Source: Okeania sp. SIO1H2 (GTDB lineage: Bacteria > Cyanobacteriota > Cyanobacteriia > Cyanobacteriales > Microcoleaceae). Taken from it: a stretch of 64,000 nucleotides of DNA. Below are positions 1 to 64,000 of this stretch, piece after piece (the first letter of the stretch is position 1; every line of letters begins with the position of its first letter). The notes under the pieces were generated by a model that saw nothing but the letters and a program-made list of their open reading frames with translations, was not told where the DNA came from and searched no databases. Position numbers and translations under genes: made by a program. The stretch spans positions 7,773 to 71,772 of the forward strand of contig NZ_JAAHGA010000036.1 in assembly GCF_010672685.1 (NCBI RefSeq), in the 5' to 3' direction.

Positions 1-47
1 TACGAATAGTGGCTATAATGAGACGTTGTAGTTCATCAACTTCTTGA

Positions 48-656
48 ATGATAGAATTAAATAATTCTGGTTTAGCTAAATTTACTGCAACTATTTGTGG
101 TGCAGGTGCTTTAGGAGCAAATATTACTGAAAATTTAGCTCGTTCTGGGTTTAGTAAATTACGGGTTATAGATTGCGATCGCATTGAGGAGGGTAACTTA
201 TCTACTCAACCTTATTATCGTTCTGATATAGGAGCTTTTAAAGTTAAAATTTTGACCAATAGTCTCTATCGTGCTTTAGGAGTAAAAATTGATGGTCAAT
301 CTCAAAAATTAACTGAAGAAAATGCAGGTAAACTATTAGCAAAAAGTGAATTAGTGATTGATACTTTTGATAATAGTATTAGTCGGAGTGCTGTGAAAAA
401 TTATTGTGCTGATGCTAATATTTTTTGTGTTCATGTAGGGTTAGCTTCTGAATATTCAGAGATAATTTGGAATGAAAATTATCGAGTCCCTTCTCCAGTA
501 AATGATGATATTTGTGATTATCCATTAGCGAGAAATTTAGTAATGTTAACTGTTGCTGTTGCTTGTGAAGTTGTAGTGAATTTTGCAGCGACAAAACAGC
601 AGGATAATTTTACTGTGACTTTAGGAGATTTTGCTGTTAGGTCTATAGATTTTTAG
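48..656 (+). CDS. ThiF/MoeB-family E1-like adenylyltransferase (short, 202 aa)
   Basis: Rossmann GxGxxG motif 'ICGAGALGANITENLARSG'. Acidic 'VIDCDRIEEGNLSTQ' corresponds to the ThiF DxD...NLNRQ motif. 'DTFDN' corresponds to the E1 DxxDN motif. The ATG at 48 directly follows a TGA (45-47) that ends an upstream in-frame gene cut off by the window edge. A 53-bp gap separates it from the next gene. Confidence 0.6.
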   Translation: MIELNNSGLAKFTATICGAGALGANITENLARSGFSKLRVIDCDRIEEGNLSTQPYYRSDIGAFKVKILTNSLYRALGVKIDGQSQKLTEENAGKLLAKSELVIDTFDNSISRSAVKNYCADANIFCVHVGLASEYSEIIWNENYRVPSPVNDDICDYPLARNLVMLTVAVACEVVVNFAATKQQDNFTVTLGDFAVRSIDF

Positions 657-709
657 AATTATAAAATTTGCTAACATTTTAATAATTAGGAATTTACCTA
701 ACTTTATAT

Positions 710-2353
710 ATGAATAAAATAGAAATGTTGAATAAAAAGTTAATATTCCCACCTAGAAAAGGAAAAAGTGAAAATGAGGCTTTAGAATGCTCTGAAGCAG
801 TTGTAATTATAGGAGCTAATGGTTCTGGTAAGAGTAGACTTGGTCGTTGGATAGAAGAACACCAAGAAAGTTCTCAAGTGGTTCACAGAATTTCCGCCCA
901 AAGAAATTTAGATTTTTCTGAGTATGTGTCTCTTACAAGTATAGAAAAAGCCAACAATGAGCTATTATTTGGTATAGGTACAATACCTCAAAGCTGGGGA
1001 GAATTACAGACAAAGAAAATACAAAGATGGAAAGCTAATCAGAGACCGGAGTTAAGTGTTACACCTATGCTTGATGATTATGATCAAGTGCTTTCTCTTC
1101 TTTTTGCAAAAGAAAATAATCGAAATAGTGAATATGTCCATCAAGTAAGAGAAATGCAGAGCGAAGGAAATGATAAATCTCCGAAAATTTATGACTCTCC
1201 TATTGATGTAATACAGCGTATTTGGAAAGATATTCTACCTCATAGAAAACTTGTGATTGAAAATGATAAGGTTACTGCTGCTATTTCAAATAGTGATACT
1301 TATCATGGTCGAGAAATGAGTGATGGAGAAAGAGTCGCTTTATATTTAATGGCTCAATGTTTATGCGTACCAAATGACTCTATTTTAATTATAGATGAAC
1401 CAGAAATTCATCTTCATAAGTCATTAATGAATAAGCTTTGGTCAGAAATTGAAGCAGCAAAACCTACTTGTCTATTTATTTATATTACCCACGATCTTGA
1501 CTTTGCGGCCTCTAGAATAGGAGCTAAAAAAATATTAGTTAAAAGCTATGACGGTCAACAATGGGATTGGGATGAAGTACCAGAAAGTGAAAATTTACCA
1601 GAACCAGTGCTTCTTGAAATTTTAGGAAGTAGAAAAAAAATTGTTTTTGTTGAGGGTGATAAAGGCAGCTTAGATTATAAGATTTATTCGGCAATATATC
1701 CAAATTATTTAATAGTGCCTCGTGGAGGTTGTGATAAGGTGATTGAGTCAACAAAAGCAATGCGAGATAATTCAGCATTTCATCACATTAAGGCTTTTGG
1801 TGTTATTGATATGGACTATAGAACTGAATATCAAATAAAAGCTCTCAAAGAATCTGGTATAAAACCTTTGAATGTTGCTGAAATTGAGAATATTTTATGT
1901 GTACCTGAACTACTAGAAATTGTTGCAAATAATCTAGGATTCAACTATGAGGAAATTTATCAGAAAGTTTTAGATTTTGTCATAGATATAATTTCAAAAA
2001 ACTTAGAAGATCAATGTTCAAAGCGTTCATCTGCTGAGATAGAATTCAAATTAAAGATGTTTAATGCAAAGGCTAAGGGAAAAGACGAATTATCTGTAGC
2101 CTTAAAGGATCTTTGTGATTCCATTAATATCAGCGAAATTTATGATAAAAACTTGAAAATATATAATCAAATAATTCAAGAAAAAGATTATAAAAAAGCA
2201 TTATTGTATTACAATAACAAAGGATTATCAAAACTAATTTCAAAGTTTTTTGATGTGCGTGATTATAGTAATCATATTATTAGGCTTTTATCTACTGAAA
2301 ATAGGGAAAAAATTATCTCAGTTTTAAAAGAATATGCTCCAATACTAGATTAG
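710..2353 (+). CDS. Fused ABC-type ATPase (AAA_21-like) and C-terminal DUF4435/TOPRIM-like domain; PARIS AriA-AriB-like or OLD/Gabija-like nuclease
   Basis: Walker A 'GANGSGKS'. ABC signature-like 'SDGERVALYLMAQ'. Walker B/D-loop 'ILIIDEPEIHLH', typical of OLD/AAA_21 ATPases. The C-terminal half has 'IVFVEGDKGSLDYKIY' and 'FGVIDMDYRTE', which are TOPRIM/DUF4435-like Glu and DxD motifs. Confidence 0.6.
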   Translation: MNKIEMLNKKLIFPPRKGKSENEALECSEAVVIIGANGSGKSRLGRWIEEHQESSQVVHRISAQRNLDFSEYVSLTSIEKANNELLFGIGTIPQSWGELQTKKIQRWKANQRPELSVTPMLDDYDQVLSLLFAKENNRNSEYVHQVREMQSEGNDKSPKIYDSPIDVIQRIWKDILPHRKLVIENDKVTAAISNSDTYHGREMSDGERVALYLMAQCLCVPNDSILIIDEPEIHLHKSLMNKLWSEIEAAKPTCLFIYITHDLDFAASRIGAKKILVKSYDGQQWDWDEVPESENLPEPVLLEILGSRKKIVFVEGDKGSLDYKIYSAIYPNYLIVPRGGCDKVIESTKAMRDNSAFHHIKAFGVIDMDYRTEYQIKALKESGIKPLNVAEIENILCVPELLEIVANNLGFNYEEIYQKVLDFVIDIISKNLEDQCSKRSSAEIEFKLKMFNAKAKGKDELSVALKDLCDSINISEIYDKNLKIYNQIIQEKDYKKALLYYNNKGLSKLISKFFDVRDYSNHIIRLLSTENREKIISVLKEYAPILD

Positions 2354-2520
2354 ACATCAAACAGAAGTAAATAATTAGATATCTCCAAAATAAACTCAAA
2401 AAAGATATCGTAGTAATTCAGTCCTGTCATCGTAAAATCTAATGTAGAAAAGCAATCCCAAAAACTATTGGAGATTACTTTCCTATGGCAGTGATTTTAT
2501 ACTAAGTTATCAGTCAAATT

Positions 2521-2636
2521 TGATATATAGCAGTCGAAGGAAAAGTTAGAACAGATAAAAAGCTTAAAACTCAAACAAAGCAATATTCTTCCTTCTTCCC
2601 TCTTCCTTCTTCCTTCTTGCTTCAACAAAAAAAACA
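2521..2636. repeat. Conserved ~65-nt element 'GCAGTCGAAGGAAARGTTAG.ACAGATAAAAAGCTTAAAACTCARACAAAGCAATATT' followed by a (TTCCTTC)n heptamer run; family copy 1 of 4
   Basis: Near-identical copies occur at 46296-46360, 47641-47705 and 61203-61300. All are in the same orientation and each is followed by TTCCTTC-type repeats. Confidence 0.7.
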
Positions 2637-2637
2637 C

Positions 2638-3351
2638 TTAAGCAGCAACCGCTTCTTCATAAGGAACAAAAGATTTCTTCTGCGCTCCACAAATAGGGCA
2701 AGACCAATCTTCAGGAATATCTTCAAATGCTGTACCAGGAGCAATACCAGAGTCAGGGTCGCCAACAACTGGATCGTAAATCATCGAACATACCCGACAG
2801 ATCCATTTACGGGTTGCAGTTTCCTTTCCAGCAGCTTTTTGTTTCGGTGCAACCCCATTCAAACCTTCGAGAGCTTCCGTATATTGATCCGCGTGGTGAT
2901 GCTCAATGCTAGTCAATAAACCAAATTTATGAGTTGCTTGACGGAACATGGAAGCGTGTTCGCGAGACTCTTCCTCTTGCTCCTTAAATTCTGCTGCTGC
3001 GGCACTATCGCGGTCTACCCGTGCTTGCTCGGCAAATTCTGGGTACATAGTTGTATATTCGTAGGTCTCTCCTTCAATTGCTAACTCTAAACAACGAGAA
3101 GCGATCGCTTTTTTCTGCTCTTCAGTCAAAGTAGATGGGTCGTCTACTACTAACTCTGGGTGAAGTAGGCGAAAGTGAGAAAAGGCGTGTTGAGTTTCTT
3201 GGTTAGCTGTTTCCCGGAAAAGTTTGGCTAAATCTGCCATGCCCAATTTCTTGGTTACTTCGGCAAAGAAAAGGTATTTACGGTTAGCCATTGATTCTCC
3301 TCCAAAAGCATCAGACAAGTTTTTGGCGGTGTTAGAGTTGGACAAGTCCAT
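2638..3351 (-). CDS. rbr: Rubrerythrin (ferritin-like diiron domain plus C-terminal rubredoxin-like Cys4)
   Basis: Diiron-site E...ExxH motifs, and C-terminal 'CRVCS...CPICG'. The 237-aa length is typical of rubrerythrin. Confidence 0.85.
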
Positions 3352-3510
3352 GATGTTCTCCTGAATTCTTTCTTTTACTCTGTTATATCTAAGAATAATT
3401 CTTATTTAATAAAATGTCAAGGAAAAGATTAATTTTAAATTAACAACCAATATTTGTTGAGATGTGTTATAATCTGAAGTTGGTATAAAATCTATTAATA
3501 AGCCTAAATA

Positions 3511-3945
3511 ATGAACAGTAACTATACTGCAACAAATATTAAGAAAGAAATGCAATCTAAAGGACTGAGAATCACTCCTCAGCGGTTTGCAGTTTACGCT
3601 AATCTTTTATCTCGTTCAGACCATCCGACAGTAGAGGAGATACTGAGTGAAGTCAACCGTGAGTTACCAATTTCTTCCAAGGCAACTATTTATAGCGCCT
3701 TAACAGTGTTACGAGAAGTAGGGTTAGTTAAGGAAGTATTGTTGGAAGAGGGAGTAACTCGTTATGACGCTAACGTTAAACCTCATCATCATTTTTGCTG
3801 TCAAAAGTGTGGCGCGATCATTGATATCGACTGGGAAACTTTTAGTAATTTGCAAATGGATCGTTTACCACCAGGAATTTATCCTGAAAGTTATGAGGTT
3901 ATTCTTAGGGGTACGTGCAGTCGTGAAAGTTGTAATAAAGCATAG
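3511..3945 (+). CDS. Fur-family transcriptional regulator (PerR-like peroxide or metal sensor)
   Basis: Winged-helix N-terminus 'RITPQRFAVYANLL'. Metal-site 'HHHFCCQKCG' and C-terminal 'CSRESC'. It is divergently transcribed from rubrerythrin. Confidence 0.8.
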   Translation: MNSNYTATNIKKEMQSKGLRITPQRFAVYANLLSRSDHPTVEEILSEVNRELPISSKATIYSALTVLREVGLVKEVLLEEGVTRYDANVKPHHHFCCQKCGAIIDIDWETFSNLQMDRLPPGIYPESYEVILRGTCSRESCNKA

Positions 3946-4250
3946 GCATTGAAGAAGGAAGAAGGAAGAAGAAAGAAGGAAGAAGGAAGAAAGAGGAGAT
4001 ACTAAAAAGTTGACAACCCTCGAATGATACCCAACCAATTCTAGATACCGTGGGTGAGGTTGGGGTATTAAACCCATCAGGGAAAAGATAAATTTGATAG
4101 TGCGAGCATCTTGCTCGCGAATATTTTAGTATCGCTAAAAAAGAAGGAAGAAGAAAGAAGGAAGAAGGAAGAAGGAAGAAAGAATAAGAGAAAAGTGGAT
4201 GGGGATACTAAAAAGTTGCCACGACTCTCGATCACTCCCCAACCAATTGT
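3946..4250. repeat. STRR-like (GAAGGAA)n heptamer arrays flanking a 'GGTGGGGTATTAAACCCATCAGGGAAAAGATAAATTT' element; family copy 1 of 4
   Basis: Two GAAGGAA runs (3946-3995 and 4141-4185) bracket the conserved motif at about 4058-4098. Related motif copies occur at 12204-12240, 27806-27845 and 42290-42322. Confidence 0.7.
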
Positions 4251-4315
4251 TCCTTCTGCCTTCGTTTATGATATTCTTTTTGTTAATTACTATTGCCAAT
4301 TATTAGAATTACCCT

Positions 4316-4702
4316 ATGAAAATCAAAAGCTTCAATCACGTTGCAATTATTTGCTCTAATTATGAAAAATCAAAACATTTTTATGTGAATATTTTAGGAT
4401 TTGAAATTATTCAAGAAACTTGGAGAAAAGCACGCAATTCTTATAAGTTAGATTTACTTGTAGGAAATGGCGATCGCATTGAATTATTTTCATTTCCCAA
4501 CCCTCCAAAAAGATTAACTCGTCCAGAAGCTTGTGGTTTGAGACATTTAGCTTTAGAAGTAGATAATATTGATGAATCTGTCGATTATTTGAAATCTCAC
4601 AATATAGAAGTAGAAAATATTAGAATTGATGAAATAACTAGCAAACGTTTTACTTTCTTTCCCGACCCAGATGGGTTGCCTCTGGAAATTTATGAAAGTT
4701 GA
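4316..4702 (+). CDS. VOC-family protein (glyoxalase/bleomycin-resistance/dioxygenase fold)
   Basis: 'FNHVAIICSNYEKSKHFYVNILGFE' and 'HLALEVDNIDESVDYL' match paired βαβββ modules. 128 aa. Confidence 0.65.
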   Translation: MKIKSFNHVAIICSNYEKSKHFYVNILGFEIIQETWRKARNSYKLDLLVGNGDRIELFSFPNPPKRLTRPEACGLRHLALEVDNIDESVDYLKSHNIEVENIRIDEITSKRFTFFPDPDGLPLEIYES

Positions 4703-5012
4703 AAAAGGCGATTAATAATTAATAATTCATAATTAATAATTGCCTCTTATTTTCAAGTAGAAATAATTATTGATGGTTTACTTCCCCTCCTGGGAGTTGC
4801 TATGGGAACATTGCATGCAACGTCCCTACTGCCACTCAAGAAGGAGTTTGAGTACCCATCCATTTTTTCCTTGCTTCCTTCTTCCTTGCTTCCTTCTTCT
4901 TTGCTTCCTTCTTCCTTCTTCCTTCTTCCTTCTGACTTCTTCCTTCTGACTTCTTTCTTCTTCCTTCAAATAAATGCTAGGATTGTTCATAAAACAATTA
5001 ATTTAGAGTGTA

Positions 5013-6278
5013 ATGGAACAAGAAATCTATAAGCAAGCAGTAGCAAAATCTCGTGCTAAAGACTATGAGGCAGCAATTCAATATTTTAGTAGAGTTATAG
5101 AAATTAATCCTAATTTTGCTGAAGCTTATTATGGCCGAGGTTTAGCAAAGTTTGATTTAGGAAACAACAAAGAAGCCATTGTTGATTATACTCAAGCTTT
5201 AGCAATTAATCCTAATTATATAGATGCTTATTTAGCTCGTGGTATTGCTAAGTTGGCAGTAAAAGATATTTCGGAAACTATTGCAGATGCAAATCAAATA
5301 ATTGCTATTAATAATAACTATGCTCCGGCATATAAATTGTTGGGTAATGCTTATCGTCAACAACATAATCAAGCAGATGCCATAGATAATTTTAAGCGAG
5401 GAGCAGAATTGTATTTAGAACAGAAAGATGTAGTTAATTGTCGGAAATGTTTGGATAATATTAAGCAAATACAATCTGTATCTACTACTGCTGTAAAAGT
5501 TGAAAATAATCTCCAAAAAGGTGATAGTAAAACATTTTTAAATAAGATTTTAAGAAAATTTGAAAAAGGCGATCGCCAGGGAGTAATAGCAGATTTAAAC
5601 TGGGCTTTACAAGTAGACCCAGAAGATTCTCAAGCCTATTGTTGTCGGGGAATTATTCGTTATAAACAAGGGGAGAATTTAGGTGCAATATCAGATTTTA
5701 ATCAAGCTTTGCAATTTAACGACCGAGATATTTTAGCTTATCAAAATCGAGGGATAATTCGCAGTAAAATGGGAGATTTTAAAGGAGCGATCGCTGACCT
5801 TGATGCAGCTTTAAAAATTGAACCGAATAATTCGCTTATTTATGTAAGTCGGGGAAATACTTATCGGGATATGGGAGCATATCAAGAGGCAATAAAAGAT
5901 TATGAACAAGCATTAAAAATTAACCCTAATGAAGCCAAAGCTTTTTATCATCGAGGCATTGTTTATTTCCGTTTAGAAGAAATGAAAAAAGCCATAGATG
6001 ATTATCAGAATGCTGCTAAATTATTCGGGGATGCTGAAGATTGGAATAACTATAAAAAAACCTTAGATGACTTGAAGAAAATTCACGGAACTGTTCCTAG
6101 TCAAAATCAGAACCTTAACGAAGATAATCAATATAAACAACTACAACAAAAACTTTTAAAAATGGTTGGTGGGCATTGGGAAATGGCAGAAAGATTAATC
6201 GCAAAAGTTCGAGAAAAATATCCTGGAAGGGATAAGATTTGGTATTTGGAAAAAGTTATATCTGATTATCAACAATAG
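5013..6278 (+). CDS. Tetratricopeptide-repeat (TPR) protein
   Basis: Multiple 34-residue repeats with the 'A..Y..RG......G....A..DY..AL..NP' pattern. Confidence 0.8.
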   Translation: MEQEIYKQAVAKSRAKDYEAAIQYFSRVIEINPNFAEAYYGRGLAKFDLGNNKEAIVDYTQALAINPNYIDAYLARGIAKLAVKDISETIADANQIIAINNNYAPAYKLLGNAYRQQHNQADAIDNFKRGAELYLEQKDVVNCRKCLDNIKQIQSVSTTAVKVENNLQKGDSKTFLNKILRKFEKGDRQGVIADLNWALQVDPEDSQAYCCRGIIRYKQGENLGAISDFNQALQFNDRDILAYQNRGIIRSKMGDFKGAIADLDAALKIEPNNSLIYVSRGNTYRDMGAYQEAIKDYEQALKINPNEAKAFYHRGIVYFRLEEMKKAIDDYQNAAKLFGDAEDWNNYKKTLDDLKKIHGTVPSQNQNLNEDNQYKQLQQKLLKMVGGHWEMAERLIAKVREKYPGRDKIWYLEKVISDYQQ

Positions 6279-6351
6279 TCATTTCAGTTATCAGTTATCA
6301 GTTATCAGTACCTCTAAAACTCAACTTCCCCCTTCTTCGCTCCTCCTTCTA

Positions 6352-6912
6352 CTATAAATTCAACCTAAAACCAGGCAATAAATTTTCACCCGATAATTCA
6401 GTTGGAAGATTTCTTACTTCCACATCCTTTGCCAAACGATAAATTTCTACTTGTTGCTGCTGAGGATTAATTAACCATCCTAAATTTACTCCAGCATCCA
6501 TATATTCTTGCATTTTGTCGCGCAACATTTCCAAATCATCTGTTCCTGACCTTAATTCAATTACAAAATCCGGTGCAATGGGAGGAAACTTGCGCCGTTG
6601 TTCAGGTGTTAATGCTTCCCAACGTTCCCGTTTTATCCAAGCAACATCTGGGGAACGGTTAGCACCATTTGGCAACTTAAAAACAGTAGATGAACTGAAA
6701 GTAAAACCAAGTTTTGTTTGCCGATTCCAGATGCCCAAATCAATAATTAATTCAGCTTCTCGATTACCACTATCCCCACCAACTGGTGGCATAATAATTA
6801 ATACTCCTTTAGCCGTTATTTCAAAGTTAAAATCGCAGTTATTTTGACATAACTGATAGAATTGTTCGTCTGTGAGATTAACAGTATCTAAATTTAATGT
6901 CAAAGTACTCAT
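6352..6912 (-). CDS. Uma2-family (DUF820) putative restriction-endonuclease-like protein
   Basis: The 'PDVAW', 'PDFVIEL' and 'NLGW' motifs are typical of the cyanobacterial Uma2 family. The start is set at the internal Met 'MSTLTLNL' (6912), because the longer ORF runs into upstream repeat sequence. Confidence 0.65.
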   Translation of the reverse strand: MSTLTLNLDTVNLTDEQFYQLCQNNCDFNFEITAKGVLIIMPPVGGDSGNREAELIIDLGIWNRQTKLGFTFSSSTVFKLPNGANRSPDVAWIKRERWEALTPEQRRKFPPIAPDFVIELRSGTDDLEMLRDKMQEYMDAGVNLGWLINPQQQQVEIYRLAKDVEVRNLPTELSGENLLPGFRLNL

Positions 6913-7098
6913 AATTTTATACTTATTTAGAATTTTTATAAATATTATATGAGGAACTTTCCTACGGAATGCTACGCAAATGTTATCAGCTTGTAGGGGC
7001 GAATGGCATTCGCCCATACTTGAGTTTAAATCTCCTTCTAAAAGTTTACTGCTGAAAGCTGAAAGCTGAGTGCTGAAATGCTGACAGCTTTTTTAAAA

Positions 7099-7965
7099 TT
7101 AGCCAATTTCCGCAGTCATACTAATAACTGTTTCCACAGTTTTACCAGGTTCAGCAATTAATAAACTTTCCCCAGTATTCATAGCATTACGAGGTGCAGT
7201 CCAAGGTTCTAAACAATAAAAATCTTTACCTTTGACAGTCCAAAAAACTAGAGTAGAGTAATTACTATCGTAGTTAATAGTTAACTTCAAATTACGACTT
7301 TTATCAGTAACTACTGCTGATTGTTTTGACAAATTAACAAACGCCCAATCAATTTCTTCGGCATTAAAATCAAACTCTCCAGAAAAAGTATTAACAGTTT
7401 GTTCGCCCTTAAGTTTATACTCATTTGAAGGTAAATCAAACTCTAATTGACTCTTATCAGTTACAGCAAAATAAGGATGAATTCCTGTAGCAAATGGCAT
7501 AGGTTTCTGAGACAAATTCGTGTGAGAATATCGCATCTCTAGAGTATTACCCCGCAATATATATGTATAATTCAACTCAAAATTAAATGGATATACTGCC
7601 CGAGTTTCATCACTGCTGCGGAGAGTCACAGTAATACTTGCGCCATTCTCGGTAGACTGTTGTGTAACTTCCCAAGGGAGGGTACGAGCAAAACCATGTT
7701 GCTTGATTTTGTAGCTTTCTCCATCTAACGTATAGGTATCGTCAACCACGTTGCCACAAATAGGGAACAGTAAAGGAATACCACCGCGTACCGAAAGAGT
7801 GGGGTCAGCAAAACGTTCCTTATCAAGATAAAATATTTTTTGGTCTTGAGTACGCCAGTCAGTAATGATGCCACCTCGTTCGGGAACAACAACTACCATA
7901 GACTGAGTAGTTTCATCAGAAAGGATATAGGGTTGATTTTGATTTTGTCCAACATTAGCAGGCAT
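7099..7965 (-). CDS. Aldose 1-epimerase / glucose-6-phosphate 1-epimerase (YeaD-like) family protein
   Basis: 'GGIPLLFPICGN' and 'KQHGFARTLPWEV' are mutarotase-fold motifs. 288 aa. Confidence 0.7.
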   Translation of the reverse strand: MPANVGQNQNQPYILSDETTQSMVVVVPERGGIITDWRTQDQKIFYLDKERFADPTLSVRGGIPLLFPICGNVVDDTYTLDGESYKIKQHGFARTLPWEVTQQSTENGASITVTLRSSDETRAVYPFNFELNYTYILRGNTLEMRYSHTNLSQKPMPFATGIHPYFAVTDKSQLEFDLPSNEYKLKGEQTVNTFSGEFDFNAEEIDWAFVNLSKQSAVVTDKSRNLKLTINYDSNYSTLVFWTVKGKDFYCLEPWTAPRNAMNTGESLLIAEPGKTVETVISMTAEIG

Positions 7966-8361
7966 AGATAATTTACCTAAAACAACTGCTATTAAATTCT
8001 CATAGAATAGTCTGAAAAACTATTCATTTTGGACATAATACGAATTTGATAAACGTTTGCTACAAATATCTAGGGGATTTTTTAGGAGTCAGGAGTCAGG
8101 AGGCACGGAAGGAAGAGAATTTAGAAAGATTTGGCAATGGCGCTGAGGATGGAACATTTTTTTATACCGAACCCGAGCGGATTTTATATAAAATATTGCT
8201 TAAACCTTTAACCATATCATTTAAGTGAACTGAAAACAAGTCTAAACTTAGTGCTACTAATATCAGTTACCAACATCAAAAAATTAGGTAGTGCATAAGT
8301 TCTGAACTTAAGGAAATATATCTAGCGATCGCAGGACTTATACAATAGACATCTGGTGATC

Positions 8362-8445
8362 ATCAAAAATAAAATCAATTATTGCATATAAATTATCAAT
8401 TATTTCCCCCTACTCCCTACTTCCTACTCCCTCTTTTCCGGAGAT
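8362..8445. repeat. Dispersed ~85-bp repeat 'ATCAAAAATAAAATCAATTAT...ATCAATTATTTCCCCCTACTCCCTAC...CTCTTTTCCGGAGAT'
   Basis: A near-identical copy lies at 34441-34531. A related GGGAGTAGG tail occurs at 50925-50990. Confidence 0.7.
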
Positions 8446-8509
8446 AACTAATATATGAGGTCTAAACACTAAATATATAAAACGTTATAGTTTTGATTGA
8501 CTATATCAA

Positions 8510-9766
8510 TCATCGATAAACTGGTAAAGTAAACTGAAAACAACTACCATTATTTGGACTAGACTCTACCCAAATTTTGCCGTAGTGGGATAAAATAATC
8601 CTTTGACATAAAGCTAGACCAATACCATAACCTTCTTGTGACTCATCACGCTTGAGTCTAAAACTATCTTCAAAAATACGACCGTGATTTTCTTTAGGAA
8701 TACCAGGACCACTATCACAAATTGTCACTTGAATCTTTTGAGTAGTGCGATCGAGGATTAAAACCTGTATTTTTCCTTGTTTAGGAGTATACTTTATGGC
8801 ATTATCCAGCAAATTAACTATTACCTGACGTATTCTTTCTCGGTCAGCATAAACTAACGGTAAATCATTAGGAATATCCGTTTTCAACTGCAAATCTTTT
8901 GACTTAAGTCGGTCTCGAAAACTAATTATCACCTCGCGACACAATGCCCCCAAATCTAATTTTTCAGGCTGAATTTGTAACTGCGTACTTTTGCCTCTTG
9001 GCCTCTCCAGAATATCTGTAATCATTCTGTCAATCACACGAACTTGGTAACGTGCCTGCTTAATTAGCCTTTCCATAAGAGTCGGAGAGCTTCTAGGAAA
9101 CTCACTATTAACAGTTTTTTGAGTTGATTCTAAAGTCTCTAGAGCCAATGAAACTGCTGTCAGAGGGTTGCGTAAGTCATGAGCCAACATGGCCACAATA
9201 CGGTCTTTAAATCTTAGTTGAGCTTGAAGTTGTTCCTTTTCCTGTTTGAGACGAAAAATTTCATCTGACATTTGCATTAATTCTGCAGCACAGTCGATGG
9301 AATTAACAGATAATTTTTGATTAACAACCTGTTTAGACTGAGGTTGAGAGTTATGAGTGTGCCAATATTCGGCGATGGAACGTTGCCAGCGTGGCCACCA
9401 ATATTCCAATTTGGCAATTAAATCTGTACCAGTTAGGGTTTGTCTCGGTTCAGGATAAATTTTGAGTAGAGCAGGAGTAGCAATTAACTTGAAGTGCTCT
9501 GCCATATAGGGTTGCTCTTGTACGTCAATGACTTGAAATTCAAAGGGATAATCATAATCTTTTTCTAAATTGTTGAGGGACTTACGAATGGCTTGAATTT
9601 GCTCTTGAGAGCCAGGACGTTTGTTGATAAACAATAAAATCTGTAAAAATCCCTGCTCATTACTATTATTATTATTATTAGATTTTTCTGAAGACACCTG
9701 TAAAAAATTTCTAGGTAAGTGGGATAGGCTATTAGCATCTCTTTTGCAAATAGAATAATTTACCAT
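8510..9766 (-). CDS. sasA: Sensor histidine kinase with N-terminal KaiB-like (thioredoxin-fold) domain, SasA-like
   Basis: N-terminal 'LQILLFINKRPGSQEQIQAIRKSL...FEFQVIDVQEQPYMAEHFKLIATPALLKIYPEP' resembles KaiB/SasA-N. H-box 'LAHDLRNPLTAV'. HATPase N/G boxes 'NLLDNAIKYT' and 'DSGPGIP...GYGIGLAL'. Confidence 0.7.
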   Translation of the reverse strand: MVNYSICKRDANSLSHLPRNFLQVSSEKSNNNNNSNEQGFLQILLFINKRPGSQEQIQAIRKSLNNLEKDYDYPFEFQVIDVQEQPYMAEHFKLIATPALLKIYPEPRQTLTGTDLIAKLEYWWPRWQRSIAEYWHTHNSQPQSKQVVNQKLSVNSIDCAAELMQMSDEIFRLKQEKEQLQAQLRFKDRIVAMLAHDLRNPLTAVSLALETLESTQKTVNSEFPRSSPTLMERLIKQARYQVRVIDRMITDILERPRGKSTQLQIQPEKLDLGALCREVIISFRDRLKSKDLQLKTDIPNDLPLVYADRERIRQVIVNLLDNAIKYTPKQGKIQVLILDRTTQKIQVTICDSGPGIPKENHGRIFEDSFRLKRDESQEGYGIGLALCQRIILSHYGKIWVESSPNNGSCFQFTLPVYR

Positions 9767-10211
9767 TTAGTAGTAATCCATATTGAATATTCCCGCCTAC
9801 CTAGATACTTGGCCCTATGCTGTAAGCGGGGCGGGGTTTACCACTTACGATTAAAAAACTAATTGGATGAATTTTATATTTTTCTATTAATGGCCTATAA
9901 AAGAAAATTAGTTTCTGAGATAATTTAATATCTATTTCATATTGTGACACTAATACTTTCAATTCGCGTTCTAGAGTATATTGAGATTATCTAATGCTGA
10001 CTTGACATAATTGATATTTTATAGTAAGTGAATACAGATAAATCTTACCAGTGGTTATGATGACTCAAGTGAGGGAGAATTTTCTGGTAAGTGGTATACT
10101 GCAAGCTTAAATTTTATAGTAGTTGGAGGTTTGCTGAGGATACTCTCAGAACTTCATGTCTCAGTTGTCAAAAAAATGTAATTTTAAATTTTGAAATATT
10201 GCTAAAAATGG

Positions 10212-11864
10212 ATGAAGTTGGTTAGCTGGCAAAAAAATCAGTCCCTCAGAGTGGTGCTTGTGGCGGCGATCGCCTTCTTTGTTCTCTGTCTATTATTTAA
10301 TTTGCACCGCTATTATAGTTTTTACGCCTCTTACGACCAAGGTATATTTAACCAGGTCTTTTGGAATAGTATACACGGTCGTTTTTTTCAAAGTTCTCTC
10401 TCTTCTGCTCTTTCTACAAATGTAGTTCACCAAGGCCAAGTACCAGAAGTATACTATCACCGCTTAGGCCAACATTTTACTCCAGCTCTATTATTGTGGT
10501 TGCCAATATATGCTCTATTTCCATATCCTGTCACCCTAACAGTATTACAGGTCACATTAGTTACTGGTGCTGGTTTAGTTTTATACATTTTAGCTAGGCA
10601 CTATCTCCAGCCACCCTTATCAGCCATAATTACCATTAGCTTCTATTGTGCTAATGCAGTAATTGGCCCTACTCTCGGAAATTTCCATGATATTTGTCAG
10701 ATACCTATATTTGTATTTAGCTTACTACTGGCAATGGAAAAACGCTGGTGGCCTCTATTTTGGATTTTAGTAGTATTAATTTTAGCTGTTAGAGAAGATG
10801 CAGGAGTAGTTTTATTTGGAGTAGGATTCTATCTAATTTTGAGTAAACGCTACCCCAAAATAGGTTTAGCTATTTGTACTTTCAGTTTTGTTTATATGGT
10901 AGCTTTAACAAATCTGATTATGCCCCTATTTTCCGAAGACATTTCCCAGAGATTTATGATGGAAAGATTCGGTCAATATGCAGAAGGAGATGAAGCTTCG
11001 ACTTTGGAAATTATTTGGGGTATGATTAGTAACCCTTGGCGGTTAATAGCAGAAATTTTCACTCCATTTTTTGGCACTATCAAGTATTTATTAGGTCAAT
11101 GGTTACCTTTAGCATTTGTACCTGCTGTTGCTCCCGCTTCTTGGATGATAGCAGGGTTTCCTTTACTGAAATTATTTTCTGCTCAAGGTTTGTCTGTACT
11201 GTCAATTACAATTCGCTACGCTATGACAGTAGTACCTGGATTATTTTACGGTGCAATTCTATGGTGGGGAAAGAGAGAATCAGAAGTTGAAAACTCACCA
11301 CTGCCATCAGGAAAGTTTCGCCGTTTTTGGGTAATTTGTATTTGCTTGTCGCTATTTTTTACATTTACATCTAATCCTAATCGCACTTTTTATTTTTTAG
11401 TACCAGATTCAGTTAAACCTTGGGTTTATGTTCCCGCACACCAACAATGGCAACACGTTGGTAAAATGCGACCATTGTTAGGAAAAATTCCTGATGATGC
11501 AAGTGTGGCAGCAACAACTTATATTATTCCTCACTTATCAAGTCGTCGAGCAATTTTGCGGTTTCCTAGAATGCAATTTAGAAATGATGCTAGAGAGGTG
11601 GAAAAGGTGCAATATATTATTGTTGATCTGTGGCGGTTGAATAGATATCGGGTCGCATTTAAGAGCGATCGCCAACGGTTAGAGAAAATTGTACCGCGAA
11701 TTGAAGAACTTTATAATTCTGGTGAATATGGAATTACTGATTTTAGAGATGGTGTGGTTTTGATGGAAAAAGGAGTAGTTTCTGATTTGGATGCTCTGGA
11801 TGGATGGGAAAATTTCCGCATGAAGAAGGAGTCAGGAGACAGGAGTCAGGAGTCAGTCAAGTAG
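10212..11864 (+). CDS. Polytopic integral membrane protein (possibly DUF2079-like); function unknown
   Basis: At least 10 hydrophobic segments and no catalytic motif recognised. 550 aa. Confidence 0.45.
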   Translation: MKLVSWQKNQSLRVVLVAAIAFFVLCLLFNLHRYYSFYASYDQGIFNQVFWNSIHGRFFQSSLSSALSTNVVHQGQVPEVYYHRLGQHFTPALLLWLPIYALFPYPVTLTVLQVTLVTGAGLVLYILARHYLQPPLSAIITISFYCANAVIGPTLGNFHDICQIPIFVFSLLLAMEKRWWPLFWILVVLILAVREDAGVVLFGVGFYLILSKRYPKIGLAICTFSFVYMVALTNLIMPLFSEDISQRFMMERFGQYAEGDEASTLEIIWGMISNPWRLIAEIFTPFFGTIKYLLGQWLPLAFVPAVAPASWMIAGFPLLKLFSAQGLSVLSITIRYAMTVVPGLFYGAILWWGKRESEVENSPLPSGKFRRFWVICICLSLFFTFTSNPNRTFYFLVPDSVKPWVYVPAHQQWQHVGKMRPLLGKIPDDASVAATTYIIPHLSSRRAILRFPRMQFRNDAREVEKVQYIIVDLWRLNRYRVAFKSDRQRLEKIVPRIEELYNSGEYGITDFRDGVVLMEKGVVSDLDALDGWENFRMKKESGDRSQESVK

Positions 11865-12065
11865 GTTGTGTTAGCGTTTGCGCAGTATTCCGCACCGAAA
11901 GCGTAACGCACCGAGATCTTTGAGATAGCTACAAACTATTCAACGGTGCGTTACGGCGCAACGTAATATTTGACAGTTCAACAGTATTTTGTAGTAAGCG
12001 CCTAACTCACCCTACTGTACTACTACGGAGGCGATGGCACTGACTCCTTAAATTAACAATGAGTA

Positions 12066-12150
12066 ATCTTCTTGAAGAAGGCAGAAGGCAGAAGGCAGAA
12101 GGCAGAAGGCAGAAGGCAGAAGGCAGAAGGCAGAAGGCAGAAGGCAGAAG
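12066..12150. repeat. (GAAGGCA)n heptanucleotide tandem array (~11 units) followed by a GGGGTATTAAACCC element
   Basis: Perfect heptamer repetition, with the conserved motif at 12204-12240. ORFs 12007..12192 and 12048..12242 are repeat artefacts. Confidence 0.85.
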
Positions 12151-12305
12151 GGAAAATTGTTTGGGGTTAGAATCCCAAACAATTTTAAGCACCCCCGTTG
12201 ACGGTGGGGTATTAAACCCATAAGGGAAAAGATAAATTTCAAATCAGATGAGGAGAACTTTTATTAGAAAAATTTGCTGCTCCTCCGGAAGATGTCTTAG
12301 GAGAA

Positions 12306-12569
12306 TTGTCTTATTTTGAAATGGGAATTAGGCGTTTTTGTTACTGGTGCGATCGCCCCATCTTGATCGAAATAGGCAAAGAACAAATCAAAGTATTTTT
12401 AGACCCCGATATCTCTATGCTCCTGGAAGAAGATTTACCTACAAAAATCCACCAGTTATCGCGAGGGGAAACAATACGGTTAGAATTTGTTGATAGTTTT
12501 TGCCTCACAATAGAATTAGTACCTCTTGGCAACAAGGTTAACTGCAACTTACGATATTTTGGCTATTGA
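12306..12569 (+). CDS. Hypothetical protein
   Basis: 87-aa ORF with no recognisable motif. Confidence 0.25.
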   Translation: MSYFEMGIRRFCYWCDRPILIEIGKEQIKVFLDPDISMLLEEDLPTKIHQLSRGETIRLEFVDSFCLTIELVPLGNKVNCNLRYFGY

Positions 12570-13002
12570 GATAGCAATAAAAACTTTTCTCTAGATAGCA
12601 GTTACAAACAATATTTCCTTGAGAGTAGGGAGTAGGAAGTAGGGAGTAGGGTGAAAAGAGGTAAGATATCTTGGTTTAATGCCGATAATCGTTATAAACA
12701 TTACTAAACGATTATTATTACTTAATAACTGAAGTTCATCGGAAGTATAGCATTAATGCATGGTAATTGATATGAGACCTATTAAAAGAACAAGGTAAAG
12801 GAGAAGATGTAGAAAAAATCGAGAAAGCAATACAAAGAACTCAAGCAGAATCTTAAGAGAAATATAGGTAAAAAAATATAGCGGTTTGTGATTAATTTAT
12901 ATGCAAACCACTATTTTTTTGTTAGTTTTTCAGGCAAAGCATTGCTAATGCTACAGTTGTTATTGCCTTGATTAGGAAAACAGTGTCACCTTATCCATTA
13001 GA

Positions 13003-13767
13003 CTATACAGCGAAAGTATCTACAAATACTGAACCTGTCGTGTTACCATTAATAGTTGAGAGTGATAAAGTAGTGTCGTCACTTTGCGGGAATGTGAACC
13101 CATCTAATAGATCGTTATACAATGTGTGAGCGTAGCTGTGATTACCTACAAAACTAAAGGAACCTGGTTGGAATAGATCGTCCCAGTTAATATATACATC
13201 TAAGTCAGCTAATGGGTCATCGTATCCCAATGTACTGCTTGTATGGAAAGCAACAACTCTATCCGCATCACTTGGATCTAAGCGATCGTCTGTGGGGTTA
13301 GCACTAGAGAACCAACCTCCTTCAAACTCAGGACCTGCTGGATCGAGACCAATAAGTTGATCGACTTCGCCACTTCGTTCGCGAAATTCTTCTCCTGCTT
13401 CACCCATCACATGAGCACCTAAACTGTGACCGATAAGAGTAGTATCGGTAGGATTAACACCTTGACTCAACAAATAGTCTGCTACCTCAACTCCCACATC
13501 ATCAACTCTATCAGCAGCAGCAAAATAATTGAGAGTATTAGCGCCTTCTTGCCAATCTACTAACAAAATGTTAGCATCATTGCCTTCCAAATCTCGTATA
13601 TTTTGTGCCATTTCTGACATCCAACTTTGAGGGGTGAAATTATTACCTGGATTTCCACCCGTACTTTGGAAACCATGTACGATTACATAAGTAGGATCGC
13701 TTGTGTCTATAGAGCGTGAATTATTTAATCCCCCATTATCCCAAGTATTAAAGAAAACATCTACCAT
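13003..13767 (-). CDS. Lipase-family α/β-hydrolase (pancreatic-lipase-like, GHSLG nucleophile elbow)
   Basis: 'TLIGHSLGAHVMGEAG' is a GxSxG motif. 'VIVHGFQSTGG' and 'LDPAGPEF' resemble the triacylglycerol lipase family. Confidence 0.65.
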   Translation of the reverse strand: MVDVFFNTWDNGGLNNSRSIDTSDPTYVIVHGFQSTGGNPGNNFTPQSWMSEMAQNIRDLEGNDANILLVDWQEGANTLNYFAAADRVDDVGVEVADYLLSQGVNPTDTTLIGHSLGAHVMGEAGEEFRERSGEVDQLIGLDPAGPEFEGGWFSSANPTDDRLDPSDADRVVAFHTSSTLGYDDPLADLDVYINWDDLFQPGSFSFVGNHSYAHTLYNDLLDGFTFPQSDDTTLSLSTINGNTTGSVFVDTFAV

Positions 13768-14238
13768 ATTTTTAGTTTGTTCTCATGTATAAGTGTTTAC
13801 TGAAAATATTATGCTTTGTGTTGAGTTCCATTTTGGAACTGCTACAATAGTCCTACAAACTTTTGCTGTGTAAGCACTAGCTATTGCTAGGCAAAAAAGC
13901 TAGGAATTATGGCTATGTCCAGTTTTGATGGATTTTTTCCATCTATATTATTTACAAGTTTTTTATAGCATTTTCAGGACGGGGGGCAAATATGCGTTGA
14001 AAAGGCTATATGTAGGGATTAATGTCCTTCGCTATCACTATTTCCTCCCTATCCTATATGCTCCCCCCCCAGGTGTCAACTACATTTTGCCTACTTCATC
14101 AAATCTTCATAATACTTATGTTCGATAAACTAAATAGGAGGCCCACCACAATCCCTGAGATTGCTTCCCTCCTCTCCGTTCCAGTCGCAATAACTTACAA
14201 TAACTAATAGTCCGAAGTAGTTGCGCAAACTAAATTTA

Positions 14239-16851
14239 TCACAAACTCATCGGATCGACATCCACAGTTAAACTTACCGCTGGCGGGCAAAAATTAATCA
14301 ACTTAGTCAAATCGGGTACATCCTCACATCCCGATAATAATTTTAACAAAATCTGCCACCGATAACGATTAGCGACTCTAGCAATAGGAGCAGGTGCAGG
14401 CCCCAATAAATCGTATTTTCCTGCTTCCGCTTTTTCCATTAACACACTTGCTAACTTTTGAGCAGTTACCGCTACTTCAGTCGGGTCATAACTACTCAAA
14501 CGCAACAAAATTAACCGCCCATAAGGAGGATATAGTAACTCTGCTCTCGTCTGTAATTCAGTCTCCACAAAAGACTCATAATCATTACGTTGCACTGCTT
14601 GAATCACAGGATGTTCGGGAGTATAAGTCTGAATAATTACCTGCCCCGGATTATCTCCACGACCAGCACGTCCCGCTACTTGCAACAATGTTTGAAAAGC
14701 ACGTTCATTGGCACGATAATCTGAAAAATGTAGTAACCCATCGGCAGAAACAACTCCTACTAATGTTACTTGGGCTAAATCTAAACCTTTGGTCAACATT
14801 TGAGTACCAATTAATAAATCTGCTTCTCCATTAGCAAACTGAGTTAACAATATTCGATGTGCATCTTTGGTGCGAGTAGTGTCGCTATCATATCTAATAC
14901 ATCGTAAATCGGGAAATTGTCTAGTTAACTCTTGAGTTACCTTTTGAGTACCACTGCCAAAAAATTTAAAAAAAGGAGAATCACATTCAGGGCAACGTTG
15001 GGGTTGTAGTTGAGTGTAATTGCAGTAATGACAACGTAACAGTTGAGTCCCCCCTTCGTGAGTATAATGATAGGAAAGTGAAACGTCGCAATGGGGACAT
15101 TCCATTACATAACCGCAACTACGACAAGATACAAATGTGCTGTGACCGCGACGGTGGATGAATAAAATGCCTTGTTGTTTTGTTTCCTGTAACTGTTGCA
15201 GTGCTTCTTGTAGAGGATAGCTGAACATTGTCCGGTTTCCCTGTCGCAGTTGTTGGCGCATATCCACTATTTCTATAGGTGGCATTGGTCGTGAGTGGAC
15301 GCGCTCTGGTAATGACAGGTAGTAGGTTTTAGGTGTTAGGTTTTGGGTGTTAGGTTTTGGGGAAACATTTTCATCTACATTTTCTCCTAGATTAAGATCT
15401 CCTTGACTCAAGTTTTCTGGGTGGTATTCTCTTGTTTCTAACCAACTTTCTAAAGAGGGTGTTGCGGAACCTAATATTAATGGGCAGTTTTCGAGTTCAG
15501 CTCGCCATTTTGCTACGGTGCGAGCATGATAACAAGGAGTGGGGCGGTCTTGTTTGAAACTATTATCGTGTTCTTCGTCTAATACAATTAAACCTAATTT
15601 TGGTAATGGAGCAAAGATGGCGGAGCGAGTGCCAATAATAACTTGAGGAATACCCCATGTCATATTACGCCAGGTATCGTAACGTTCCCCCGGAGACAGA
15701 GCGCTATGGTAAACGTAGACTTTGTTTCCGAAACGAGCGCGAAATCTATCGGTCAGTTGGGGTGTTAGACCAATTTCAGGAACAAGTACAAGAGCAGATT
15801 TGCCATTTTCCAGGATGGGAGCGATCGCCTGTAAGTATACTTCTGTTTTTCCAGACCCCGTAACTCCATGCAACAGCACTTGAGCAAATTCTTGTATTTG
15901 GGTAATAGTTGTTAATGCTTCTGCTTGATATGGGGTCAGTATTTTGATTTCATCTCTGATATTGCCTCTACCCTCTTCTCGTCGCAACACCTCCTGTGCT
16001 TCTATGATGACATAGCCTTTTTCTTCTAGTTTTCTGACCACAGAAGAATTAGTTTTGCAACTGTTAAGCAATTCAGTTAACCATGTTTCCCCACCGTTTC
16101 GCCGTAGTACTTCCATTACTTCTTGTTGACGTGGGGTTAAATCTCTCGGTAAGTTTTGAACAACTAAAGTTACAGCTTGTCTCAATTTTGGTTTTGGAGG
16201 AGAAGGAGGTTCGAGATAACTTTCTACCCAACCTCGTTGGAGTAAATCTTTTAATCCTCTGTTAGCACTTTTGACTTGACGTTGGATATATTGCCAGGTG
16301 TAATCTTTGGTTTTAGAATTTTGCAGAACTTCCAGAATTTTTTTAGCGGTAGCATTGAGAAAAATTTCTGCACCTGTTGGTATTGCTTCTTCTATAATGC
16401 GGATGCGTCGTTGACTACGTTTGAGTAACCCTGGTGGTAGAGCGGTGCGAATAACTCTAATAATAGGTGTTTGATAATAACTAGCAACTTTTTCTATAAG
16501 TTGCCAATAAGTGGGAGGGAAAAAACCTCTAGTAATAATGTCCGATACATTTTTGATGCGATCGCTCGTTAACCCTTCTGGTAGTTGGGAGGTTTTGCGA
16601 ATGGCGATCGCCCCTACCTGTTGACTGCCAAAGGGTACTGTTAAAATGTCTCCTGGTTGAATGTCCAGATCGGGAGGTATTTTGTAGGTAAATAACTTTT
16701 CCTCATCTTCAGCATCATCTGTTGAAGTTTTGAAAGGAACATCAACTAAAACTTCCACCCACTCTTGCGACTCTTGAGGATGGTTGTTCATGTAAGACGA
16801 TCCAGGTTCAGCCAATATTGGTTTTGAGAGTGCTTGAGTAGTTTGGGACAT
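14239..16851 (-). CDS. priA: Primosomal protein N' (PriA replication-restart helicase)
   Basis: Helicase motif I 'GVTGSGKTEVY'. DEAH-like 'LDEEHD'. Zinc-binding cysteine cluster 'CRSCGYVMECPHC...CHYCNYTQ...CPECDS'. It contains an in-frame tandem (GGTTTTAGGTGTTA)-type insert at about 15296-15365. Confidence 0.9.
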   Translation of the reverse strand: MSQTTQALSKPILAEPGSSYMNNHPQESQEWVEVLVDVPFKTSTDDAEDEEKLFTYKIPPDLDIQPGDILTVPFGSQQVGAIAIRKTSQLPEGLTSDRIKNVSDIITRGFFPPTYWQLIEKVASYYQTPIIRVIRTALPPGLLKRSQRRIRIIEEAIPTGAEIFLNATAKKILEVLQNSKTKDYTWQYIQRQVKSANRGLKDLLQRGWVESYLEPPSPPKPKLRQAVTLVVQNLPRDLTPRQQEVMEVLRRNGGETWLTELLNSCKTNSSVVRKLEEKGYVIIEAQEVLRREEGRGNIRDEIKILTPYQAEALTTITQIQEFAQVLLHGVTGSGKTEVYLQAIAPILENGKSALVLVPEIGLTPQLTDRFRARFGNKVYVYHSALSPGERYDTWRNMTWGIPQVIIGTRSAIFAPLPKLGLIVLDEEHDNSFKQDRPTPCYHARTVAKWRAELENCPLILGSATPSLESWLETREYHPENLSQGDLNLGENVDENVSPKPNTQNLTPKTYYLSLPERVHSRPMPPIEIVDMRQQLRQGNRTMFSYPLQEALQQLQETKQQGILFIHRRGHSTFVSCRSCGYVMECPHCDVSLSYHYTHEGGTQLLRCHYCNYTQLQPQRCPECDSPFFKFFGSGTQKVTQELTRQFPDLRCIRYDSDTTRTKDAHRILLTQFANGEADLLIGTQMLTKGLDLAQVTLVGVVSADGLLHFSDYRANERAFQTLLQVAGRAGRGDNPGQVIIQTYTPEHPVIQAVQRNDYESFVETELQTRAELLYPPYGRLILLRLSSYDPTEVAVTAQKLASVLMEKAEAGKYDLLGPAPAPIARVANRYRWQILLKLLSGCEDVPDLTKLINFCPPAVSLTVDVDPMSL

Positions 16852-17415
16852 TTTGCCAAATTAACTAGAGGACAAGTAGGGTGTTTTGCTAATGTATCTC
16901 CCTAAATTTGTTTGCACTAGCTTACTATATCTGGCAAGATTTTGCTAGCAACGTCATGGATGTTTTAGGGAAGTTCCATGGTATGAAACATTTATATAGT
17001 ATTCGGATAATTAGTTATCGTATAACTCAGGAGTCAGGAGAAAGGAAGCAGAAAGGAAGCAGAAAGGAGGGAAAAATCTGGGGATATTCCGGCATTTTAT
17101 GTGTGCATTGAATGGAAGTAGAGAGTGCGATAACTATATAACCGGATTTTATATTACAGCAGTTTTCGAGTTGATCAGGTACAAGGTACAAGGTACAAAG
17201 TTTTATGCTTTTAGGGAATAGAGAACAGGGAACAGCGGTGCCACCCCGCGTCAGCGACAGACGCAAGCGGTCGGAATCCGTCTTTTGCTCCCGCAAAGCT
17301 CCGCTTTATATGTTGCAGAGCAAAAGGTAAACTACAGACAAAATATAAGTATCTTTGAAGTTTAATAATTACAGACTTAATAACTGTATTCTATGTTAAT
17401 GAAAACTGCTATAAA

Positions 17416-17562
17416 ATGACGGTTATTTAAGTTTTTATGGATAGATATAGAATCAGAAATACTGGGCGATCGCTCTGTTAAAATTATAGCGTTAGCGGAG
17501 CTTTGCGTCAGCAATCGCTCTATTTGCAATGCGCCATATATAGTGTCTTTCCCTAAGTCCTG
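17416..17562. repeat. ~150-bp dispersed element ending in the MITE-type terminus '...ATATATAGTGTCTTTCCCTAAGTCCTG'; direct duplicate of 17758-17903
   Basis: The two copies are about 90% identical and lie 340 bp apart. The right end matches the TIR of the MITEs at 34028-34191 and 36213-36487. Confidence 0.7.
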
Positions 17563-17757
17563 ACTATTTATCAACTCAAACATCAATTATTATCCAAATA
17601 TCTAGTATCAGAGCTCAAATATCCTAGGCGTTGGTGATGCGTGGTTATGATTGTGCTTGAATGGCAATTGTCTAACTATTAACTGAAAAACATTTTATAT
17701 TTGGCTAAATTTAGGTTTCATAGCTTGATTCACCAACGCCATATCCTACAATTAAAA

Positions 17758-17903
17758 TGACGGTTATTTAAGTTTTTATGGATAGATATAGAATCAAAAA
17801 TAGTAGGTGATCGCTGACAAAAATCATAGCGTTAGCGGAGCTTTGCGTCAGCAATCGCTCTATTTACCATGCGCTATATATAGTGTCTTTGCGTAAGTCC
17901 TGA
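17758..17903. repeat. Second copy of the ~150-bp element (partial MITE, right TIR only)
   Basis: 'ATGACGGTTATTTAAGTTTTTATGGATAGATATAGAATCA...GCGTTAGCGGAGCTTTGCGTCAGCAATCGCTCTATTT...TATATATAGTGTCTTTGCGTAAGTCCTG'. Confidence 0.7.
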
Positions 17904-17980
17904 TGTATTTAATTTAATTGCTGAATTTAATTGCTGTAAATATGTCGGCGACAGTCGAAACAGACCGTAGAGCATGTCAA

Positions 17981-18382
17981 TTAATGTGGATTTTTTTTCA
18001 GAGCAGTAATAATCTGACTATTTGCTTGAGGAAATGTAAATTGCTCGATATTATCTAAAGTTACCCACTTAAACTCATCACATTCTATAGTTTTTGGTGT
18101 TCCCCGCAAATAGCGACAATGATAGACATGAAGTGTTACTTTAACTTCAGAATAACTATGTTCTATAGTAATTAAATGTTCTTCTACTGCAATCTCAATT
18201 CCTAACTCCTCTAAGATTTCTCTTTTAATACAATCTTCTATTGTTTCCCCTGCTTCTATTTTGCCACCTGGAAATTCCCATAAACCGCCAAATGCACCCC
18301 CAGGTAGTCGTTTATCAATTAAAATTTGTCCTGCTTCATTCCAGATGACAGCAACACCAATTAACTTATGAGGCAATATCAT
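17981..18382 (-). CDS. Nudix hydrolase (MutT-like (d)NTP pyrophosphohydrolase)
   Basis: Nudix box 'GGKIEAGETIEDCIKREILEELGIE'. Confidence 0.8.
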   Translation of the reverse strand: MILPHKLIGVAVIWNEAGQILIDKRLPGGAFGGLWEFPGGKIEAGETIEDCIKREILEELGIEIAVEEHLITIEHSYSEVKVTLHVYHCRYLRGTPKTIECDEFKWVTLDNIEQFTFPQANSQIITALKKNPH

Positions 18383-18454
18383 ATTTTAATCTTTTCTATT
18401 TCAAACAAAAATCCCCTGGTTAATTAACCAAGAGGACGATCAAAACTTAATTAA

Positions 18455-18796
18455 TTAACCTTCATTATTGCTGATTTGATTTCCTGGCAAAGATTTTTCA
18501 AATGTCATTCTCTGTTCAGCATTTCTGAGAAAATAACCACTGATCATTGCTGAAGCTAATAACTTACCTAAATTTTCTCTACTGGTTGTTACACTTACAT
18601 TAAATTGTTCTGAGGGTAGATTGCCTAAAAGTCCAACAATGTTTCTTTCCATCACTTGAAAAACTTCTTGAGAATTTGGCTTTGATAATTGAGAAACTGT
18701 GTCTGAACTCATAGATTGGACATATTCCCAGAGTAAATTACTTCCTTCTGAACTTTCTTCAAAAAACTCTCGGGTTTGATTTCTTCTATTGGTCAC
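18455..18796 (-). CDS. Conserved hypothetical protein (cyanobacterial/plastid-type small acidic protein)
   Basis: 113-aa ORF with good coding appearance and no assignable motif. Confidence 0.35.
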   Translation of the reverse strand: MTNRRNQTREFFEESSEGSNLLWEYVQSMSSDTVSQLSKPNSQEVFQVMERNIVGLLGNLPSEQFNVSVTTSRENLGKLLASAMISGYFLRNAEQRMTFEKSLPGNQISNNEG

Positions 18797-20132
18797 TTTA
18801 CTAACTCCGTTTCAGAAACTTTGTTTATATCGACAAATCAAATGTGGTTGATTGACTTAACCACATAATATATTGGGGTTGTTAATATTCTTACTTCCTA
18901 TAAACTAATGTAACAGCATAATTGTCACATCAAAGTAGATATAACCGAAATTATTACTTCAGGTATTTCCAATGTCCATTATTTAAAAGCTAGCTTAAAA
19001 TGTGCGTAGAAATTATGGCAGCTAGAATATTAACCATTGGTTGGGACAAAATTTGCATATCATTTTAATAGGCTCTATAAGTATATATTATGTAATAATA
19101 CATTTTGAAGCTTTAAATGTCAATATAACTCAAGTCCGACAGCATCGGTATGATCGAGTGCAAGCAATAACAAATTCAAAAAAGGTAGTGACATCTTAAT
19201 TGGTAATTGATTCCGACAATAAAAAATCATCAATTCCATAAATTATAAAAATTCAACACTTTTTCCTCTTTTTAATCCTGTTTTTCTTTCCCTGTTCCCT
19301 GTTCCCTATGTTGTGACTGTAGCAATATTTTATGAACTATAAGGAAGAAAGAAAAAGTAGAGATTTACCAAGTTTTTATACAAACTATACCAATGGACAT
19401 GATATGATTGATAAATTGATTTAGAATCTGAGAAAGCTAAAGCAGAGAAAAAGTATTTTATTTCCTCTGCTTCTTGTTCTATTTCTTTACAGGGTTATTG
19501 ACATCCTCACTCGTTAAGTCGCTCGATTATAACGAGGAATTCCCAAACCTCATGATTTAGGTTTACTGCTTGAGTGGCACTTATCTAGATTGTTTCCAAC
19601 CCCCGACAGTGCGCCTACACAGTCAATTTGTTGAACCACTATCTGTAAAGGCGGCAGTAACACCTCAATGACAAATCACTTTTGCAACTGACACATGACG
19701 CATTATTTCGTGATTATAACATAATTCGGTAGTGGTGTACAAGTAGCAATCTTCTTAAAAAAATTAAGTGGGCAAGCAAATACTATTCCGATAAAACGAT
19801 TGAATTAGATATATTTTCTCTTGCCTTTTGCCAGATGAGTGGTGTTAAGTTAGACTCTTGCAAATCAAGGTCAGTATCTGTTTTTATTTTGGTCACGATT
19901 CACCTTCCGGTAAATCTAAGATTATACCGAGAGTCCTCTCGCTCCATTTTAGATAGGTTTTGATAAACTCCCGACGCTACACTTGAGCAACAACGCGGGA
20001 TTAACCCGCAGAAGAGTTGCAGCTTGTATAGAGGTAATGTCTTCCCCCTATGCCCATTAGTATTCCATATTATGGCTCTCCCATAGGGCTCTGAATCAAA
20101 TATTATAGGGTGGGGACTTTCCGCCAGAAAAG

Positions 20133-21089
20133 TTAACTAGCTAAATAATCATTCATATCTTGTTTTCTTTTACGAAGTTTACTTAGAGCTTCTCTTTCTA
20201 TTTGTCGTACTCTTTCACGACTAATATTTAGGCGATCGCCAATTTTTGAGAGAGTCATACTTTGTCCATCCTCTAAGCCAAATCTTAATGCCAAAACTTG
20301 CTTTTGTTGGGGAGTCAGGTCAGTCATAATTGATTCTAAATCACTACGCATGGAAGATTGGAGAGCATAATCTTCTGGAGAAGCTCCTGTATCTTCTAGT
20401 AGGTCTCCTAACTCCGTATCTTGATTGTCCCCTACCCGTAAATCTAGTGATAGAGGTAAGCGAGCGCGTTCCAAACATTCACGAATTTGTTTTGGAGTGA
20501 AACCTAGTTCTTCTGCTATTTCATGGGTAGTGGCAGAGCGTCCTAACTCTTGAGTTAGTTGGCGTTGGGCTTTTTTGATCTTATTCAGCTTTTCTGTAAT
20601 GTGGATCGGCAAACGAATTGTACGACCTTTTTCTGCTATGGCCCTAGTTATGGCTTGGCGAATCCACCAATAAGCATAAGTGGAAAATCTATAACCCTTG
20701 GTAGGATCAAACTTTTCTACCCCTCTCTGCATACCGATAGTGCCTTCCTGAATTAAGTCAAGCAAATCTACATTTCGTTTGATATACTTTTTAGCAACAG
20801 ATACTACCAATCGTAGATTGGCCTCCACCATTTTTCGTTTGGCTCTTTCACCTTCGCGAACAATTCGCTGCAATTCATGACTAGATAAGTTTGTGGCCTC
20901 AGCCCATTCTGCTATTGTCGGTTCGCGGCCTAAACTTTCGGTGAGGGTCTTATTTACTTCATGCAAAGCTGTGAAGCGTTGTACTTGTTTTCCATAAAGA
21001 ATTTCTTCTTCATGGGTTAATAGGGGGACACGGCCAATTTCTCTGAGGTAAGTGCGTACAGAATCGGTGTCTGAGATTTTTGTCTTCAT
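20133..21089 (-). CDS. RNA polymerase sigma-70 family factor, group 2
   Basis: Region 2.4 '[14 protein letters not shown]', region 3 and region 4.2 '[21 protein letters not shown]'. The start is set at Met '[15 protein letters not shown]' (21089), which has a GGGAGAAG Shine-Dalgarno 8 nt upstream. The longer ORF to 21152 is also possible. Confidence 0.85.
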
Positions 21090-21895
21090 AACTCTTCTCC
21101 CGCTAGATATCTCTACTGGTAGGGTTTCGAGCGCCCTGTTTTGAGTTAGCAAGAAAAGCGGGCGGGTATTGCGCTTTCCTTGGATTTTTTTTAAGAAGTT
21201 TGTTCTATGGCCATTTGATATAATTAATTTGGCCTACAGAAATTCTAAATTATAAATTTGATATTTCTGAGATTTTAGATCTGGTCAAAAAACCAAATTA
21301 TCTTTTATCTTTTGAATCTATTTGTAAGAATTTGTGGACAATAAAAGAAGTTTTACTATTTTTTGAGAATTTAGATTAGATTTTGACTAAGATTCAAGTG
21401 CTTTAGTACAGAATCCAGATTGGATTGGCCTAAAGTACAGCTTTTTCGTTTCTTATCTATTCAGATAATTATGATGGCCTTTACACTACTCAATACTATG
21501 TTAAGAATGTTAACATTTATTACGTCTTATGGCTATACCTATAAGGATGATTTTTCAGATGAATGAGTTTAATTACCTAAATTAGTTAAATTATCTATAA
21601 GAGGGTACTCATAAATTCTTAAAAAAATTGCATCCTGCACAACAAAATCACAAAAATTTTGCAAAAATACTTAAACAAGGTCAAAAAAAGAGTATATGAA
21701 GTATATTTACTTGACTTTTGACTTTCAATTTTAAACTTTTGACTATCTTGAGTATGTCTTTAATTCTGTTTGCATAACATTTCGCAGCGAAATGTTTGCT
21801 CAGAATTACTTAGTCATTTTTGGCTTCCGCGAAGCGGTTGAGTTACTTAATATATGACTTATTGCCTTGGTATTATTACTGAATCTGGTATTTAA

Positions 21896-22576
21896 ATGGC
21901 CTCTGACTCTCGTACTAATGCGGGAGTAGACTATATTTCCACTTACCTGAAGCTATTTGATTTTTCTCTGACTGGAGAGCGGGTTATCCTCATCAGCACT
22001 TCTGGAAATTTGTCAATTACTCAAGGAGTAATCACTGAACTAAAAAAAGACTTCAAGATTTCTGAGGATACTAATCTTCATACTATTCCTACCCTTTACG
22101 AAATTGCTCGCTATATTGGGAGTAAAATTCGACAGATTCAAGAAAAAGACCGCTCTTGGCTACAAAAGGATCGAATTGACACTGGATGCAGTATATTACT
22201 AGGGGGTCAAATTAAAGGACAAGATCCTGAATTATTTTTGATTTATTCTCAAGGGAATTGTATTTCTGCTACAAAAGAAACACCTTTTCTACAAATAGGT
22301 GAGACTAAGTATGGCAAACCAATTTTAGACCGTGCTTTAAGTTTTTATACTTCTTTAGAAGCTGCTGCTAAATGTGCTTTAGTTTCTCTAGATTCTACAA
22401 TGAAATCTAATCTTTCTGTGGGACCTCCGATTAATTTGGTGATGTATGAAAAGGATAGTTTTCAAATTCGGCATCGCCTGCAAATGCGTCTGGGCGATCC
22501 TTATTTAGCTAAAGTGCGAAAGTTATGGGAGGAGTTTATCAAACAAGTTCTTGATGAAATGCCAGATTTAAACTGA
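21896..22576 (+). CDS. Proteasome-type (Ntn-hydrolase fold) peptidase-like protein
   Basis: 'GCSILLGGQIKGQDPELFLIYSQGN' resembles proteasome β-subunit / cyanobacterial 'proteasome-type protease' sequences. The assignment is tentative. Confidence 0.4.
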   Translation: MASDSRTNAGVDYISTYLKLFDFSLTGERVILISTSGNLSITQGVITELKKDFKISEDTNLHTIPTLYEIARYIGSKIRQIQEKDRSWLQKDRIDTGCSILLGGQIKGQDPELFLIYSQGNCISATKETPFLQIGETKYGKPILDRALSFYTSLEAAAKCALVSLDSTMKSNLSVGPPINLVMYEKDSFQIRHRLQMRLGDPYLAKVRKLWEEFIKQVLDEMPDLN

Positions 22577-23303
22577 TTACATGATTCTCAAGAATCTCAG
22601 GAAGATATTTTGATTGATTGAACAACACAAGAGAGTGGAGGAGTGGGGGAGTGGGGGCGAACGGCCGTTTGCCCGTAGGAGTACAGGAGTCAGGGAGTGG
22701 GGGAGTGGGGGAGAAATAAACATTAGAATTACCACTTACACAGTACAACGTATTTCCGGAATGCTCCGCAAACGAGAACATCTCAAAAAAAATCTGCTGA
22801 AAGCTGTTTGCGCAGCATTCCGCAGGAAAAGCTGAACGCTGAGGTGCTTCTTTAATAATTTAAATGCTACCTAAGTTAAGCATTAATTCATGGTAATTGG
22901 TATAAATTAATCGAATTAAGCGATCGCGCAAGTAGAACAGAATTCTATCCCTCTAATATAGTTTCACCCCCATCGCGGAGTGTCTTTTTGGACGATAAAT
23001 CTTGATCGTTGGTAAAAAAATTTAGATGCGTTGTAATACTACAAGAACTTGGTTAGGACATTTTTCAATCCTAAAATCCTTTTACAGTTTGTGATTCCCT
23101 ATTCCCTGATCCCTACTCCCTAGCGCGTAGGGCTATAATTTTTCAGTTTTCCCCATTTGTGGTTGTCAATAGTATAGTTAGAAAGAATTGGTTAGGACAT
23201 AGACTAATGACGAATCTTAGACTAGAAAATTTTTTTCCAACTGTCCCCTGTTCCCTGTTCCCTGCTATACAATGTAACGGTTGTTTTAATTTTATTATAG
23301 AGT

Positions 23304-24599
23304 GTGATTGAACGTTACACCTTGCCCGAAATGGGTGAACTTTGGACTGAGAATGCCAAGCTAAAAACTTGGTTACAAGTAGAAATAGCTGTCTGTGAAG
23401 CTCAGGCAGAACTTGGGTACATACCTGCTGAGGCAGTAGAAGAAATCAAGGCCAAGGCTAATTTTGACCCAAAGCGGGTTCTCGAAATTGAGGCAGAAGT
23501 CCGCCATGATGTGATTGCTTTCTTGACAAATGTGAATGAGTATGTTGGTGATGTTGGGCGGTATATTCACTTAGGGTTGACAAGTTCTGACGTTTTGGAT
23601 ACTGCATTAGCATTACAGATGGTTGCGAGTCTGGATCTGTTGTTGTCATGTGTTGAAGAGTTGGGACAAGCAATTCGCTATCAGGCACAACAGCATCGGG
23701 AAACTGTGATGGTAGGTCGTTCCCATGGTATTCATGCGGAACCTATAACTTTTGGTTTTAAGTTGGCAGGATGGTTGGCAGAAGTTTGTCGCAACCGCCA
23801 GAGATTGGTAAAAATGCGTGATAATATTGCTGTGGGTAAGATTTCTGGAGCAGTGGGAACCTATGCAAATATTGACCCACGAGTTGAGGCGATCGCCTGC
23901 CAAAAACTGGGACTTCAACCGGATACTGCATCTACTCAAGTAATTTCACGCGATCGCCATGCTGAGTATGTGCAAACTTTAGCGTTGCTGACTGCTTCTA
24001 TAGAACGTTTTGCTGTAGAAGTTCGTAACCTTCAACGTACCGATGTTTTAGAGGTTGAGGAATATTTTTCTAAGCGTCAAAAAGGCTCGAGCGCCATGCC
24101 CCACAAACGCAACCCCATTCGTTCGGAAAGGTTAACGGGAATGGCGAGAATTGTGCGGGGTCATGCCGTTGCCGCTTTGGAAAATGTTGCTCTCTGGCAC
24201 GAACGAGATATTTCCCATAGTTCTGTTGAAAGAGTGATTTTGCCGGATGCTTGCATTTTAACTCATTTTATGCTCAAAGAAACTACTAATTTAGTCAAAA
24301 ATTTGTTAGTTTACCCAGAAAACATGAAGCGAAATATGAATGTTTATGGAGGGGTAATTTTTAGTCAGCGAGTGCTTTTGGCATTAGTAGAAAAAGGCAT
24401 GATTCGAGAGGATGCTTATCAAATTGTTCAGTCTTGCGCCCATCAAGCTTGGAATCAACCAAATGGTAATTTTCAGGATTTAATTTGCAAAAATGAAGAA
24501 ATTAAAAGTAAGTTATCTGAGGCAGAAATTGCAGCTTGTTTTGACCCGAAACATCATTTAAAACATTTGGATGATGTGTATCAAAGATTAGGTATTTGA
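23304..24599 (+). CDS. purB: Adenylosuccinate lyase
   Basis: Fumarate-lyase signature 'SSAMPHKRNP', plus a global match to PurB ('MIERYTLPEM...', 'GLTSSDVLDTA'). 431 aa. Confidence 0.9.
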   Translation: MIERYTLPEMGELWTENAKLKTWLQVEIAVCEAQAELGYIPAEAVEEIKAKANFDPKRVLEIEAEVRHDVIAFLTNVNEYVGDVGRYIHLGLTSSDVLDTALALQMVASLDLLLSCVEELGQAIRYQAQQHRETVMVGRSHGIHAEPITFGFKLAGWLAEVCRNRQRLVKMRDNIAVGKISGAVGTYANIDPRVEAIACQKLGLQPDTASTQVISRDRHAEYVQTLALLTASIERFAVEVRNLQRTDVLEVEEYFSKRQKGSSAMPHKRNPIRSERLTGMARIVRGHAVAALENVALWHERDISHSSVERVILPDACILTHFMLKETTNLVKNLLVYPENMKRNMNVYGGVIFSQRVLLALVEKGMIREDAYQIVQSCAHQAWNQPNGNFQDLICKNEEIKSKLSEAEIAACFDPKHHLKHLDDVYQRLGI

Positions 24600-25134
24600 A
24601 GTTTTATTTTGAGTATGTAGAGATTTTTTCCCTTGATAGTGACTTTCAAATGTTGAGCGATCAAGATAAGATACACCAAGAAAATACTTGGCTGTTTTTA
24701 CAAGTTAGGTTGAATTATTGAAGCTATAACTTACTTATTTATTCATACCAAATTTAACGCTATAATTTGGTGAAATTGTTTTTGGTTCTGAATTAATCAG
24801 TAATTCCAATTAAGAATTTCGGTAGCTCCTAAACTGAAGTTTCTATAAGAAAAAATCTCAATTTGTAGTTCCGCTAACTGCACCCAATTAAAGTAAGACC
24901 GGGTTGAGCGGAACTATGAGTTTGGTGATAATTAGTAAAAATTCATCACGCGCTAATCACGAAACTAATGCTCCAACAGCAACTGGTGGTGCTACTACTG
25001 CAACTATTGGAGCGATCGCTAATGCTTTACCAAGCTTACCTATTAGTAGACTAATAAGCTTAAAAATGTAGGTTGGGTTGAGCGGTAGCAAAACCCAACA
25101 AAAAGTTACTGGTTTTGAGTTTGTCTGAATCATG

Positions 25135-25439
25135 AGATTATTTTAGATATTCGCTATGCCACTACAAATAATTTCCTCAACCAAAAATTATACCCTGTAG
25201 CAAAATGTGCTTGAAGAAAAGAAGTAGCAGAAAAATTATCACAAGTCCAGGCAGATTTAAAAATAATAGGATTAGGTTTAAAAGTTTATGATTGCTATCG
25301 ACCTCTATCAGTGACAAAAAAGATGTGGGAAGTTTTGCCAGATTCTTGTTATTTTGCTAATCCTGAGAAAGGTTCTCGACATAATCGTGGTGCTGCAGTT
25401 GTCGTCTGCTTCTACTTGTTCCTCAATGATGCAAGTTGA
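25135..25439 (+). pseudogene. D-Ala-D-Ala dipeptidase (VanX/DdpX family) remnant, N-terminally truncated and frameshifted
   Basis: Frame A reads 'ILDIRYATTNNFLNQKLYPVAKCA' then a stop. A shifted frame reads '...LKVYDCYRPLSVTKKMWEVLPDSCYFANPEKGSRHNRGAAV'. These correspond to DdpX 'ELKYAxxNxxGK.IY..A.C' and 'IYDAYRP..AQ..W...PD..YV..P..GSNHSRGxAxD'. Confidence 0.5.
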
Positions 25440-25440
25440 C

Positions 25441-25659
25441 CAGTTTCATAACGTGATGGCAGGTACGAGTATGGCAACGCCGTTTATTACTGGGTTGGTA
25501 GCGTTACTGTTGGAAAAGGAGCCGCAGTTAACCCCTGAAGAAATTAAGCAACGTTTGCATTCAAGTAGTTTTATTCCTGGAAAACCTGTTGGCAGTTTCG
25601 ACCCAAAATGGGGTTTTGGTTTGATCGATGCTGAAAAATTATTGACGTTGGTGAATTAG
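25441..25659 (+). pseudogene. Subtilisin-like (S8) serine peptidase C-terminal fragment
   Basis: 'HNVMAGTSMATPFITGLVALLLE' is the S8 catalytic-Ser motif GTSMAxP. No upstream Asp/His domains are present, and it abuts the VanX remnant. Confidence 0.5.
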
Positions 25660-26340
25660 TGTATGATATTAATCTTAATTATTTTAGGAGTCAACTCACC
25701 CCTCGCCCCTCCCCCTCCCAGGAGGGAAATTCAGGAGTCAGGAGTCAGGAGGCATCGAAGGAAGAGAATTGAGAAAGATTTAGCAATGACTAAAGATATA
25801 GCAGTATGCGCTAGTATATTCACAAATTGCAGGAACTACCCAATAGATAAAAGTCTGATATAACTCCTAAGAAATAGCCTAGCTATTTGCTGATAGTATT
25901 TCTCACAAACATCGATCGTGCTTGTTATTACTAATGATATTAAATCCGGTTGAATACTTATCATATATTTGGGAGTGGGGAGTAGGAGAGTAGGGGCGAA
26001 TGGCATTAGCGAACGCTCTCAGTAGATTTAGTATCCGTGCAGAGGATCGGTTTTTCCCAGGCTGCTATTAAACAAATGGACATGATATAAGTCCTAAAAT
26101 ATGTTTAAGAACTTATTAAGAATCTATATCAATAAAATTAAGGTTATGTTAGGTGATTTTTTGAATAAATTATAAATAATATCACCCATAAAAAAAAGGA
26201 TTGTGCATGATGAACATTTCTTGCTACTAGGACTACTAAACTAATTGTTTCTTATATATCTCCTAGATTTTCCTGCTATTTCTTACTTGCTCTCCAACCC
26301 CAACTCAATTGATGTAACAGATACCCCTTAATAAAACTTC

Positions 26341-26400
26341 ATATTTTATTGTTGATAAAAAATATTAATTGTGTTCAAATAAAATTATTGATAATAAAGC
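26341..26400 (+). promoter_or_regulatory. Possible iron box / Fur-binding-like AT-rich hexamer repeats upstream of the IsiA-family cluster
   Basis: 'TTATTGATAATAAAG' contains TGATAAT-type repeats about 190 bp upstream of the first CP43-like gene. IsiA genes are classically Fur-regulated. This is a weak sequence-only call. Confidence 0.2.
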
Positions 26401-26570
26401 TCAATTATAGTAGTCCTATTTCCGCTATGTAGAAAATATCCAACAGAGCAAAGGTATAAGGAATAATCATCATCAAAATTTTTATTCTACTTTGGGATTT
26501 TTACAAATTATTTAGGACTGCTATAGAGCCTTCTTTAACTGATCTTCATCAGACTGAGGACCAAATCTCT

Positions 26571-27671
26571 ATGCAAACACTTGGCAATGAAGAAAGCAGC
26601 ACCATGTCTACAACTAACGACAGTGGAGTTTTCTGGACACCTGTTTGGCGATCGCTAGGCTGGTATGTTGAGGCCACTGAAGAAGAAGGTGCAGCTTTAT
26701 TAGGAGGTAATATCAGGTTCAAAGACCTCTCTGGGCAATTACTAGGTGCCCATGTAGCCCATGCTGGTTTAATCATGCTGTGGGCAGGTGCCATGACACT
26801 GTTTGAGCTATCTCAGTTTGACCCCAGCGTACCAATGTACGAGCAAAAACTAATATTACTACCTCATCTAGCAACATTAGGTATTGGTATCGAAGCAGGG
26901 GTACAAACAATCGACACCTATCCCTACTATGTCATCGGTATGCTGCATCTCATCAGTTCTGCTGTTTTGGGAGCAGGAGGTATCTACCATGCAGTTTTAG
27001 GGCCGAAACAGCTTGATGAGAAAGGTTTTGGCTACGACTGGGAAGATGGCAACAAGATGACTACTATTTTGGGTATTCATCTAGTGCTGTTGGGGGTGGG
27101 AGCATCTCTATTGGTCATTAAAGCAACGGTTTTAGGTGGTATTTACGATCCACTAATAGAACAAGTAAGGTTAATACAGCCTAATCTCGATCCCGTAAGA
27201 ATTTTCGGTTATCTGTTTGGCTTTAGTCCTAATGGTTGGACAATTACTGGCATGGCTAGCGTAGATAATCTCGAAGATGTGGTCGGTGGTCATGTCTGGG
27301 TGAGCCTACTCTGCACTGTTGGTGGTCTATTTCACATTATTTCCAAACCTACGGGTTGGGCAAAACAAATACTAATTTGGTCCGGAGAGGCTTACTTGTC
27401 TTACAGTTTAGGGGCACTTGCGATCGCAGGATTTAGCGTAGCTGTCTTTATCTCCACCAACGAAACTGTTTATCCTAGCGTGTTTTATAGTCCTATTGGC
27501 AGCGACTCTGTGCGAACTGCTCTTGCTACCGTTCATGCTGGATTAGGTTTCCTAGCTTTGCTCGGACATTTATGGCACGCTTACCGAGCGCGAGCTGCTA
27601 CTCGTAAAGTATTTTATGGAACGTTCTTTGACTTTATGGCTAAGAATGTTACACCTATTACACCTGCTTGA
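26571..27671 (+). CDS. IsiA/CP43-family chlorophyll a-binding protein (lacks the CP43 large lumenal loop)
   Basis: '[21 protein letters not shown]', and 'HLVLLGVGA' and 'HAGLGFL' helices with conserved His. 366 aa. It is the first of three tandem paralogs. Confidence 0.8.
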
Positions 27672-27862
27672 ATAGAAGTCAAAATCTAAGTTCATTGAAG
27701 AAGGAGACAGGAGACAGGAGACAGGAGGAAAATTACATGGGGATAGTCTTCGACAAGCCACTCCGCGTCTACGCTCCCCCAAGTAATGCGTGAACATCGC
27801 AAGTGACGGTGGGGTATTAAAGCCATAAAGAAAATGATAATTATATAAGGAGAACAATAGTA

Positions 27863-28891
27863 ATGACTGTCGTAACAGATGAGAATCTGCAAATCCCATG
27901 GCGGGCAGGTAATGCTCGGCTTGTTAACCTATCTGGCAAGCTATTGGGCGCTCATGTAGCCCATGCTGGCTTAATTGTACTCTGGGCTGGAGCTATTACT
28001 TTGTTTGAAGTTGCCAACTTTGATTCCTCCCTACCAATGTACGAACAGGGCTTAATTGTACTGCCTAATCTAGCCCGCTTGGGATTTGGAGTTGGTGAAG
28101 GAGGTGTCATTGATACCTACCCCTACTTTGTGATTGGGGTACTGCATTTGATTAGTTCGGCGTTTTTAGGAGCAGGTGGTATATTCCACGCTCTCAGAGG
28201 TCCATCTAAACTAGAAGACAAATTTTCTTTCTTTGGCTATAGCTGGGATAATCCAGGTAAAATGACAACTATCCTGGGTATCCATCTAGTCTTATTAGGA
28301 ATCGGAGCATTTTTACTTGTAGCAAAAGCGATTGCATTTGGAGGGTTATACGATCCAGTAGTTCAAAATTTACGAGTAATATCAAATCCCACTCTAAATC
28401 CTATTACCATTTTCGGCTACCTATTTGGTACAGAAGGACGTTTCTGGCTGGCTGGTGTTAACTCTTTAGAAGATGTAGTAGGCGGTCACATTTGGATTGG
28501 TGCTATCTGCATTTTGGGTGGTATCTGGCATATTCGCACCGTACCCTTTGACTGGGCTAAAGGCTTATTTGTCTGGTCAGGAGAAGCATATTTGTCTTAC
28601 AGTATTGGCGCAGTCAGCTTAATGGCATTTGTCGCAACATTGTTTGTGTCCGTTAACTCCCTGGTATTTCCCACAGAATTTTTCGGACCAACTTTGACTC
28701 TGGTGTTCGATCGCTTTCCTGTGTTTGTTAGTACTGATGGAGCCTTGACTGCAAGAGTATGGTTGGCAAATGCTCACTTCTGGTTAGGATTTTTCTTCCT
28801 GCAAGGACATATATTCCACGCCCTCCGGGCAGCAGGTTATAGCTTCACCGAAGGCAGAGTAGTCACATTTACAAGAGGTCAAGTAAGTTAG
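27863..28891 (+). CDS. isiA: IsiA/CP43' iron-stress-type chlorophyll-binding protein
   Basis: '[31 protein letters not shown]' and the 342-aa length are canonical for IsiA/Pcb. Confidence 0.8.
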
Positions 28892-28893
28892 TT

Positions 28894-30459
28894 ATGACTG
28901 TAACTAAATCAAATCCATTGAGGTTTTTAGGCTTTTCAACAGATAATAATGTTGATGTTGCGAACTATGTTAGTGATTCCCAAGAACCTTATTCTTGGTG
29001 GGCAGGTAATTTTCGCTTTGTTAACTTGTCTGGAAAATTATTGGGAGCGCACATTGCTCATGCAGGGTTGATCGTACTCTGGACTGGAGCAATGACTCTG
29101 TTTGAGCTATCAAAATTCGATCCTAGTCTACCCATGTACGACCAAGGACTGATTTTGCTGCCCCACATGGCGACTCTGGGTATAGGGGTTGGCGCAAATG
29201 GTGAAATTATTGATACTTATCCCTACTTTGCTATTGGTGTTATCCATCTCGTTAGTTCAGCAATTCTAGGCGCTGGTGGCATTTTCCATGCCGTGCTTGG
29301 ACCTGACAAACTTGATGAAAAGGGATTTGGCTATCAGTGGAATGATGGCAAGAAAATGACTACTATCCTTGGTATTCATCTACTGCTACTGGGGATGGGA
29401 GCATTTTTGCTAGTAGCCAAAGCTATGTATTTTGATGGTTTGTATGACCCGGCGATCGCCAATGTGCGACTGATTACTGAACCCACTCTCAACCCACAGA
29501 CTATCTTCGGTTACCTCGTCGGTATCACCCCTGATGGCTGGACGTTGAAGGGTATGGCTGCTGTCAACTCTTTAGAAGATGTAATAGGCGGTCACATTTG
29601 GATTGGTAGTATCTGTATTCTGGGTGGTCTCTGGCATATTAATACTGCTCCTACAAAATGGGCTAAGGGTCTTTTTGTCTGGTCTGGAGAAGCATATCTT
29701 GCTTATAGTCAGGCTGCTCTAGCTTACATGGGCTTTTTCGCTGCCTACTTTGTCTGGGTGAATGATACAGTCTATCCTTCAGTATTTTATGGTCCTGTAG
29801 GTATGACTAATGTTGATGGTACAATTACTCCTCGTACCTGGTTGATGTTGTTCCAACTCATCTTTGCCTGTCTGCTACTGGCAGGTCACTTTTGGCATGG
29901 TCTCAGAGCTAGAGCGATCGCCAGTGGATTTGTCTTCAGTAATATGAAGTTCAATCCCGGTGCCCTCTATGGAGACACTCAGTTTAATAACGAATCTCTA
30001 GTGACTGGTATTGTACAGCCTTTCCAGAACAATCCTCAATTGGGTAATTTGGCAACCCCAATTAATTCCAGTCAGCTTACCATCACTTGGGTTAAGAACT
30101 TGCCAATTTACCGCAATGGTTTATCTCCTATTGCACGGGGTCTAGAAATTGGCATGGCTCATGGCTACCTATTATTAGGGCCTTTTCTCAAGCTCGGACC
30201 ATTGCGTAACACCGACCAAGCTCTTCTGGCTGGAGGTGGTAGTGCATCTGGCTTAGTAGTGATTTTAAGTATCTGTCTGTTTGTTTATGGGGCGGTAGTG
30301 TTTCAAGGTTCTAGAGAACCAAGAGGCGTTTTACCGGAGAACCTACAAACTTATCAGGAATGGAGTTTGTTTACCTCTGGTTTTCTCATTGGAGGACTAG
30401 GCGGTGTAGTTTTTGCCTGCTTTATCCTTATAGAAATCGGGCGAGCGGGAATTTTGTAA
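28894..30459 (+). CDS. IsiA/CP43-like chlorophyll-binding protein fused to a C-terminal PsaL-like domain
   Basis: N-terminal '[31 protein letters not shown]'. The C-terminal ~170 aa read '[30 protein letters not shown]', the PsaL signature, plus two extra TM helices. Confidence 0.8.
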
Positions 30460-30672
30460 CTTTGTTTGCTTGAGCAGGGGAAGAAGGGCAGAAGTTAATA
30501 TTCCTAATTTTTATCAGGAAAGGCAGAAGGCAGGAGGCAGTAGGCAGAAGGGAATTCTGACTCGCCTGTTACCTTTAGGGGAACAAGGGTATAAAAACCC
30601 CATCCAATTGTTCCTTCTGCCCTCTGCTCTCAGCATAGCTGCCTTAGTTCATCGGATATTTACTATGTTTCC

Positions 30673-30792
30673 TGCTCTATAAAACTGACACAAAGCTTCA
30701 CATAACGTGACAAATTGATGTTTACTTCCTGCTTCTTGTGAGGCCGTCGGCGGTTACTCATCCACAGGCATTGACGGTCAAGCCAACCGCAT
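30673..30792. repeat. ~120-bp dispersed repeat 'CTGCTCTATAAAACTGACACAAAGC.TCACATAA.GTGACAAATTGA.GTTTACTTC...TGAGGCCGTCGGCGGTTACTCATCCACAGGCATT.ACGGTC.AGCC.ACCGCAT'
   Basis: The second copy, about 90% identical and in the same orientation, lies at 58758-58877 in the rimO-crhR spacer. Confidence 0.7.
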
Positions 30793-31383
30793 CTGTTGAG
30801 TCTATACCTACATTTAAGTCTTTGTCAATCAACATCAGAAAAAATCCTCAAACCCTGACTGCGCCCTTCCTAGTAGGGAGCGGGATTTCTTCTGAGGTCT
30901 ATGTCTATATAGATAGACCAAAGAAATGTTTAAGTCGCGATTAGTGCAGAAGATACAAAGCGTCACCATCGTTACTACTTGCCTGTGAGAACTAGCGTAT
31001 TATTTCGCGCTCCGTATCGCAAATTGTTAACTAAGTCGAAACTCTCCTGCTTCAGCTAATAGCTCAAATATGTTTTGACAACTCTATTACCTAGAAGTTG
31101 TTTGTAAATAATTATTTTGTAAATAATTATAAAGTTTTTTTACTCCTCACCAATTATAAATCTCCGATAATTAATCTTAAACCCTTGTACCACCTGGGCA
31201 AAAACTTCGCTTCTGGAGATATATATTGAGTATTTCAGAGTACAAAGTTTGGAATAAATAACTAAATTAAAGGTGTTCCTTTCCTTTACAAAAATTTACA
31301 AACATTCTCTTAGGAATTTTTAGGTAATTCACTCTATGGTATAGTCTAGTCTTATAATTTTTAGTTTTTACAGGATTTTATCA

Positions 31384-32097
31384 ATGACAATTCCTTTAAT
31401 GTACTACCCACTTTCTAGTCAAAACCATCGGGTTCAAAGATTTGATGTCCCTGGAGATGAATATCCTATACAATACAGTTTAGAGAACCTGCCTACTGCT
31501 ACAGAGATGGATGAGATTATCTGGGCAGCCTATCGGCAAATTTTCAATGAGCAGCAAATGATCGCAGCACATCGACAGGTTGCTCTGGAGTCTCAACTGC
31601 GCAATGGTCAGATCACAATGAAAGATTTCATTCAAGGTTTGTTGCTTTCTGAGTCATTCCGGCGACTGATCTATGATAGCAACAGTAACTATCGTTGTGT
31701 TGAGCTTTGTATTCAAAGGGTTTTAGGACGCCCTGTCTATAACAATCAAGAGAAACTTGCCTGGTCTATTGTATTGGCAACAAAGGGACTTCATGGTTTT
31801 GTCAATGACCTGTTAAACAGCGAAGAATATGACAAGTATTTTGGCTATAACTTTGTTCCCTATCAACGTTGCCGAATTTTACCTCAACGCACTCAGGGAG
31901 AGTTACCTTTTGCTCGAATGGCTCGTTACGACAGCTATTACCTAGAGCAGTTATATCAAACAGGGCAACTACGGAAATTTTATCCAGGTATGTTAGATAG
32001 TAGCGCTCGTGCTTATCGCAAAGCTCTATCATTTGTGGGAATACTCTCTGTAGCAGTGTTATTAGTTACTCTGATTCTAGTACTTTCGCCCAAATAA
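31384..32097 (+). CDS. cpcG: Phycobilisome rod(-core) linker CpcG family with C-terminal hydrophobic anchor (CpcL/CpcG2-type)
   Basis: PBS-linker domain 'DEIIWAAYRQIFNEQQM...LRNGQITMKDFIQGLLLSESFRRL...NYRCVELCIQRVLGRP'. C-terminal TM segment 'LSFVGILSVAVLLVTLILVL'. Confidence 0.8.
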   Translation: MTIPLMYYPLSSQNHRVQRFDVPGDEYPIQYSLENLPTATEMDEIIWAAYRQIFNEQQMIAAHRQVALESQLRNGQITMKDFIQGLLLSESFRRLIYDSNSNYRCVELCIQRVLGRPVYNNQEKLAWSIVLATKGLHGFVNDLLNSEEYDKYFGYNFVPYQRCRILPQRTQGELPFARMARYDSYYLEQLYQTGQLRKFYPGMLDSSARAYRKALSFVGILSVAVLLVTLILVLSPK

Positions 32098-32108
32098 TAT
32101 CAATAATC

Positions 32109-32199
32109 GGGACTTACGCAAAATATGAAATCATACACCATCTGTAGTGAAAAATTGTACTTAACCTCTACTATATGTGGTATTTATGCGTAAGTCCTG
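32109..32199. mobile_element. Small MITE-like element with perfect ~16-bp terminal inverted repeats GGACTTACGCAAAATA / TATTTATGCGTAAGTCC
   Basis: Inverted termini read directly from the sequence. It has the same TIR core (CAGGACTTACGCA) as the elements at 34028-34191 and 36213-36487. Confidence 0.6.
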
Positions 32200-32638
32200 T
32201 AATAAATGTAACATTATGACAAACATCACAAAAACTTACATATCTACTTCACTCGATCAACACCAAAAAATCACGGTTGGTTGTACCATTAATCACTACC
32301 AAATCAGGAAAAAGAGTGGATGATTAAAATATAGAATTTAAGATTAATCTTAATGCTTCAAATTAACTTACTTCCCGGTGCAATCAACGAAATTATGGCT
32401 TCTGCTGCCAAAAGTGGCTTTCTCACAAAATTAGACTGCTATGGCCTCATGGCTGCTGTATTAGACGATTCTCTAAGCACAGAAGATCGTTCTACTGTTA
32501 AGCGACTTTCATATTTTGTACTCAGAGGATGGGTACGAGTAGAGTAGACATAGAGTTGGCGATCGATACTTTGTTTAAATGTTATGCCTCAACAAATTCA
32601 TCAGGAAATGCTTACCTTCTTCCTTCTTCCTTCTTTTC

Positions 32639-33559
32639 CTAAAACAAAAAAATCATCCGAATAATTCCCACAGTAATAGTTTCATTATCCTCGTCATGTT
32701 CGGGATTAATAACTACTAAAACTCCCGGATTAATTGAAATATTGTCATTAATTTGATAACGATAAAAACCCTCCAAATGCCAAGCTGTATCATCATCATC
32801 TGGACCATTATCAGTATCAGTTACTTTAGGTGGATTTCCAATTACAAAACCAAGCAAACTTCCCTGTTTACCTAAGTCAGTAAATCCTAAAGTAACTGCC
32901 CAATTAAAAATAGTTGCTTCATCTCCTTCCTTAACAAGACCAACAGATTTTTCAGCATCAGCAAAACTCCATCCAGTCCAACCGGAAACTGTGAAATTAT
33001 TCAAAGCACGCCAACTTCCTTGAATACCTAAATGATCTGCGGAAGTGGGAACTAAATTACCAAAGGGTGCATTTGCTCTTCTACTACCTGTTGCTGCTGA
33101 GACAAATAACTTCCTTTTTGGATAGTAAGAACGTACATAAGTAACGCCAAAACGGAGGCGATCGCTTGGTCGAATATCTAGTTGTGCTAAACCTGCATTA
33201 CTACCATTAAAAAATCCATTACTTTCTCTTGGGTTTTCCGGGTCTCTTGCTAAATATCCTAATGATAAAGTTACGGATTTATTAATATTATAAACAACTG
33301 TTACTCCAGCACCTCGTGCCCCTTGGGCATAGATAGGATTGAAGCGTCCAAACCTAGAAATTGCCCCTGATATTCTATTTGCAAAAAGTCTGTTGAAGTT
33401 ATCAGAAACATTCATATTAAATCTACCACCAATGGCATCAACATGAACTCTAAATTTTTTGCCAACGGGAAAACGATAGAATAATTTACCAATATCAACA
33501 GTATTATTAGTATTTCTTTGAAACGCTAAACGAGTCATATTTGTTCCAGTTATTGGCAC
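32639..33559 (-). pseudogene. Outer-membrane porin (cyanobacterial OprB-like) C-terminal β-barrel fragment lacking the N-terminal or SLH part
   Basis: Alternating amphipathic β-strands with a C-terminal Phe ('...GIIRMIFLF'). Cyanobacterial porins are about 500+ aa with an SLH domain, and only 306 aa remain here. A permease fragment lies immediately upstream. Confidence 0.5.
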
Positions 33560-33647
33560 TCCATAGGCAACTATCCTCTACAATCAATTTGGCTCACTTC
33601 CTGAAGTTACACCTTTTCTAGATGGGATTAAACCAGTTGTTCTATCC

Positions 33648-34001
33648 TTAATTTTTAGGTGGTACTCCTTGCAAAGCAGTAATCAGAGGTCTGACCGCTC
33701 GACTAATCAAAGGTTTTATACCAGCTATTATTCCGAGGAAACTGCCACTTAATGTTGCTATTGTGAAGCCACTAATTGCATTTAAACTAGTAGTTAAAAT
33801 AGCTAAAGTTAATTTATTTGCCGTTGCCAAATTTTTCAGAGCGACTAGAGTTTCTAGAGGAGAAGGTAGAATGATTGAACTATAGTGCATTGCTAGTAGT
33901 TGCCATATAGTTATAAATCCTAAAAAGCCGATTAATTCAGGTAAAATAACTTGAATTAGTTTGAATATATTTTTATCAAATTTATCAGATTGAATCATCA
34001 A
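33648..34001 (-). pseudogene. ABC transporter permease (NitT/TauT-type) N-terminal fragment, truncated after ~117 aa
   Basis: The first TM helices and the start of the EAA region ('LSGSFLGIIAGIKPLISRAVRPLITALQGVP') are present, then a stop. Confidence 0.5.
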
Positions 34002-34027
34002 CTTGACTATGTTATTTTAAACTTGAA

Positions 34028-34191
34028 CAGGACTTACGCAAAGACACTATATATAGCGTTTACCAATTTAGGCGATTGCTGACGCAAAGCTCCGCTAACG
34101 CTTAAAAAATCAAGTGCGATCGCCTCAAGATTTTGGGCATTTTTCAAACAAGAGTAAAAACACTTAATATAGTGTCCTTGCGTAAGTCCTG
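34028..34191. mobile_element. MITE (~165 bp) with ~25-bp TIRs CAGGACTTACGCAAAGACACTATAT / ATATAGTGTCCTTGCGTAAGTCCTG
   Basis: Both TIRs are visible. The internal sequence 'GCGTTAGCGGAGCTTTGCGTCAGCAATCGC' is shared, in reverse complement, with the 17.4-17.9 kb copies. Confidence 0.7.
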
Positions 34192-34356
34192 ATTAAAATA
34201 CATTTTAAGACATAGTTGTTTAACTTCAGGGTGATATGCTTTGGGTTTAGGAGATTCAACAAATTGATGTCCACAGTCGTGACAACGATAAGATTGTTTT
34301 TGCCGACGAAAACCATTTTTCTTATAACGAGAAGATTGGCATTTGGGACAGTACAT
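34144..34356 (-). pseudogene. Transposase N-terminal zinc-ribbon fragment (IS1 InsA-like or IS1595-like)
   Basis: 'CPKCQSSRYKKNGFRRQKQSYRCHDCGHQF' fits C-x2-C...KNG...QRY.C.x2.C. The C-terminal 15 aa are encoded by the MITE TIR, and no catalytic domain follows. Confidence 0.45.
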
Positions 34357-34598
34357 TTTTTCTTGAGTTTGACAACAATTTTATTCTATAGCATTCTATA
34401 TTCACTAACGCCTGAAAGTTTACATTAGGCATCTCCAATAATCAAAAATAAAATCAATTATCATACATAAATCATCAATTATTTCCCCCTACTCCCTACT
34501 CCCTACTCCCTACTCCCTCTTTTCCGGAGATGTCTATTTTTGAGAGTTGAATAGAGTGTAAGATGGTTAATCAGTTGTTGAATATAACTAAGATTATT

Positions 34599-35996
34599 AT
34601 GGCTCAGTCTCTAAACGATCACCTTCACCTTTCTATCATTGCATGTGGTCACGCTGGTTCCGGTAAGTCCACCACCCTATGACACTTGATCTACAAATGC
34701 GGCTCGATTACCAAGCGTCAGATATCTACGTTTGAGAAAGAGTCTCTTGAAATGGGAAAGGGGTCTTCCAAGTATGCCTGGGTCATGGATAGAACTCCGG
34801 AGGAACGCGAGCGAGGTATGACCCTAGAGGTGAACTACTGGAGAATAAAAACGGAGAAATATTTCTGCCATCTCATTGATGTTCCCCATGCCATTGATCA
34901 AGTGATTAGTGCGGCCTCCCAAGCTGATGCTGCGATACTCATGGTTGATGCCAAAAAAGGAAGCTTTGAAGCTGGCTATGCTATGGACGGACAAACTCGC
35001 CAACACGCTTTCATACTCTATTGCCTTGGTGTCAAGCAGCTTATTGTTGCTGTCAATCAGATGGATGCTGTTAACTATGACCAAGAGCGCTACAACGAGA
35101 TTGTTCTAGAAATGAGTGAACTTCTCAAAAAAATTGGCTACAATCCGAAAGCAATTAGGTTTATTCCTATCTCTGGATGGACAGGTGAGAACTTCTTGGA
35201 ACCAGCAAGTAATATGAGTTGGTATCAAGGTACTCATATTGAGATGATGAACAGGTACGGGAATTTGGTACGAGCTTCTTTTAAAACCCTCTTCGAGGCT
35301 ATTAATACCTTTCTTCTACCTTCAGATGACTCTGGACCCATGCGTACCTGTGTCTCTAGAGTATTTCAACCCGGGGACGACCATAACCTACAGATTGGTA
35401 ATGGTCGATTTTCATTTATGGGACATGTTGAACGTGGAATCCTTAAGCCGGGAGATGAAGTTGTCTTTTACCCCACTCACACCAACTCCAACCCTTGCAC
35501 AGCTAGAATTACCAATCTAGAGATTAGCCATGAGGAGACCACCTCCGCTAAGAAGGGTAACATTGTCAATTTTATTCTCGATGGTATTTCCCATGCTAAC
35601 TCGCCCCATGTTGGTGATGTCATGGTTCATAAATCCGACTCCTCTATTGGCAGGATTCGGAGCTTCCAAGCTCAGGTTATTGTGCAATCTCATTGTGGTT
35701 CGATTGAAGTTGGCTACCAGACCACAGTCCTTATCAATAGTGCCCAGGTTGTAGTCCGCCTCACTGCTATCGAGCGTCAACTAGATAGAAGGGGTCGCAC
35801 CATCGCTGAGAACCCCGCTAAGATTGAGGAAGGAGATGGTGCCATTGTTACATTTGAAGTCCAAGAACCTTTAACGGCAGAGCCATTCAAGGATTGTTCA
35901 GGACTGGGTCGGTTGATTCTGATGGACGGTAATAAGAATTCTGAGGGCGTTGCCAATTTAATAGTTGGTGTCATCCGAGAGGTTGAACGTGTTTGA
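34599..35996 (+). pseudogene. Eukaryotic-type translation elongation factor 1-alpha (eEF1A)-like gene with an in-frame TGA (34680-34682) and degenerate GTPase motifs
   Basis: ATG at 34599 gives '[77 protein letters not shown]...'. This is collinear with eEF1A '[62 protein letters not shown]'. The match continues through 'SQADAAILMVDAKKGSFEAGY..GQTRQHAFILYCLGVKQLIVAVNQMD...ERYNEIV...KKIGYNP...IPISGWTGENFLEP.SNMSW' and domains II/III. G3 is DVPHA rather than DAPGH, and G4 is NQMD rather than NKMD. Confidence 0.6.
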
Positions 35997-36004
35997 CCTA
36001 CCCA

Positions 36005-36054
36005 TTGACATCCTCTCCCGCTAAATCGAAGATTATAGCGGGAGATTCCCAAAC
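36005..36054 (+). other. Conserved 'TTGACATCCTC-hairpin-GATTCCCAAAC' motif; copy 2 of 2 (the other is at 19488-19538)
   Basis: The hairpin stems differ between copies but stay complementary (CTCGTTA/TAACGAG versus CCCGCTA/TAGCGGG). The flanks are conserved. Confidence 0.5.
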
Positions 36055-36212
36055 ATCGCTATTTGGGTTCCGGGTTTAAGTAGCAATTGTGCAAGAAACC
36101 CCGTTAAGGTATTTGCGATCGCGCTCTCCAATTAAACCTCTCTGAGAAAAAACCCTGAGACCCTTGATTTATCGTTATAAATTTCTGCACCAAATAAACT
36201 ACAGTTTATTAA

Positions 36213-36487
36213 CAGGACTTACGCAAGGACACTATATATGGTGCTTAGCGTTCAGACTATCTCTATATTGGCACTGCTTACTAGGTTCCTCTGAGCGATC
36301 GCCTGAACTCCAAAACATAACTAATAGATATCTCCGAAAAAGAATCTGAAATCCCTGTGTATAGGTAAAAATATAATTTCTAGAGATGTTTAATGGAATA
36401 TTCACTAACATAGGCGATCGCACTTGATTTTTTAAGCGACCGCCTAAATTGGTAAACTCTATATATAGTGTCTTTGCGTAAGTCCTG
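36213..36487. mobile_element. MITE (~275 bp) with TIRs CAGGACTTACGCAAGGACACTATATAT / CTATATATAGTGTCTTTGCGTAAGTCCTG
   Basis: Both TIRs are visible. It is internally AT-rich and non-coding, and ORFs 36232..36639 and 36380..36580 are artefacts of it. Confidence 0.7.
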
Positions 36488-36742
36488 TTGAATATAATCT
36501 TGACAGGATTTATCGCAGAAGGAACACAGAGTAATATAATTCCCTTGATCATCATACAATGCGTAGGGGCGAATGGCCATTTGTGCTCCGCAAAGCTCCG
36601 AATGGCGCCCCTACAATATAGACTCTTAATCTTAAACAATGCTGAATAACACTGATGCGACCAGATTTGAGATCAAACCCTTGTAGGAATGTTCCATGGA
36701 ACGCCCCTACATTCTTTTTCGGAAGGAAAGCAAGTTGAAAAC

Positions 36743-38230
36743 CTACGAAGCACTTCCAATTACAATATCGCGCACCCGCACAGGTACACAACTATGAGTC
36801 ATTTGAGCTATCTGCATCGGTTCCCCTTTCCCACAAATATTAGTACCACACTGCTCCCTTTCTGCAACAGTTCCCACCGCATCAACACTATTCCAAAAAT
36901 CTGTTGTCATCGAATGATAAGTCACATCTTTCAACATTCCCACAACTTTGCCTTTTTTCACCTGCCAAAAAGCATCTCCACCAAATTGAAAATTCCGTCG
37001 CTGTTGGTCAATAGAAAAACTACCAACACCATCAATTAAAATCCCATCTTCAGTATCAGCAATCATTTCATCTAAACTAGCAGTATGACTACCACCATCA
37101 GCACCCGCTTCTAACCCCAAATTCGGAATGCGTACCATCGGTACACTCGACCAACTGTCAGCAAAAGCACAACCATTACTACTACCACGTCCAAGTCGGT
37201 AAGCTGTTTCTCGGTCTGTGAGATAATCAACTAATATCCCATCCTTAACAACATACCATTCTTGTGACTTCACACCCTCATCATCATATCCCATTGTACT
37301 ACGACCACCTGGTTGAGTGCGATCGCATTTAAAATTAACCCAGGGAGCAGCATATTGAAGTTTACCCATTTTATCGGTAGTGGCAAAACTTGTACCAGCA
37401 AAATTAGATTCATAACCATAAACCCTATCTAATTCGGTGGGGTGTCCAACAGATTCGTGGATGGTTAAAAATAGATTCGTTGGTTTTAAAATTAGGGTGG
37501 AGCGAACATCCGCAGGTCCTTTGGGAGCATAAACTTTTGCAATTGCTTCCTCAGCAACCCGTTCTACTTGACTCAATAGATCCGTGGGGTTAATATGCTC
37601 ATAACCAATATTCAAAGGAGGTCGTTCGTAACTGCGACTTTGAGCATCACCATTAGCAATAGCTGTACAAGTAAACCCAGGATAACTACGGTAAATTGTT
37701 TGCTCAATTAAGGAATCATTTGTAGAAGCAAATATTTTCTCTTCTTTAGTAAACCGGAGAAAAGAAGCAGCTTTTTTCACTCCTCGCTCCTCATAACTCA
37801 ATAATTTCTCATTCAAATTTAAAAGTAATTCTGCCTTTTCGCCAATGGGTACTGCAAAAGGATCAATTTCAATGGGAGTAACATAACTATCACGGTAGGT
37901 TTCCACAGGTACTAACTTTACAGGTGTTTGTTGACAGAGACGACTACCCTTAGCAATATCTACTGCCAGAGCAACAACTCTAGCTACCTCTTCTAGACTT
38001 TGGCGATGACTGGCAGCAAAACCCCATGCACCATTGAGCAAAACTCTCACCCCAAAACCAGAATTGACCTTATCTTCTAATCTGTTGAGAGAGCGATCGC
38101 GAGCTGTTAAATTTTGAGAACGATAAATACATAAGCGAATATCTCCATATTCACATCCGGACTGACGAATTAAGTCTATTGCGAAGGTAGCTAATTCTGT
38201 AGTTTTAATCTTTGCTGGTGCTTGTACCAT
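36743..38230 (-). CDS. tldD: TldD/PmbA-family metallopeptidase
   Basis: 'HESVGHPTELDRV' is the TldD HExxxH-like signature. The Gly-rich C-terminal β-domain 'GDAFWQVKKGKV' and the 495-aa length also fit. Confidence 0.75.
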   Translation of the reverse strand: MVQAPAKIKTTELATFAIDLIRQSGCEYGDIRLCIYRSQNLTARDRSLNRLEDKVNSGFGVRVLLNGAWGFAASHRQSLEEVARVVALAVDIAKGSRLCQQTPVKLVPVETYRDSYVTPIEIDPFAVPIGEKAELLLNLNEKLLSYEERGVKKAASFLRFTKEEKIFASTNDSLIEQTIYRSYPGFTCTAIANGDAQSRSYERPPLNIGYEHINPTDLLSQVERVAEEAIAKVYAPKGPADVRSTLILKPTNLFLTIHESVGHPTELDRVYGYESNFAGTSFATTDKMGKLQYAAPWVNFKCDRTQPGGRSTMGYDDEGVKSQEWYVVKDGILVDYLTDRETAYRLGRGSSNGCAFADSWSSVPMVRIPNLGLEAGADGGSHTASLDEMIADTEDGILIDGVGSFSIDQQRRNFQFGGDAFWQVKKGKVVGMLKDVTYHSMTTDFWNSVDAVGTVAEREQCGTNICGKGEPMQIAQMTHSCVPVRVRDIVIGSAS

Positions 38231-38358
38231 TCTATGTTAATCTGAATTTTATCTAATTTATTTTATATAATGCACCATTTTTGTCCAAAATTTTAGTTTG
38301 TAGGTTGTAGGTTAATCAAAAATGATTGTAGATTTGAGAGAATCGTGAGGAGTTTGCT

Positions 38359-39825
38359 ATGCCTAATCAATATTTATCTCCAAAAAATCTGTTAAAATCA
38401 AAATTTTTATTAAAATTTATTGGATTAGTAGGAACACTGGTAATTAATTGGAGTTTTACTCGGCCAGTTTTTGCAGCCTTCTTAACAAACTGGTTTTTTG
38501 ACCCAGACAATAATCAACTCCAGTTTACTCTCCCATCAGGTACAGCTCCTAGTTTTTCTTTAGAAAATAAACCAGCTCGTCTAATTGTATACATTCCCAA
38601 TACAGAGGTTAGTGTAGATGTGACTGAGTTATATCCGGCAGGTTTGGTGCGCCGAGTTAGTCTTTCTCAAGAGCAACCAGAACAAGCAAAAGTTATTATA
38701 GATTTTGCTCCAGAAGTGGTTATCTCTAGCAAACAAGTACAATTAGAACAGGTTGAACCACAGGAAAATAGTTGGCAGTTACGTTTACTTATGGCTGAAG
38801 GTGCATTCTCAGAGCCACCAGAGATAATTTCAGATCCACAGGCAACTGAGCCAGAAACTACAGAAGTAGAAAATTCTCAAACTACTGCTTCACAGGCAAC
38901 TGAGCCAGAAACTACAGAAGTAGAAAATTCTCAAACTACCGAAGAAGAAGAGGATAATCAAACTTCTACTCAACCAAAGCAAGATAGTGTAGGTTTGTTA
39001 GACACTGCTCCGGAACAAGAATCTCCTTTACCAAACCCAGGGCCTTCTGCGGAGCCTTCTGTACCATTTTTGGTCATTCCCACTGACAGGCCAGGTAGGT
39101 TTAGGTCTCCAATAGTAGATGCTTTGAGTAATGAAAAGCCGGAAACGGAAAGTTCTCAGGTTGAAGAAACACCAACACTTGAGACTAGAGAGGAAGAAGA
39201 GACAGTTATTTCACTTCCTCCAGAGTCCATAGAAGAATCAAAAAATACTACAGAGTCAGTAAGTGTGGTTACTTTTGGAGAACCTTTGCCTGGATCGTCG
39301 GGGCCAAAACAATCTGAAGATGATGCTTCTATATTAATAGAGGAAGGAGAAGTTATCGGTTTAATTTATCCTTCTCAAGATGTTAGATTACCACGAGATA
39401 TTGAGATACAGGAAGTTTTGCTGCTCAAAGAGGCGATAGTTGACGAATCTGGTAGAGTTATAGTTCCAGCTAGAACACCTGTAGTTGGTGGTTTTGATAC
39501 TACCACTCGCGGAAGTAAATTTATCGCCAGGGCTATATATGTAGATGAGCGCTTAATTCCTTTTTCTGCTGAATCAGAATTACTCCGAGGCCATCCTAAT
39601 GTAAATGAAAAAGTTTTGGCTGCCAGTAGCGCTGGTGGGGGGTTAGGATTATTACTGTTAACGGGTTCAGGTTTTGGTTTTCTGGCAGGAGCAGCTCTTG
39701 GTGCTGGTAGTGTTGTTCTTACTTCTCCTCGTTCTGTTACTCTAGAAGGCGATATTGTTATAGAAGTTCGTGTAGTTAAGGATTTACCTCGTTCTAGGTT
39801 TTACGAGGATATTGGCAGTTTTTAG
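38359..39825 (+). CDS. Secreted or membrane-anchored hypothetical protein with an N-terminal AMIN-like domain and an acidic Thr/Glu-rich repeat
   Basis: N-terminal hydrophobic segment. 'FFDPDNNQLQFTLPSGTAPSFSLENKPARLIVYIPNTEV' resembles the AMIN domain. A 48-nt direct repeat encodes 'QATEPETTEVENSQTT' twice. Confidence 0.4.
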   Translation: MPNQYLSPKNLLKSKFLLKFIGLVGTLVINWSFTRPVFAAFLTNWFFDPDNNQLQFTLPSGTAPSFSLENKPARLIVYIPNTEVSVDVTELYPAGLVRRVSLSQEQPEQAKVIIDFAPEVVISSKQVQLEQVEPQENSWQLRLLMAEGAFSEPPEIISDPQATEPETTEVENSQTTASQATEPETTEVENSQTTEEEEDNQTSTQPKQDSVGLLDTAPEQESPLPNPGPSAEPSVPFLVIPTDRPGRFRSPIVDALSNEKPETESSQVEETPTLETREEEETVISLPPESIEESKNTTESVSVVTFGEPLPGSSGPKQSEDDASILIEEGEVIGLIYPSQDVRLPRDIEIQEVLLLKEAIVDESGRVIVPARTPVVGGFDTTTRGSKFIARAIYVDERLIPFSAESELLRGHPNVNEKVLAASSAGGGLGLLLLTGSGFGFLAGAALGAGSVVLTSPRSVTLEGDIVIEVRVVKDLPRSRFYEDIGSF

Positions 39826-39827
39826 GA

Positions 39828-40125
39828 GATGGGGGGATGGGGTGATGGGGTAATGGGGTGATGGGGTGATGGGGTGATGGGGTGATGGGGTGATGGGGTG
39901 ATGGGGGGATGGGGGGATGGGGTGATGGGGTGAAAAAGACACCTAGAAACAAACATCTATTGCACAGTTTTAGGTATGCCACTCCACTACTGGATTGACT
40001 TCTCCCCCACTCCCCTACTCCCCTACTCCCCTACTCCCCCACTCCCCATGAGGAAACGGAGACACGGGGACACTCCCTCTCCGCGTCTCCGTGTCTCCCC
40101 CTCTCCGTGTCCTCAAGAACCCCTA
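39828..40125. repeat. STRR-like octamer/heptamer arrays, (GATGGGGT)n then (CCCCTACT)n and a GAGACACGG-type repeat
   Basis: About 13 tandem GGGGTGAT units at 39828-39932, and CCCCTACTCCCCTACTCC at 40005-40050. ORF 39794..39982 is an artefact of the repeats. Confidence 0.85.
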
Positions 40126-40130
40126 CTCCC

Positions 40131-40631
40131 TTAAAAGTCAGGAGCATTTCCTGGCCCTAATTGATCGGGTAAGAAGAGGTTTTGAGCACTATCGTTTTGA
40201 TAGATACAATTAATCTCTGGATCGTCATTAATATCTCCGGTATAACCAAAGGTATTCATTCTATTTTTACAATCCCGTACTTGCTCATTATTGACTAAGT
40301 TTCTTTTCTCTAGAATTGACCAGTTATTTCTGCGGATGACACACCCTGGTTTCATATTTGGTTGAGATACATATACGTTAAAAGGATTTAGAGTCAAGAA
40401 AACTCTCATATTCATTACCATAGCACTAGCTCCAAACTGTACACAAAGTTCTGGGTTTGGTACGCTGCGATCGATAAATTCACGAGAGGCCACATTTTGG
40501 GGAGTAAAGTTAGCGGTAGAGCTAAAGGCAATGCCAATGCCAATACCTAAAACAAATACTCCTCCTAAAATTGCTATAGTGGCATAGTTGAATCTAGATG
40601 GTTGGGTGGTAGTTTGAGGTCTACGTTTCAT
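40131..40631 (-). CDS. Hypothetical protein with a single N-terminal TM anchor (conserved cyanobacterial type)
   Basis: 'YATIAILGGVFVLGIGIGIAF' is a TM segment, followed by a 140-aa soluble domain with no recognised motif. Confidence 0.4.
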   Translation of the reverse strand: MKRRPQTTTQPSRFNYATIAILGGVFVLGIGIGIAFSSTANFTPQNVASREFIDRSVPNPELCVQFGASAMVMNMRVFLTLNPFNVYVSQPNMKPGCVIRRNNWSILEKRNLVNNEQVRDCKNRMNTFGYTGDINDDPEINCIYQNDSAQNLFLPDQLGPGNAPDF

Positions 40632-41143
40632 ATAAATAAAAGTTAAGTTATGGAGCTTAGGCTATAAACTAATAGTGGACGAGCTAAATTTAGATTTTTA
40701 CTTTCCTAGTTTGACAAGCAAGTATGTATAATTTTACCAGGTAGGTTATTTGTCCTTAAGTAAGCATAAATAACCATCAGTAAATTACCTAATTTGGAAA
40801 TTTTTTGATTAATACTATCATAATTCTCAAATTAGAACGATTAAGTCAAAATTTAAAGGTCAAAAGTCAGATAACCCCCTAGTTGAGTAATGTTAAGTTT
40901 TATGTTATAATATTTCCAATATATGCTCATAATTTTTGAGTGTAGGCCAAAATATATATCAAATAATATTTAGCTATATGTTTGTTTTCGGGTAAGTTCT
41001 AATGAGTTAGCATTCCTGAAAGGTAAAATATTTGGCAAATATTATTGAACAGAGTTAAGTATTTCTACTTTATGTCTAGCCTAAGCATTGGTCTAGACTA
41101 ATGTGTCTATGTCGTATTAGAATTTTTTAATCAGGATAGAGTA

Positions 41144-41431
41144 GTGTCTGTCGAGACTATAGAAAAGCGTTCCACTTCCACAGTCCGTAAACCTGCACCA
41201 CGTTATCGTGTTTTACTCCATAACGATGATTTTAATAGTATGGAGTATGTAGTGCAAGCATTGATGAAGACAGTGCCGAGTCTAACTCAACCCCAAGCTG
41301 TCGATATTATGATGGAAGCTCACAGTAATGGTATTGCATTGGTGATTACCTGCGCTTTAGAACACGCTGAGTTTTATTGCGAAAATTTAAAAAATCAGGG
41401 ACTAACTAGCACTATAGAACCTGATGAGTGA
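41144..41431 (+). CDS. clpS: ATP-dependent Clp protease adaptor ClpS
   Basis: 'YRVLLHNDDFNSMEYVVQALMK...QAVDIMMEAHSNGIALVITCALEHAEFY' is the ClpS core fold sequence. 95 aa. Confidence 0.85.
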   Translation: MSVETIEKRSTSTVRKPAPRYRVLLHNDDFNSMEYVVQALMKTVPSLTQPQAVDIMMEAHSNGIALVITCALEHAEFYCENLKNQGLTSTIEPDE

Positions 41432-41492
41432 TTTAATTGTAATATAGAAGCCGAGTTTCTACCTTGAGAAGCTCGGTTTCTCATTTGTATAG

Positions 41493-42530
41493 GTGTTGGT
41501 AGTGCCTAATTTATCATTTGGCAAAATTGCAAAGTTTTCGGTTTCTATCAGAATAGGAATTTTTATTTTAACATTATTTCTGGGTTGGATACCACTAGCA
41601 GCACCAATATATTTTTTTGGGCGAGATGCAAATTTAGCGAGTATATTGGCGATCGCTCTATTATATATAGAGTTTATTATTTTAGTCCAGTTTTGGGGAA
41701 AGAAAGTTTATCAACAACCACACCTACTACGTCACTACGGTTTAGAAATAAGTAGGGTCAACTTTCAGAATTTTTTTCAAGGTTTAGGAATAGGTTTAGT
41801 TAGTCTGTTTGGTTTTTTTATTTTAGAAACGTTTCTGGGATGGGTAATATGGCAGTCACCTTCAGCAAAGTTACCTCAATTTATTCTGGAAGGTTTATTG
41901 GTATCTGTGGGTATTGGTTTTGCTGAGGAGTTACTATTTCGAGGGTGGTTATTGGATGAGTTGGAGCGAGACTACAAACCAAAAGTAGCTTTGTGGGTAA
42001 GTAGTATTGTGTATGCCTTACTACACTTTATTAAACCAGTTGAGGAAATTTTGCGGATTTGGTTTCAGTTTCCTGGTTTGGTGTTGTTAGGTTTAATCTT
42101 TGTTTGGGCAAAACGTGGATCAGTTGAAGAAGGAAGAAGGAAGAAGGAAGAAGGAAGAAGGCATCCCCCCTTGCCCCCCTTTGAAAGGAAGAAGGAAGAA
42201 GGCATCCCCCCTTGCCCCCCTTTGAAAGGAAGAAGGAAGAAGTGGATGGTGACTCAAAACCCAACTAATTATCAACACCGTGTAGATAGCGGGGTATTAA
42301 ACCCAAAAGAAAAAGATAAATTGACTTATTATCAACAACAATTATTGGGTTTGCCTATTGGTATTCATGCTGGTTTTGTTTGGGGTTATTACATTATTAA
42401 TGTGGGTGGTTTAGTTAAGTATTCTAGTGTAGTTGGAGAGTGGATAGTTGGGATAAATGGTAATCCTTTAGCAGGTGTAATGGGGTGGTTTTTTTTAGGA
42501 GCGATCGCTTTGTTTATTCAGCGAAAGTGA
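41493..42530 (+). CDS. CPBP-family intramembrane metalloprotease (CAAX protease / Abi-like) carrying an in-frame repeat-element insertion
   Basis: Motif 1 'EELLFRGWL', motif 2 'YALLHF' and motif 3 'GIHAGFVWG'. Residues 'VEEGRRKKEEGRRHPPLPPFERKKEEGIPPCPPLKGRRKKWMVTQNPTNYQHRVDSGVLNPKEKDKL' are encoded by (GAAGGAA)n plus the GGGGTATTAAACCC element at 42120-42322. Confidence 0.7.
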   Translation: MLVVPNLSFGKIAKFSVSIRIGIFILTLFLGWIPLAAPIYFFGRDANLASILAIALLYIEFIILVQFWGKKVYQQPHLLRHYGLEISRVNFQNFFQGLGIGLVSLFGFFILETFLGWVIWQSPSAKLPQFILEGLLVSVGIGFAEELLFRGWLLDELERDYKPKVALWVSSIVYALLHFIKPVEEILRIWFQFPGLVLLGLIFVWAKRGSVEEGRRKKEEGRRHPPLPPFERKKEEGIPPCPPLKGRRKKWMVTQNPTNYQHRVDSGVLNPKEKDKLTYYQQQLLGLPIGIHAGFVWGYYIINVGGLVKYSSVVGEWIVGINGNPLAGVMGWFFLGAIALFIQRK

Positions 42531-42759
42531 ATTGGTATAACCTAGAGGTAGTTATAGTCATTTAACTTTAGATTGAGACAAAGCTTTCTTGCTATGAGGG
42601 AGTTTCAGACGAAAAAACGTCTCATTTTTAAGTTAAACTACTATATATCATGTCTGGATAATAGCGTTCTGATTCAATATCAAATTGCTAATAGCTATAA
42701 TGCTTATAGAACAAGTTTTTTGGGGAATTTATAATTTATAAAGCGACAAGTCTAATATT

Positions 42760-44139
42760 TTATACAGTTGCAACAGAGGTAGGTTTTGTTTGTGACAGTA
42801 TGCGTTTAGCTTTCATCAGCATTTTTACTCCTCCCTTGGGTCCTAAAGTTACTCCTCGACGTTGGGGTTTTACAGGTTGATTTTCTGCTAATTCCATCTC
42901 GAAATTAGATAATAGAGTTGCCAATACCAAGCGCATCTCAAAATCTGCTAGTGCCATTCCCAAACAGCGACGACTGCCACCTCCAAATGGCAAATATTCA
43001 TAGGGAGAAAACTTCTTCTCCAAAAATCGCTCTGGCTTAAACTTTTTCGGTTCTGGGTACAAATCTTCTCGTTGGTGAGTCAAATAAATAGAACCACGAA
43101 TTGTTGTATCTGCTTCCAAGTGATAACCCTGCAACTCAACAGGTTGTTTTGTCCGACGAGGAAATGTCATAACTACTACTGGATATATTCGTAAGGTTTC
43201 CTGACAAACTGCTGTGAGATAGGGTAAACGGAATATTGTCATGGGTTCAGCATCTATTTCCAGAGTTGTCAACTCTTCGATCAACTTTTGATACACTTGT
43301 GGTTGTTTATGAACCCAATAAACTGCCCAAGCTAGAGCTGTTGCAGTGGTTTCGTGACCAGCCAATAACAATGTCATCAACTCATCCCGAATTTCTTGGT
43401 CTGTCATACCTTGACCTTCTTCATCTTGTGCTAATAGCATTAAGGTCAAGATATCAGTACGATTTGGATCTAGTTGAGAGCGGCGAGTGGCAATTTCTGT
43501 ATATAGGAGTTCATTAAGTTTTTGTTGTTGACGCTGATACTTACCCCAAGGACTCCAAGGGCCTAAATCCTTTTGCAACCAGGGAAAAAATAATAAACTA
43601 GCTCGGAGTGGAGAAGCTGTGAGTTCAAGAAAATCTGTCAACATTGACCTAATTTGTGATAAGCGGGGGCTATCATATAGACCAAAAACAGTTTGGAGTA
43701 TCACCTGCATCGTAATTTCTTGCATCAGTTTACGGGCAATAAATGTTTTACTCACTGTTAAGTTGCTGGCTACTTCTTTGGTGATGTTACAGATTAAATC
43801 ACCATAGTTCCGCATTCTGTTGCCATGAAAGGGAGGCATTAATAATTTGCGTTCTCGACGGTGGCGATCACCTTCTAAGCAAGAAATTGAGTATTCCCCA
43901 AACACTGATTGTAAAAGTTTATTAGCAGGAACTTCATACTCATTATTATCCTTTGTCAATACCTCCTGCAAAGCTTGCGGACTGCTGAGGATCACAGCTT
44001 TCTCAGCAGGAGCAGGAGTTATCATGGTAAAAATATCTCCATACTTCTTGGCATAAAATTCAAGAGTATTGAGTGGAGCGAGAACCAATTGCAGTCTCTG
44101 AAAGAGGGGTGGTGTTTTTGAGCCTTTGATTAATTTCAT
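42760..44139 (-). CDS. Cytochrome P450
   Basis: Heme-binding loop 'FGGGSRRCLGMALA'. ExxR 'ETLRIYP'. I-helix 'AGHETTA'. Confidence 0.85.
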   Translation of the reverse strand: MKLIKGSKTPPLFQRLQLVLAPLNTLEFYAKKYGDIFTMITPAPAEKAVILSSPQALQEVLTKDNNEYEVPANKLLQSVFGEYSISCLEGDRHRRERKLLMPPFHGNRMRNYGDLICNITKEVASNLTVSKTFIARKLMQEITMQVILQTVFGLYDSPRLSQIRSMLTDFLELTASPLRASLLFFPWLQKDLGPWSPWGKYQRQQQKLNELLYTEIATRRSQLDPNRTDILTLMLLAQDEEGQGMTDQEIRDELMTLLLAGHETTATALAWAVYWVHKQPQVYQKLIEELTTLEIDAEPMTIFRLPYLTAVCQETLRIYPVVVMTFPRRTKQPVELQGYHLEADTTIRGSIYLTHQREDLYPEPKKFKPERFLEKKFSPYEYLPFGGGSRRCLGMALADFEMRLVLATLLSNFEMELAENQPVKPQRRGVTLGPKGGVKMLMKAKRILSQTKPTSVATV

Positions 44140-44668
44140 ATTAGATTTGTGAATTTTTAGACTGTTTAATGTTAGAAGTTAACAAGAGCATTTTATCGGT
44201 TTTTTTGTCTCAGATTTAATACCCTAGTGTTATACAAATTTTTATGTTGGCGACAACCGTTTGCGTAGCATTCCGTAGGAAAACAATTAATTATTAATTA
44301 TTACCTCTCTTTGGCCAAGTTCTTTACATTGGACAAGTTTTTTCGCACTTTCAGGAGTTTTATCCCCTCAATCCATTTTTTTAATCTTTTTTTACCAAAT
44401 AATTAAGGTTTAAAGCCTCTCCTTTGAAGGAGAAACAAGCGGTCCTCTTCGGAGCTTCCCGTAGGGTGGGATGGCGCAATTCGGAGCAGCTCTGATAAGA
44501 GCGGGTATCCTCACCATATCCATGATACCAAGAGAAGAAAAAATTTTCATGATTAGTCAATCCTCTTCTTTTCAAGGAGAGGTAATTGTTAATTATTAAT
44601 TATTAATTGTTGAAAGATACCCTCTAGTAATTAGTATTAGAAGGTAGAGAGTTGAAGCATCATACAAT

Positions 44669-45613
44669 TCAAATATCTTGTCTATTTCTGGCATCTAAAA
44701 ATTTTAATTGTTGATACAACATTCCAATTTTATCTAGCTGAATACCTGCTGCACCTGCCATTCGTAAGGGGTTGCCAATAATACTTTCTATTTCTAAAGG
44801 TTGTCGTCGCTCATAATCAATTTTCATGCTAGTTAAATAAGGGTTTAATTTGTCAGTATGGTCTAACATATTTTGAATATAACTATCTGGAACTTGGCAC
44901 TTACAACTTTTTGCACCCTCCAATACTTCCTGCATTATTTCTGTGATTAAGTTTCTAGTATGAGTGTCTCCCATCATTTCATCAGTTCGAGCATCTAGAA
45001 TTACTGACAAGCTGTTATAAGGAATATTCCAAACTAATTTTTTCCATCTTTCTTGAAATAAATCTTCAGTCAAATTAACTTGTATTCCAGCACTTTCAAA
45101 ATCCTGGGAAATTTCACGCATTTTATTAGTAATACTAGCAGGTTGATAATTTGTGGCATATTTTCCGATTCTAATCAAACCATAATCTACATGGCGAATA
45201 TGACCGTGACCTATTTTATTAGAAGCAATATTAGATACTCCTCCAATCACTCTTTCTTCACCAAAAATTTTGGCTATTTCAGGTTCTGCACCCAATCCAT
45301 TTTGTAAGAGTAAGACAACGTTATTTTCTTGGCACAAAGGTGGGAGTAATTCTGGTAATAAATAGTTTTGCGTTGTTTTTAATGCTACGAGAATTACATC
45401 ACATTTTGGCATTTTATTAGTATTGTTATAGGCGTTAATTTGAGGGAGGGTAAAGTCGCCATTTTTGGATTCTATGATTAAGCCATTTTTGAGAACGTGC
45501 TGATAATCACTACGCAGTAAAAAATGAACTTCTAATCCTGCTTTTTGTAGTTTTGCACCGTAAAAACCTCCTAGTGCGCCACTGCCAATAATCGCGTAAG
45601 TATTTTTTGACAT
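44669..45613 (-). CDS. panE: 2-dehydropantoate 2-reductase (ketopantoate reductase)
   Basis: N-terminal Rossmann 'YAIIGSGALGGFYGAKL'. Matches ApbA/PanE family architecture. 314 aa. Confidence 0.75.
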   Translation of the reverse strand: MSKNTYAIIGSGALGGFYGAKLQKAGLEVHFLLRSDYQHVLKNGLIIESKNGDFTLPQINAYNNTNKMPKCDVILVALKTTQNYLLPELLPPLCQENNVVLLLQNGLGAEPEIAKIFGEERVIGGVSNIASNKIGHGHIRHVDYGLIRIGKYATNYQPASITNKMREISQDFESAGIQVNLTEDLFQERWKKLVWNIPYNSLSVILDARTDEMMGDTHTRNLITEIMQEVLEGAKSCKCQVPDSYIQNMLDHTDKLNPYLTSMKIDYERRQPLEIESIIGNPLRMAGAAGIQLDKIGMLYQQLKFLDARNRQDI

Positions 45614-46400
45614 TTTATTGAACTTAAATTCGACTCTGTTTCTATTTTATTGTAAGCATTTCCTACGGAATGCTGCGCAAACAGCTATTAGCTGTCAGCT
45701 CTCAACAACAAGACTCTCTCATATAGGACAGTGTTTAAATTAATATAGACTTTAAGGGCAAGGGAGCTAACTTTTGCAGTAAGACAATTAATAAAGCTTT
45801 TATCGTAAACTAAAAGCAATAGCTAATAGTTATGACTGACCGTTGAATGCTTCAATAAAAGTTTTATTTAAACCCTGTTATTAAGAGCGAAGTATTAAAT
45901 TTTTGTACTTCATATACTTGCATTTTGCTGTATTAAACTCAGCTCTATAATTATTTTGTCTGTTCAAATTTTTCAACTTTAATTTTGTTACATGAATATT
46001 CTTTCCATTATCCACTTTGAAATTTGTCCTAAAGCAAATCTTCCTGCCAATGCTAGGAAAATATAATACAGTAGATTCCAATTTAATGAGGTACACCAGT
46101 TGTGGGCAAGATGCCCGCACTACAAACATTTAATTGTTAATCTCTGTACTTCTTATGGGAGGAATTTGCTGTAATTTATATTTATCACTCCAGCTTCAGT
46201 TTCTAGAATGTTCTGAACAAAGAAAGATAGAAAAAAATAGCAGGCAAAAACAGTACTAAAACTTTAGTTTTAGTGTTTATAAAAGTTATAGCAGTCGAAG
46301 GAAAGGTTAGGACAGATAAAAAATTTAAAACTCAGACAAAGCAATATTTTTCTTTATTCCCTCTTCCTTCTACTATGCACCAATTCCTGAAAATAATGCT

Positions 46401-46841
46401 CTACTTATATTCATTGTTAATTTTTGAATAACTAGGAAAACTCAATAACCATTTCCTCATTTCATCAGATAATTTTTGCCTACTTCTACTTTGAGGATGA
46501 ATACAAACGTGCTTCGTAATAGCTCTCGCCACCCACTTATCTCCTGCCTCTTTTAAAAAGACTTGATAGAAAATTTCAAACTCATCATCTCCCCAATTTT
46601 TAGGCATTAATTCAATAGTTAACTCATCTCCACAAAACATCGGGCGACGAAAATCAACATTAGCATGAATAATCGGAATAGCCATTTCTTGATTACTAAA
46701 AAAGACTTTCAGATTAATACCAAATTCTCCTAAAGATGCCTCATAAGCTTCATGGCACATTGCTAAAACATTAGCAAAATAAACCACTCCAGCAGCATCG
46801 GTATCTTGAAAATGAACTATTCTTGTATAGTAAAAAGACAT
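46401..46841 (-). CDS. Hotdog-fold acyl-CoA thioesterase (YbgC / 4HBT-like; possibly DHNA-CoA thioesterase type)
   Basis: 'YYTRIVHFQDTDAAGVVYFANVLAMCHEA' carries the 4HBT catalytic Asp motif. Confidence 0.65.
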   Translation of the reverse strand: MSFYYTRIVHFQDTDAAGVVYFANVLAMCHEAYEASLGEFGINLKVFFSNQEMAIPIIHANVDFRRPMFCGDELTIELMPKNWGDDEFEIFYQVFLKEAGDKWVARAITKHVCIHPQSRSRQKLSDEMRKWLLSFPSYSKINNEYK

Positions 46842-46974
46842 TTATAAAGATAGGTTTAATAGTTAAGTTGAAGAAAGTTTTAGGTGGAAGCTTTTAGGTT
46901 CAATTGAAGATTTAATTCCAAGCAATTTATAGATACTGTGAAAACGGTCATATTTTCTATACCTATAACCTACA

Positions 46975-47640
46975 ACCTGCCATCTACCACTTAAGGAAGG
47001 ATAAGGACAATAAATCATATATTCAGGAATTAGGGATTTTTGAGTTCTAAACGCTACATATCTGTAACGTTATAGTTTTTGTTTCCTATATATAGTGTCT
47101 TTACCTAAATTCTGATAATCTGACACCTACCACTAAAGCAAAGGTAGGGATAATAAATCATATATTTAAGAATTAGGGATTTTTAATTTCTAAACACTAC
47201 ATATCTATAACGTTATAGTTTTTGTTCTCTATATATAGTTTCTTTACCTAAATAGAGTAGGAACAATTAATCATAATATTCAGGAATTAGGGATTTTTGA
47301 GTTCTAAACACTACATATCTGTAACGTTATAGTTTTTGTTTCCTATATATAGTGTCTTTACCTAAATATCGATCGCCTAACACCTACCACTAAAGCAAAG
47401 GTAGGGATAATAAATCATATATTTAAGAATTAGGGATTTTTAAGTTCTAAACGCTACATATCTGTAACGTTATAGTTTTTGCTCTCTATATATAGTGTAC
47501 TTGCCTAAATTTTGATAATCTAACACCTACCACTAAAGCAAAGGTAGGGATAATAAATCATATATTTAAGAATTAAGGATTTTTGAGTTCTAAACACTAC
47601 AGATATGTAACGTTATAGTTTTTGCTCACTATATATAGTA
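46975..47640. repeat. Tandem array of ~5 copies of a ~135-bp unit (satellite-like; not CRISPR)
   Basis: The unit '...AATTAGGGATTTTTGAGTTCTAAACGCTACATATCTGTAACGTTATAGTTTTTGTTTCCTATATATAGTGTCTTTACCTAAAT...ACACCTACCACTAAAGCAAAGGTAGGGATAATAAATCATATATTTAAG' repeats head-to-tail at about 90% identity with no unique spacers. Confidence 0.8.
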
Positions 47641-47805
47641 GTTGAAGCAAAGGGTGCGGACATATCAAAAGCTTAAAACTCAGACAACGCAAGATTTTTC
47701 AGTCCTTAGCTCCTTCCTTCTTTCTTTTCTGAACAATGAACAATACTAAATTTGATTGTAGTAATTGTTCATTGAACATTCATCAGGACTAATTTTGTAA
47801 TTAAA

Positions 47806-48252
47806 TTAACCCTTATTTTTAATCATCATTACATCAATAATATTAGTAGCTACTGCTTCAGAAATTTCCAAAGCATTATATAACTCATTCAAAAGTTGTT
47901 CCTCCTCTTCAGCAAGGTCTCCATCTACTAAAACCAAGTCTGTACTAACAGCAAAAACTGTTTCCCTTAACTCCTTTGGAAGTTTAGCAACTGCAGCATC
48001 AAACAAAGGCTTAATTTCTTGATTTTTAATCATATCGAGAAGACGGTCTTGCATTTCTGTTTTACGTTCTTTTGGATAATCACTAAACAGTTGCATACGA
48101 GAGAAAATATTATTAATACCTTGAGATTCACTCTTAGTAATAACACCATCAGCAGCAACAGCAATTAAAGCGATCGCTGCAAAAGCTTCTGCCGGTTCTA
48201 ATTGAATATCAGTAGCTTGTATTGTTGTTGTTCCTTGATCGAAAAGACCCAT
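47806..48252 (-). CDS. TerB-like (tellurite-resistance TerB / DjlA-N fold) protein
   Basis: All-helical 148-aa protein with two acidic helix pairs ('AFAAIALIAVAADGVITKSE', 'VFAVSTDLVLVDGDLAEEEEQLL') typical of TerB repeats. Confidence 0.5.
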   Translation of the reverse strand: MGLFDQGTTTIQATDIQLEPAEAFAAIALIAVAADGVITKSESQGINNIFSRMQLFSDYPKERKTEMQDRLLDMIKNQEIKPLFDAAVAKLPKELRETVFAVSTDLVLVDGDLAEEEEQLLNELYNALEISEAVATNIIDVMMIKNKG

Positions 48253-48366
48253 TTTAGTACCTCATTAATGATTTTTTTACCATCTCTATTTTGGAAAAAT
48301 ATTAGGTGTTATTAAATAAGTTTTAGATTGAATCTACAACCTAAAATTTACCACCTACTACCTTCT

Positions 48367-49722
48367 TCAATACTTCTCAAAAACTGTTAAATTAGCTTTG
48401 AGAAAATCAATAAATTGTCGTGCCGTTCGCCCAGAGCGACCATTATATTTCGTAGCCCATTGTAAAGCTTGATAGTCTAAATCTTCAGGATTTAGATTAA
48501 TTTTTGCCTGTTTTGCCAGATGTCTAACAATTGTTAAATAAGTATCCTGGTTAGCAGGTTCAAAAGTTAAAGTTAAGCCAAAGCGATCGCTAAAAGAAAG
48601 CTTTTCTTGAACTGTATCCCAATTATGAACCTCATCACTATCTTTTGGGCGAGGGCGATCGTTAAAAAATTCTCTAATTAAATGCCTTCTATTTGATGTA
48701 GCATAGACTACCACATTTGTTGGTCTAGCAGTTAAATTACCCTCTAAAACAACTTTAAGAGCTTTAAAAGTATCATCATCTTCTTCAAAGGAAAGGTCAT
48801 CGACAAAGATAATAAATTTTTGTGGAATATCGCGTAATTTTTCTACAATTAATGGTAAATCTTTTAGGTTTGATTTAGCCACTTCGACTAAACGAAGATT
48901 GCGTTGACTATACTCATTTAATAAGGCTTTTATTAAAGAGGATTTGCCAGAACCGCGACTACCATAAAGTAATATATTAAGGGCTGAATATCCTGCTAGG
49001 AGAAATTCTGTATTTTTGATTAAGGCATCTTTTTGAAATTCATATCCGACCAATTCTTTTAATTCAACTGGGTCAGGGTAAGTAATAGTAAGTAGTTGAC
49101 CGTTACGCCATTCAAAGGCAATTGATTCAGCAAATAAACCAGTGCCATTATGATGATAATGAGTGGCTAAGGTCTCAATGGCATCTGCCCAATTTTCTAA
49201 TTTTTTTAACTCGTCGTAGATAGCTTCTTTTTGTTGTGATTGTATTTCCCACGCAATAGGGGGATTCTCTAATTTAGCTATTGTTTTTACCCACTGACTA
49301 ATTGTTTTACCACTGCACTGATAAAGATTTTGTAAAATTTGTAAATCATGTTTTGCAGCTGCAATTAAATTTGGAGATAGGCTGGTAATATTTATTTTTT
49401 GAACTTGTTGACTAAAGGGATTATCATCTTGAATAATCTGAGCAATTAGATATTCTTGCCAGGAAATATTTTGACTAGCAATATTTATAAACCAGTTACC
49501 ATAAGCTTGAAGGCATTCTATAGCAACTCCATCATTTTTAGACAAAGATTCTAATAATTGGATAAAAGCTTCACCCACTGTTTTTTTTAGAACAGACTTA
49601 TATAACAATAGAGATGCTATTTGCTGTTGTAAGTTTTGAATTTTGGCTAACACTTGGGAACCTAAACAAGACATAATTAATGATATGATTGCCTTATTAA
49701 ATAAAGGATCAGCACTTAGCAC
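48367..49722 (-). CDS. P-loop ATPase, DUF815-like
   Basis: Walker A 'LLYGSRGSGKSSLIKAL'. Walker B 'IIFVDDLSFEEDD'. A 451-aa α-rich N-terminal domain. Confidence 0.55.
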   Translation of the reverse strand: MLSADPLFNKAIISLIMSCLGSQVLAKIQNLQQQIASLLLYKSVLKKTVGEAFIQLLESLSKNDGVAIECLQAYGNWFINIASQNISWQEYLIAQIIQDDNPFSQQVQKINITSLSPNLIAAAKHDLQILQNLYQCSGKTISQWVKTIAKLENPPIAWEIQSQQKEAIYDELKKLENWADAIETLATHYHHNGTGLFAESIAFEWRNGQLLTITYPDPVELKELVGYEFQKDALIKNTEFLLAGYSALNILLYGSRGSGKSSLIKALLNEYSQRNLRLVEVAKSNLKDLPLIVEKLRDIPQKFIIFVDDLSFEEDDDTFKALKVVLEGNLTARPTNVVVYATSNRRHLIREFFNDRPRPKDSDEVHNWDTVQEKLSFSDRFGLTLTFEPANQDTYLTIVRHLAKQAKINLNPEDLDYQALQWATKYNGRSGRTARQFIDFLKANLTVFEKY

Positions 49723-50137
49723 TCAGCAATTAGTAGGAGCATTTTTTTTAGGTTTATAAGGGGATTTCAACTCCTACTAAACTATCTGAAACAATATTTG
49801 TTAGAGATTTTAACCCAAACTCAAAAAACTTTATAATAGCTGATAGCTTACCACTGGATACTTACCTATTTCTTTGGCGTAATGTAAATCTATGTAATTC
49901 TATAATAAATTTTACTCTTTGTAGTTATAAACCACTATTTTTTTACATTTACTTAAGATGCAATTTAAGATCGAGAAATATTTCAAAAAATGTTATTGAA
50001 TAGTTGAAAATTTCATTTTTAATCATAGTTTAATAATTATTGAATCTTGATTAAGCAATATTAAGTTTTGATAAATTGGCTAGCTATTGCCACAAATAAG
50101 CTGTATAAGTTAGTTTTAGTTTTAGGAGTTAATAATA

Positions 50138-50476
50138 ATGACTATAAATATCGCCATAATAGCAGCGATCGCCTATGGTATATTAGCCATTGTTGGGGGC
50201 ATTATTGGATATACGAAAGTAGGCAGCAAAATATCTTTAATATCTGGTAGTATCAGTGGTTTACTACTAATTGTTAGTGGAATTATTCAACTAATGGGCA
50301 TGAATTGGGGTCTAATATTTTCTACCCTCATTACAACTATTCTAGTAATTACATTCATTATTCGTTTAGCAAAAACTCGTAAAATGATGCCTGCGGGATT
50401 AATGATTTTAACTGGAGTTGCTGCTGTAGCAGTTATGGTTTATGAAATTACCATAAACAATTCAGCCACAATTTAA
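50138..50476 (+). CDS. TMEM14/UPF0136-family small membrane protein
   Basis: Four TM segments. 'GGIIGYTKVGSKISLISGSISG' matches the TMEM14 GGxxGYxKxGSxxSL motif. Confidence 0.55.
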   Translation: MTINIAIIAAIAYGILAIVGGIIGYTKVGSKISLISGSISGLLLIVSGIIQLMGMNWGLIFSTLITTILVITFIIRLAKTRKMMPAGLMILTGVAAVAVMVYEITINNSATI

Positions 50477-51088
50477 AAAGAAACGTAAGTATTTAGCCGT
50501 CAGCTTTCAGCTCCATTAGAACTAATGACTATAGCCTTTAAAGCAGAAGTTACCATTGACAGATTTTATCTAATTAAAAATATGAATTAAAAGTTTCCCT
50601 AGTAACTTCTAAAGTCTTAAAAAATGCTTACTTCATTTATTAATCAAGATGAGAGCTGACCACTAATCACTGTTTGTGGAGCATTCAGGCACGGAAATCC
50701 TTATACCAATTTCATAAACTTGAGCTACTTAGGTTTGGAGTAGTCAGTAGTCAGTAGTCAGTAGTCAGGAGGTAAGGTGAGTAGCCTTACTTTTTGAATT
50801 TGGTATTACAAAGAAACAAAGAATATGGAAGAGATAAAAAAGTAGAAACTTGCTCAATAGACATATAGATATCTCCAGAAAAGAGATAACAGGTAACAGG
50901 AAGAAATAATAGAAATCATCAATTATTTCTCCCTACTCCCCTACTCCCCTACTCCCTGCTCCCTACTCCCTACTCCCTAAATTGGGATTAATCAACCCAT
51001 TAGCCGTACCAAAAAGATTAATTGGACTCTTACCATCAGTAATTAAAACACTCTGAAGACCAAGCCCCTACAACAACCTCGCCTGCAT

Positions 51089-52725
51089 TTATGGGCCAGC
51101 TTGAGCGATCGCCCGAATTGTCTCAGCCCCCAAAGCCTCCACTTTTTGCTGAAACTCAGTAGCAGTAATTTCAGCCATTTGCCTTGCCTTCTCAATCTCT
51201 AAATTATTCAGTGTCTGCTGATGGGCTAACTCAGTCTCCTGACGCGCCCTCAACTGAGCCATCTCAGCCTCATGGCGAATCCGTGCTGCTTCTACTTCCT
51301 GCTGCGCCAAATTCACCGCCAACTGGCCTTGAAAAGGAGATAACATATAAGCTTGAGGTCCATTGACTAATTTTAGTTCCCCACTTTGAACATCCCGTAC
51401 ATATATACCTTCATTTTTGTCTAGGGGAATAGCCTGAAGTTTTTCTAATACTTCTAATTCCACTGGGGGAATATAATCTCTTGGCCCAGTAATCATCCAT
51501 AAATCTCCTGGTTGCCGAGTAATAACGTTTGCTCCTGTTCCCTCGGTGAAAGTTTCCTCAACTCTGATTAGGAGTGCTTCTTGTTCACCAAGAATATAGA
51601 CCTTTTTAATTCCTGTTTCTAAATCTTCTCCTGGGTGCAAAAAGAAAGATGTTCTGCCCTGACGCACTTCTTTCATACCCCACTGCGGTTTACCATCTGC
51701 ATCTATGGGATTAGTTACTATGCACCATTCGCGATCGCTTAAAGTAGTGATTTTGACTTCTCCCACTACTTCTTCATAAACGTCGGGAATATGAATTTCA
51801 GCATCTGCAAAAGTAACTAACTATTCATATCCCGCTTTGCGTTGCTGACCAAAAATATCAGTAAAAGTCCGTTTTGCTTTTAGATGTAGTGCTTGACGTT
51901 CGGTTAATACATAGGCATCAATAGTATCGACAATTTCTTCATCTACTCCAGGCAAATAAGCACCTTCTTCCCTGACCAACCATTATTCCCCAGTTCTACG
52001 TCTGTTACCTTGACGATCTATACAATTTTGTCGTGCCAGCAGTCGTAAGGCTTGGTTAGGTTTAATTATTTTAGCTATAACTGTGACTACCACTTCAACT
52101 TCTACCCTGGGAGTGTAAGTTCCTGGCCCCTCAAATAACCATTCATCCCCTGTCGTACGAGTGACAGTTTGAGACTCTCCTGCAACGATAACTGTATCAG
52201 TAAAATCTCGTATTGCTTTGAGACGTAGAGTTTGGTTTGTGTCAATTACTTGTAGTTGAGTTACATCTTCTTCGAGTATTTCTCCTGGATATAGTGGGAA
52301 AGGGTCTTGAGCAAAGCGAATTTCCAGATCGCCATATTTGAGTCTAATTTAACCATACTCATCGGCCACAAGTTGATCTGAACTATAGCAATGTGCGCTG
52401 GCATATTTACACATTATTTTTTGTACACCTTTTCTAAAATGCACTTTGAACTGGGCCTTGTAAATACCTGAGCGCTCATTGCTATATTTCTTAGTACAGG
52501 GTTAGCTGCTACACAATAATGGCGAGGTGGAACTACAATTGTCAGTTGTGGTTGTCAGACTAACCTTTCTGCATCTCCAAGGGTAATGGTTTGAGGGCCT
52601 ATTTCTAGTCTGATAACACCAGTGTTATTGTCAAGAACATGAATATACTGTTGTGGCTTCAGGAGAATTATACCATTGTTCTCTATTGTAATTGGATATT
52701 CTGTGGTACTTTTTATTTTACTCAT
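51089..52725 (-). pseudogene. Major Vault Protein (MVP) homolog, disrupted by several in-frame stops (TGA, TAA, TAA, TAG) and a frameshift; only the C-terminal 225 codons (51089-51766) form an intact ORF
   Basis: Minus-strand translation reads 'MSKIKSTTEYPITIENNGIILLKPQQYIHVLDNNTGVIRLEIGPQTITLGDAERLV*', matching MVP '[28 protein letters not shown]..DNERV'. It continues '..TIVVPPRHYCVAANPV..', '..[29 protein letters not shown]..', '..[66 protein letters not shown]', and '..VKITTLSDREWCIV.NP...FFLHPGE.LE.GI..VYILGEQEALL.....GDLWMITGPRDYIPPVELEVLE..QAIPLDKNEGIYVRDVQSGE...V.GPQAYML'. It ends in a coiled coil with 'IRAIAQAGP', matching the MVP C-terminus 'IRDLAVAGP'. Confidence 0.7.
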
Positions 52726-52788
52726 AGTTTAATAGTTTTGTAACTAGAAATCTTAAGTTATTCATTATCCATTATTAATTATCTCTTA

Positions 52789-55167
52789 CTATCGTCGCCA
52801 AATTTTAATAGTTCTGTCTTTACTACCACTAGCAATACTATTACCATCAGGACTAAAAGTAACTGTATAAATCTCATCTTTATGCCCGGTCAAAGTACTA
52901 ACTAATTCTCCTGTTTCTAAATCCCATATCTTAATATTATTATCCTTACTGCCACTAGCAATATATCGACCATCTTCGCTAATATCAACAGATACAACTT
53001 CAGCAGTATGACCAAGAATAGTTTTGATTAATTCTCCTGTTTTTAAGCTCCAAATTTTAATAGTATTATCGTAACTCCCACTCACTATTTTTTCCCCATC
53101 TGGACTAATATCAACAGACCTAATTACTCCTTCATGTCCAGTCAATGTATTAATTAATTCTCCAGTATATAAATCTTCAATTTTTATAGTTTGATCTGCA
53201 CTACCACTAACCAATATTCTGCCGTCAGGACTAATAGCAATAGAATAAACTACATCTGAGTGATCGGGGAAATTAAAAATTAAGAAACCTGTTTCTAAAT
53301 CCCAAACTTTAACTGTTTTATCTCCACTAGCACTAGCAATTGTTTGATTATCAGAACTCATAGCAACTGACCAAACAGGTGCCCAATGTTCAAATACTCG
53401 AAATAATTCTCCTGTTTCCAAATTCCAGATCATTACTCTCCAATCATAAGTACCTACCACTAATTTAGTACCATTATTATTCAAAGCAACTGACCAAATT
53501 GGAGAATCATCTGCAGCTAATGTGTTGATAATTTTTCCTGTAGGAACTTCTAAAATTTTTACTGTTGTATCTCTACTTCCAGTAACTAAATTTTCGCCAT
53601 TATCACTAAATGCAAGAGCGCCTATAGAAGCATTAAACCTAGACAAATCTTCAACTTGATAATTCTGCCAATTTAGACCTTGTTGACAATTTTGTAAAAG
53701 AGATTGAGCTTCAGCAAAAATGCTAGATTTTTCACTAATTAAAGTTCCTTGATTGATACATTCTTCATAGTTGCGCTCTATGTATAAGTTTTTTACAAAA
53801 TTAAATTTTGCCGATTCTTGTTCTTGCTGTTGTAATACTTGTTGTTGACGTAATTGTAAATAATTTTGGAATTTAAGATATCTATATATAGCAAAGATTA
53901 TTACAATTAAGGTAGCGATAAATCCTAAAATCAACTGCCAGTTAAAAGATGATTGTTTGTTATTATTGCTAAATATTTTTTTAAATTTAGTAAGTAGAGA
54001 TTTTGGTAAAACTCTGTTTTCTATTAATTCTATATCTTCTTGAGTTAGTCCTAAAATTTGCTGTAGACGCTCTAACTCCTGGCGAGTTTCTTGACTAAAA
54101 GGATATTCTTCCTGAATCGCAGCTTTTAATGTTTCTTCATATCTTTCTCCTTTCATCCGATATTTACGGTAAGGATTTAATACTTCATCCTCAATTATTT
54201 CCGTTTCTTCCCGGGAGAGTTCTAAACTTTCTCTAAGTTCATCTAAAATTCTTCTCCCGACAATAGAAATATCTCCTCTATCGCTAGCTCGACGAATAAC
54301 CTCTTCCCGATAAATTTCTTTATTATCTGTAGCGAAACTTGGAAACTCATTAATTTTTTTTAAATCTGCTATAACTTCTGCTGCTGACTGGTAACGTTCG
54401 TGAAAGTTATAGCGCACCATTTTATCTAAAATATCTGCTAGAGAAGTAGAACAATTTGTTAGGTATCGCCAAAAAATCTCTTTTTTTTCACCATTTTCAT
54501 TATCCTTTAGTTTCGATAATTCGCTGCTAGGCAATCCCGTAATTGCCTGAATGCCAATCATTCCTAAAGCATAAATATCACTATTTAATTGGGGATTATA
54601 TTCAAATTGTTCAATTGGCATATATTCCATTGTGCCAATCCTAGCTGTAGGATTTTGCTGACCAATATTAATTTCTTTAACAGCTCCAAAATCAATTAAT
54701 ACTAATTGATTATCCGATTTTCTTCTAATTAAATTAGCAGGCTTAATATCTCGATGAATAACACTATTTTCATGCACAAATACTAAAATTTCTAATACTT
54801 CATTGATAATTAAAATTACTTGTTTTTCAGATAGGGGTTTACCAGGTAATATTTCATTGTCTAAAGATTGACCAGGAATAAAAGATTGAACTAGAAAAAA
54901 CTCTCGATCTTCTTCAAAATATGCAAGTAGTTTAGGAATTCGATCATGTTGAGAAAGCTTTTCTAGCATCTGTGCTTCTTTTTGAAATCGATCGCGAACG
55001 ATATTAATTAATCTTCGATCATAAATACTTGGTTGTAGATGCTTAATAAAACATTGTGCTTCTCCAGGACGACGAATGTCTAAGGCCAGATAAGCATGGC
55101 CAATTTCCCCTGATTCAATAATTTTAATAATTTGATAGCGTCCATCTAAAATATTACCAATCATCAT
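52789..55167 (-). CDS. Serine/threonine protein kinase with C-terminal WD40 β-propeller repeats
   Basis: Kinase subdomains 'HRDIKPANL', 'DFG' and 'GTMEYMPIEQ'. A TM segment 'LILGFIATLIVIIFAIY'. At least 7 WD repeats ('GH...V.SV..S.DG..I.SGS.D.TIKIW'). Confidence 0.85.
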   Translation of the reverse strand: MMIGNILDGRYQIIKIIESGEIGHAYLALDIRRPGEAQCFIKHLQPSIYDRRLINIVRDRFQKEAQMLEKLSQHDRIPKLLAYFEEDREFFLVQSFIPGQSLDNEILPGKPLSEKQVILIINEVLEILVFVHENSVIHRDIKPANLIRRKSDNQLVLIDFGAVKEINIGQQNPTARIGTMEYMPIEQFEYNPQLNSDIYALGMIGIQAITGLPSSELSKLKDNENGEKKEIFWRYLTNCSTSLADILDKMVRYNFHERYQSAAEVIADLKKINEFPSFATDNKEIYREEVIRRASDRGDISIVGRRILDELRESLELSREETEIIEDEVLNPYRKYRMKGERYEETLKAAIQEEYPFSQETRQELERLQQILGLTQEDIELIENRVLPKSLLTKFKKIFSNNNKQSSFNWQLILGFIATLIVIIFAIYRYLKFQNYLQLRQQQVLQQQEQESAKFNFVKNLYIERNYEECINQGTLISEKSSIFAEAQSLLQNCQQGLNWQNYQVEDLSRFNASIGALAFSDNGENLVTGSRDTTVKILEVPTGKIINTLAADDSPIWSVALNNNGTKLVVGTYDWRVMIWNLETGELFRVFEHWAPVWSVAMSSDNQTIASASGDKTVKVWDLETGFLIFNFPDHSDVVYSIAISPDGRILVSGSADQTIKIEDLYTGELINTLTGHEGVIRSVDISPDGEKIVSGSYDNTIKIWSLKTGELIKTILGHTAEVVSVDISEDGRYIASGSKDNNIKIWDLETGELVSTLTGHKDEIYTVTFSPDGNSIASGSKDRTIKIWRR

Positions 55168-55479
55168 TATTGTGGTAGAGCCTTTTTTAGTTGATTATGG
55201 CATGAAACAATTTACTCATTTTGACATCTACAATTATAAAAAAAATAGTTTTAATTAAGAATATTTTCCTGATTCCAAAACTGAAAATTAGAAGTTTAAT
55301 TGTAACCCTTAATCATTAATTGATAGAGATATGTTACTCCAGAACACAAATTAATTCTGATAAAAAGTGTAATATAGAAACCAAAATAATAATTTTGGCC
55401 ACTCAAAACAAAAGCACAATTTTAACAGTGCTATCATAGACAGAAGCAAAGCTAAAATCAGGTATAGGGAGTTAAGTGG

Positions 55480-55929
55480 ATGAGCCATGAAATAATAGCA
55501 ATTAGGAGACCTGTTAGACCAAAACAGCCTATTGAGCCAAATTCTCCAAAGGAGGCGCTTCACGAACAAATTGAGTCAAAAGTAGAAAAACCAAATTCAA
55601 TAAAAAATAGCCCCTCATCAAGAACAGAAGGTACGAATGAAAGGCAATTAGGAAAACCAATAAGTAAATCAGAAAGACCCAAAAAACCAGGAAAACCAAA
55701 GCTAAAAGAATCTATCCAACAAGTCACCAATGCTAACGGAAAAGTTTTTAGTTCGGGGGATAAGATTTTAGTATCAGCACCCTGGAGTAGTATTGTAGAA
55801 GCTGAAATTACGGGTTTTTATAAAAGTCCTGGAGGTTCAATCTGGGCAATTTTTCTTCCCCAAGAATCTCTACCTAAGTGGAAGTGGGAAAAAGGTTGCA
55901 TCCGAGCTGAATTATTAAAACAAGCATAA
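55480..55929 (+). CDS. Hypothetical basic, Lys/Pro-rich protein
   Basis: 149-aa ORF with a low-complexity N-terminus and no motif. Confidence 0.3.
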   Translation: MSHEIIAIRRPVRPKQPIEPNSPKEALHEQIESKVEKPNSIKNSPSSRTEGTNERQLGKPISKSERPKKPGKPKLKESIQQVTNANGKVFSSGDKILVSAPWSSIVEAEITGFYKSPGGSIWAIFLPQESLPKWKWEKGCIRAELLKQA

Positions 55930-56981
55930 TTAAGGCAAAAAAAATCTTAAATTCAGGATAATTTAGCATCTAAAAAAAATCCTAAAAAATATAACAGGAT
56001 GATTTGGGTTGTGTAGAAAATATCCTGAATCAAATTAAGAGGAAACAGGGAAAAAATATCCTGAATAAAGGGAGGGGGGAGAGGATATATTTTAAACTTT
56101 TCTCCTGTTCCATAAATATTTAATCAAACTTGATATAACTGATACTAAATCTGATTTAGATAGGTTACTTGTTAAGGTAGTAAATATTTATCCAAATGGT
56201 TAAATTCAAACAAATCAATTTCTTAAAGTGCTGAAAGTGTTAGTTTTTCAGGAGTTAATTCTTGAGCAAATTGGAAAACAAAATTTTCTTGCTGTTTAGT
56301 TTCTATTGTGTATTGAAGAGTTTCTCTGACCTTAGCGATCGCCTCACTATCAGTTCCGGTGCTCCCTACTCCCTCTCTTGGTGAGCGTTCCTTGCCTTGG
56401 TCGATTGGATATGGCGTTAGCGCAACGGATCTGCCAGAGCGGGTTTCCTCGCCATTTCACCCTACGGGAAGCTCCAAAGATCGACCGCTTGCGTCTGTCG
56501 CACCCCGCGGGGTCGCACCGCTGCTCCCTACTCCCTAAATTTTTGATTGTGGTTATTCAAACAGACATGATATAATAGTAAAAATCCTTAAAAAAAATTT
56601 AGAGACGCGATCGCCCACATCTCTAAAATTACTATTCGACTATTTCAGCCAGAATTGATATCCTCTCGACGTTGCGCTTAGGCGACAACGTGGGATTCCT
56701 AACCATCACTGATTAGGTTTTTCTGTTCCCTCTTGCCTCCTCCGGAGGAGCTGCGCTAACAGAGGATCTGCCTCCGAGGTCTTTCCCTCTTTTTGGTCTT
56801 AAGGTCGCTCCACAGTACGTCACCAATCCGATGGCTCCCCTAGACACTGCTAGCCCAGCAGCCTCAATTTAAGTATTATAGCACATGGTTTGAAAAAAAA
56901 ACCAATCAATATTGGTTTTCCCATAGGATTATCCCGCACTCTCCTGAGGGCGGGTCTTCAACCAACGTTGAAATAAGTAAC

Positions 56982-58466
56982 TTAATTATTGCGTGACACA
57001 GAAGCCTCTTCTACAAAATTGTCACCATCTCTCCTCTGATTTTTAGGAGAAGGTTTTTGATGACGAATCTTCGGTGAGCGTGGCTTTGGCTTTGGCTTCG
57101 GAGTTTCATAGACAGGGATTTCTTCCTCCTGAGCATAATCAGGCCCCATCCAAGCAGGACGAGTTTCATCATAAGCTATCTGTAAAGCTGCTGCAGCGAT
57201 CGCATGGGGGTCATACTCTTCACCCAACTGAGCAATCAATGGTAAGAAAGAAGCCATTCGTTCCCCACTCAGAGCATCTCGTACCTTATTCTGTAACTTC
57301 TGCAACTGTCGGGCTTCAATTTGAGACCGCTTAGGAATCGAGCGAGTATCCAAACGTTGACGTAGATGACGTTCTATCAACCGTAACTTCCGCTTATCTA
57401 AAGGATTAATTAACGAAATCGCTGTACCTTCACGACCTGCACGACCTGTACGACCAATACGGTGAACATAATTTTCCACACTATCAGGTAAATCGTAGTT
57501 AATCACATGAGTTAAGTGGTCCACATCTAAACCACGAGCTGCAATATCAGTTGCCACTACCCAACGTACTTGTTGATTACGAAAGCGACTTAGCAACCGT
57601 TCTCGTTGGGATTGATTCAAGTTACCATGATATTCATCAACACTATGACCTGCTGACTGTAATTGGTTTGTTAGTTCAGCCGCTGCTTGCCTTGTCCGCA
57701 CAAATATCAAAGCTGCTTCTGGGTCTTCGAGTTCTAGAACTGGCTGTAAGGCTTTAGCTTTCGGCCAACCACGAGGCACCATGTAAGCAATCTGAGAAAT
57801 TCGCTTCGGAGTTGTCTTTTGTTGAGCAACTTTGACTGTTACTGGCGATCGCAAATATTTATTCACCAGTTTCTTGATTGAGTAGTCCATGGTAGCAGAG
57901 AAGAAAGCTGTTTGATGTTCAGTGGGTGCTGCATCCAAAATTCTTTCTACATCCTGAATAAAACCCATACTCAACATTTCGTCAGCTTCGTCTAAAACCA
58001 TCATTTTCAAACTATCTAGTTTTAAACTATTGCGACTCAGCATATCCAGAATCCGTCCTGGCGTTCCAACTACGATATGAACACCTCTTTGAAGGCGCTG
58101 AATCTGACGTTCAATAGATTGACCGCCATAAACAGTTAAGACCTGTAATCGATGTTTCGTTGGACTCTTGTTATCCAAACCAGCAATTTGACGAATCGCT
58201 TCTGTAACTTGCAGCGCTAACTCACGAGTGGGAGTCAAAATCAAAGCTTGAACTGCCTTTGTCTCCAGCTCAATTCTCTCCAATATGGGTAACGAAAACG
58301 CTGCGGTTTTACCTGTTCCTGTTTGGGCTTGACCTACAATATCGGTTCCTGCCAGCAAATGAGGTATTGCTTGGACTTGAATCGGAGTAGGTTCAGTAAA
58401 ACCAATTGTTTCCAGATGATTTACACGCTCTTGTGAAATTCCTAAATTTGCAAACGATAAATCCAT
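56982..58466 (-). CDS. crhR: DEAD-box ATP-dependent RNA helicase (cyanobacterial CrhR-type)
   Basis: Q-motif 'FTEPTPIQ'. Motif I 'AQTGTGKT'. 'PTRELA'. 'DEAD' as 'VLDEADEM'. 'SAT'. 'HRIGRTGRAG'. It lies downstream of rimO on the same strand, as in the Synechocystis rimO-crhR operon. Confidence 0.85.
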   Translation of the reverse strand: MDLSFANLGISQERVNHLETIGFTEPTPIQVQAIPHLLAGTDIVGQAQTGTGKTAAFSLPILERIELETKAVQALILTPTRELALQVTEAIRQIAGLDNKSPTKHRLQVLTVYGGQSIERQIQRLQRGVHIVVGTPGRILDMLSRNSLKLDSLKMMVLDEADEMLSMGFIQDVERILDAAPTEHQTAFFSATMDYSIKKLVNKYLRSPVTVKVAQQKTTPKRISQIAYMVPRGWPKAKALQPVLELEDPEAALIFVRTRQAAAELTNQLQSAGHSVDEYHGNLNQSQRERLLSRFRNQQVRWVVATDIAARGLDVDHLTHVINYDLPDSVENYVHRIGRTGRAGREGTAISLINPLDKRKLRLIERHLRQRLDTRSIPKRSQIEARQLQKLQNKVRDALSGERMASFLPLIAQLGEEYDPHAIAAAALQIAYDETRPAWMGPDYAQEEEIPVYETPKPKPKPRSPKIRHQKPSPKNQRRDGDNFVEEASVSRNN

Positions 58467-58757
58467 TCATTCTCCTAAGTAAATTATTTTACATCTGGTT
58501 TTGTTACCCAACTTGGAGGCAGATTTATGCTCAACTATAGCTGCTTATCAGCCCTTGCTCACGATAAACCTGTAGTTATTTGGTAGGGCAGTATGCCTTT
58601 GCCAATCACAGTTTCTACTAAATCTACTAAACTGATAGCTAACATTTTAGTAGTGTCTGTATGTTCTCAACGGCTAGGTTTTAACCTGAAGATCGACGAC
58701 AGAATTAAAGGCAAAATGCCTGTTCCTTTTCTCTCTAGTTGGGTATAGTGAAGTACC

Positions 58758-58877
58758 TGCTCTATAAAACTGATACAAAGCGTCACATAAAGTGACAAAT
58801 TGACGTTTACTTCTTGCTTCAACTGAGGCCGTCGGCGGTTACTCATCCACAAGCATTTACGGTCGAGCCGACCGCAT
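58758..58877. repeat. Second copy of the ~120-bp dispersed repeat (see 30673-30792), within the rimO-crhR spacer
   Basis: About 90% identity to the copy downstream of the isiA-psaL gene. ORF 58667..58945 is probably an artefact overlapping it. Confidence 0.7.
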
Positions 58878-59792
58878 ATCTCAAATTTATACTGGCGTTT
58901 AAATCTCCTCAAAAGGAGAATCAGCGCAGCCACCCTGCTTCTCAAGGCGGATAAATTCTGATTTTTTTTGTAGAGGCTTTCCGATTTTACAGGCAGACAA
59001 ACATGAACATTATTAAGTTATGTAGTTTGTCTGATTACCTGAACTACCGCTAGTAGATATAATAGAAAATTTATATTGTTTCTACGACCTTTTAAGTAAG
59101 TCAGGTAGGTTATCAACCACTACAATATAAAGATATAGAAATTACTACTGTCTCACACATATCAATCTCAGGAATTTTAAGCCCCTGCGATTAAGTTTCC
59201 TTTCGTCTCACTCCTAAACCTACGGCCATAGAGAGGAATTTCCTAGAGGGTCTGTTGAGAAAGGTTAGAGCCAATATTTGGCTATCGTTAAGCTGTTGTA
59301 TATATCAAGTTTCCGTTGGACAAAGGAAGAAAAAATGACCTTAATTTTGAGGTTTTCCATGTCCCAGCGTATCTACCTACATTACCGTAGGTATTTTATG
59401 ATACTTAACAGCTCCCTTTGGGTAGCTCGTCTTTATCTTCATAATGATTAACATAATAACAAATGACTTAACATTTGCCACATTTATTACATATTTTCCT
59501 GGAATTAACTTAATTTTTTAGATTTTGTACATTGATGTAGAGGTTTTGGGACATTACACACTTTTTACAGAAGTTACTTAAAAGTGATACAGGCGTTACA
59601 TGTAAAGTCTGTAAAGCAATCAAAGTTAAGAAGAATTTCTGATGTATATATTGTAATGTGTTAAGATTTTAAGTTGCGCAAGAAGCCCAGTATAGTTTAT
59701 ATCTTCATAAGTATCATTTAGTTGCAAGACTTTATGTGTCTAATGATGCTTTGGCAATCCCTAAAAATGTACCCTACACTTCAACTGAATGA

Positions 59793-61124
59793 CTAATTGC
59801 TTGATTTACTCAAATCTACATAACCATACAAATCGTAAACATCTGCATCTGTAATCATCACTGGCACAATTGAACCCAAACGAGCTTTACCTTGGAGATA
59901 AACAAGTCCATCCACTTCTGGAGAAAACCGTGGTGACCTACCAATCAACTCTCCTGTCTGAGGATTTTCCTGTTCAATCAGTACATCAACTACTTGTCCC
60001 ACTGATTTTTGATTCTGTTTTCCAGATATGGGCTGCTGGACTTGCATAATTTTTTCTCTACGGGTGTCCATCACTGCTTTGGGCAACTGATTAGGCAAAC
60101 TATAGGCGGGGGTTCCTTCTTCTGGAGAGAAAGTAAATACCCCAACATGATCGAACTCGTGACGCTTGACAAATTTCACTAAATGTGCATGATGATCTTC
60201 CGTTTCACCAGGGAAGCCCACTATAAAGGTTGTCCGCAACACGGCATTGGGCATAGCTGCTTTTATTTTTTCGATTATATCATCATTAACCCGACCTTGC
60301 CAAGGTCTATTCATGGCCCGCAATATTTGGGGATGAGAATGTTGTAAAGGCAAGTCTAGATAGGGTAAAATATTGGGAGTTTCTTGAATAGCAGCTATTA
60401 CTTTGGGAGTCAAACCTGTAGGATAGGCATAGTGCATTCTAATCCAGGGTATATCAACTTTTCCTAGGGCGCGGAGAAGTTCGGCGAGTTTGGGTTCGCC
60501 ATAAATATCGATTCCATAGTTAGTGGTTATTTGGGAGATGAGGATGATTTCTTTTACCCCTTGGTCTGCTAGTTGTTGAGCTTCAGTGACAATAGATTCT
60601 ATGGTGCGCGATCGCTGATTTCCTCGTAGATGAGGAATAATACAAAAAGCACAACGATAATCACAACCTTCAGCTATTCGCACATAAGCAACTCCTTCGG
60701 ATGTGGTGCGGTAACGTGGGGTTGTTTCATCGGCAATATAGGTGGGTTGAGGGGAGACTTCTGTGACGCGATCGCCTTTTTCTACCCGTTGCATCACATC
60801 AACTATTTTATGATAATCACCAGTCCCCACAAGTGCTACTGCTTCTGGTAACTCTGCAAGTAATTCTTCTTGGAAGTGTTGCGCCATACAACCTGCGATG
60901 ACTATTTTTTTGTTAGCTTCTGCTAATTCTACCAAAGTACGAACAGATTCTTCTCTGGCAGTTTGAATAAAACTACAGGTGTTAACGACTACATAATCTG
61001 CTAATTCTTCGTTAGCATCTACTTGATAACCCGCTTGTGCTAGTAAACCTATGATATGTTCGGTATCGATACGATTTTTTTCGCACCCTAAGTGAGAGAA
61101 TGAAATGGTAGGTTTTGTAGACAT
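59793..61124 (-). CDS. rimO: Ribosomal protein S12 methylthiotransferase RimO (radical-SAM MTTase)
   Basis: N-terminal MTTase Cys triad ('LGCEKN', 'NTCSF', 'AGCMAQ'). Radical-SAM '[13 protein letters not shown]'. C-terminal TRAM domain. 443 aa. Confidence 0.85.
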
Positions 61125-61428
61125 TTAGAGTTCTGAGTTATTAATTTTGATCGGGAATAGTCTTTATAATATAGCATATTACCTATGGCCAAATAAGGTA
61201 TGGCAGTCGAAGGAAAGGGTGCGAACAGATCGAGAGCTTAAAACTCAGACAACACAATATTTTTTCTTTTTCCTTCTTCCTTCTTTACTTCTTCCTTCTT
61301 CTTTCTGCTATAAAGCAAGTCAAAGGTCTTAAACAGACAAAAACTGGCATTAAATCCTAGAATTTGGCATCTGCCAGTCGAAAAATAAGAGTTAAAAATT
61401 AATATTGATTTTGTGAAGAAGTTCAAAG

Positions 61429-62421
61429 TTAATTAGCGGGTGTCAAAATAATTACTGTTCGCTGATTGACATCAGCAGCAGGATCGCTACCAGGGAGTGG
61501 TTGAGAAAATCCCATTCCTTTGCCAACAACCTGATATGGTAAATTCTGCTGTTTCAAATATTCGACTACTGCATTTGCTCGGTCTTGAGATATTTCTTGG
61601 TTTAACTGAGCACCACCGACCTGAGATGTATGACCTTCAACTCTAATCGTAACTTTATTAGGATCGTATTCTTTAATTTCTGAGATGAGACTATTTATAG
61701 TTTGCTCTGCTTGGGGAGATAATTCAAATTCATCAAATCCAAATTTTACTTGACCTAAAGTTTTGGCTTTACTCAAATTCTTGCCTTGTGGTTGAGATGT
61801 TGTAGATGTGTTAGTAGAGGTAGCAGCAGAAGTTTCGATTTCTGGCGATGATGTAGCAGTTGGTTGTGCAGTTCCAGATCCAGAGGTAGTAGTAATATTA
61901 GTAGTAGGTGATACGGTCGCAGATGGAGAAGTAGATACTGAGCTAGTAGTTGTTTCAGTGTCTGTGGTTTCTGTAGTTGTAGTTATAGACTCTGCTTCAG
62001 TGGTTGTTGTATCAGTTGTAATAGGAGTGGGAGACTCTGCTGTAGTAGTTGTTTCGGTTTCTGTGGTTTCTGTAGTTGTAGTTATAGACTCTGCTTCAGT
62101 GGTTGTTGTATCAGTTGTGATGGGAGTGGGAGACTCTGCTGTAGTAGTTGTTTCGGTTTCTGTAGTTTCTGTAGTTGTAGTTATAGACTCTGCTTCAGTG
62201 GTTGTTGTATCAGTTGTTTCAGTTTCTATTCTTTGTACTTGAGTAACTTCTGTTTTATCATCTACATCTTCAGTTTCAGTCAATTGAACATCAATAGTAG
62301 GTTTTTCAAAAGCTTTAGGACCTGCAAATGCCCAAGCACAAATCATCATAAAGCCCATACATCCTGCTAAGATACTAGGACTTAAAGTTTGTTGGTGATG
62401 TATTTTTTTTTCAGCAGTCAT
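61429..62421 (-). CDS. OmpA/MotB-family peptidoglycan-associated protein with triplicated Thr-rich linker
   Basis: C-terminal OmpA-like 'VTIRVEGHTSQVGGAQLNQEISQDRANAVVEYL'. An N-terminal TM. Three near-identical ~40-aa repeats 'TTTEAESITTTTETTETETTTTAESPTPITTD' from a ~120-bp DNA tandem repeat at 61850-62215. Confidence 0.7.
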   Translation of the reverse strand: MTAEKKIHHQQTLSPSILAGCMGFMMICAWAFAGPKAFEKPTIDVQLTETEDVDDKTEVTQVQRIETETTDTTTTEAESITTTTETTETETTTTAESPTPITTDTTTTEAESITTTTETTETETTTTAESPTPITTDTTTTEAESITTTTETTDTETTTSSVSTSPSATVSPTTNITTTSGSGTAQPTATSSPEIETSAATSTNTSTTSQPQGKNLSKAKTLGQVKFGFDEFELSPQAEQTINSLISEIKEYDPNKVTIRVEGHTSQVGGAQLNQEISQDRANAVVEYLKQQNLPYQVVGKGMGFSQPLPGSDPAADVNQRTVIILTPAN

Positions 62422-62722
62422 ATCTAATAATATAGCTCCAAACTAGGTTTATCTGAAATAACTTCTATTAAACTAATATGATATTGATAGAATCAGCAAC
62501 TGGCAAAAAATCCAAAATCATTGAGATTCTTGTTATTATTTATAGCAGCATTTTATGACAAATGGAATAAATCGTAAATTATTTTTTTTAAGTTCTTTAT
62601 ATCCTTTTAATATTACTATTTAATATTACTATATTCTAAATAAATTGGATTTTAATTGAAAATTAAATATCTTAAAGAGACGTTCCGCCAGAACGTCTCT
62701 AGAAAACTTGTATTGTTGTTAA

Positions 62723-62863
62723 CTAGCCAACTGTATAAGCGGTACTAAGTCCCCACAAAAGAAGAAAGACTATTGCACCTAGAATCACAATCGCAGAAAT
62801 GGCGATCGCGCTGGGAGTATCTGCTCCCTTAAATTTCATTATTCCACGGTCAAGGTCTGACAT
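62723..62863 (-). CDS. Small single-TM protein (46 aa), unannotated in the ORF track
   Basis: ATG at 62863 is preceded by AGGAG (9-nt spacing). It encodes 'MSDLDRGIMKFKGADTPSAIAISAIVILGAIVFLLLWGLSTAYTVG'. The identity is unknown. Confidence 0.3.
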   Translation of the reverse strand: MSDLDRGIMKFKGADTPSAIAISAIVILGAIVFLLLWGLSTAYTVG

Positions 62864-64000
62864 AATATTTATCTCCTAATTATGTTTTTGATTTTAGCTA
62901 AGATTTTCTGGAAATATGTCTATATTGCTACTATATTTTCTCCCATTTCTGTTTATGATTTGTCTCTAATATTAAAATAATAATAAAGATTGGCAATGGT
63001 CATATTTTAGGCCGTTTATAAATTAGATAATTCTATGATTTTGTCATCAGTGTTAATTAATTATTGACTGAGATCAGACTCAAATTGTTTCCTAATCTAA
63101 TCAGGGGTGTTAAAAAAAGGGAAGATACTTCAGAATATGATAATTATTCTGGTAATTCTGAGCAGGTTAAAACTGAGGAGGAATCTGAGCAAATTAATGA
63201 AGTTTTGCATGTTTAAACAGCAGATTCTCAGGAGTTATCTCAAGATATTAGTTTGCTCAGGGATTTTTTATACTTATTTGTACGGTTCTCTTTACAATCC
63301 AAGGGCTTAATTTACTTTTTAAATGTTCGGGAAATTAAGAAGAATGGATTTTATGTTTTTTGAACGCAGCACATAAACAACCAGAATTAATGTTGATGAT
63401 GATATTATTTATTCCAAGTATCACAGTTTCATTGTTTGTGATTTACTGGCTAATACTTCAGTTTATTAAAGCTCTGGCTTTGCTTAAGCAAAAGTTTCTT
63501 GAAATATACTTCTCCGACATTAACTTTAATCCCTTGTAATACCTGGGAAAAAACTTAGTTTCCGGAGATGAATAATCCAGAAATAGGAAGGTAAAAAACA
63601 TCAAAAAATTCCCGAAAAAAAAATTATCTAAATGTTAGGTAGATTGCCTATAATAAATATAGAAGCTAGAAATAAGAATTGTTTAGATAGATCGGTTCTG
63701 ACAATATGTAGATAACGACTGTACAGATCTCTACATTTATAATGATAGCTTTTTGTCGAATATTGGACTTTGGACAAAAAGAAAAAGTGGTTAGCGTAAG
63801 TATTACACTAACTAATCGGTGATTGTATTAGAAATCAAATCTGGAATTATCTTCGTTTCTCACATTATTTATCATCCTGAAGATCATAGGATGGGTCTGG
63901 TTCAATTTCTCCACCAAAACAAATATCTAAATAACTTTCTTGAAGGGAATGAACAACTCTCTCCAACTCATCAATAAGATTCCTTCGAGTCATTTTTTCA

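Follow-up and report, generated by a model that had tools for sequence, protein, structure and literature searches.

Does the left end of this cyanobacterial sequence encode an antiphage operon in which an E1-like enzyme acts together with a PARIS nuclease, or do the two genes lie side by side incidentally? The window analyzed here is a 64,000-nucleotide stretch from Okeania sp. SIO1H2 (contig NZ_JAAHGA010000036.1), for which the initial annotation proposed a three-gene defense operon composed of an upstream gene cut by the window edge, a short ThiF-family (E1-like) protein and a fused ATPase-nuclease. E1-like enzymes take part in some defense systems, and so an operon joining one of them to PARIS would be a new variant. 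The two ORFs are present as described, at 48..656 (plus strand, 202 aa) and 710..2353 (plus strand, 547 aa), co-directional and 53 nt apart. We consider it very probable that 710..2353 encodes a self-sufficient, single-polypeptide PARIS system located in a variable defense slot, and that the ThiF ORF is a flanking gene and not a part of the system.

The 547-aa protein is, as judged by profile and domain comparison, a full-length merged PARIS protein, i.e., an AriA-AriB fusion encoded by a single ariAB gene. It matches the PADLOC AriAB profile PDLC02982 with an E-value of 4.1e-151 and 502 bits, over residues 5-544 of 547 and profile positions 22-565 of 570. Both Pfam domains named in the initial annotation score above the cutoff of 27 bits: AAA_21 with 41.5 bits at residues 32-262, and DUF4435 (PF14491) with 47.2 bits at residues 309-532 (profile positions 2-234 of 238). 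The C-terminal half is also matched by the PADLOC AriB model (E=7e-12), giving a layout of an N-terminal ABC ATPase (approximately residues 1-290) followed by a DUF4435/TOPRIM domain (approximately residues 306-544). The PARIS detection rule of Rousset et al. 2022 uses an AAA_15/AAA_21-type ABC ATPase above the Pfam threshold; the window protein has an AAA_21 ATPase of this kind, DUF4435 in the same polypeptide and an AriAB profile match from end to end. There are 2431 homologs at E≤1e-5, and the named matches among the best 120 of them include proteins from cyanobacteria, Bacillus, Alicyclobacillus, Vibrio, Serratia, Gallionella and Ignavibacteriae.

The initial annotation had likened this protein to fused AriA-AriB, OLD nucleases and Gabija GajA, and the comparison supports the first of these. 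The PADLOC GajA model aligns over approximately 45 residues (E=3.3e-7), far below AriAB, the PADLOC ATPase-Toprim models also score far worse than AriAB, and the Pfam scan detected no OLD-type TOPRIM domain (PF20469) in the protein. An OLD or GajA identity was ruled out on the basis of this missing domain and of GajA and Old matches that are partial and weak (E ~1e-7). Class 1 OLD nucleases and GajA likewise combine an ABC ATPase with a TOPRIM nuclease in one polypeptide and are kin at the superfamily level, PARIS being class 4 of the OLD-like systems (PMC11464382), but the window protein carries DUF4435 in place of the OLD-type TOPRIM and, unlike Gabija, its locus has no GajB-like helicase partner. 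Merged ariAB has already been published as a single-gene form of PARIS (PMC9122126) and makes up two clades, "merged 1 and 2" (Burman et al. 2024, PMC11464382). The window protein shares with merged PARIS the layout of one polypeptide of approximately 550 aa, an AAA_21-type ABC ATPase preceding DUF4435/TOPRIM, with conserved Walker A/B and acidic TOPRIM residues; the gene also shares the patchy spread over cyanobacteria, Firmicutes and Proteobacteria seen among the named matches, and the location among defense genes. The kind of system is therefore known, and what is new is a predicted cyanobacterial (Okeania) member of the merged PARIS clade, known here from its sequence.

The motifs cited for this gene in the initial annotation are all present and fall on columns that are invariant in 26 homologs. 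In the ATPase domain, Walker A (GANGSGKS, 812..835, plus strand) has invariant G35, N37, G38, G40 and K41, and the Walker B/D-loop region ILIIDEPEIHLH (1382..1417, plus strand) has invariant D229, E230, P231, E232, H234, L235 and H236; the Walker B stretch aligns to the corresponding region of the solved AriA chain 8ux9_B. The catalytic residues of the ATPase, the Walker A lysine K41 and the Walker B pair D229/E230, are intact, and K39 is the essential Walker A lysine of E. coli AriA (PMC11464382). The TOPRIM-type acidic residues E315, D322, D367, D369 and E393 (1652..1888, plus strand) are invariant and lie within the DUF4435 and PADLOC AriB matches. In E. coli AriB the two-metal acidic residues of the TOPRIM domain are E26, D30, D88, E90 and E122 (PMC11464382), and from their order and similar spacing, rather than from an alignment, we infer that they correspond in turn to the five residues of the window protein. 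The correspondence is drawn in this way because the divergence between the window protein and E. coli B185 AriA/AriB puts the solved AriB chain beyond the range of both pairwise and profile searches: a profile search reached solved AriA (8ux9/8v45) weakly, with an E-value of 1.2e-4, and the AriB chain was not reached by phmmer with the C-terminal 250 aa, by the split AriB protein of a related Okeania contig (L005, below), or by the full-length profile.

Two-gene PARIS of E. coli B185 (PDB 8ux9, 8v45-8v49) is built from the same two domains and presumably works alike, PMC11464382 describing an ATP-dependent protein sensor that activates a TOPRIM tRNA nuclease. By analogy with this system, the product of 710..2353 would act as a self-sufficient abortive-infection protein in a single polypeptide. 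Its N-terminal ABC ATPase would sense a phage-encoded trigger protein in an ATP-dependent manner and would then license the C-terminal DUF4435/TOPRIM nuclease to cleave host tRNA, thereby halting translation. The E. coli system consists of two proteins in an AriA6:AriB3 complex from which AriB is released on triggering, whereas the window protein is a fusion. Since its AriA and AriB halves are covalently joined, activation cannot proceed via AriB release, and would probably depend on a conformational or oligomeric switch.

The ariAB gene lies in a slot whose content varies between close relatives. Seven loci were compared by blastn, the window's own longer contig (L001) and six related contigs (L003-L008), five from Okeania and one from a MAG. 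A cassette of approximately 1.8 kb (659..2433) is confined to the contigs with merged AriAB; toward contigs with other cargo, homology ends at the stop codon of ThiF (657/658) and resumes at approximately 2434, or at approximately 2609-2622 in the carriers of OLD-like genes. Between the ThiF stop codon and a rubrerythrin gene, PADLOC and Pfam identified one of four cargos: merged AriAB, split AriA and AriB, an OLD/GajA-like gene for an ATPase-TOPRIM protein, or a Dazbog-like DzbA and its partner. The slot of Okeania SIO2C9 (L005) contains a split AriA (462 aa) and AriB (305 aa) that exhibit no pairwise similarity to merged AriAB, which argues that the slot acquired the two forms independently. 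In L004, 5' and 3' remnants of AriAB and a duplicated 3' fragment of ThiF lie beside Dazbog-like genes, and these remnants are the footprint of cassette replacement. The right flank is the rubrerythrin gene (2638..3351, minus strand; Pfam Rubrerythrin and Rubredoxin), which begins a syntenic Rbr-Fur-glyoxalase-TPR block with the same gene order and 97-99% amino acid identity in L003-L008. The spacer before rubrerythrin contains a tandem heptamer repeat, TTCTTCC/GAAGGAA (2586..2623; TRF period 7, 5.4 copies), which has 45 matches in the window versus 0.55 expected. A foreign origin of the cassette is not marked by base composition, its GC content being 25-35% in an already AT-rich genome, and the 8-10 kb examined around the slot showed neither an integrase nor a prophage backbone. 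The arrangement resembles the P2/P4 hotspots (Rousset et al. 2022), where different antiphage systems likewise lie between two conserved flanking genes in close genomes, although the flanks of the Okeania slot are chromosomal cyanobacterial genes, ThiF-family and rubrerythrin.

The left flank is a widespread gene. Homologs of the ThiF protein (Pfam ThiF PF00899, E=4.9e-23, in agreement with the initial annotation) share 68-75% identity across cyanobacterial orders, and the search gave more than 3000 hits. No NCBIfam equivalog cutoff is reached by the ThiF ORF, the best being PRK08644 ThiF with 87.7 bits versus 159, and MoeB, ThiF and TcdA also fall below; toward a housekeeping ThiF/MoeB identity, the ORF is matched only by the broad Pfam ThiF family. 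The ATG at 48 is indeed directly preceded by a TGA (45-47), as had been noted, but this stop codon does not end an upstream gene. In the longer contig L001 its frame, which runs antisense to a 23S-rRNA-IVP gene remnant (below), stays open for only 28 codons after an in-frame stop, and no plus-strand ORF of at least 50 aa ends there. The first genuine gene on the upstream side, an uncharacterized gene of approximately 280 aa that we call c1, occupies L001 6931..7698, ending 121 nt before the ATG and wholly outside the window; the heptamer repeat family also flanks c1. In cyanobacterial loci with enough upstream sequence, c1 is upstream of ThiF in 62 of 73, and across 81 loci it is the sole gene family that recurrently adjoins ThiF. 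The protein is OB-fold-rich, with no match in Pfam or PADLOC, including none to Ubl, E2 or JAB domains. A first structure model built with 24 close homologs had a pLDDT of 61 and was left unused, and Foldseek returned nothing at E≤1e-3. No description of the c1-ThiF pair was found in the literature, and the linkage was not found outside cyanobacteria in two distant c1 contexts.

It is possible, although we hold the idea only tentatively, that ThiF and c1 constitute an undescribed cyanobacterial two-gene system whose 3' end anchors the exchange slot for defense genes in Okeania; merged PARIS would then remain ordinary. The pair might, for instance, use ATP to modify a protein or RNA to which c1 binds. 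In other genera the genes downstream of ThiF encode an M17 aminopeptidase, DUF924, a SpoU methylase or a histidine kinase, and the notion that this position is a general defense hotspot in those genera was rejected, the neighbors being miscellaneous.

The ThiF ORF of the window (48..656) is a chimera, and the minimal ThiF of the initial annotation is not short by nature. Only 89..656 is derived from ThiF. Its first 14 codons, with the chance ATG at 48, are the antisense of a remnant of a 23S-rRNA-IVP gene (1..88, minus strand; PF05635 family): L001 7759-7860 aligns to L006 7219-7320, where an intact 117-aa gene on the minus strand in Okeania SIO1I7 has its 3' end (Pfam 23S_rRNA_IVP, E=1e-36). 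At the junction 88..89 (L001 7860/7861, corresponding to L006 7320/8024), 703 bp of the SIO1I7 sequence (L006 7321..8023) are absent from the window, and with them went the first 22 codons of ThiF as well as two-thirds of the IVP gene, counted from its 5' end. The identical breakpoint was obtained by blastn versus L003, L004, L005, L007 and L008, and the flanks of the deletion share an imperfect AGCTAAA...TTT microhomology. The truncated protein retains GxGxxG, DTFDN and C156 but has lost the conserved N-terminal MSIFFHEQLYR..M.KL, a total of 22 residues including invariant H, E, R and M being replaced by 14 unrelated codons, and with this N-terminal loss the 202-aa ORF is not a complete E1 adenylation domain. 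It also has G49 at a position that is R in 113 of 120 homolog clusters. On this comparison, the ORF is a 5'-truncated remnant of a conserved cyanobacterial gene of approximately 212 aa that is probably unrelated to AriAB. The remaining sequence has a dN/dS of 0.17-0.25 versus other Okeania copies, similar to the controls, and since this shows no more non-synonymous change than in the other contigs, it gives no ground for calling the ORF a decaying pseudogene; its shortened product may still be expressed and put to use.

An alternative explanation is that the deletion and truncation are assembly artifacts, and that the real genome carries c1-IVP-ThiF-AriAB intact, as Okeania SIO1I7 does. In favor of this, the sequence comes from a MAG contig (GCA_010672625.1), short imperfect repeats flank the junction, and heptamer repeats are abundant in the region. 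We regard an artifact as unlikely, because the junction is clean and preserves the open reading frame, both flanks are approximately 95% identical to L006 with no chimeric signal, and the exact 202-aa product is recorded on two contigs. Even if true, it would leave the conclusion on AriAB and ThiF unchanged.

A further alternative is that the c1-ThiF pair itself serves immunity as an accessory module, perhaps as a split conjugation system of the Cap2 type, and that its adjacency to AriAB reflects a shared defense island and not chance. Defense systems fill the slot immediately 3' of ThiF in the seven related contigs compared, the best PADLOC matches of the ThiF ORF are Cap2 E1-E2 models (partial, E=5e-14), the ORF falls below every ThiF or MoeB equivalog cutoff in NCBIfam, c1 has an invariant cysteine close to its C-terminus, and the pair is present in two copies in Microcoleus vaginatus HSN003 (L022, L050). 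We nevertheless find such a module quite improbable: 65-75% identity across cyanobacterial orders with a stable gene order is unlike the fast turnover of defense genes, the downstream neighbors in other genera are miscellaneous, c1 lacks PADLOC and Pfam matches, and distant c1 homologs have no ThiF neighbor. The ThiF ORF has in common with CBASS Cap2 and Bil/Bub a Rossmann-type adenylation domain, but its locus contains no E2 domain, Ubl, JAB or CD-NTase, and in contrast to those systems it is chromosomal, conserved and coupled to an OB-fold protein, and does not co-vary with the defense cargo.

The survey of co-occurrence speaks strongly against the proposed operon. AriAB follows ThiF at 2 of 77 ThiF loci, both from Okeania (L001 and L006), and since these contigs share their breakpoints and are approximately 95% identical in nucleotide sequence where compared, they represent one event. 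AriAB homologs in four other contexts (Desmonostoc, Microcoleus, UBA11149 and a Vibrio harveyi cassette array) lack a neighboring ThiF. A scan of the 53-nt spacer for promoters and terminators was uninformative and revealed no convincing promoter there. AriAB may be read through from the ThiF ORF and thus be co-transcribed with it. That ThiF and AriAB form one defense operon, with the adenylating enzyme modifying, activating or restraining the PARIS nuclease, is highly improbable and largely refuted by the co-occurrence counts, for although the genes are co-directional across a short gap with no clear promoter or terminator, a second Okeania genome shows the same arrangement, the ThiF domain partially matches Cap2 E1-E2 and NCBIfam 6A-MBL cap2_3, and the near-invariant R49 is substituted in both AriAB-carrying copies, the same ThiF precedes unrelated defense cargo in other related contigs, is conserved with c1 and not with AriAB, has lost its conserved N-terminus here, and has no Ubl, E2 or JAB gene in its locus according to Pfam and PADLOC. 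The pattern of neighbors indicates that the adjacency of ThiF and AriAB is incidental, and that ThiF is the left flanking gene of the slot. The three-gene operon of the initial annotation thus loses both its E1-like partner and its abutting upstream gene, which does not exist, and ThiF is instead conserved in other genomes beside unrelated downstream genes.

Comparative genomics therefore removes the tempting false lead of an operon combining an E1-like enzyme with PARIS. The sharply bounded chromosomal slot from the stop codon of ThiF to rubrerythrin, with its four alternative cargos, could guide the search for further systems in filamentous marine cyanobacteria, and the conserved, uncharacterized c1-ThiF pair deserves annotation as a modest side lead.

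The two co-directional open reading frames reported in the initial annotation were both found, 53 nt apart: a ThiF-family gene (48..656, plus strand, 202 amino acids; Pfam ThiF E=4.9e-23) and, by ORF calling, a gene encoding a 547-amino acid protein (710..2353, plus strand). The domains assigned to the latter, and its reading as a fused AriA-AriB protein of the PARIS system, stand: AAA_21 and DUF4435 matches each exceed the curated Pfam cutoff, and the PADLOC merged-AriAB model PDLC02982 aligns along the full length of the protein (E=4.1e-151), with positions 22-565 of its 570 pairing with residues 5-544. Matches to the PADLOC ATPase-Toprim, GajA, and PtuA models are all short and weak. Across 26 aligned homologs of 43-90% identity, K41, D229/E230, E315, D322, D367/D369, and E393 of AriAB are invariant, and the motifs quoted in the initial annotation sit on invariant columns. 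A profile search with AriAB reached the solved AriA structure (E=1.2e-4), and sequence searches did not reach solved AriB. At the level of sequence, AriAB is shown to be a PARIS family member with a predicted intact ATPase and conserved DUF4435 acidic residues. A homolog search gave 2431 AriAB homologs at E≤1e-5, each about 530-550 amino acids. The named matches among the best 120 come from cyanobacteria, Bacillus, Alicyclobacillus, Vibrio, Serratia, Gallionella, and Ignavibacteriae, a patchy spread that, judged from these matches, is typical of a mobile defense gene.

The merged PARIS form was previously published by Rousset et al. (PMC9122126), and merged ariAB makes up two of the eleven PARIS clades described by Burman et al. 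2024 (PMC11464382); the Okeania gene is a cyanobacterial member of this already known form. In the two-protein system, as described in the latter paper, an AriA hexamer carries three AriB subunits, which are released when a phage protein is recognized in an ATP-dependent manner, and the freed AriB dimerizes and cuts host tRNA-Lys; AriA K39 and E393 and AriB E26 are essential (PMC11464382). We infer that E315, D322, D367, D369, and E393 of the merged protein correspond to AriB E26, D30, D88, E90, and E122, respectively. By analogy with the two-gene system, merged AriAB would sense a phage protein in an ATP-dependent manner, followed by TOPRIM cleavage of host tRNA and translational arrest. Whereas AriB of the two-protein system is released on recognition, the merged protein would act without a release step, presumably through a conformational or oligomeric switch.

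The initial annotation had further proposed the ThiF protein as an E1-like partner of AriAB. One genome per species was scanned, and 80 loci encoding this ThiF were compared by tblastn and clustering of all ORFs. Of these loci, 77 extend 1.8 kb or more beyond the downstream end of ThiF, and AriAB follows ThiF at 2 of the 77, those of the window contig and Okeania SIO1I7; these are about 95% identical in nucleotide sequence over the compared region, with identical breakpoints, and therefore represent a single event. In other genera, ThiF is followed by a mixed set of genes: M17 aminopeptidase, DUF924, peptidoglycan-binding protein, SpoU methylase, histidine kinase, TPS-domain protein, and STAND-like proteins. 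No ThiF gene was found beside the AriAB homologs of Desmonostoc, Microcoleus, cyanobacterium UBA11149, and Vibrio harveyi (four contexts). More than 3000 ThiF homologs of about 212 amino acids are 68-75% identical across Oscillatoriales, Nostocales, Chroococcales, and Pleurocapsales, and the Okeania protein scores under every NCBIfam equivalog cutoff. This ThiF is a conserved protein with unrelated neighbors in other genomes, and AriAB occurs without it in the four contexts above; the proposed partnership therefore fails on the initial annotation's own terms. No convincing promoter was detected in the ThiF-AriAB spacer, and transcripts of the ThiF ORF may read through into AriAB. The V. harveyi merged homolog (contigs L087-L089; 45% identity), adjoined by TIR-domain and AbiH genes, is one of a series of short cassettes with repeats of about 30 codons between them, an arrangement that looks like a chromosomal integron.

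The window ThiF ORF is a truncated chimera. It lacks the N-terminal MSIFFHEQLYR..M.KL common to its homologs, and when its DNA is compared with that of six related contigs (five from Okeania and one from a metagenome-assembled genome), a breakpoint falls at window 88|89, which is 7860|7861 of L001, a longer contig carrying the window sequence. Relative to Okeania SIO1I7 (contig L006), 703 bp are absent, which contained the first 22 ThiF codons and the 5' two-thirds of a minus-strand 23S-rRNA-intervening-sequence-protein (IVP) gene (PF05635, E=1e-36); an imperfect AGCTAAA...TTT microhomology is common to both deletion flanks. Codons 1-14 of the window ORF, its ATG among them, are antisense to the IVP remnant that forms the start of the window. 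The dN/dS of the 188 retained codons against other copies is 0.17-0.25, within the control range of 0.07-0.33, so the label of decayed pseudogene cannot be given, and either the deletion is recent or the shortened ThiF is still useful. Residue 49 (window 192-194, in IEERNLSTQ) is Arg in 113 of 120 homolog clusters. The two AriAB carriers among the ThiF loci compared depart from this, with Gly in the window genome and Cys in Okeania SIO1I7, perhaps by coincidence or perhaps through relaxed constraint in both.

A third gene abutting the ThiF ATG, also proposed initially, was not borne out. Upstream DNA was taken from L001 (JAAHGC010000034, GCA_010672625.1), which encodes the exact window proteins and adds 7.8 kb (window position equals L001 position minus 7772). 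The frame closed by the TGA at window 45-47 has just 28 open codons, and no plus-strand ORF of at least 50 amino acids in L001 ends there. The nearest real upstream gene, c1 (L001 6931..7698), stops 121 nt short of the ATG. The gap consists of GAAGGAA-type heptamer repeats; in this genome the c1 ORF itself runs out at its 3' end in such repeats, which give it a spurious EEGRRK tail. Intergenic tandem GAAGGAA/TTCCTTC heptamers, with the variant GAAGGCA, occur at L001 6750-6800 and 7640-7760 and at window 2586-2623, 3951-3991, 4141-4188, 4867-4967, 12077-12151, 32615-32633, 42129-42243, and 61272-61305 (45 matches to a 12-mer in the window versus 0.55 expected). In form they are like the STRR (short tandemly repeated repetitive) sequences of filamentous cyanobacteria. 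Further upstream, L001 339-4117 holds an HTH gene and a transposase of the IS66 family together with PatG-like subtilase/cyanobactin protease fragments (Peptidase_S8 fragment, PatG_D, and PatG_C), and appears to be a disrupted cyanobactin-type gene.

Upstream sequence of 1 kb or more was available at 73 loci, and at 62 of them the c1 gene, of about 280 codons, immediately precedes ThiF on the same strand, with a median gap between alignments of about 160 nt. The c1 product is annotated as hypothetical everywhere, matched no Pfam or PADLOC family, and has 896 representatives at E≤1e-3 in a 50%-identity library. An AlphaFold model from a 90-sequence alignment is confident (pLDDT 94.7, pTM 0.78). 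In it, the chain begins with a helix and continues through beta-barrel modules to a long helix at residues 179-215, after which come a small barrel at the C terminus and one last helix. Residues P26, C258, and D267 of c1 are invariant. No ThiF neighbor was found for distant c1 homologs in two contexts, an unassigned metagenome scaffold and an Armatimonadota MAG. After the gene for the latter homolog (L090 6001-7218; 405 amino acids, zinc-ribbon N-terminal extension) come those for a small zinc-ribbon protein, DnaJ, and a MerR-family protein. Microcoleus vaginatus HSN003 (CP031705.1) has two c1-ThiF copies 3.6 Mb apart (L022 and L050). Insertions between c1 and ThiF occur in some Okeania and Dapis genomes: a 117-amino acid IVP gene (about 7060-7572, minus strand) in L005, L006, L008, and L013, and a TnpB/Cas12f-like OrfB_IS605 gene at L004 4056-5327. 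The pair lies outside the window except for the truncated ThiF and, on comparative grounds, is a conserved, uncharacterized cyanobacterial module.

Between the ThiF stop codon and rubrerythrin, the window contig and the six related contigs carry differing cargo. The flanking genes, c1-ThiF to the left and rubrerythrin-Fur-glyoxalase-TPR to the right, keep their order in all of them, with identities of 92-99%; the locus is therefore a chromosomal defense slot. Homology ends at the ThiF stop codon (window 657/658) and restarts at about window 2434, or about 2609-2622 for carriers of an OLD-like gene. Merged AriAB occupies the slot in L001 (window 659-2433) and L006; split AriA (462 amino acids) and AriB (305 amino acids; DUF4435 E=1e-25) in Okeania SIO2C9 (L005 8570-11552); a minus-strand ABC-ATPase protein of 701/822 amino acids in L003 (8588-11604) and L008 (8593-11560), with AriA, Old, and GajA as best PADLOC matches and an OLD-like TOPRIM match under threshold (PF20469, 21.3 bits versus cutoff 23.2); and DzbA (Dazbog, E=1e-56) with a 362-amino acid partner showing a weak HEPN-like match in L004 (6560-9952) and L007 (801-3539). 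Merged and split PARIS have no pairwise similarity to each other and were therefore acquired separately. Directly before its Dazbog-like genes, L004 retains (at 6301-7181) 310 nt from the 5' end and 336 nt from the 3' end of AriAB, together with a duplicate of the last ~270 nt of ThiF, which looks like the scar of cassette replacement via recombination in the ThiF 3' end. The gene content of these contigs indicates that AriAB is one interchangeable cargo of the slot. The well-delimited defense slot and the uncharacterized c1-ThiF pair are each a small positive outcome.

Follow-up and report, generated by a model that had tools for sequence, protein, structure and literature searches.

Small repeats that insert in frame within genes, and are translated as tolerated segments, are exemplified by the Rickettsia palindromic elements (RPE) and by further intragenic repeats of a MITE-like kind, among them ERIC and the MITEb and MITEe elements of Anabaena PCC 7120 (PMC10969869). 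The Okeania locus described here, which lies in a 64-kb stretch of DNA (hereafter the window, meaning all 64,000 nucleotides of it), resembles the RPE in its effect; a relation in sequence would not be expected. A small, non-autonomous, hairpin-forming repeat in the ~150-200 nucleotide (nt) range sits in frame in an unrelated, conserved open reading frame (ORF) that is still under purifying selection; the extra surface segment that it would add upon translation is compatible with the fold of the host protein, and its presence or absence differs between relatives. Whereas RPEs often lie in ORFs and encode a conserved peptide, only one of the 11 known copies of the Okeania family is found in an ORF. 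The family further differs in having a variable 5′ heptamer array, in having no terminal inverted repeats, and in that its canonical copies are closed in every frame.

Heptanucleotide repeats have a separate history in filamentous cyanobacteria, where short tandemly repeated heptanucleotide sequences (STRR) were reportedly described by Mazel and colleagues in 1990. The units of STRR1-3 are CCCCAGT, TTGGTCA, and CAACAGT, and their hosts are heterocystous. Like STRR, the Okeania repeats are tandem 7-nt units occurring at dozens of sites, mostly between co-oriented genes; TRF detected dozens of period-7 arrays in the window. Unlike STRR1-3, however, the Okeania units are of NNNNAGG types (GAAGAAG, AGGAGAC, AGAAGGC), the host is a non-heterocystous member of the Oscillatoriales, and the arrays belong to a larger element whose ends are fixed. 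Judged by sequence, they are the same kind of repeat as STRR but not the same families. A second parallel is offered by the small dispersed repeats (SDR) of Nostoc punctiforme, which Elhai and colleagues are said to have described in 2008 as 21-27-nt pieces nested in heptamer arrays and forming hairpins with compensatory changes. Compared by description only, the Okeania insert is similar in carrying a 27-nt C-rich piece, GCATCCCCCCTTGCCCCCCTTTGAAAG, within its heptamer array (42161-42187 and 42202-42228), but differs in that a BLAST search of the window and 88 loci returned this adjacent pair and, beyond it, a single sequence of loose similarity, GATCCCCCCTAGCCCCCCTTGAGAAGGGGGG at L018:6123, with no further copy in either set. 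A C-rich 18-mer, CCCCCCTTGCCCCCCTTT, occurs twice in the window, both times within the 41-nt duplication of the insert, against 0.03 occurrences expected by chance. The particular G-rich heptamer repeats studied in PMC4692102 are under-represented in coding sequence, whereas one of the Okeania arrays lies in coding sequence.

With MITEs such as Nezha of Anabaena and Nostoc, the Okeania family shares a short, non-coding, multi-copy, structured make-up and insertion polymorphism at orthologous sites. Its termini, TTGAAGAAGG and GATAAWTT, are however not inverted copies of one another, and no target-site duplication is present at the one filled/empty pair compared. Because both of these MITE hallmarks are absent, the units are not those of STRR, and dispersal of the 27-mer is unsupported, the element is not placed in any named family; nor was a prior description of this heptamer/three-hairpin family found in the searchable literature. 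Its features mark the insert as a small repeat element of a known kind, fossilised in frame within a gene and outside any named family.

The host gene and the anatomy of its insert

The host gene encodes a predicted membrane protein of the CPBP, or Rce1-like, type. A Pfam search placed PF02517 (Rce1-like) on residues 129-206 (E = 2e-13, 50.8 bits against a cut-off of 22.4), the match ending where the insert begins. Both motif 1 (EExxxR) and motif 2 (FxxxH) are present, with E145, E146, R150, and H178 invariant in 90 homologs. N303 is nearly invariant in the same set, giving motif 3 a spacing of H-x10-N, compared to the textbook CPBP spacing of H-x3-N/D. The closest solved fold is the CPBP-type SpdC (6u0o_A), a weak match (probability 0.89, target-normalised TM 0.54, E = 0.9), and a sequence profile of the host protein found no relevant match in the PDB. 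The protein is 100% identical to WP_287242873.1 (P0121, from an unclassified Okeania) and 95-100% identical to its counterparts in O. hirsuta and several SIO strains; its NCBI homologs start at the GTG at 41502. The gene is preceded by clpS and, further upstream on the opposite strand, by a DUF3172 gene, and is followed by a cytochrome P450 gene on the opposite strand. The clpS and DUF3172 arrangement is kept in other Okeania contigs, and the downstream gene varies. In a promoter/terminator scan around the host gene, the sense strand within the insert did not rise above background. The features of gene and insert are:

41493-42530, + strand: host gene, CPBP/Rce1-like (Abi, "lysostaphin resistance A-like"), an ORF of 345 aa for an eight-helix membrane protein
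41925-41942, + strand: CPBP motif 1, EELLFR (E145, E146, R150), invariant in the 90-sequence alignment
42024-42026, + strand: CPBP motif 2 histidine, H178 (ALLHF), invariant in the same alignment
42124-42322, + strand: inserted element, 199 nt, full length by alignment to the 10 other copies of the family; the site is empty in L014/L001 and in 12 more orthologs
42124-42133, + strand: conserved family 5′ terminus TTGAAGAAGG, the 5′ end of 8 of the 10 other copies
42126-42161, + strand: heptamer (STRR-type) array, GAAGAAG × 5.1 (TRF), translated EEGRRKK
42144-42242, + strand: perfect 41-nt tandem unit × 2.4 (TRF, 100% match), made up of a 27-nt C-rich piece and two heptamers
42161-42187, + strand: C-rich 27-mer GCATCCCCCCTTGCCCCCCTTTGAAAG, copy 1, within the heptamer array, read HPPLPPFE
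42202-42228, + strand: C-rich 27-mer, copy 2, in a frame different from that of copy 1, read IPPCPPLK
42240-42290, + strand: remnants of decayed hairpin 1 (AAGTGGATGGTGA...CCCAACTAATT) and hairpin 2 (CACCGTGTAGATAGCG), as compared with canonical copies
42291-42304, + strand: hairpin 3 and signature motif GGGGTATTAAACCC
42305-42322, + strand: element 3′ tail AAAAGAAAAAGATAAATT, from the element consensus against the empty site in L014/L001
42366-42368, + strand: CPBP motif 3 histidine, H292 (GIHAGFVWG), invariant in the 90-sequence alignment, in frame and 3′ of the insert

An earlier note on this DNA, made from the letters alone, had proposed that a repeat element lies in frame between CPBP motifs 2 and 3 and that the ORF reads through ~200 nt of repeats. 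Both statements are borne out: orthologs exist that have no insert, the 199-nt insert matches a repeat family end to end, from TTGAAGAAGG at 42124 to GATAAATT at 42322, and the ORF at 41493-42530 is stop-free through the heptamer array, the 41-nt duplication, and the GGGGTATTAAACCC motif. The 41-nt duplication is restricted to the close relatives of the window (the O. hirsuta cluster), being present in all seven members of the 90% cluster, and the alleles L002-L013 are free of it. An example of a peptide predicted to be encoded by the insert is K.WMVTQNPTNYQHR.V.

The dispersed repeat family

The family to which the insert belongs was defined from three intergenic copies in the window and seven clear cyanobacterial copies from a pattern scan of metagenome contigs. 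With the CPBP copy it numbers 11 members of 127-199 nt, the other 10 all intergenic. Those in the window confirm the occurrences near 4058, 12204, and 27806 that had already been assigned to the same family:

3949-4094, + strand: intergenic family copy, heptamer unit of the GAAGGAA type
12072-12238, + strand: intergenic family copy, heptamer unit AGAAGGC × 11, perfect 13-bp hairpin 1
27695-27842, + strand: intergenic family copy between two isiA-like genes, heptamer unit AGGAGAC

The signature motif GGGGTATTAAACCC occurs at 4062, 12206, 27811 (one mismatch), and 42291, always on the + strand; with up to two mismatches allowed there are four occurrences in the window against 0.46 expected, a number that none of 100 shuffles reached. 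From 5′ to 3′, a family member consists of the conserved terminus (replaced by TTAAGAAGG in L089 and L095, and cut by the contig end in L099), an array of NNNNAGG heptamers whose unit varies by copy (AGGAGAC, AGAAGGC, GAAGGAA, or AGGAGTC), three hairpins, and a 3′ tail. Hairpin 1 has the form AAAATTACATGGGG...CCCCAAGTAATTTT, with compensated arms AAAATTGTTTGGG/CCCAAACAATTTT in the copy at 12072-12238; hairpin 2 is CACCGT-GTAG-ACGGTG, and hairpin 3 is GGGG-TATTA-AACCC. The tail reads AyAAAGAAAATGATAAWTT, an ending that the CPBP copy shares with all 10 others. Likeness among copies stops exactly at both termini, outside of which the flanking DNA is dissimilar, and the CPBP insert matches the family from its first to its last base (42124-42322). 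The predicted fold energy of a canonical copy lies between -27 and -31 kcal/mol. A few pairs in the family consensus fold are changed on both sides, which is weak evidence with only seven sequences. Canonical copies also carry GGAGG, 8 nt, then ATG, and pieces of other kinds are nested in the copies L091, L092, and L099.

A search of ~1.4 Mb of related loci with the non-repetitive module of the insert found it only in CPBP genes, apart from one 16-nt match in a Trichodesmium MAG. Five non-cyanobacterial contigs from the metagenome pattern scan were taken as chance or an unrelated motif; four of the five have a common upstream CCGCnGCAAG hairpin, and none of the five has an Rfam family match or an adjoining transposase or TnpB-like gene. 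No partner transposase was identified for the heptamer/three-hairpin family, and a search for an IS200/IS605-like logic, in which a fixed target directly precedes the left end, yielded no evidence of one.

Origin and evolution of the filled site

Alignment with insert-less CPBP orthologs, which the earlier note had put forward as a check, makes the insertion plain. Measured between the conserved anchors VLLGL and LGLPIGIH, the loop DNA is exactly 108 nt in each of 14 insert-less orthologs, which come from other Okeania, Dapis, Trichodesmium (including IMS101), and Microcoleaceae MAGs, compared to 288 nt in the window. The net gain relative to the empty site is 180 nt, or 60 codons, which corrects the ~65 added residues counted previously. 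Other insert-bearing alleles measure 195, 195, 237, 243, 255, 285, 285, and 354 nt from anchor to anchor. In a neighbour-joining tree of the flanking protein sequence, with the insert removed, the insert-bearing alleles are monophyletic and the empty-site L014 is their sister, pointing to one insertion event, in the ancestor of a single Okeania sub-clade. The empty sites of L001 and L014, which contain GGTATTA, were considered as secondary deletions; this was ruled out, since the loop in both alleles is precisely as long as the ancestral one (108 nt) and can be aligned, codon for codon, with those of Trichodesmium and Dapis. No secondary clean loss of the insert was seen within the insert-bearing clade.

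Since a 199-nt element produced a net gain of only 180 nt, ~19 native bases must have been replaced or overlapped. The native loop is purine-rich (GGGAAAAAG...) and resembles both a heptamer and the element tail; in particular, the tail (AAAGAAAAnGATAAWTT) resembles the native empty-site sequence AGGAAAAAATCAGATAAAATT of L014/L001. The 3′ junction therefore falls within sequence common to both and has no placement to the base. A reading of the tail AAAAGAAAAAGATAAATT as purely native loop sequence was rejected, as the 10 other copies share it. At the 5′ junction the window has GGATCAGTT, L010 has GGT, and the other alleles have GAT. The likeness of tail and target, together with the missing target-site duplication, suggests, for the single filled/empty pair available, homology-assisted illegitimate recombination or template switching, and not cut-and-paste transposition.

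The frame has been kept throughout the subsequent history of the insert. At least nine alleles of 195-354 nt, as well as a 6-nt indel variant, are all multiples of three and stop-free. Of the six frames of the window element only that of the gene is open, the other two sense frames containing four and five stops, and canonical copies have at least two stops in every sense frame. Of four canonical copies examined, two nonetheless keep the frame used by CPBP open up to the final few codons; at that point the gene copy has one base fewer than the consensus (CCCA[C/T]AAAG), by which a stop is avoided. In most alleles the first heptamer array counts six imperfect units, as against 12 in L011, a change in length by multiples of three units. 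Most alleles come from a protein database, which biases them toward intact ORFs, but the frame is equally intact in all five species representatives with the insert that tblastn recovered, and no truncated high-identity homolog was present among the 120 matches listed.

Within the insert-bearing clade, the flanks have a mean dN of 0.026 and a mean dS of 0.115 (dN/dS ~0.22), as is typical of codons under purifying selection; the 57-nt insert module has a mean p-distance of 0.12 across nine alleles, close to the flank dS, so that, by this comparison, the insert DNA is drifting at about the synonymous rate. The fold energies of CPBP copies range from -7 to -19 kcal/mol. The window copy, at -11, has hairpins 1 and 2 broken, alleles of the L010 and L013 types have lost one hairpin-1 arm to an 11-nt deletion, and L009 alone among the CPBP alleles has kept all three hairpins. 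The CPBP copy thus looks dead as an element, its hairpins decaying. Extra partial units of array plus hairpin-1 module are found in L002/L009, L004, L005/L010, L007, and L012, and all units of the first two heptamer arrays in L007 are GAAGATG, a uniformity that points to concerted evolution. In Okeania SIO2B3, a second heptamer array lies beyond the stop codon, and the segment between the arrays is repeated fivefold in tandem, with a period of 300-343 nt and 79-96% identity, which is direct evidence that the arrays drive unequal recombination. Across seven close strains the insert is constant except for one 6-nt indel and a few substitutions.

Place in the fold and competing readings

AlphaFold, run with the 90-sequence alignment from which all model results are taken (mean pLDDT 83.7, compared to 49.5 with 27 sequences), predicts a confident eight-helix core, mostly above 90. 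The insert residues 231-280 have a pLDDT of 49-62 and are placed between helix 183-223 (helix 6, continued in the model across the EEGRRKK repeat) and helix 286-304 (helix 7), which carries H292. In the topology check suggested by the earlier note, the insert is modelled as a loop, at low confidence, between helices 6 and 7; the cytoplasmic side is probable by charge. The native helix 6-7 loop is the most positively charged of the protein, with seven K/R in ~17 residues, and it is mainly this charge that places the insert loop probably on the cytoplasmic side. With this loop excluded, K + R number 12 inside and 5 outside for cores judged by eye, and 6 inside and 4 outside for AlphaFold helix limits.

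We consider it quite probable that a dead copy of the element, inserted once in the CPBP gene, is translated as a tolerated extra loop. A non-autonomous element would have inserted a single time into the short, K/R-rich helix 6-7 loop, in the ancestor of one Okeania sub-clade, its 3′ end joining the gene within the look-alike stretch and leaving no target-site duplication. The copy would have landed in, or been selected for, the sole frame open through the element, and by lying in the open frame of the gene it would be transcribed and translated as part of the protein. The added loop, charged, proline-containing, and probably disordered, would leave the catalytic helices free to pack, and may well be functionally neutral. 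From then on it would be dead DNA, with decaying hairpins and a sequence that drifts roughly as fast as synonymous sites do. Its length would be altered by slippage, by unequal crossing-over, and by small inserts nested within it (in the window lineage, a 27-nt C-rich piece came to lie in the array, and a 41-nt tandem duplication followed), and selection on the host gene would purge variants that break the frame or add stops. Of the three fates envisaged for the insert in the earlier note, a tolerated mini-insertion in a loop, inactivation of the protease, or an excisable intervening element, it is the first that holds.

An acquired role for the insert is unlikely, whether as a regulatory or interaction loop, as a contingency locus switched ON and OFF by heptamer slippage, or as a site of internal initiation at M252 producing a helix 7-8 fragment. 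A mild acquired function would be consistent with the retention of the insert throughout the clade, slippage by a single heptamer can shift the frame, and a Shine-Dalgarno-like, purine-rich run, AAGGAAGAAGTGGATG, precedes the in-frame ATG of M252 in the insert by ~9 nt. Such a role is however at odds with near-synonymous drift of the insert, with a peptide that varies freely between alleles, with a first array steady at six imperfect units in most alleles, with near-identity of the insert in the seven close strains, and with a search in which no out-of-frame allele was found. A more speculative and quite improbable extension holds that the family is still mobile without a transposase, its 3′ tail (AAAGAAAAnGATAAWTT) pairing with a look-alike target, perhaps via RNA or single-stranded DNA, and that the CPBP copy was possibly co-opted as a heptamer-slippage switch or as an internal start for the helix 7-8 fragment.

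That the insertion made a pseudogene of the gene throughout the insert-bearing clade, its open frame being coincidental, is very unlikely. The Pfam alignment does reach only to the insert, which separates catalytic motifs 2 and 3, but the catalytic residues are all retained, and AlphaFold predicts the core with confidence while leaving the insert looped out. Inactivation is contradicted by the purifying selection on the flanks (dN/dS ~0.22) and by the open frame of at least nine length-variant alleles, in an element whose other sense frames are full of stops.

Excision at the DNA level, as an intron at the RNA level, or as an intein at the protein level is scarcely plausible, even though cyanobacteria have developmental DNA excision elements and introns, and defined ends and, in canonical copies, hairpins might be expected of such an element. 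At 199 nt, and with no separate ORF, the insert is too small for a recombinase or an intein; the window has no match to intron or RNA families at the Rfam curated score cut-offs; the junctions of the insert lack the intein residues, Cys/Ser on the N side and His-Asn on the C side; and the hairpins are decayed in gene copies. Removal before translation would, moreover, give no reason for a conserved, stop-free frame. Expansion in place of native loop codons (GGGAAAAAG...) by slippage, with no element inserted, deserves next to no credence, since for all the purine-rich likeness of the native loop to a heptamer and the element tail, slippage is unable to create 85 non-repetitive nt of dispersed-family sequence together with both termini.

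Read as a fossil element tolerated in a loop, the locus is a natural experiment, with one insertion, at least nine diverged alleles, and an empty-site sister allele for comparison. It presents a membrane enzyme that tolerates 29-85 extra residues in one loop, and host-gene selection filtering a repeat whose 7-nt unit would normally shift the frame. Beyond the gene itself, it delimits a family of fixed-ended repeats, found in Okeania and in related marine filamentous cyanobacteria, and it carries a warning for annotation: heptamer-rich, low-complexity stretches in cyanobacterial proteins may be element fossils and not native sequence. As selfish DNA that a working gene tolerates, the insert makes a clear case, though one with precedents.

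Alleles of the CPBP locus in Okeania

In Okeania sp. SIO2B3 (NZ_JAAHGH010000068), the CPBP gene, a gene for an Rce1-like membrane protein, has the segment that begins with its internal heptamer array and ends with its stop codon in five tandem repeats (L011:10593-12335), with a period of 300-343 nt and an identity of 79-96%. These repeats are bounded by a second heptamer array situated directly after the CPBP stop codon, and the same region is carried by a further CPBP-locus contig, L006. The arrangement resembles the Trichodesmium tandem array, which includes a duplicated 3' part of Tery_0080 (PMC4143802). Another allele, from ENA contig k141_256278 (L007:76-1179), has GAAGATG in place of GAAGAAG in the heptamers of its first two arrays, encoding the peptide DGRWKME; here a single substitution has spread across two heptamer arrays.

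Nested pieces and the minus strand of the insert

Other small pieces are nested within the heptamer arrays of family copies on three metagenome contigs, paralleling the C-rich 27-mer of the window's in-gene array; examples are:

L099 copy (1-60): ACCCACCCCTAACCCCTCCCAGGAGGGGAA, inside the heptamer array
L091 and L092 copies: CTATACT/TCGATACT, yielding 14-nt units

On the minus strand of the window insert, the complement of the C-rich 27-mer together with heptamers gives a terminator-like score at 42148-42221 (-), reading AGGGGGGCAAGGGGGGATGCCTTCTT followed by a T/C-rich tail. This stretch lies downstream of a converging P450 gene, at a distance of ~540 nt.

Other repeats and similar motifs

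Further conspicuous repeats occur in the window at 39828-40111, 46977-47639, 61944-62217 and 38837-38939, comprising octamer arrays (GATGGGGT x13 and CTCCCCTA x6), an AT-rich tandem array (143/257-nt), a 99-nt repeat (x2.8) and a 54-nt perfect repeat (x1.9).

The motif GGGGTATTAAACCCA...GATAAWT is also present in non-cyanobacterial metagenome contigs, in intergenic positions preceded by a CCGCnGCAAG-type hairpin:

L096:3067-3099
L097:2741-2773
L100:9882-9911 (-)
L093:4944-4974 (-)

These four sites have neither an Rfam match nor a nearby transposase, and they could be chance occurrences or represent a motif not yet described.

Canonical and rearranged element copies

Three isiA/CP43'-like genes stand in tandem at window 26571-30459. 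The minus strand of each gene matches the antisense RNA IsrR strongly, at 119-131 bits, and the spacer between genes 1 and 2 contains one element copy. Canonical copies (window 27722-27790; L090, L092, L094) carry GGAGG, 8 nt and an ATG that starts a mini-ORF of 9-18 codons within hairpin 1, a feature not conserved in window copy 12072-12238. Partial or rearranged relatives lie at:

Window 4141-4260
Window 30520-30625
Window 4826-4967 (-)

They consist of a heptamer array and a AAGTGGATGGGGA module, after which comes an array end in inverted orientation, CCAATTGTTCCTTCTGCC. Inverted composite structures are thus another form that the repeat-element family takes.

Follow-up and report, generated by a model that had tools for sequence, protein, structure and literature searches.

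The sequence related to the major vault protein (MVP) on the minus strand of the analysed DNA is very probably a unitary pseudogene of a cyanobacterial MVP homolog, inactivated recently in the O. hirsuta strain group and subject to neutral decay afterwards; we place the probability of this reading at about 0.93. The window, i.e. the whole stretch of 64,000 nucleotides from contig NZ_JAAHGA010000036.1 of Okeania sp. SIO1H2, contains the remnant of an MVP family member and not a functional member. An uninterrupted frame of approximately 860-930 codons is absent, and six in-frame stops, an insertion of 101 bp and a deletion of approximately 317 codons were found. The coordinates of the features are listed in Table 1.

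Table 1. Positions in the window of the MVP pseudogene, its lesions, its longest open reading frame and the neighbouring kinase gene.
Feature	Position	Strand	Description
Ser/Thr kinase-TM-WD40 gene	52789..55167	(-)	792 aa, intact; upstream of MVP; Pfam Pkinase and WD40
Whole MVP pseudogene	50963..52725	(-)	ancestral ATG at 52725-52723 to ancestral stop TAG at 50965-50963
Stop 1	52555..52557	(-)	TGA from Leu TTA (T>G at 52556); newer lesion
MITE and TA target-site duplication	52384..52486	(-)	+101 bp, frameshift; newer lesion
Stop 2	52349..52351	(-)	TAA from Gln CAA (C>T); older lesion, common to L048
Stop 3	51983..51985	(-)	TAA from Glu GAA (G>T); older lesion, common to L048
Stop 4	51821..51823	(-)	TAG from Trp TGG (G>A); older lesion, common to L048
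Longest surviving ORF, 225 aa	51089..51766	(-)	Vault_2, Vault, half of Vault_4, then cap-helix tail
Junction of in-frame deletion	51333..51334	(-)	948/951 bp; older lesion, common to L048
Stop 5	51089..51091	(-)	TAA from Glu GAA (G>T); newer lesion; terminates the 225-aa ORF
Stop 6	51068..51070	(-)	TAG from Glu GAG (G>T); older lesion, common to L048; beyond the span first described

The limits of the pseudogene were set by nucleotide alignment to the intact locus of Okeania sp. SIO3I5 (L003) and to a second intact locus (L001), and its conceptual translation, with the stops masked, was scored against Pfam and against solved structures. The Pfam Vault model matched in four stretches (E=1.5e-60), together with Vault_2 (three stretches, E=7.8e-30) and Vault_4 (E=4.9e-8). 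Solved eukaryotic MVP chains matched the translation at E~1e-157, the aligned part comprising residues 5-410 and the C-terminal ~100 residues of the eukaryotic protein. The earlier note, made from the sequence alone, had proposed a decayed MVP homolog on this strand and had named the absence of a Vault hit as an argument against it; the strong Vault match, and the location of all its quoted peptide strings on this strand, bear the proposal out. Among full-length proteins, P0001 (924 aa, from the metagenome-assembled genome (MAG) GCA_029976225.1) and P0002 (926 aa, from Okeania sp. SIO3I5) are the nearest relatives. With P0001 as tblastn query, residues 1-80, 84-486 and 802-924 were matched on the pseudogene. 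Homology extends to the ancestral stop codon, and the final residues 'NPNLGSRE' are identical to the end of P0001. The span of 51089-52725 first given for the homolog lies within the pseudogene, but is 126 bp short, the true 3' limit being position 50963.

For MVP_shoulder (PF11978) and for repeat 9 (Vault_3, PF17795), no Pfam match was obtained in the pseudogene translation. From the C-terminal cap helix the first ~90 residues are deleted, and the last ~120 residues are kept, matching PDB chain 9z5n_B (E=3.9e-23) and containing two of the stops. The last 225 codons of the region first described had been reported as open, and this ORF was verified. It is annotated by NCBI as a hypothetical protein. 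By exact protein look-up, this 225-aa fragment, the kinase-WD40 protein and the DEAD-box helicase correspond to multispecies Okeania or O. hirsuta entries. At present, annotation pipelines give this label to MVP fragments.

Lesions were read from the nucleotide alignment to L003 and L001 and then compared across strains. All four stops named previously (TGA, TAA, TAA and TAG) are real, but two C-terminal stops and the deletion had been missed. The single reported frameshift is also real; its source is the 101-bp insertion, which consists of a 99-bp miniature element (MITE) and the TA duplication. The deletion corresponds to P0002 residues ~487-803 (~317 codons), and positions 5690-6640 of L001 have no counterpart in the window. 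The second half of Vault_4, Vault_3 (repeat 9), MVP_shoulder and the start of the cap helix were lost with it. The match to MVP, previously described as running on to the C-terminus, is broken by this in-frame deletion of ~951 bp at 51334|51333. The changes that created stops 1 to 6 are, in this order, T>G, C>T, G>T, G>A, G>T and G>T. Only two of these six are transitions, contrary to the description of the stops as mostly of the G→A/C→T type, although GC>AT changes account for five.

The insertion deserves a separate description. The MITE (99 bp, 52484-52386) has TA on both flanks and terminal inverted repeats of 14 bp with one mismatch (TAGCAATGAGCGCT / AGCGCACATTGCTA), and its end sequence is TAGCAATGWGCGCT. 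The z-score of its hairpin fold is -2.8. By a pattern scan of metagenome contigs 13 further copies were found, with lengths of 99-103 bp and 86-97% identity to the window copy. TA is present on both sides of all 14 copies; most of the flanks differ, and a few copies have common flanks. No other copy was found within the 64-kb window or in the fetched cyanobacterial MVP loci. The sole partial match to the inverted repeat in the window, at 29046-29059, falls inside an isiA/psbC-like coding sequence. The insert is short and non-coding, carries terminal inverted repeats and a target-site duplication and occurs in multiple copies at different sites, which are the criteria for a MITE. TA-duplicating MITEs are non-autonomous derivatives of IS630/Tc1-mariner-type elements. 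The insert resembles them in its length (99-103 bp), its terminal inverted repeats (14 bp or longer), its TA flanks, its multiple copies and its hairpin, and it may belong to the IS630/Tc1-mariner-type group, the IS630 assignment being made from the TA duplication.

Comparison with other strains gave information on the authenticity and the order of the lesions. Contig RCBZ01000114 (GCA_003838225.1) shows 99.9% identity with the window across the MVP region, and all eight lesions are identical in this assembly and in GCA_010672745.1, GCA_010672625.1 and GCA_010672505.1. The more divergent locus L048 (GCA_010692685.1), with 98.0-99.4% identity to the window over the locus, carries five of the eight, namely stops 2, 3, 4 and 6 and the deletion; stops 1 and 5 and the MITE are missing from it. 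Stop 1 is present only in the window, L049, L050 and L052, while TTA is found in L048, L043, L044, L001 and L003. The MITE insertion is absent from L048 and from every intact ortholog, and stop 5 is confined to the strain group of the window, with GAA in L048 and all others. That the stops and the frameshift are sequencing or assembly errors in an intact gene is practically excluded, as all eight lesions recur in four further assemblies and L048, from a more divergent fifth assembly, still has five, and as a 951-bp deletion and a MITE are atypical of base-calling errors. Assembly error was rejected on this concordance across at least five other assemblies, and the stops can be regarded as genuine, as was first assumed.

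Because five lesions are common to the window group and L048, the inactivation is older than the split between them. The shared lesions show that the gene was inactivated shortly before the separation of two Okeania strain groups which are ~98-99% identical. Between the window copy and the intact orthologs dN/dS was 0.15-0.16 (dS ~0.38-0.41), between the two intact copies (L001 vs L003) it was 0.21, and between the window copy and L048 it was ~1.2. As the value for the window copy against intact genes is still at 0.15-0.16, the death of the gene is recent, in agreement with the earlier suggestion. Judging from these ratios, the gene was under constraint during nearly all of its divergence from the intact relatives, with drift only in the recent period.

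An intact ortholog could be located in a sister strain. P0002 aligned nearly end to end with eukaryotic MVP (E=3e-284) and contains the Vault, Vault_2, Vault_4, Vault_3 (residues 536-596) and MVP_shoulder (residues 597-714) domains. Its 926-aa gene in Okeania sp. SIO3I5 is situated downstream of orf149 and a kinase-WD40 gene and is followed by Tmemb_14, DUF815 and TerB, and this flanking gene order (kinase-WD40, orf149, Tmemb_14, DUF815, TerB) is common to the window, L003 and the Dapis locus L043. The search for such an intact gene in sister strains, which had been proposed as a check, gave this copy at the syntenic position. Since the same neighbours surround the intact gene of SIO3I5, the window copy is its ortholog and thus probably a unitary pseudogene. 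No further MVP-like sequence was found within the 64-kb window. Among the best 120 of 2,090 protein matches there was no full-length MVP of O. hirsuta, the 225-aa fragment of which is present in the same database.

The most probable course of events is as follows. In the ancestor, a complete MVP gene under selective constraint occupied this locus, with the gene order kinase-WD40, MVP, Tmemb_14, DUF815, TerB. The older lesions are three upstream stops, one C-terminal stop and the in-frame deletion of ~951 bp; with the deletion the gene lost repeat 9, the whole shoulder and some of the cap helix, presumably the parts needed for vault assembly. During later neutral decay in the window lineage, a further N-terminal stop, the TA-targeting 99-bp MITE and a further C-terminal stop were added. 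A functional protein would not be made from the window copy.

It could be argued that the remnants work as a new, shorter protein, e.g. the 225-aa ORF, in which three vault repeats are fused to a C-terminal coiled coil. The deletion is in frame, and the ORF (232 aa in L048) is kept in all strains and annotated by NCBI as a protein. Such a function is nevertheless very unlikely. The ORF begins with an internal GTG immediately 3' of a stop, it is cut off at the C-terminus by stop 5, a newer change missing from L048, and it is devoid of the shoulder and of most of the cap helix. In addition, dN/dS between the window and L048 is ~1.2, a value resting on 12 substitutions in ~1.65 kb, and conservation among strains with 98-99.9% identity is uninformative.

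The gene upstream of the pseudogene encodes a protein with a Ser/Thr kinase domain, a transmembrane segment and seven WD40 repeats. It had been described as co-oriented with the MVP homolog and located 64 bp upstream, with a possible link of the TEP1 type; orientation and position are correct, but the gap is 63 bp. When the kinase-WD40 protein was searched by tblastn against 45 MVP loci, an ortholog next to MVP was found only in Okeania SIO3I5 and Dapis, together with one unrelated weak WD40 match in an Allocoleopsis MAG; in the ~40 other cyanobacterial loci no kinase-WD40 gene was found beside MVP. After clustering of all ORFs with 100 aa or more that lie up to 4 kb from MVP, no neighbour family was common to more than seven of the 45 loci. 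The spacer between kinase and MVP is 63 bp in the window versus ~1.1 kb in L003. The TROVE and NACHT domains of TEP1 were absent from the kinase-WD40 protein in the Pfam search. Weak, sub-threshold Pfam matches to TEP1 beta-propeller models were also seen, and these are generic WD40 cross-hits.

A functional pair of MVP and kinase-WD40, as a bacterial analogue of MVP-TEP1, would agree with the co-orientation at a distance of 63 bp in the window and with the adjacency retained in Okeania SIO3I5 and Dapis. Such pairing is extremely unlikely, given the ~40 other cyanobacterial MVP loci without an adjacent kinase-WD40 gene, the long spacer in L003, a kinase which is still intact where MVP is dead, and the lack of TROVE and NACHT, the defining domains of TEP1. 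Since the adjacency is found only in Okeania/Dapis and the spacer differs in length, the TEP1 analogy raised in the earlier note is unsupported, and the arrangement is a case of lineage-specific local synteny and not of functional pairing. The kinase-WD40 protein as a vault partner was rejected on the tblastn search of the 45 loci and the neighbour clustering. No vault RNA, vPARP or TEP1 partner is known for the bacterial protein, and none was found near MVP (ORFs within 4 kb, 45 loci). An Rfam search of the GC-rich region at 55.9-57.0 kb gave no matches.

MVP homologs are widespread in cyanobacteria. The protein search gave 2,090 matches at E<=1e-5, and the best 120 of these are full-length (860-930 aa) with the complete set of Vault and shoulder domains. 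The named entries among these 120 belong almost all to filamentous cyanobacteria, including Planktothricoides, Aerosakkonema, Microseira, Moorena, Symploca, Allocoleopsis, Oxynema and Nostoc sp. T09. Using six narrow exact peptide patterns, 45 MVP loci were found in species-representative genomes, of which a few are located outside the cyanobacteria (Parabeggiatoa, Thiomargarita and an Anaerolineae MAG). The view that only a few bacterial homologs of MVP exist does not agree with these numbers, nor with the publication of such homologs since 2013. The NCBI name of the cyanobacterial family is 'colicin uptake protein'.

Cyanobacterial MVP homologs were described by Daly et al. in 2013 (PMC3762200) and by Sokolskyi in 2019 (bioRxiv 10.1101/872010), and horizontal transfer of MVP, in either direction, is debated (PMC3762200; bioRxiv 10.1101/872010; bioRxiv 10.1101/2023.11.10.566534). 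For eukaryotes the role of MVP is still unresolved, and for bacteria nothing is known about it (bioRxiv 10.1101/872010). In the available portions of these three texts, decayed MVP copies are not discussed and particle data for cyanobacterial MVP are not reported, and the term 'pseudogene' does not occur anywhere in the preprint of 2023 (bioRxiv 10.1101/2023.11.10.566534). Compared with the MVPs of Moorena producens (F4Y3B4), Oscillatoria acuminata (K9TKX8) and Allocoleopsis franciscana (K9WB38), the window copy shows 65-72% identity over the retained parts, the same order of repeats, the same C-terminal tail and a chromosomal single-gene context. It differs from them in being dead, with six stops, the MITE and a deletion that took out repeat 9, the shoulder domain and some of the cap helix. 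After repeat 6, a duplication-like insert of ~50 residues, specific to the lineage, is present in P0001 and P0002 and absent from the window copy. In contrast to eukaryotic MVP, which forms the vault shell of rat and human (PDB 4V60, 7PKZ, 9Z4W), the Okeania MVP is bacterial, and no vault particle is known for it.

The gene was also found broken in other members of the Okeania/Dapis clade. In Dapis sp. BLCC M229 (L043, with the same synteny) the start codon is lost, P0001 residues 222-701 are deleted and the frame changes. In Okeania sp. SIO2F4 (L044/L046), codon 9 is a stop and the frame shifts near residue 135; beyond residue ~369 its MVP is broken by a reverse-transcriptase/TnpB-like element, the ORFs of which have RVT_1 and Cas12f1-like/TnpB TNB domains. 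None of the window lesions was found in Dapis L043 or SIO2F4 L044. The distinct lesions indicate that MVP was inactivated at least three times independently (O. hirsuta/SIO2G4 group, SIO2F4, Dapis BLCC M229), and at least two intact copies exist in the clade (Okeania sp. SIO3I5 and the MAG holding P0001). As the gene was lost in two further members by separate events of different kinds, we infer that MVP has become dispensable in this clade. The scan with six exact peptide patterns, which gave the 45 MVP loci, found none in the related genus Trichodesmium.

For the number of stops, changes unique to the window lineage were counted at sites where all available relatives agree. This gave 26 synonymous, 18 missense and 5 nonsense changes as unambiguous lineage-specific changes; the sixth stop was left out of this count, as Dapis differs at that codon. 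Starting from the ancestral codons, the stop-creating share of non-synonymous single-base changes is 5.9% for a uniform spectrum and 7.8% for an AT-biased one. With the unambiguous counts 1.4-1.9 stops are expected versus six seen (P(>=6)=0.002-0.009). If as many as ~54 non-synonymous changes are allowed, a deliberately generous limit, the excess loses its significance (P=0.1-0.24). An excess of stops over few missense changes is not predicted by plain neutral decay. Two of the three newest lesions, at codon 57 and at about codon 80, are located upstream of all older lesions.

These observations could be explained by a silencing driven by selection, in which the deletion came first and gave an expressed, assembly-defective MVP that was costly or harmful, after which nonsense changes at positions ever closer to the start were favoured because they stopped its translation. 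Six nonsense changes beside 18 missense and 26 synonymous ones would fit such a course, as would the dN/dS to intact orthologs, which is not raised, the position of two of the three newest lesions furthest upstream and the three independent losses of MVP in the clade. We consider this explanation unlikely, however. The excess vanishes at ~54 non-synonymous changes, and an ascertainment bias is involved, as the locus was chosen for its many stops. Moreover, the predominance of GC>AT changes (5/6) is expected of an AT-rich genome, stop 5 is new and yet downstream of older stops, which fits neutrality, and the relative order among the five older lesions is not given by the data. Ascertainment together with GC>AT mutation bias explains the stop excess more simply than selection. 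The wider proposal that MVP is actively selected against in the Okeania/Dapis clade, with successive sweeps silencing a costly or harmful, non-assembling shell protein, is doubtful to the same degree. If it were true, the intact and dead sister strains would represent a natural knockout series for the function of a bacterial vault homolog.

The locus contains no new system; a common type of gene loss, probably a unitary pseudogene, has affected a known and widespread cyanobacterial family here. Close relatives within this small clade of marine filamentous cyanobacteria in which the same chromosomal MVP gene is either intact or dead form a ready comparative set, which can be used to ask which trait or habitat accompanies the retention of MVP.

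An additional segment of about 50 residues could be identified after repeat 6 in the two intact Okeania Major Vault Protein (MVP) orthologs, P0001 (924 aa, MAG GCA_029976225.1) and P0002 (926 aa, Okeania sp. SIO3I5), where it partly duplicates the preceding 'GTKEVRQG.TSFF' motif. At least its first part is also present in the broken MVP of Okeania sp. SIO2F4, and the segment is absent from the window and from the other cyanobacterial and the eukaryotic MVPs among the sequences compared. A run of the heptamer GGGAGTA/GGGAGCA located 3' of the MVP pseudogene provides both the stop and the final codons (..GSRE) with which the ancestral MVP open reading frame ended, as is the case in P0001. The C-terminal end of MVP in SIO3I5 and Dapis differs from this heptamer-derived end.

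The element that breaks the MVP gene of SIO2F4 encodes a reverse transcriptase (RVT_1). Its second ORF holds the end of RVT_1 and then, in an unchanged reading frame, a Cas12f1-like/TnpB TNB zinc-ribbon domain. Two readings fit this arrangement, a reverse-transcriptase/TnpB fusion or one insertion nested in another; the contig stops within the element.

Several other features of the window were recorded (table).

Coordinates of the features described in the text
Sequence	Position	Feature
Window	27039-29515	three tandem IsrR matches
Window	44600-46900	low-identity patch
Window	50935-50985	heptamer run
Window	56200-56980	GC-rich stretch (~700 bp)
Window	56360-56373	heptamer run
Window	56520-56535	heptamer run
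Window	61944-62217	~99-bp tandem repeats
L001 (P0001 locus)	5253-5396	additional MVP segment
L003 (P0002 locus)	11017-11162	additional MVP segment
L044 (SIO2F4 locus)	1257-2557	element interrupting MVP

The patch around the genes for a 4HBT thioesterase, ApbA and P450 shows only 89-96% identity to other assemblies of the O. hirsuta group, against 99.8-99.9% in its flanks, which suggests a recombination tract. The P450 gene is called as two ORFs (83 and 389 aa) in GCA_003838225.1 and may for that reason be a further pseudogene. Each of the matches to IsrR, the antisense RNA of isiA, scores 119-131 bits, implying three tandem isiA-like genes for chlorophyll-binding proteins, each paired with its own antisense RNA.

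GC content rises to 44-49%, with flanks of about 28-30%, in a stretch that separates an AT-rich spacer from the point where the DEAD-box helicase gene begins. This stretch, which may represent a long structured leader, contains no ORF of any length and gave no match to Rfam at E<=0.1. The tandem repeats, detected as staggered self-matches when L002 was aligned to the window, lie within or close to the OmpA-domain gene.

Outside Cyanobacteria, MVP homologs with 65-67% identity to the cyanobacterial type were found in Candidatus Parabeggiatoa, a Thiomargarita MAG and an Anaerolineae MAG (L038, L039 and L041), and one homolog from the protein search (P0073) is labelled Actinomycetota. These non-cyanobacterial homologs hint either at binning contamination or at interchange by transfer among filamentous bacteria.
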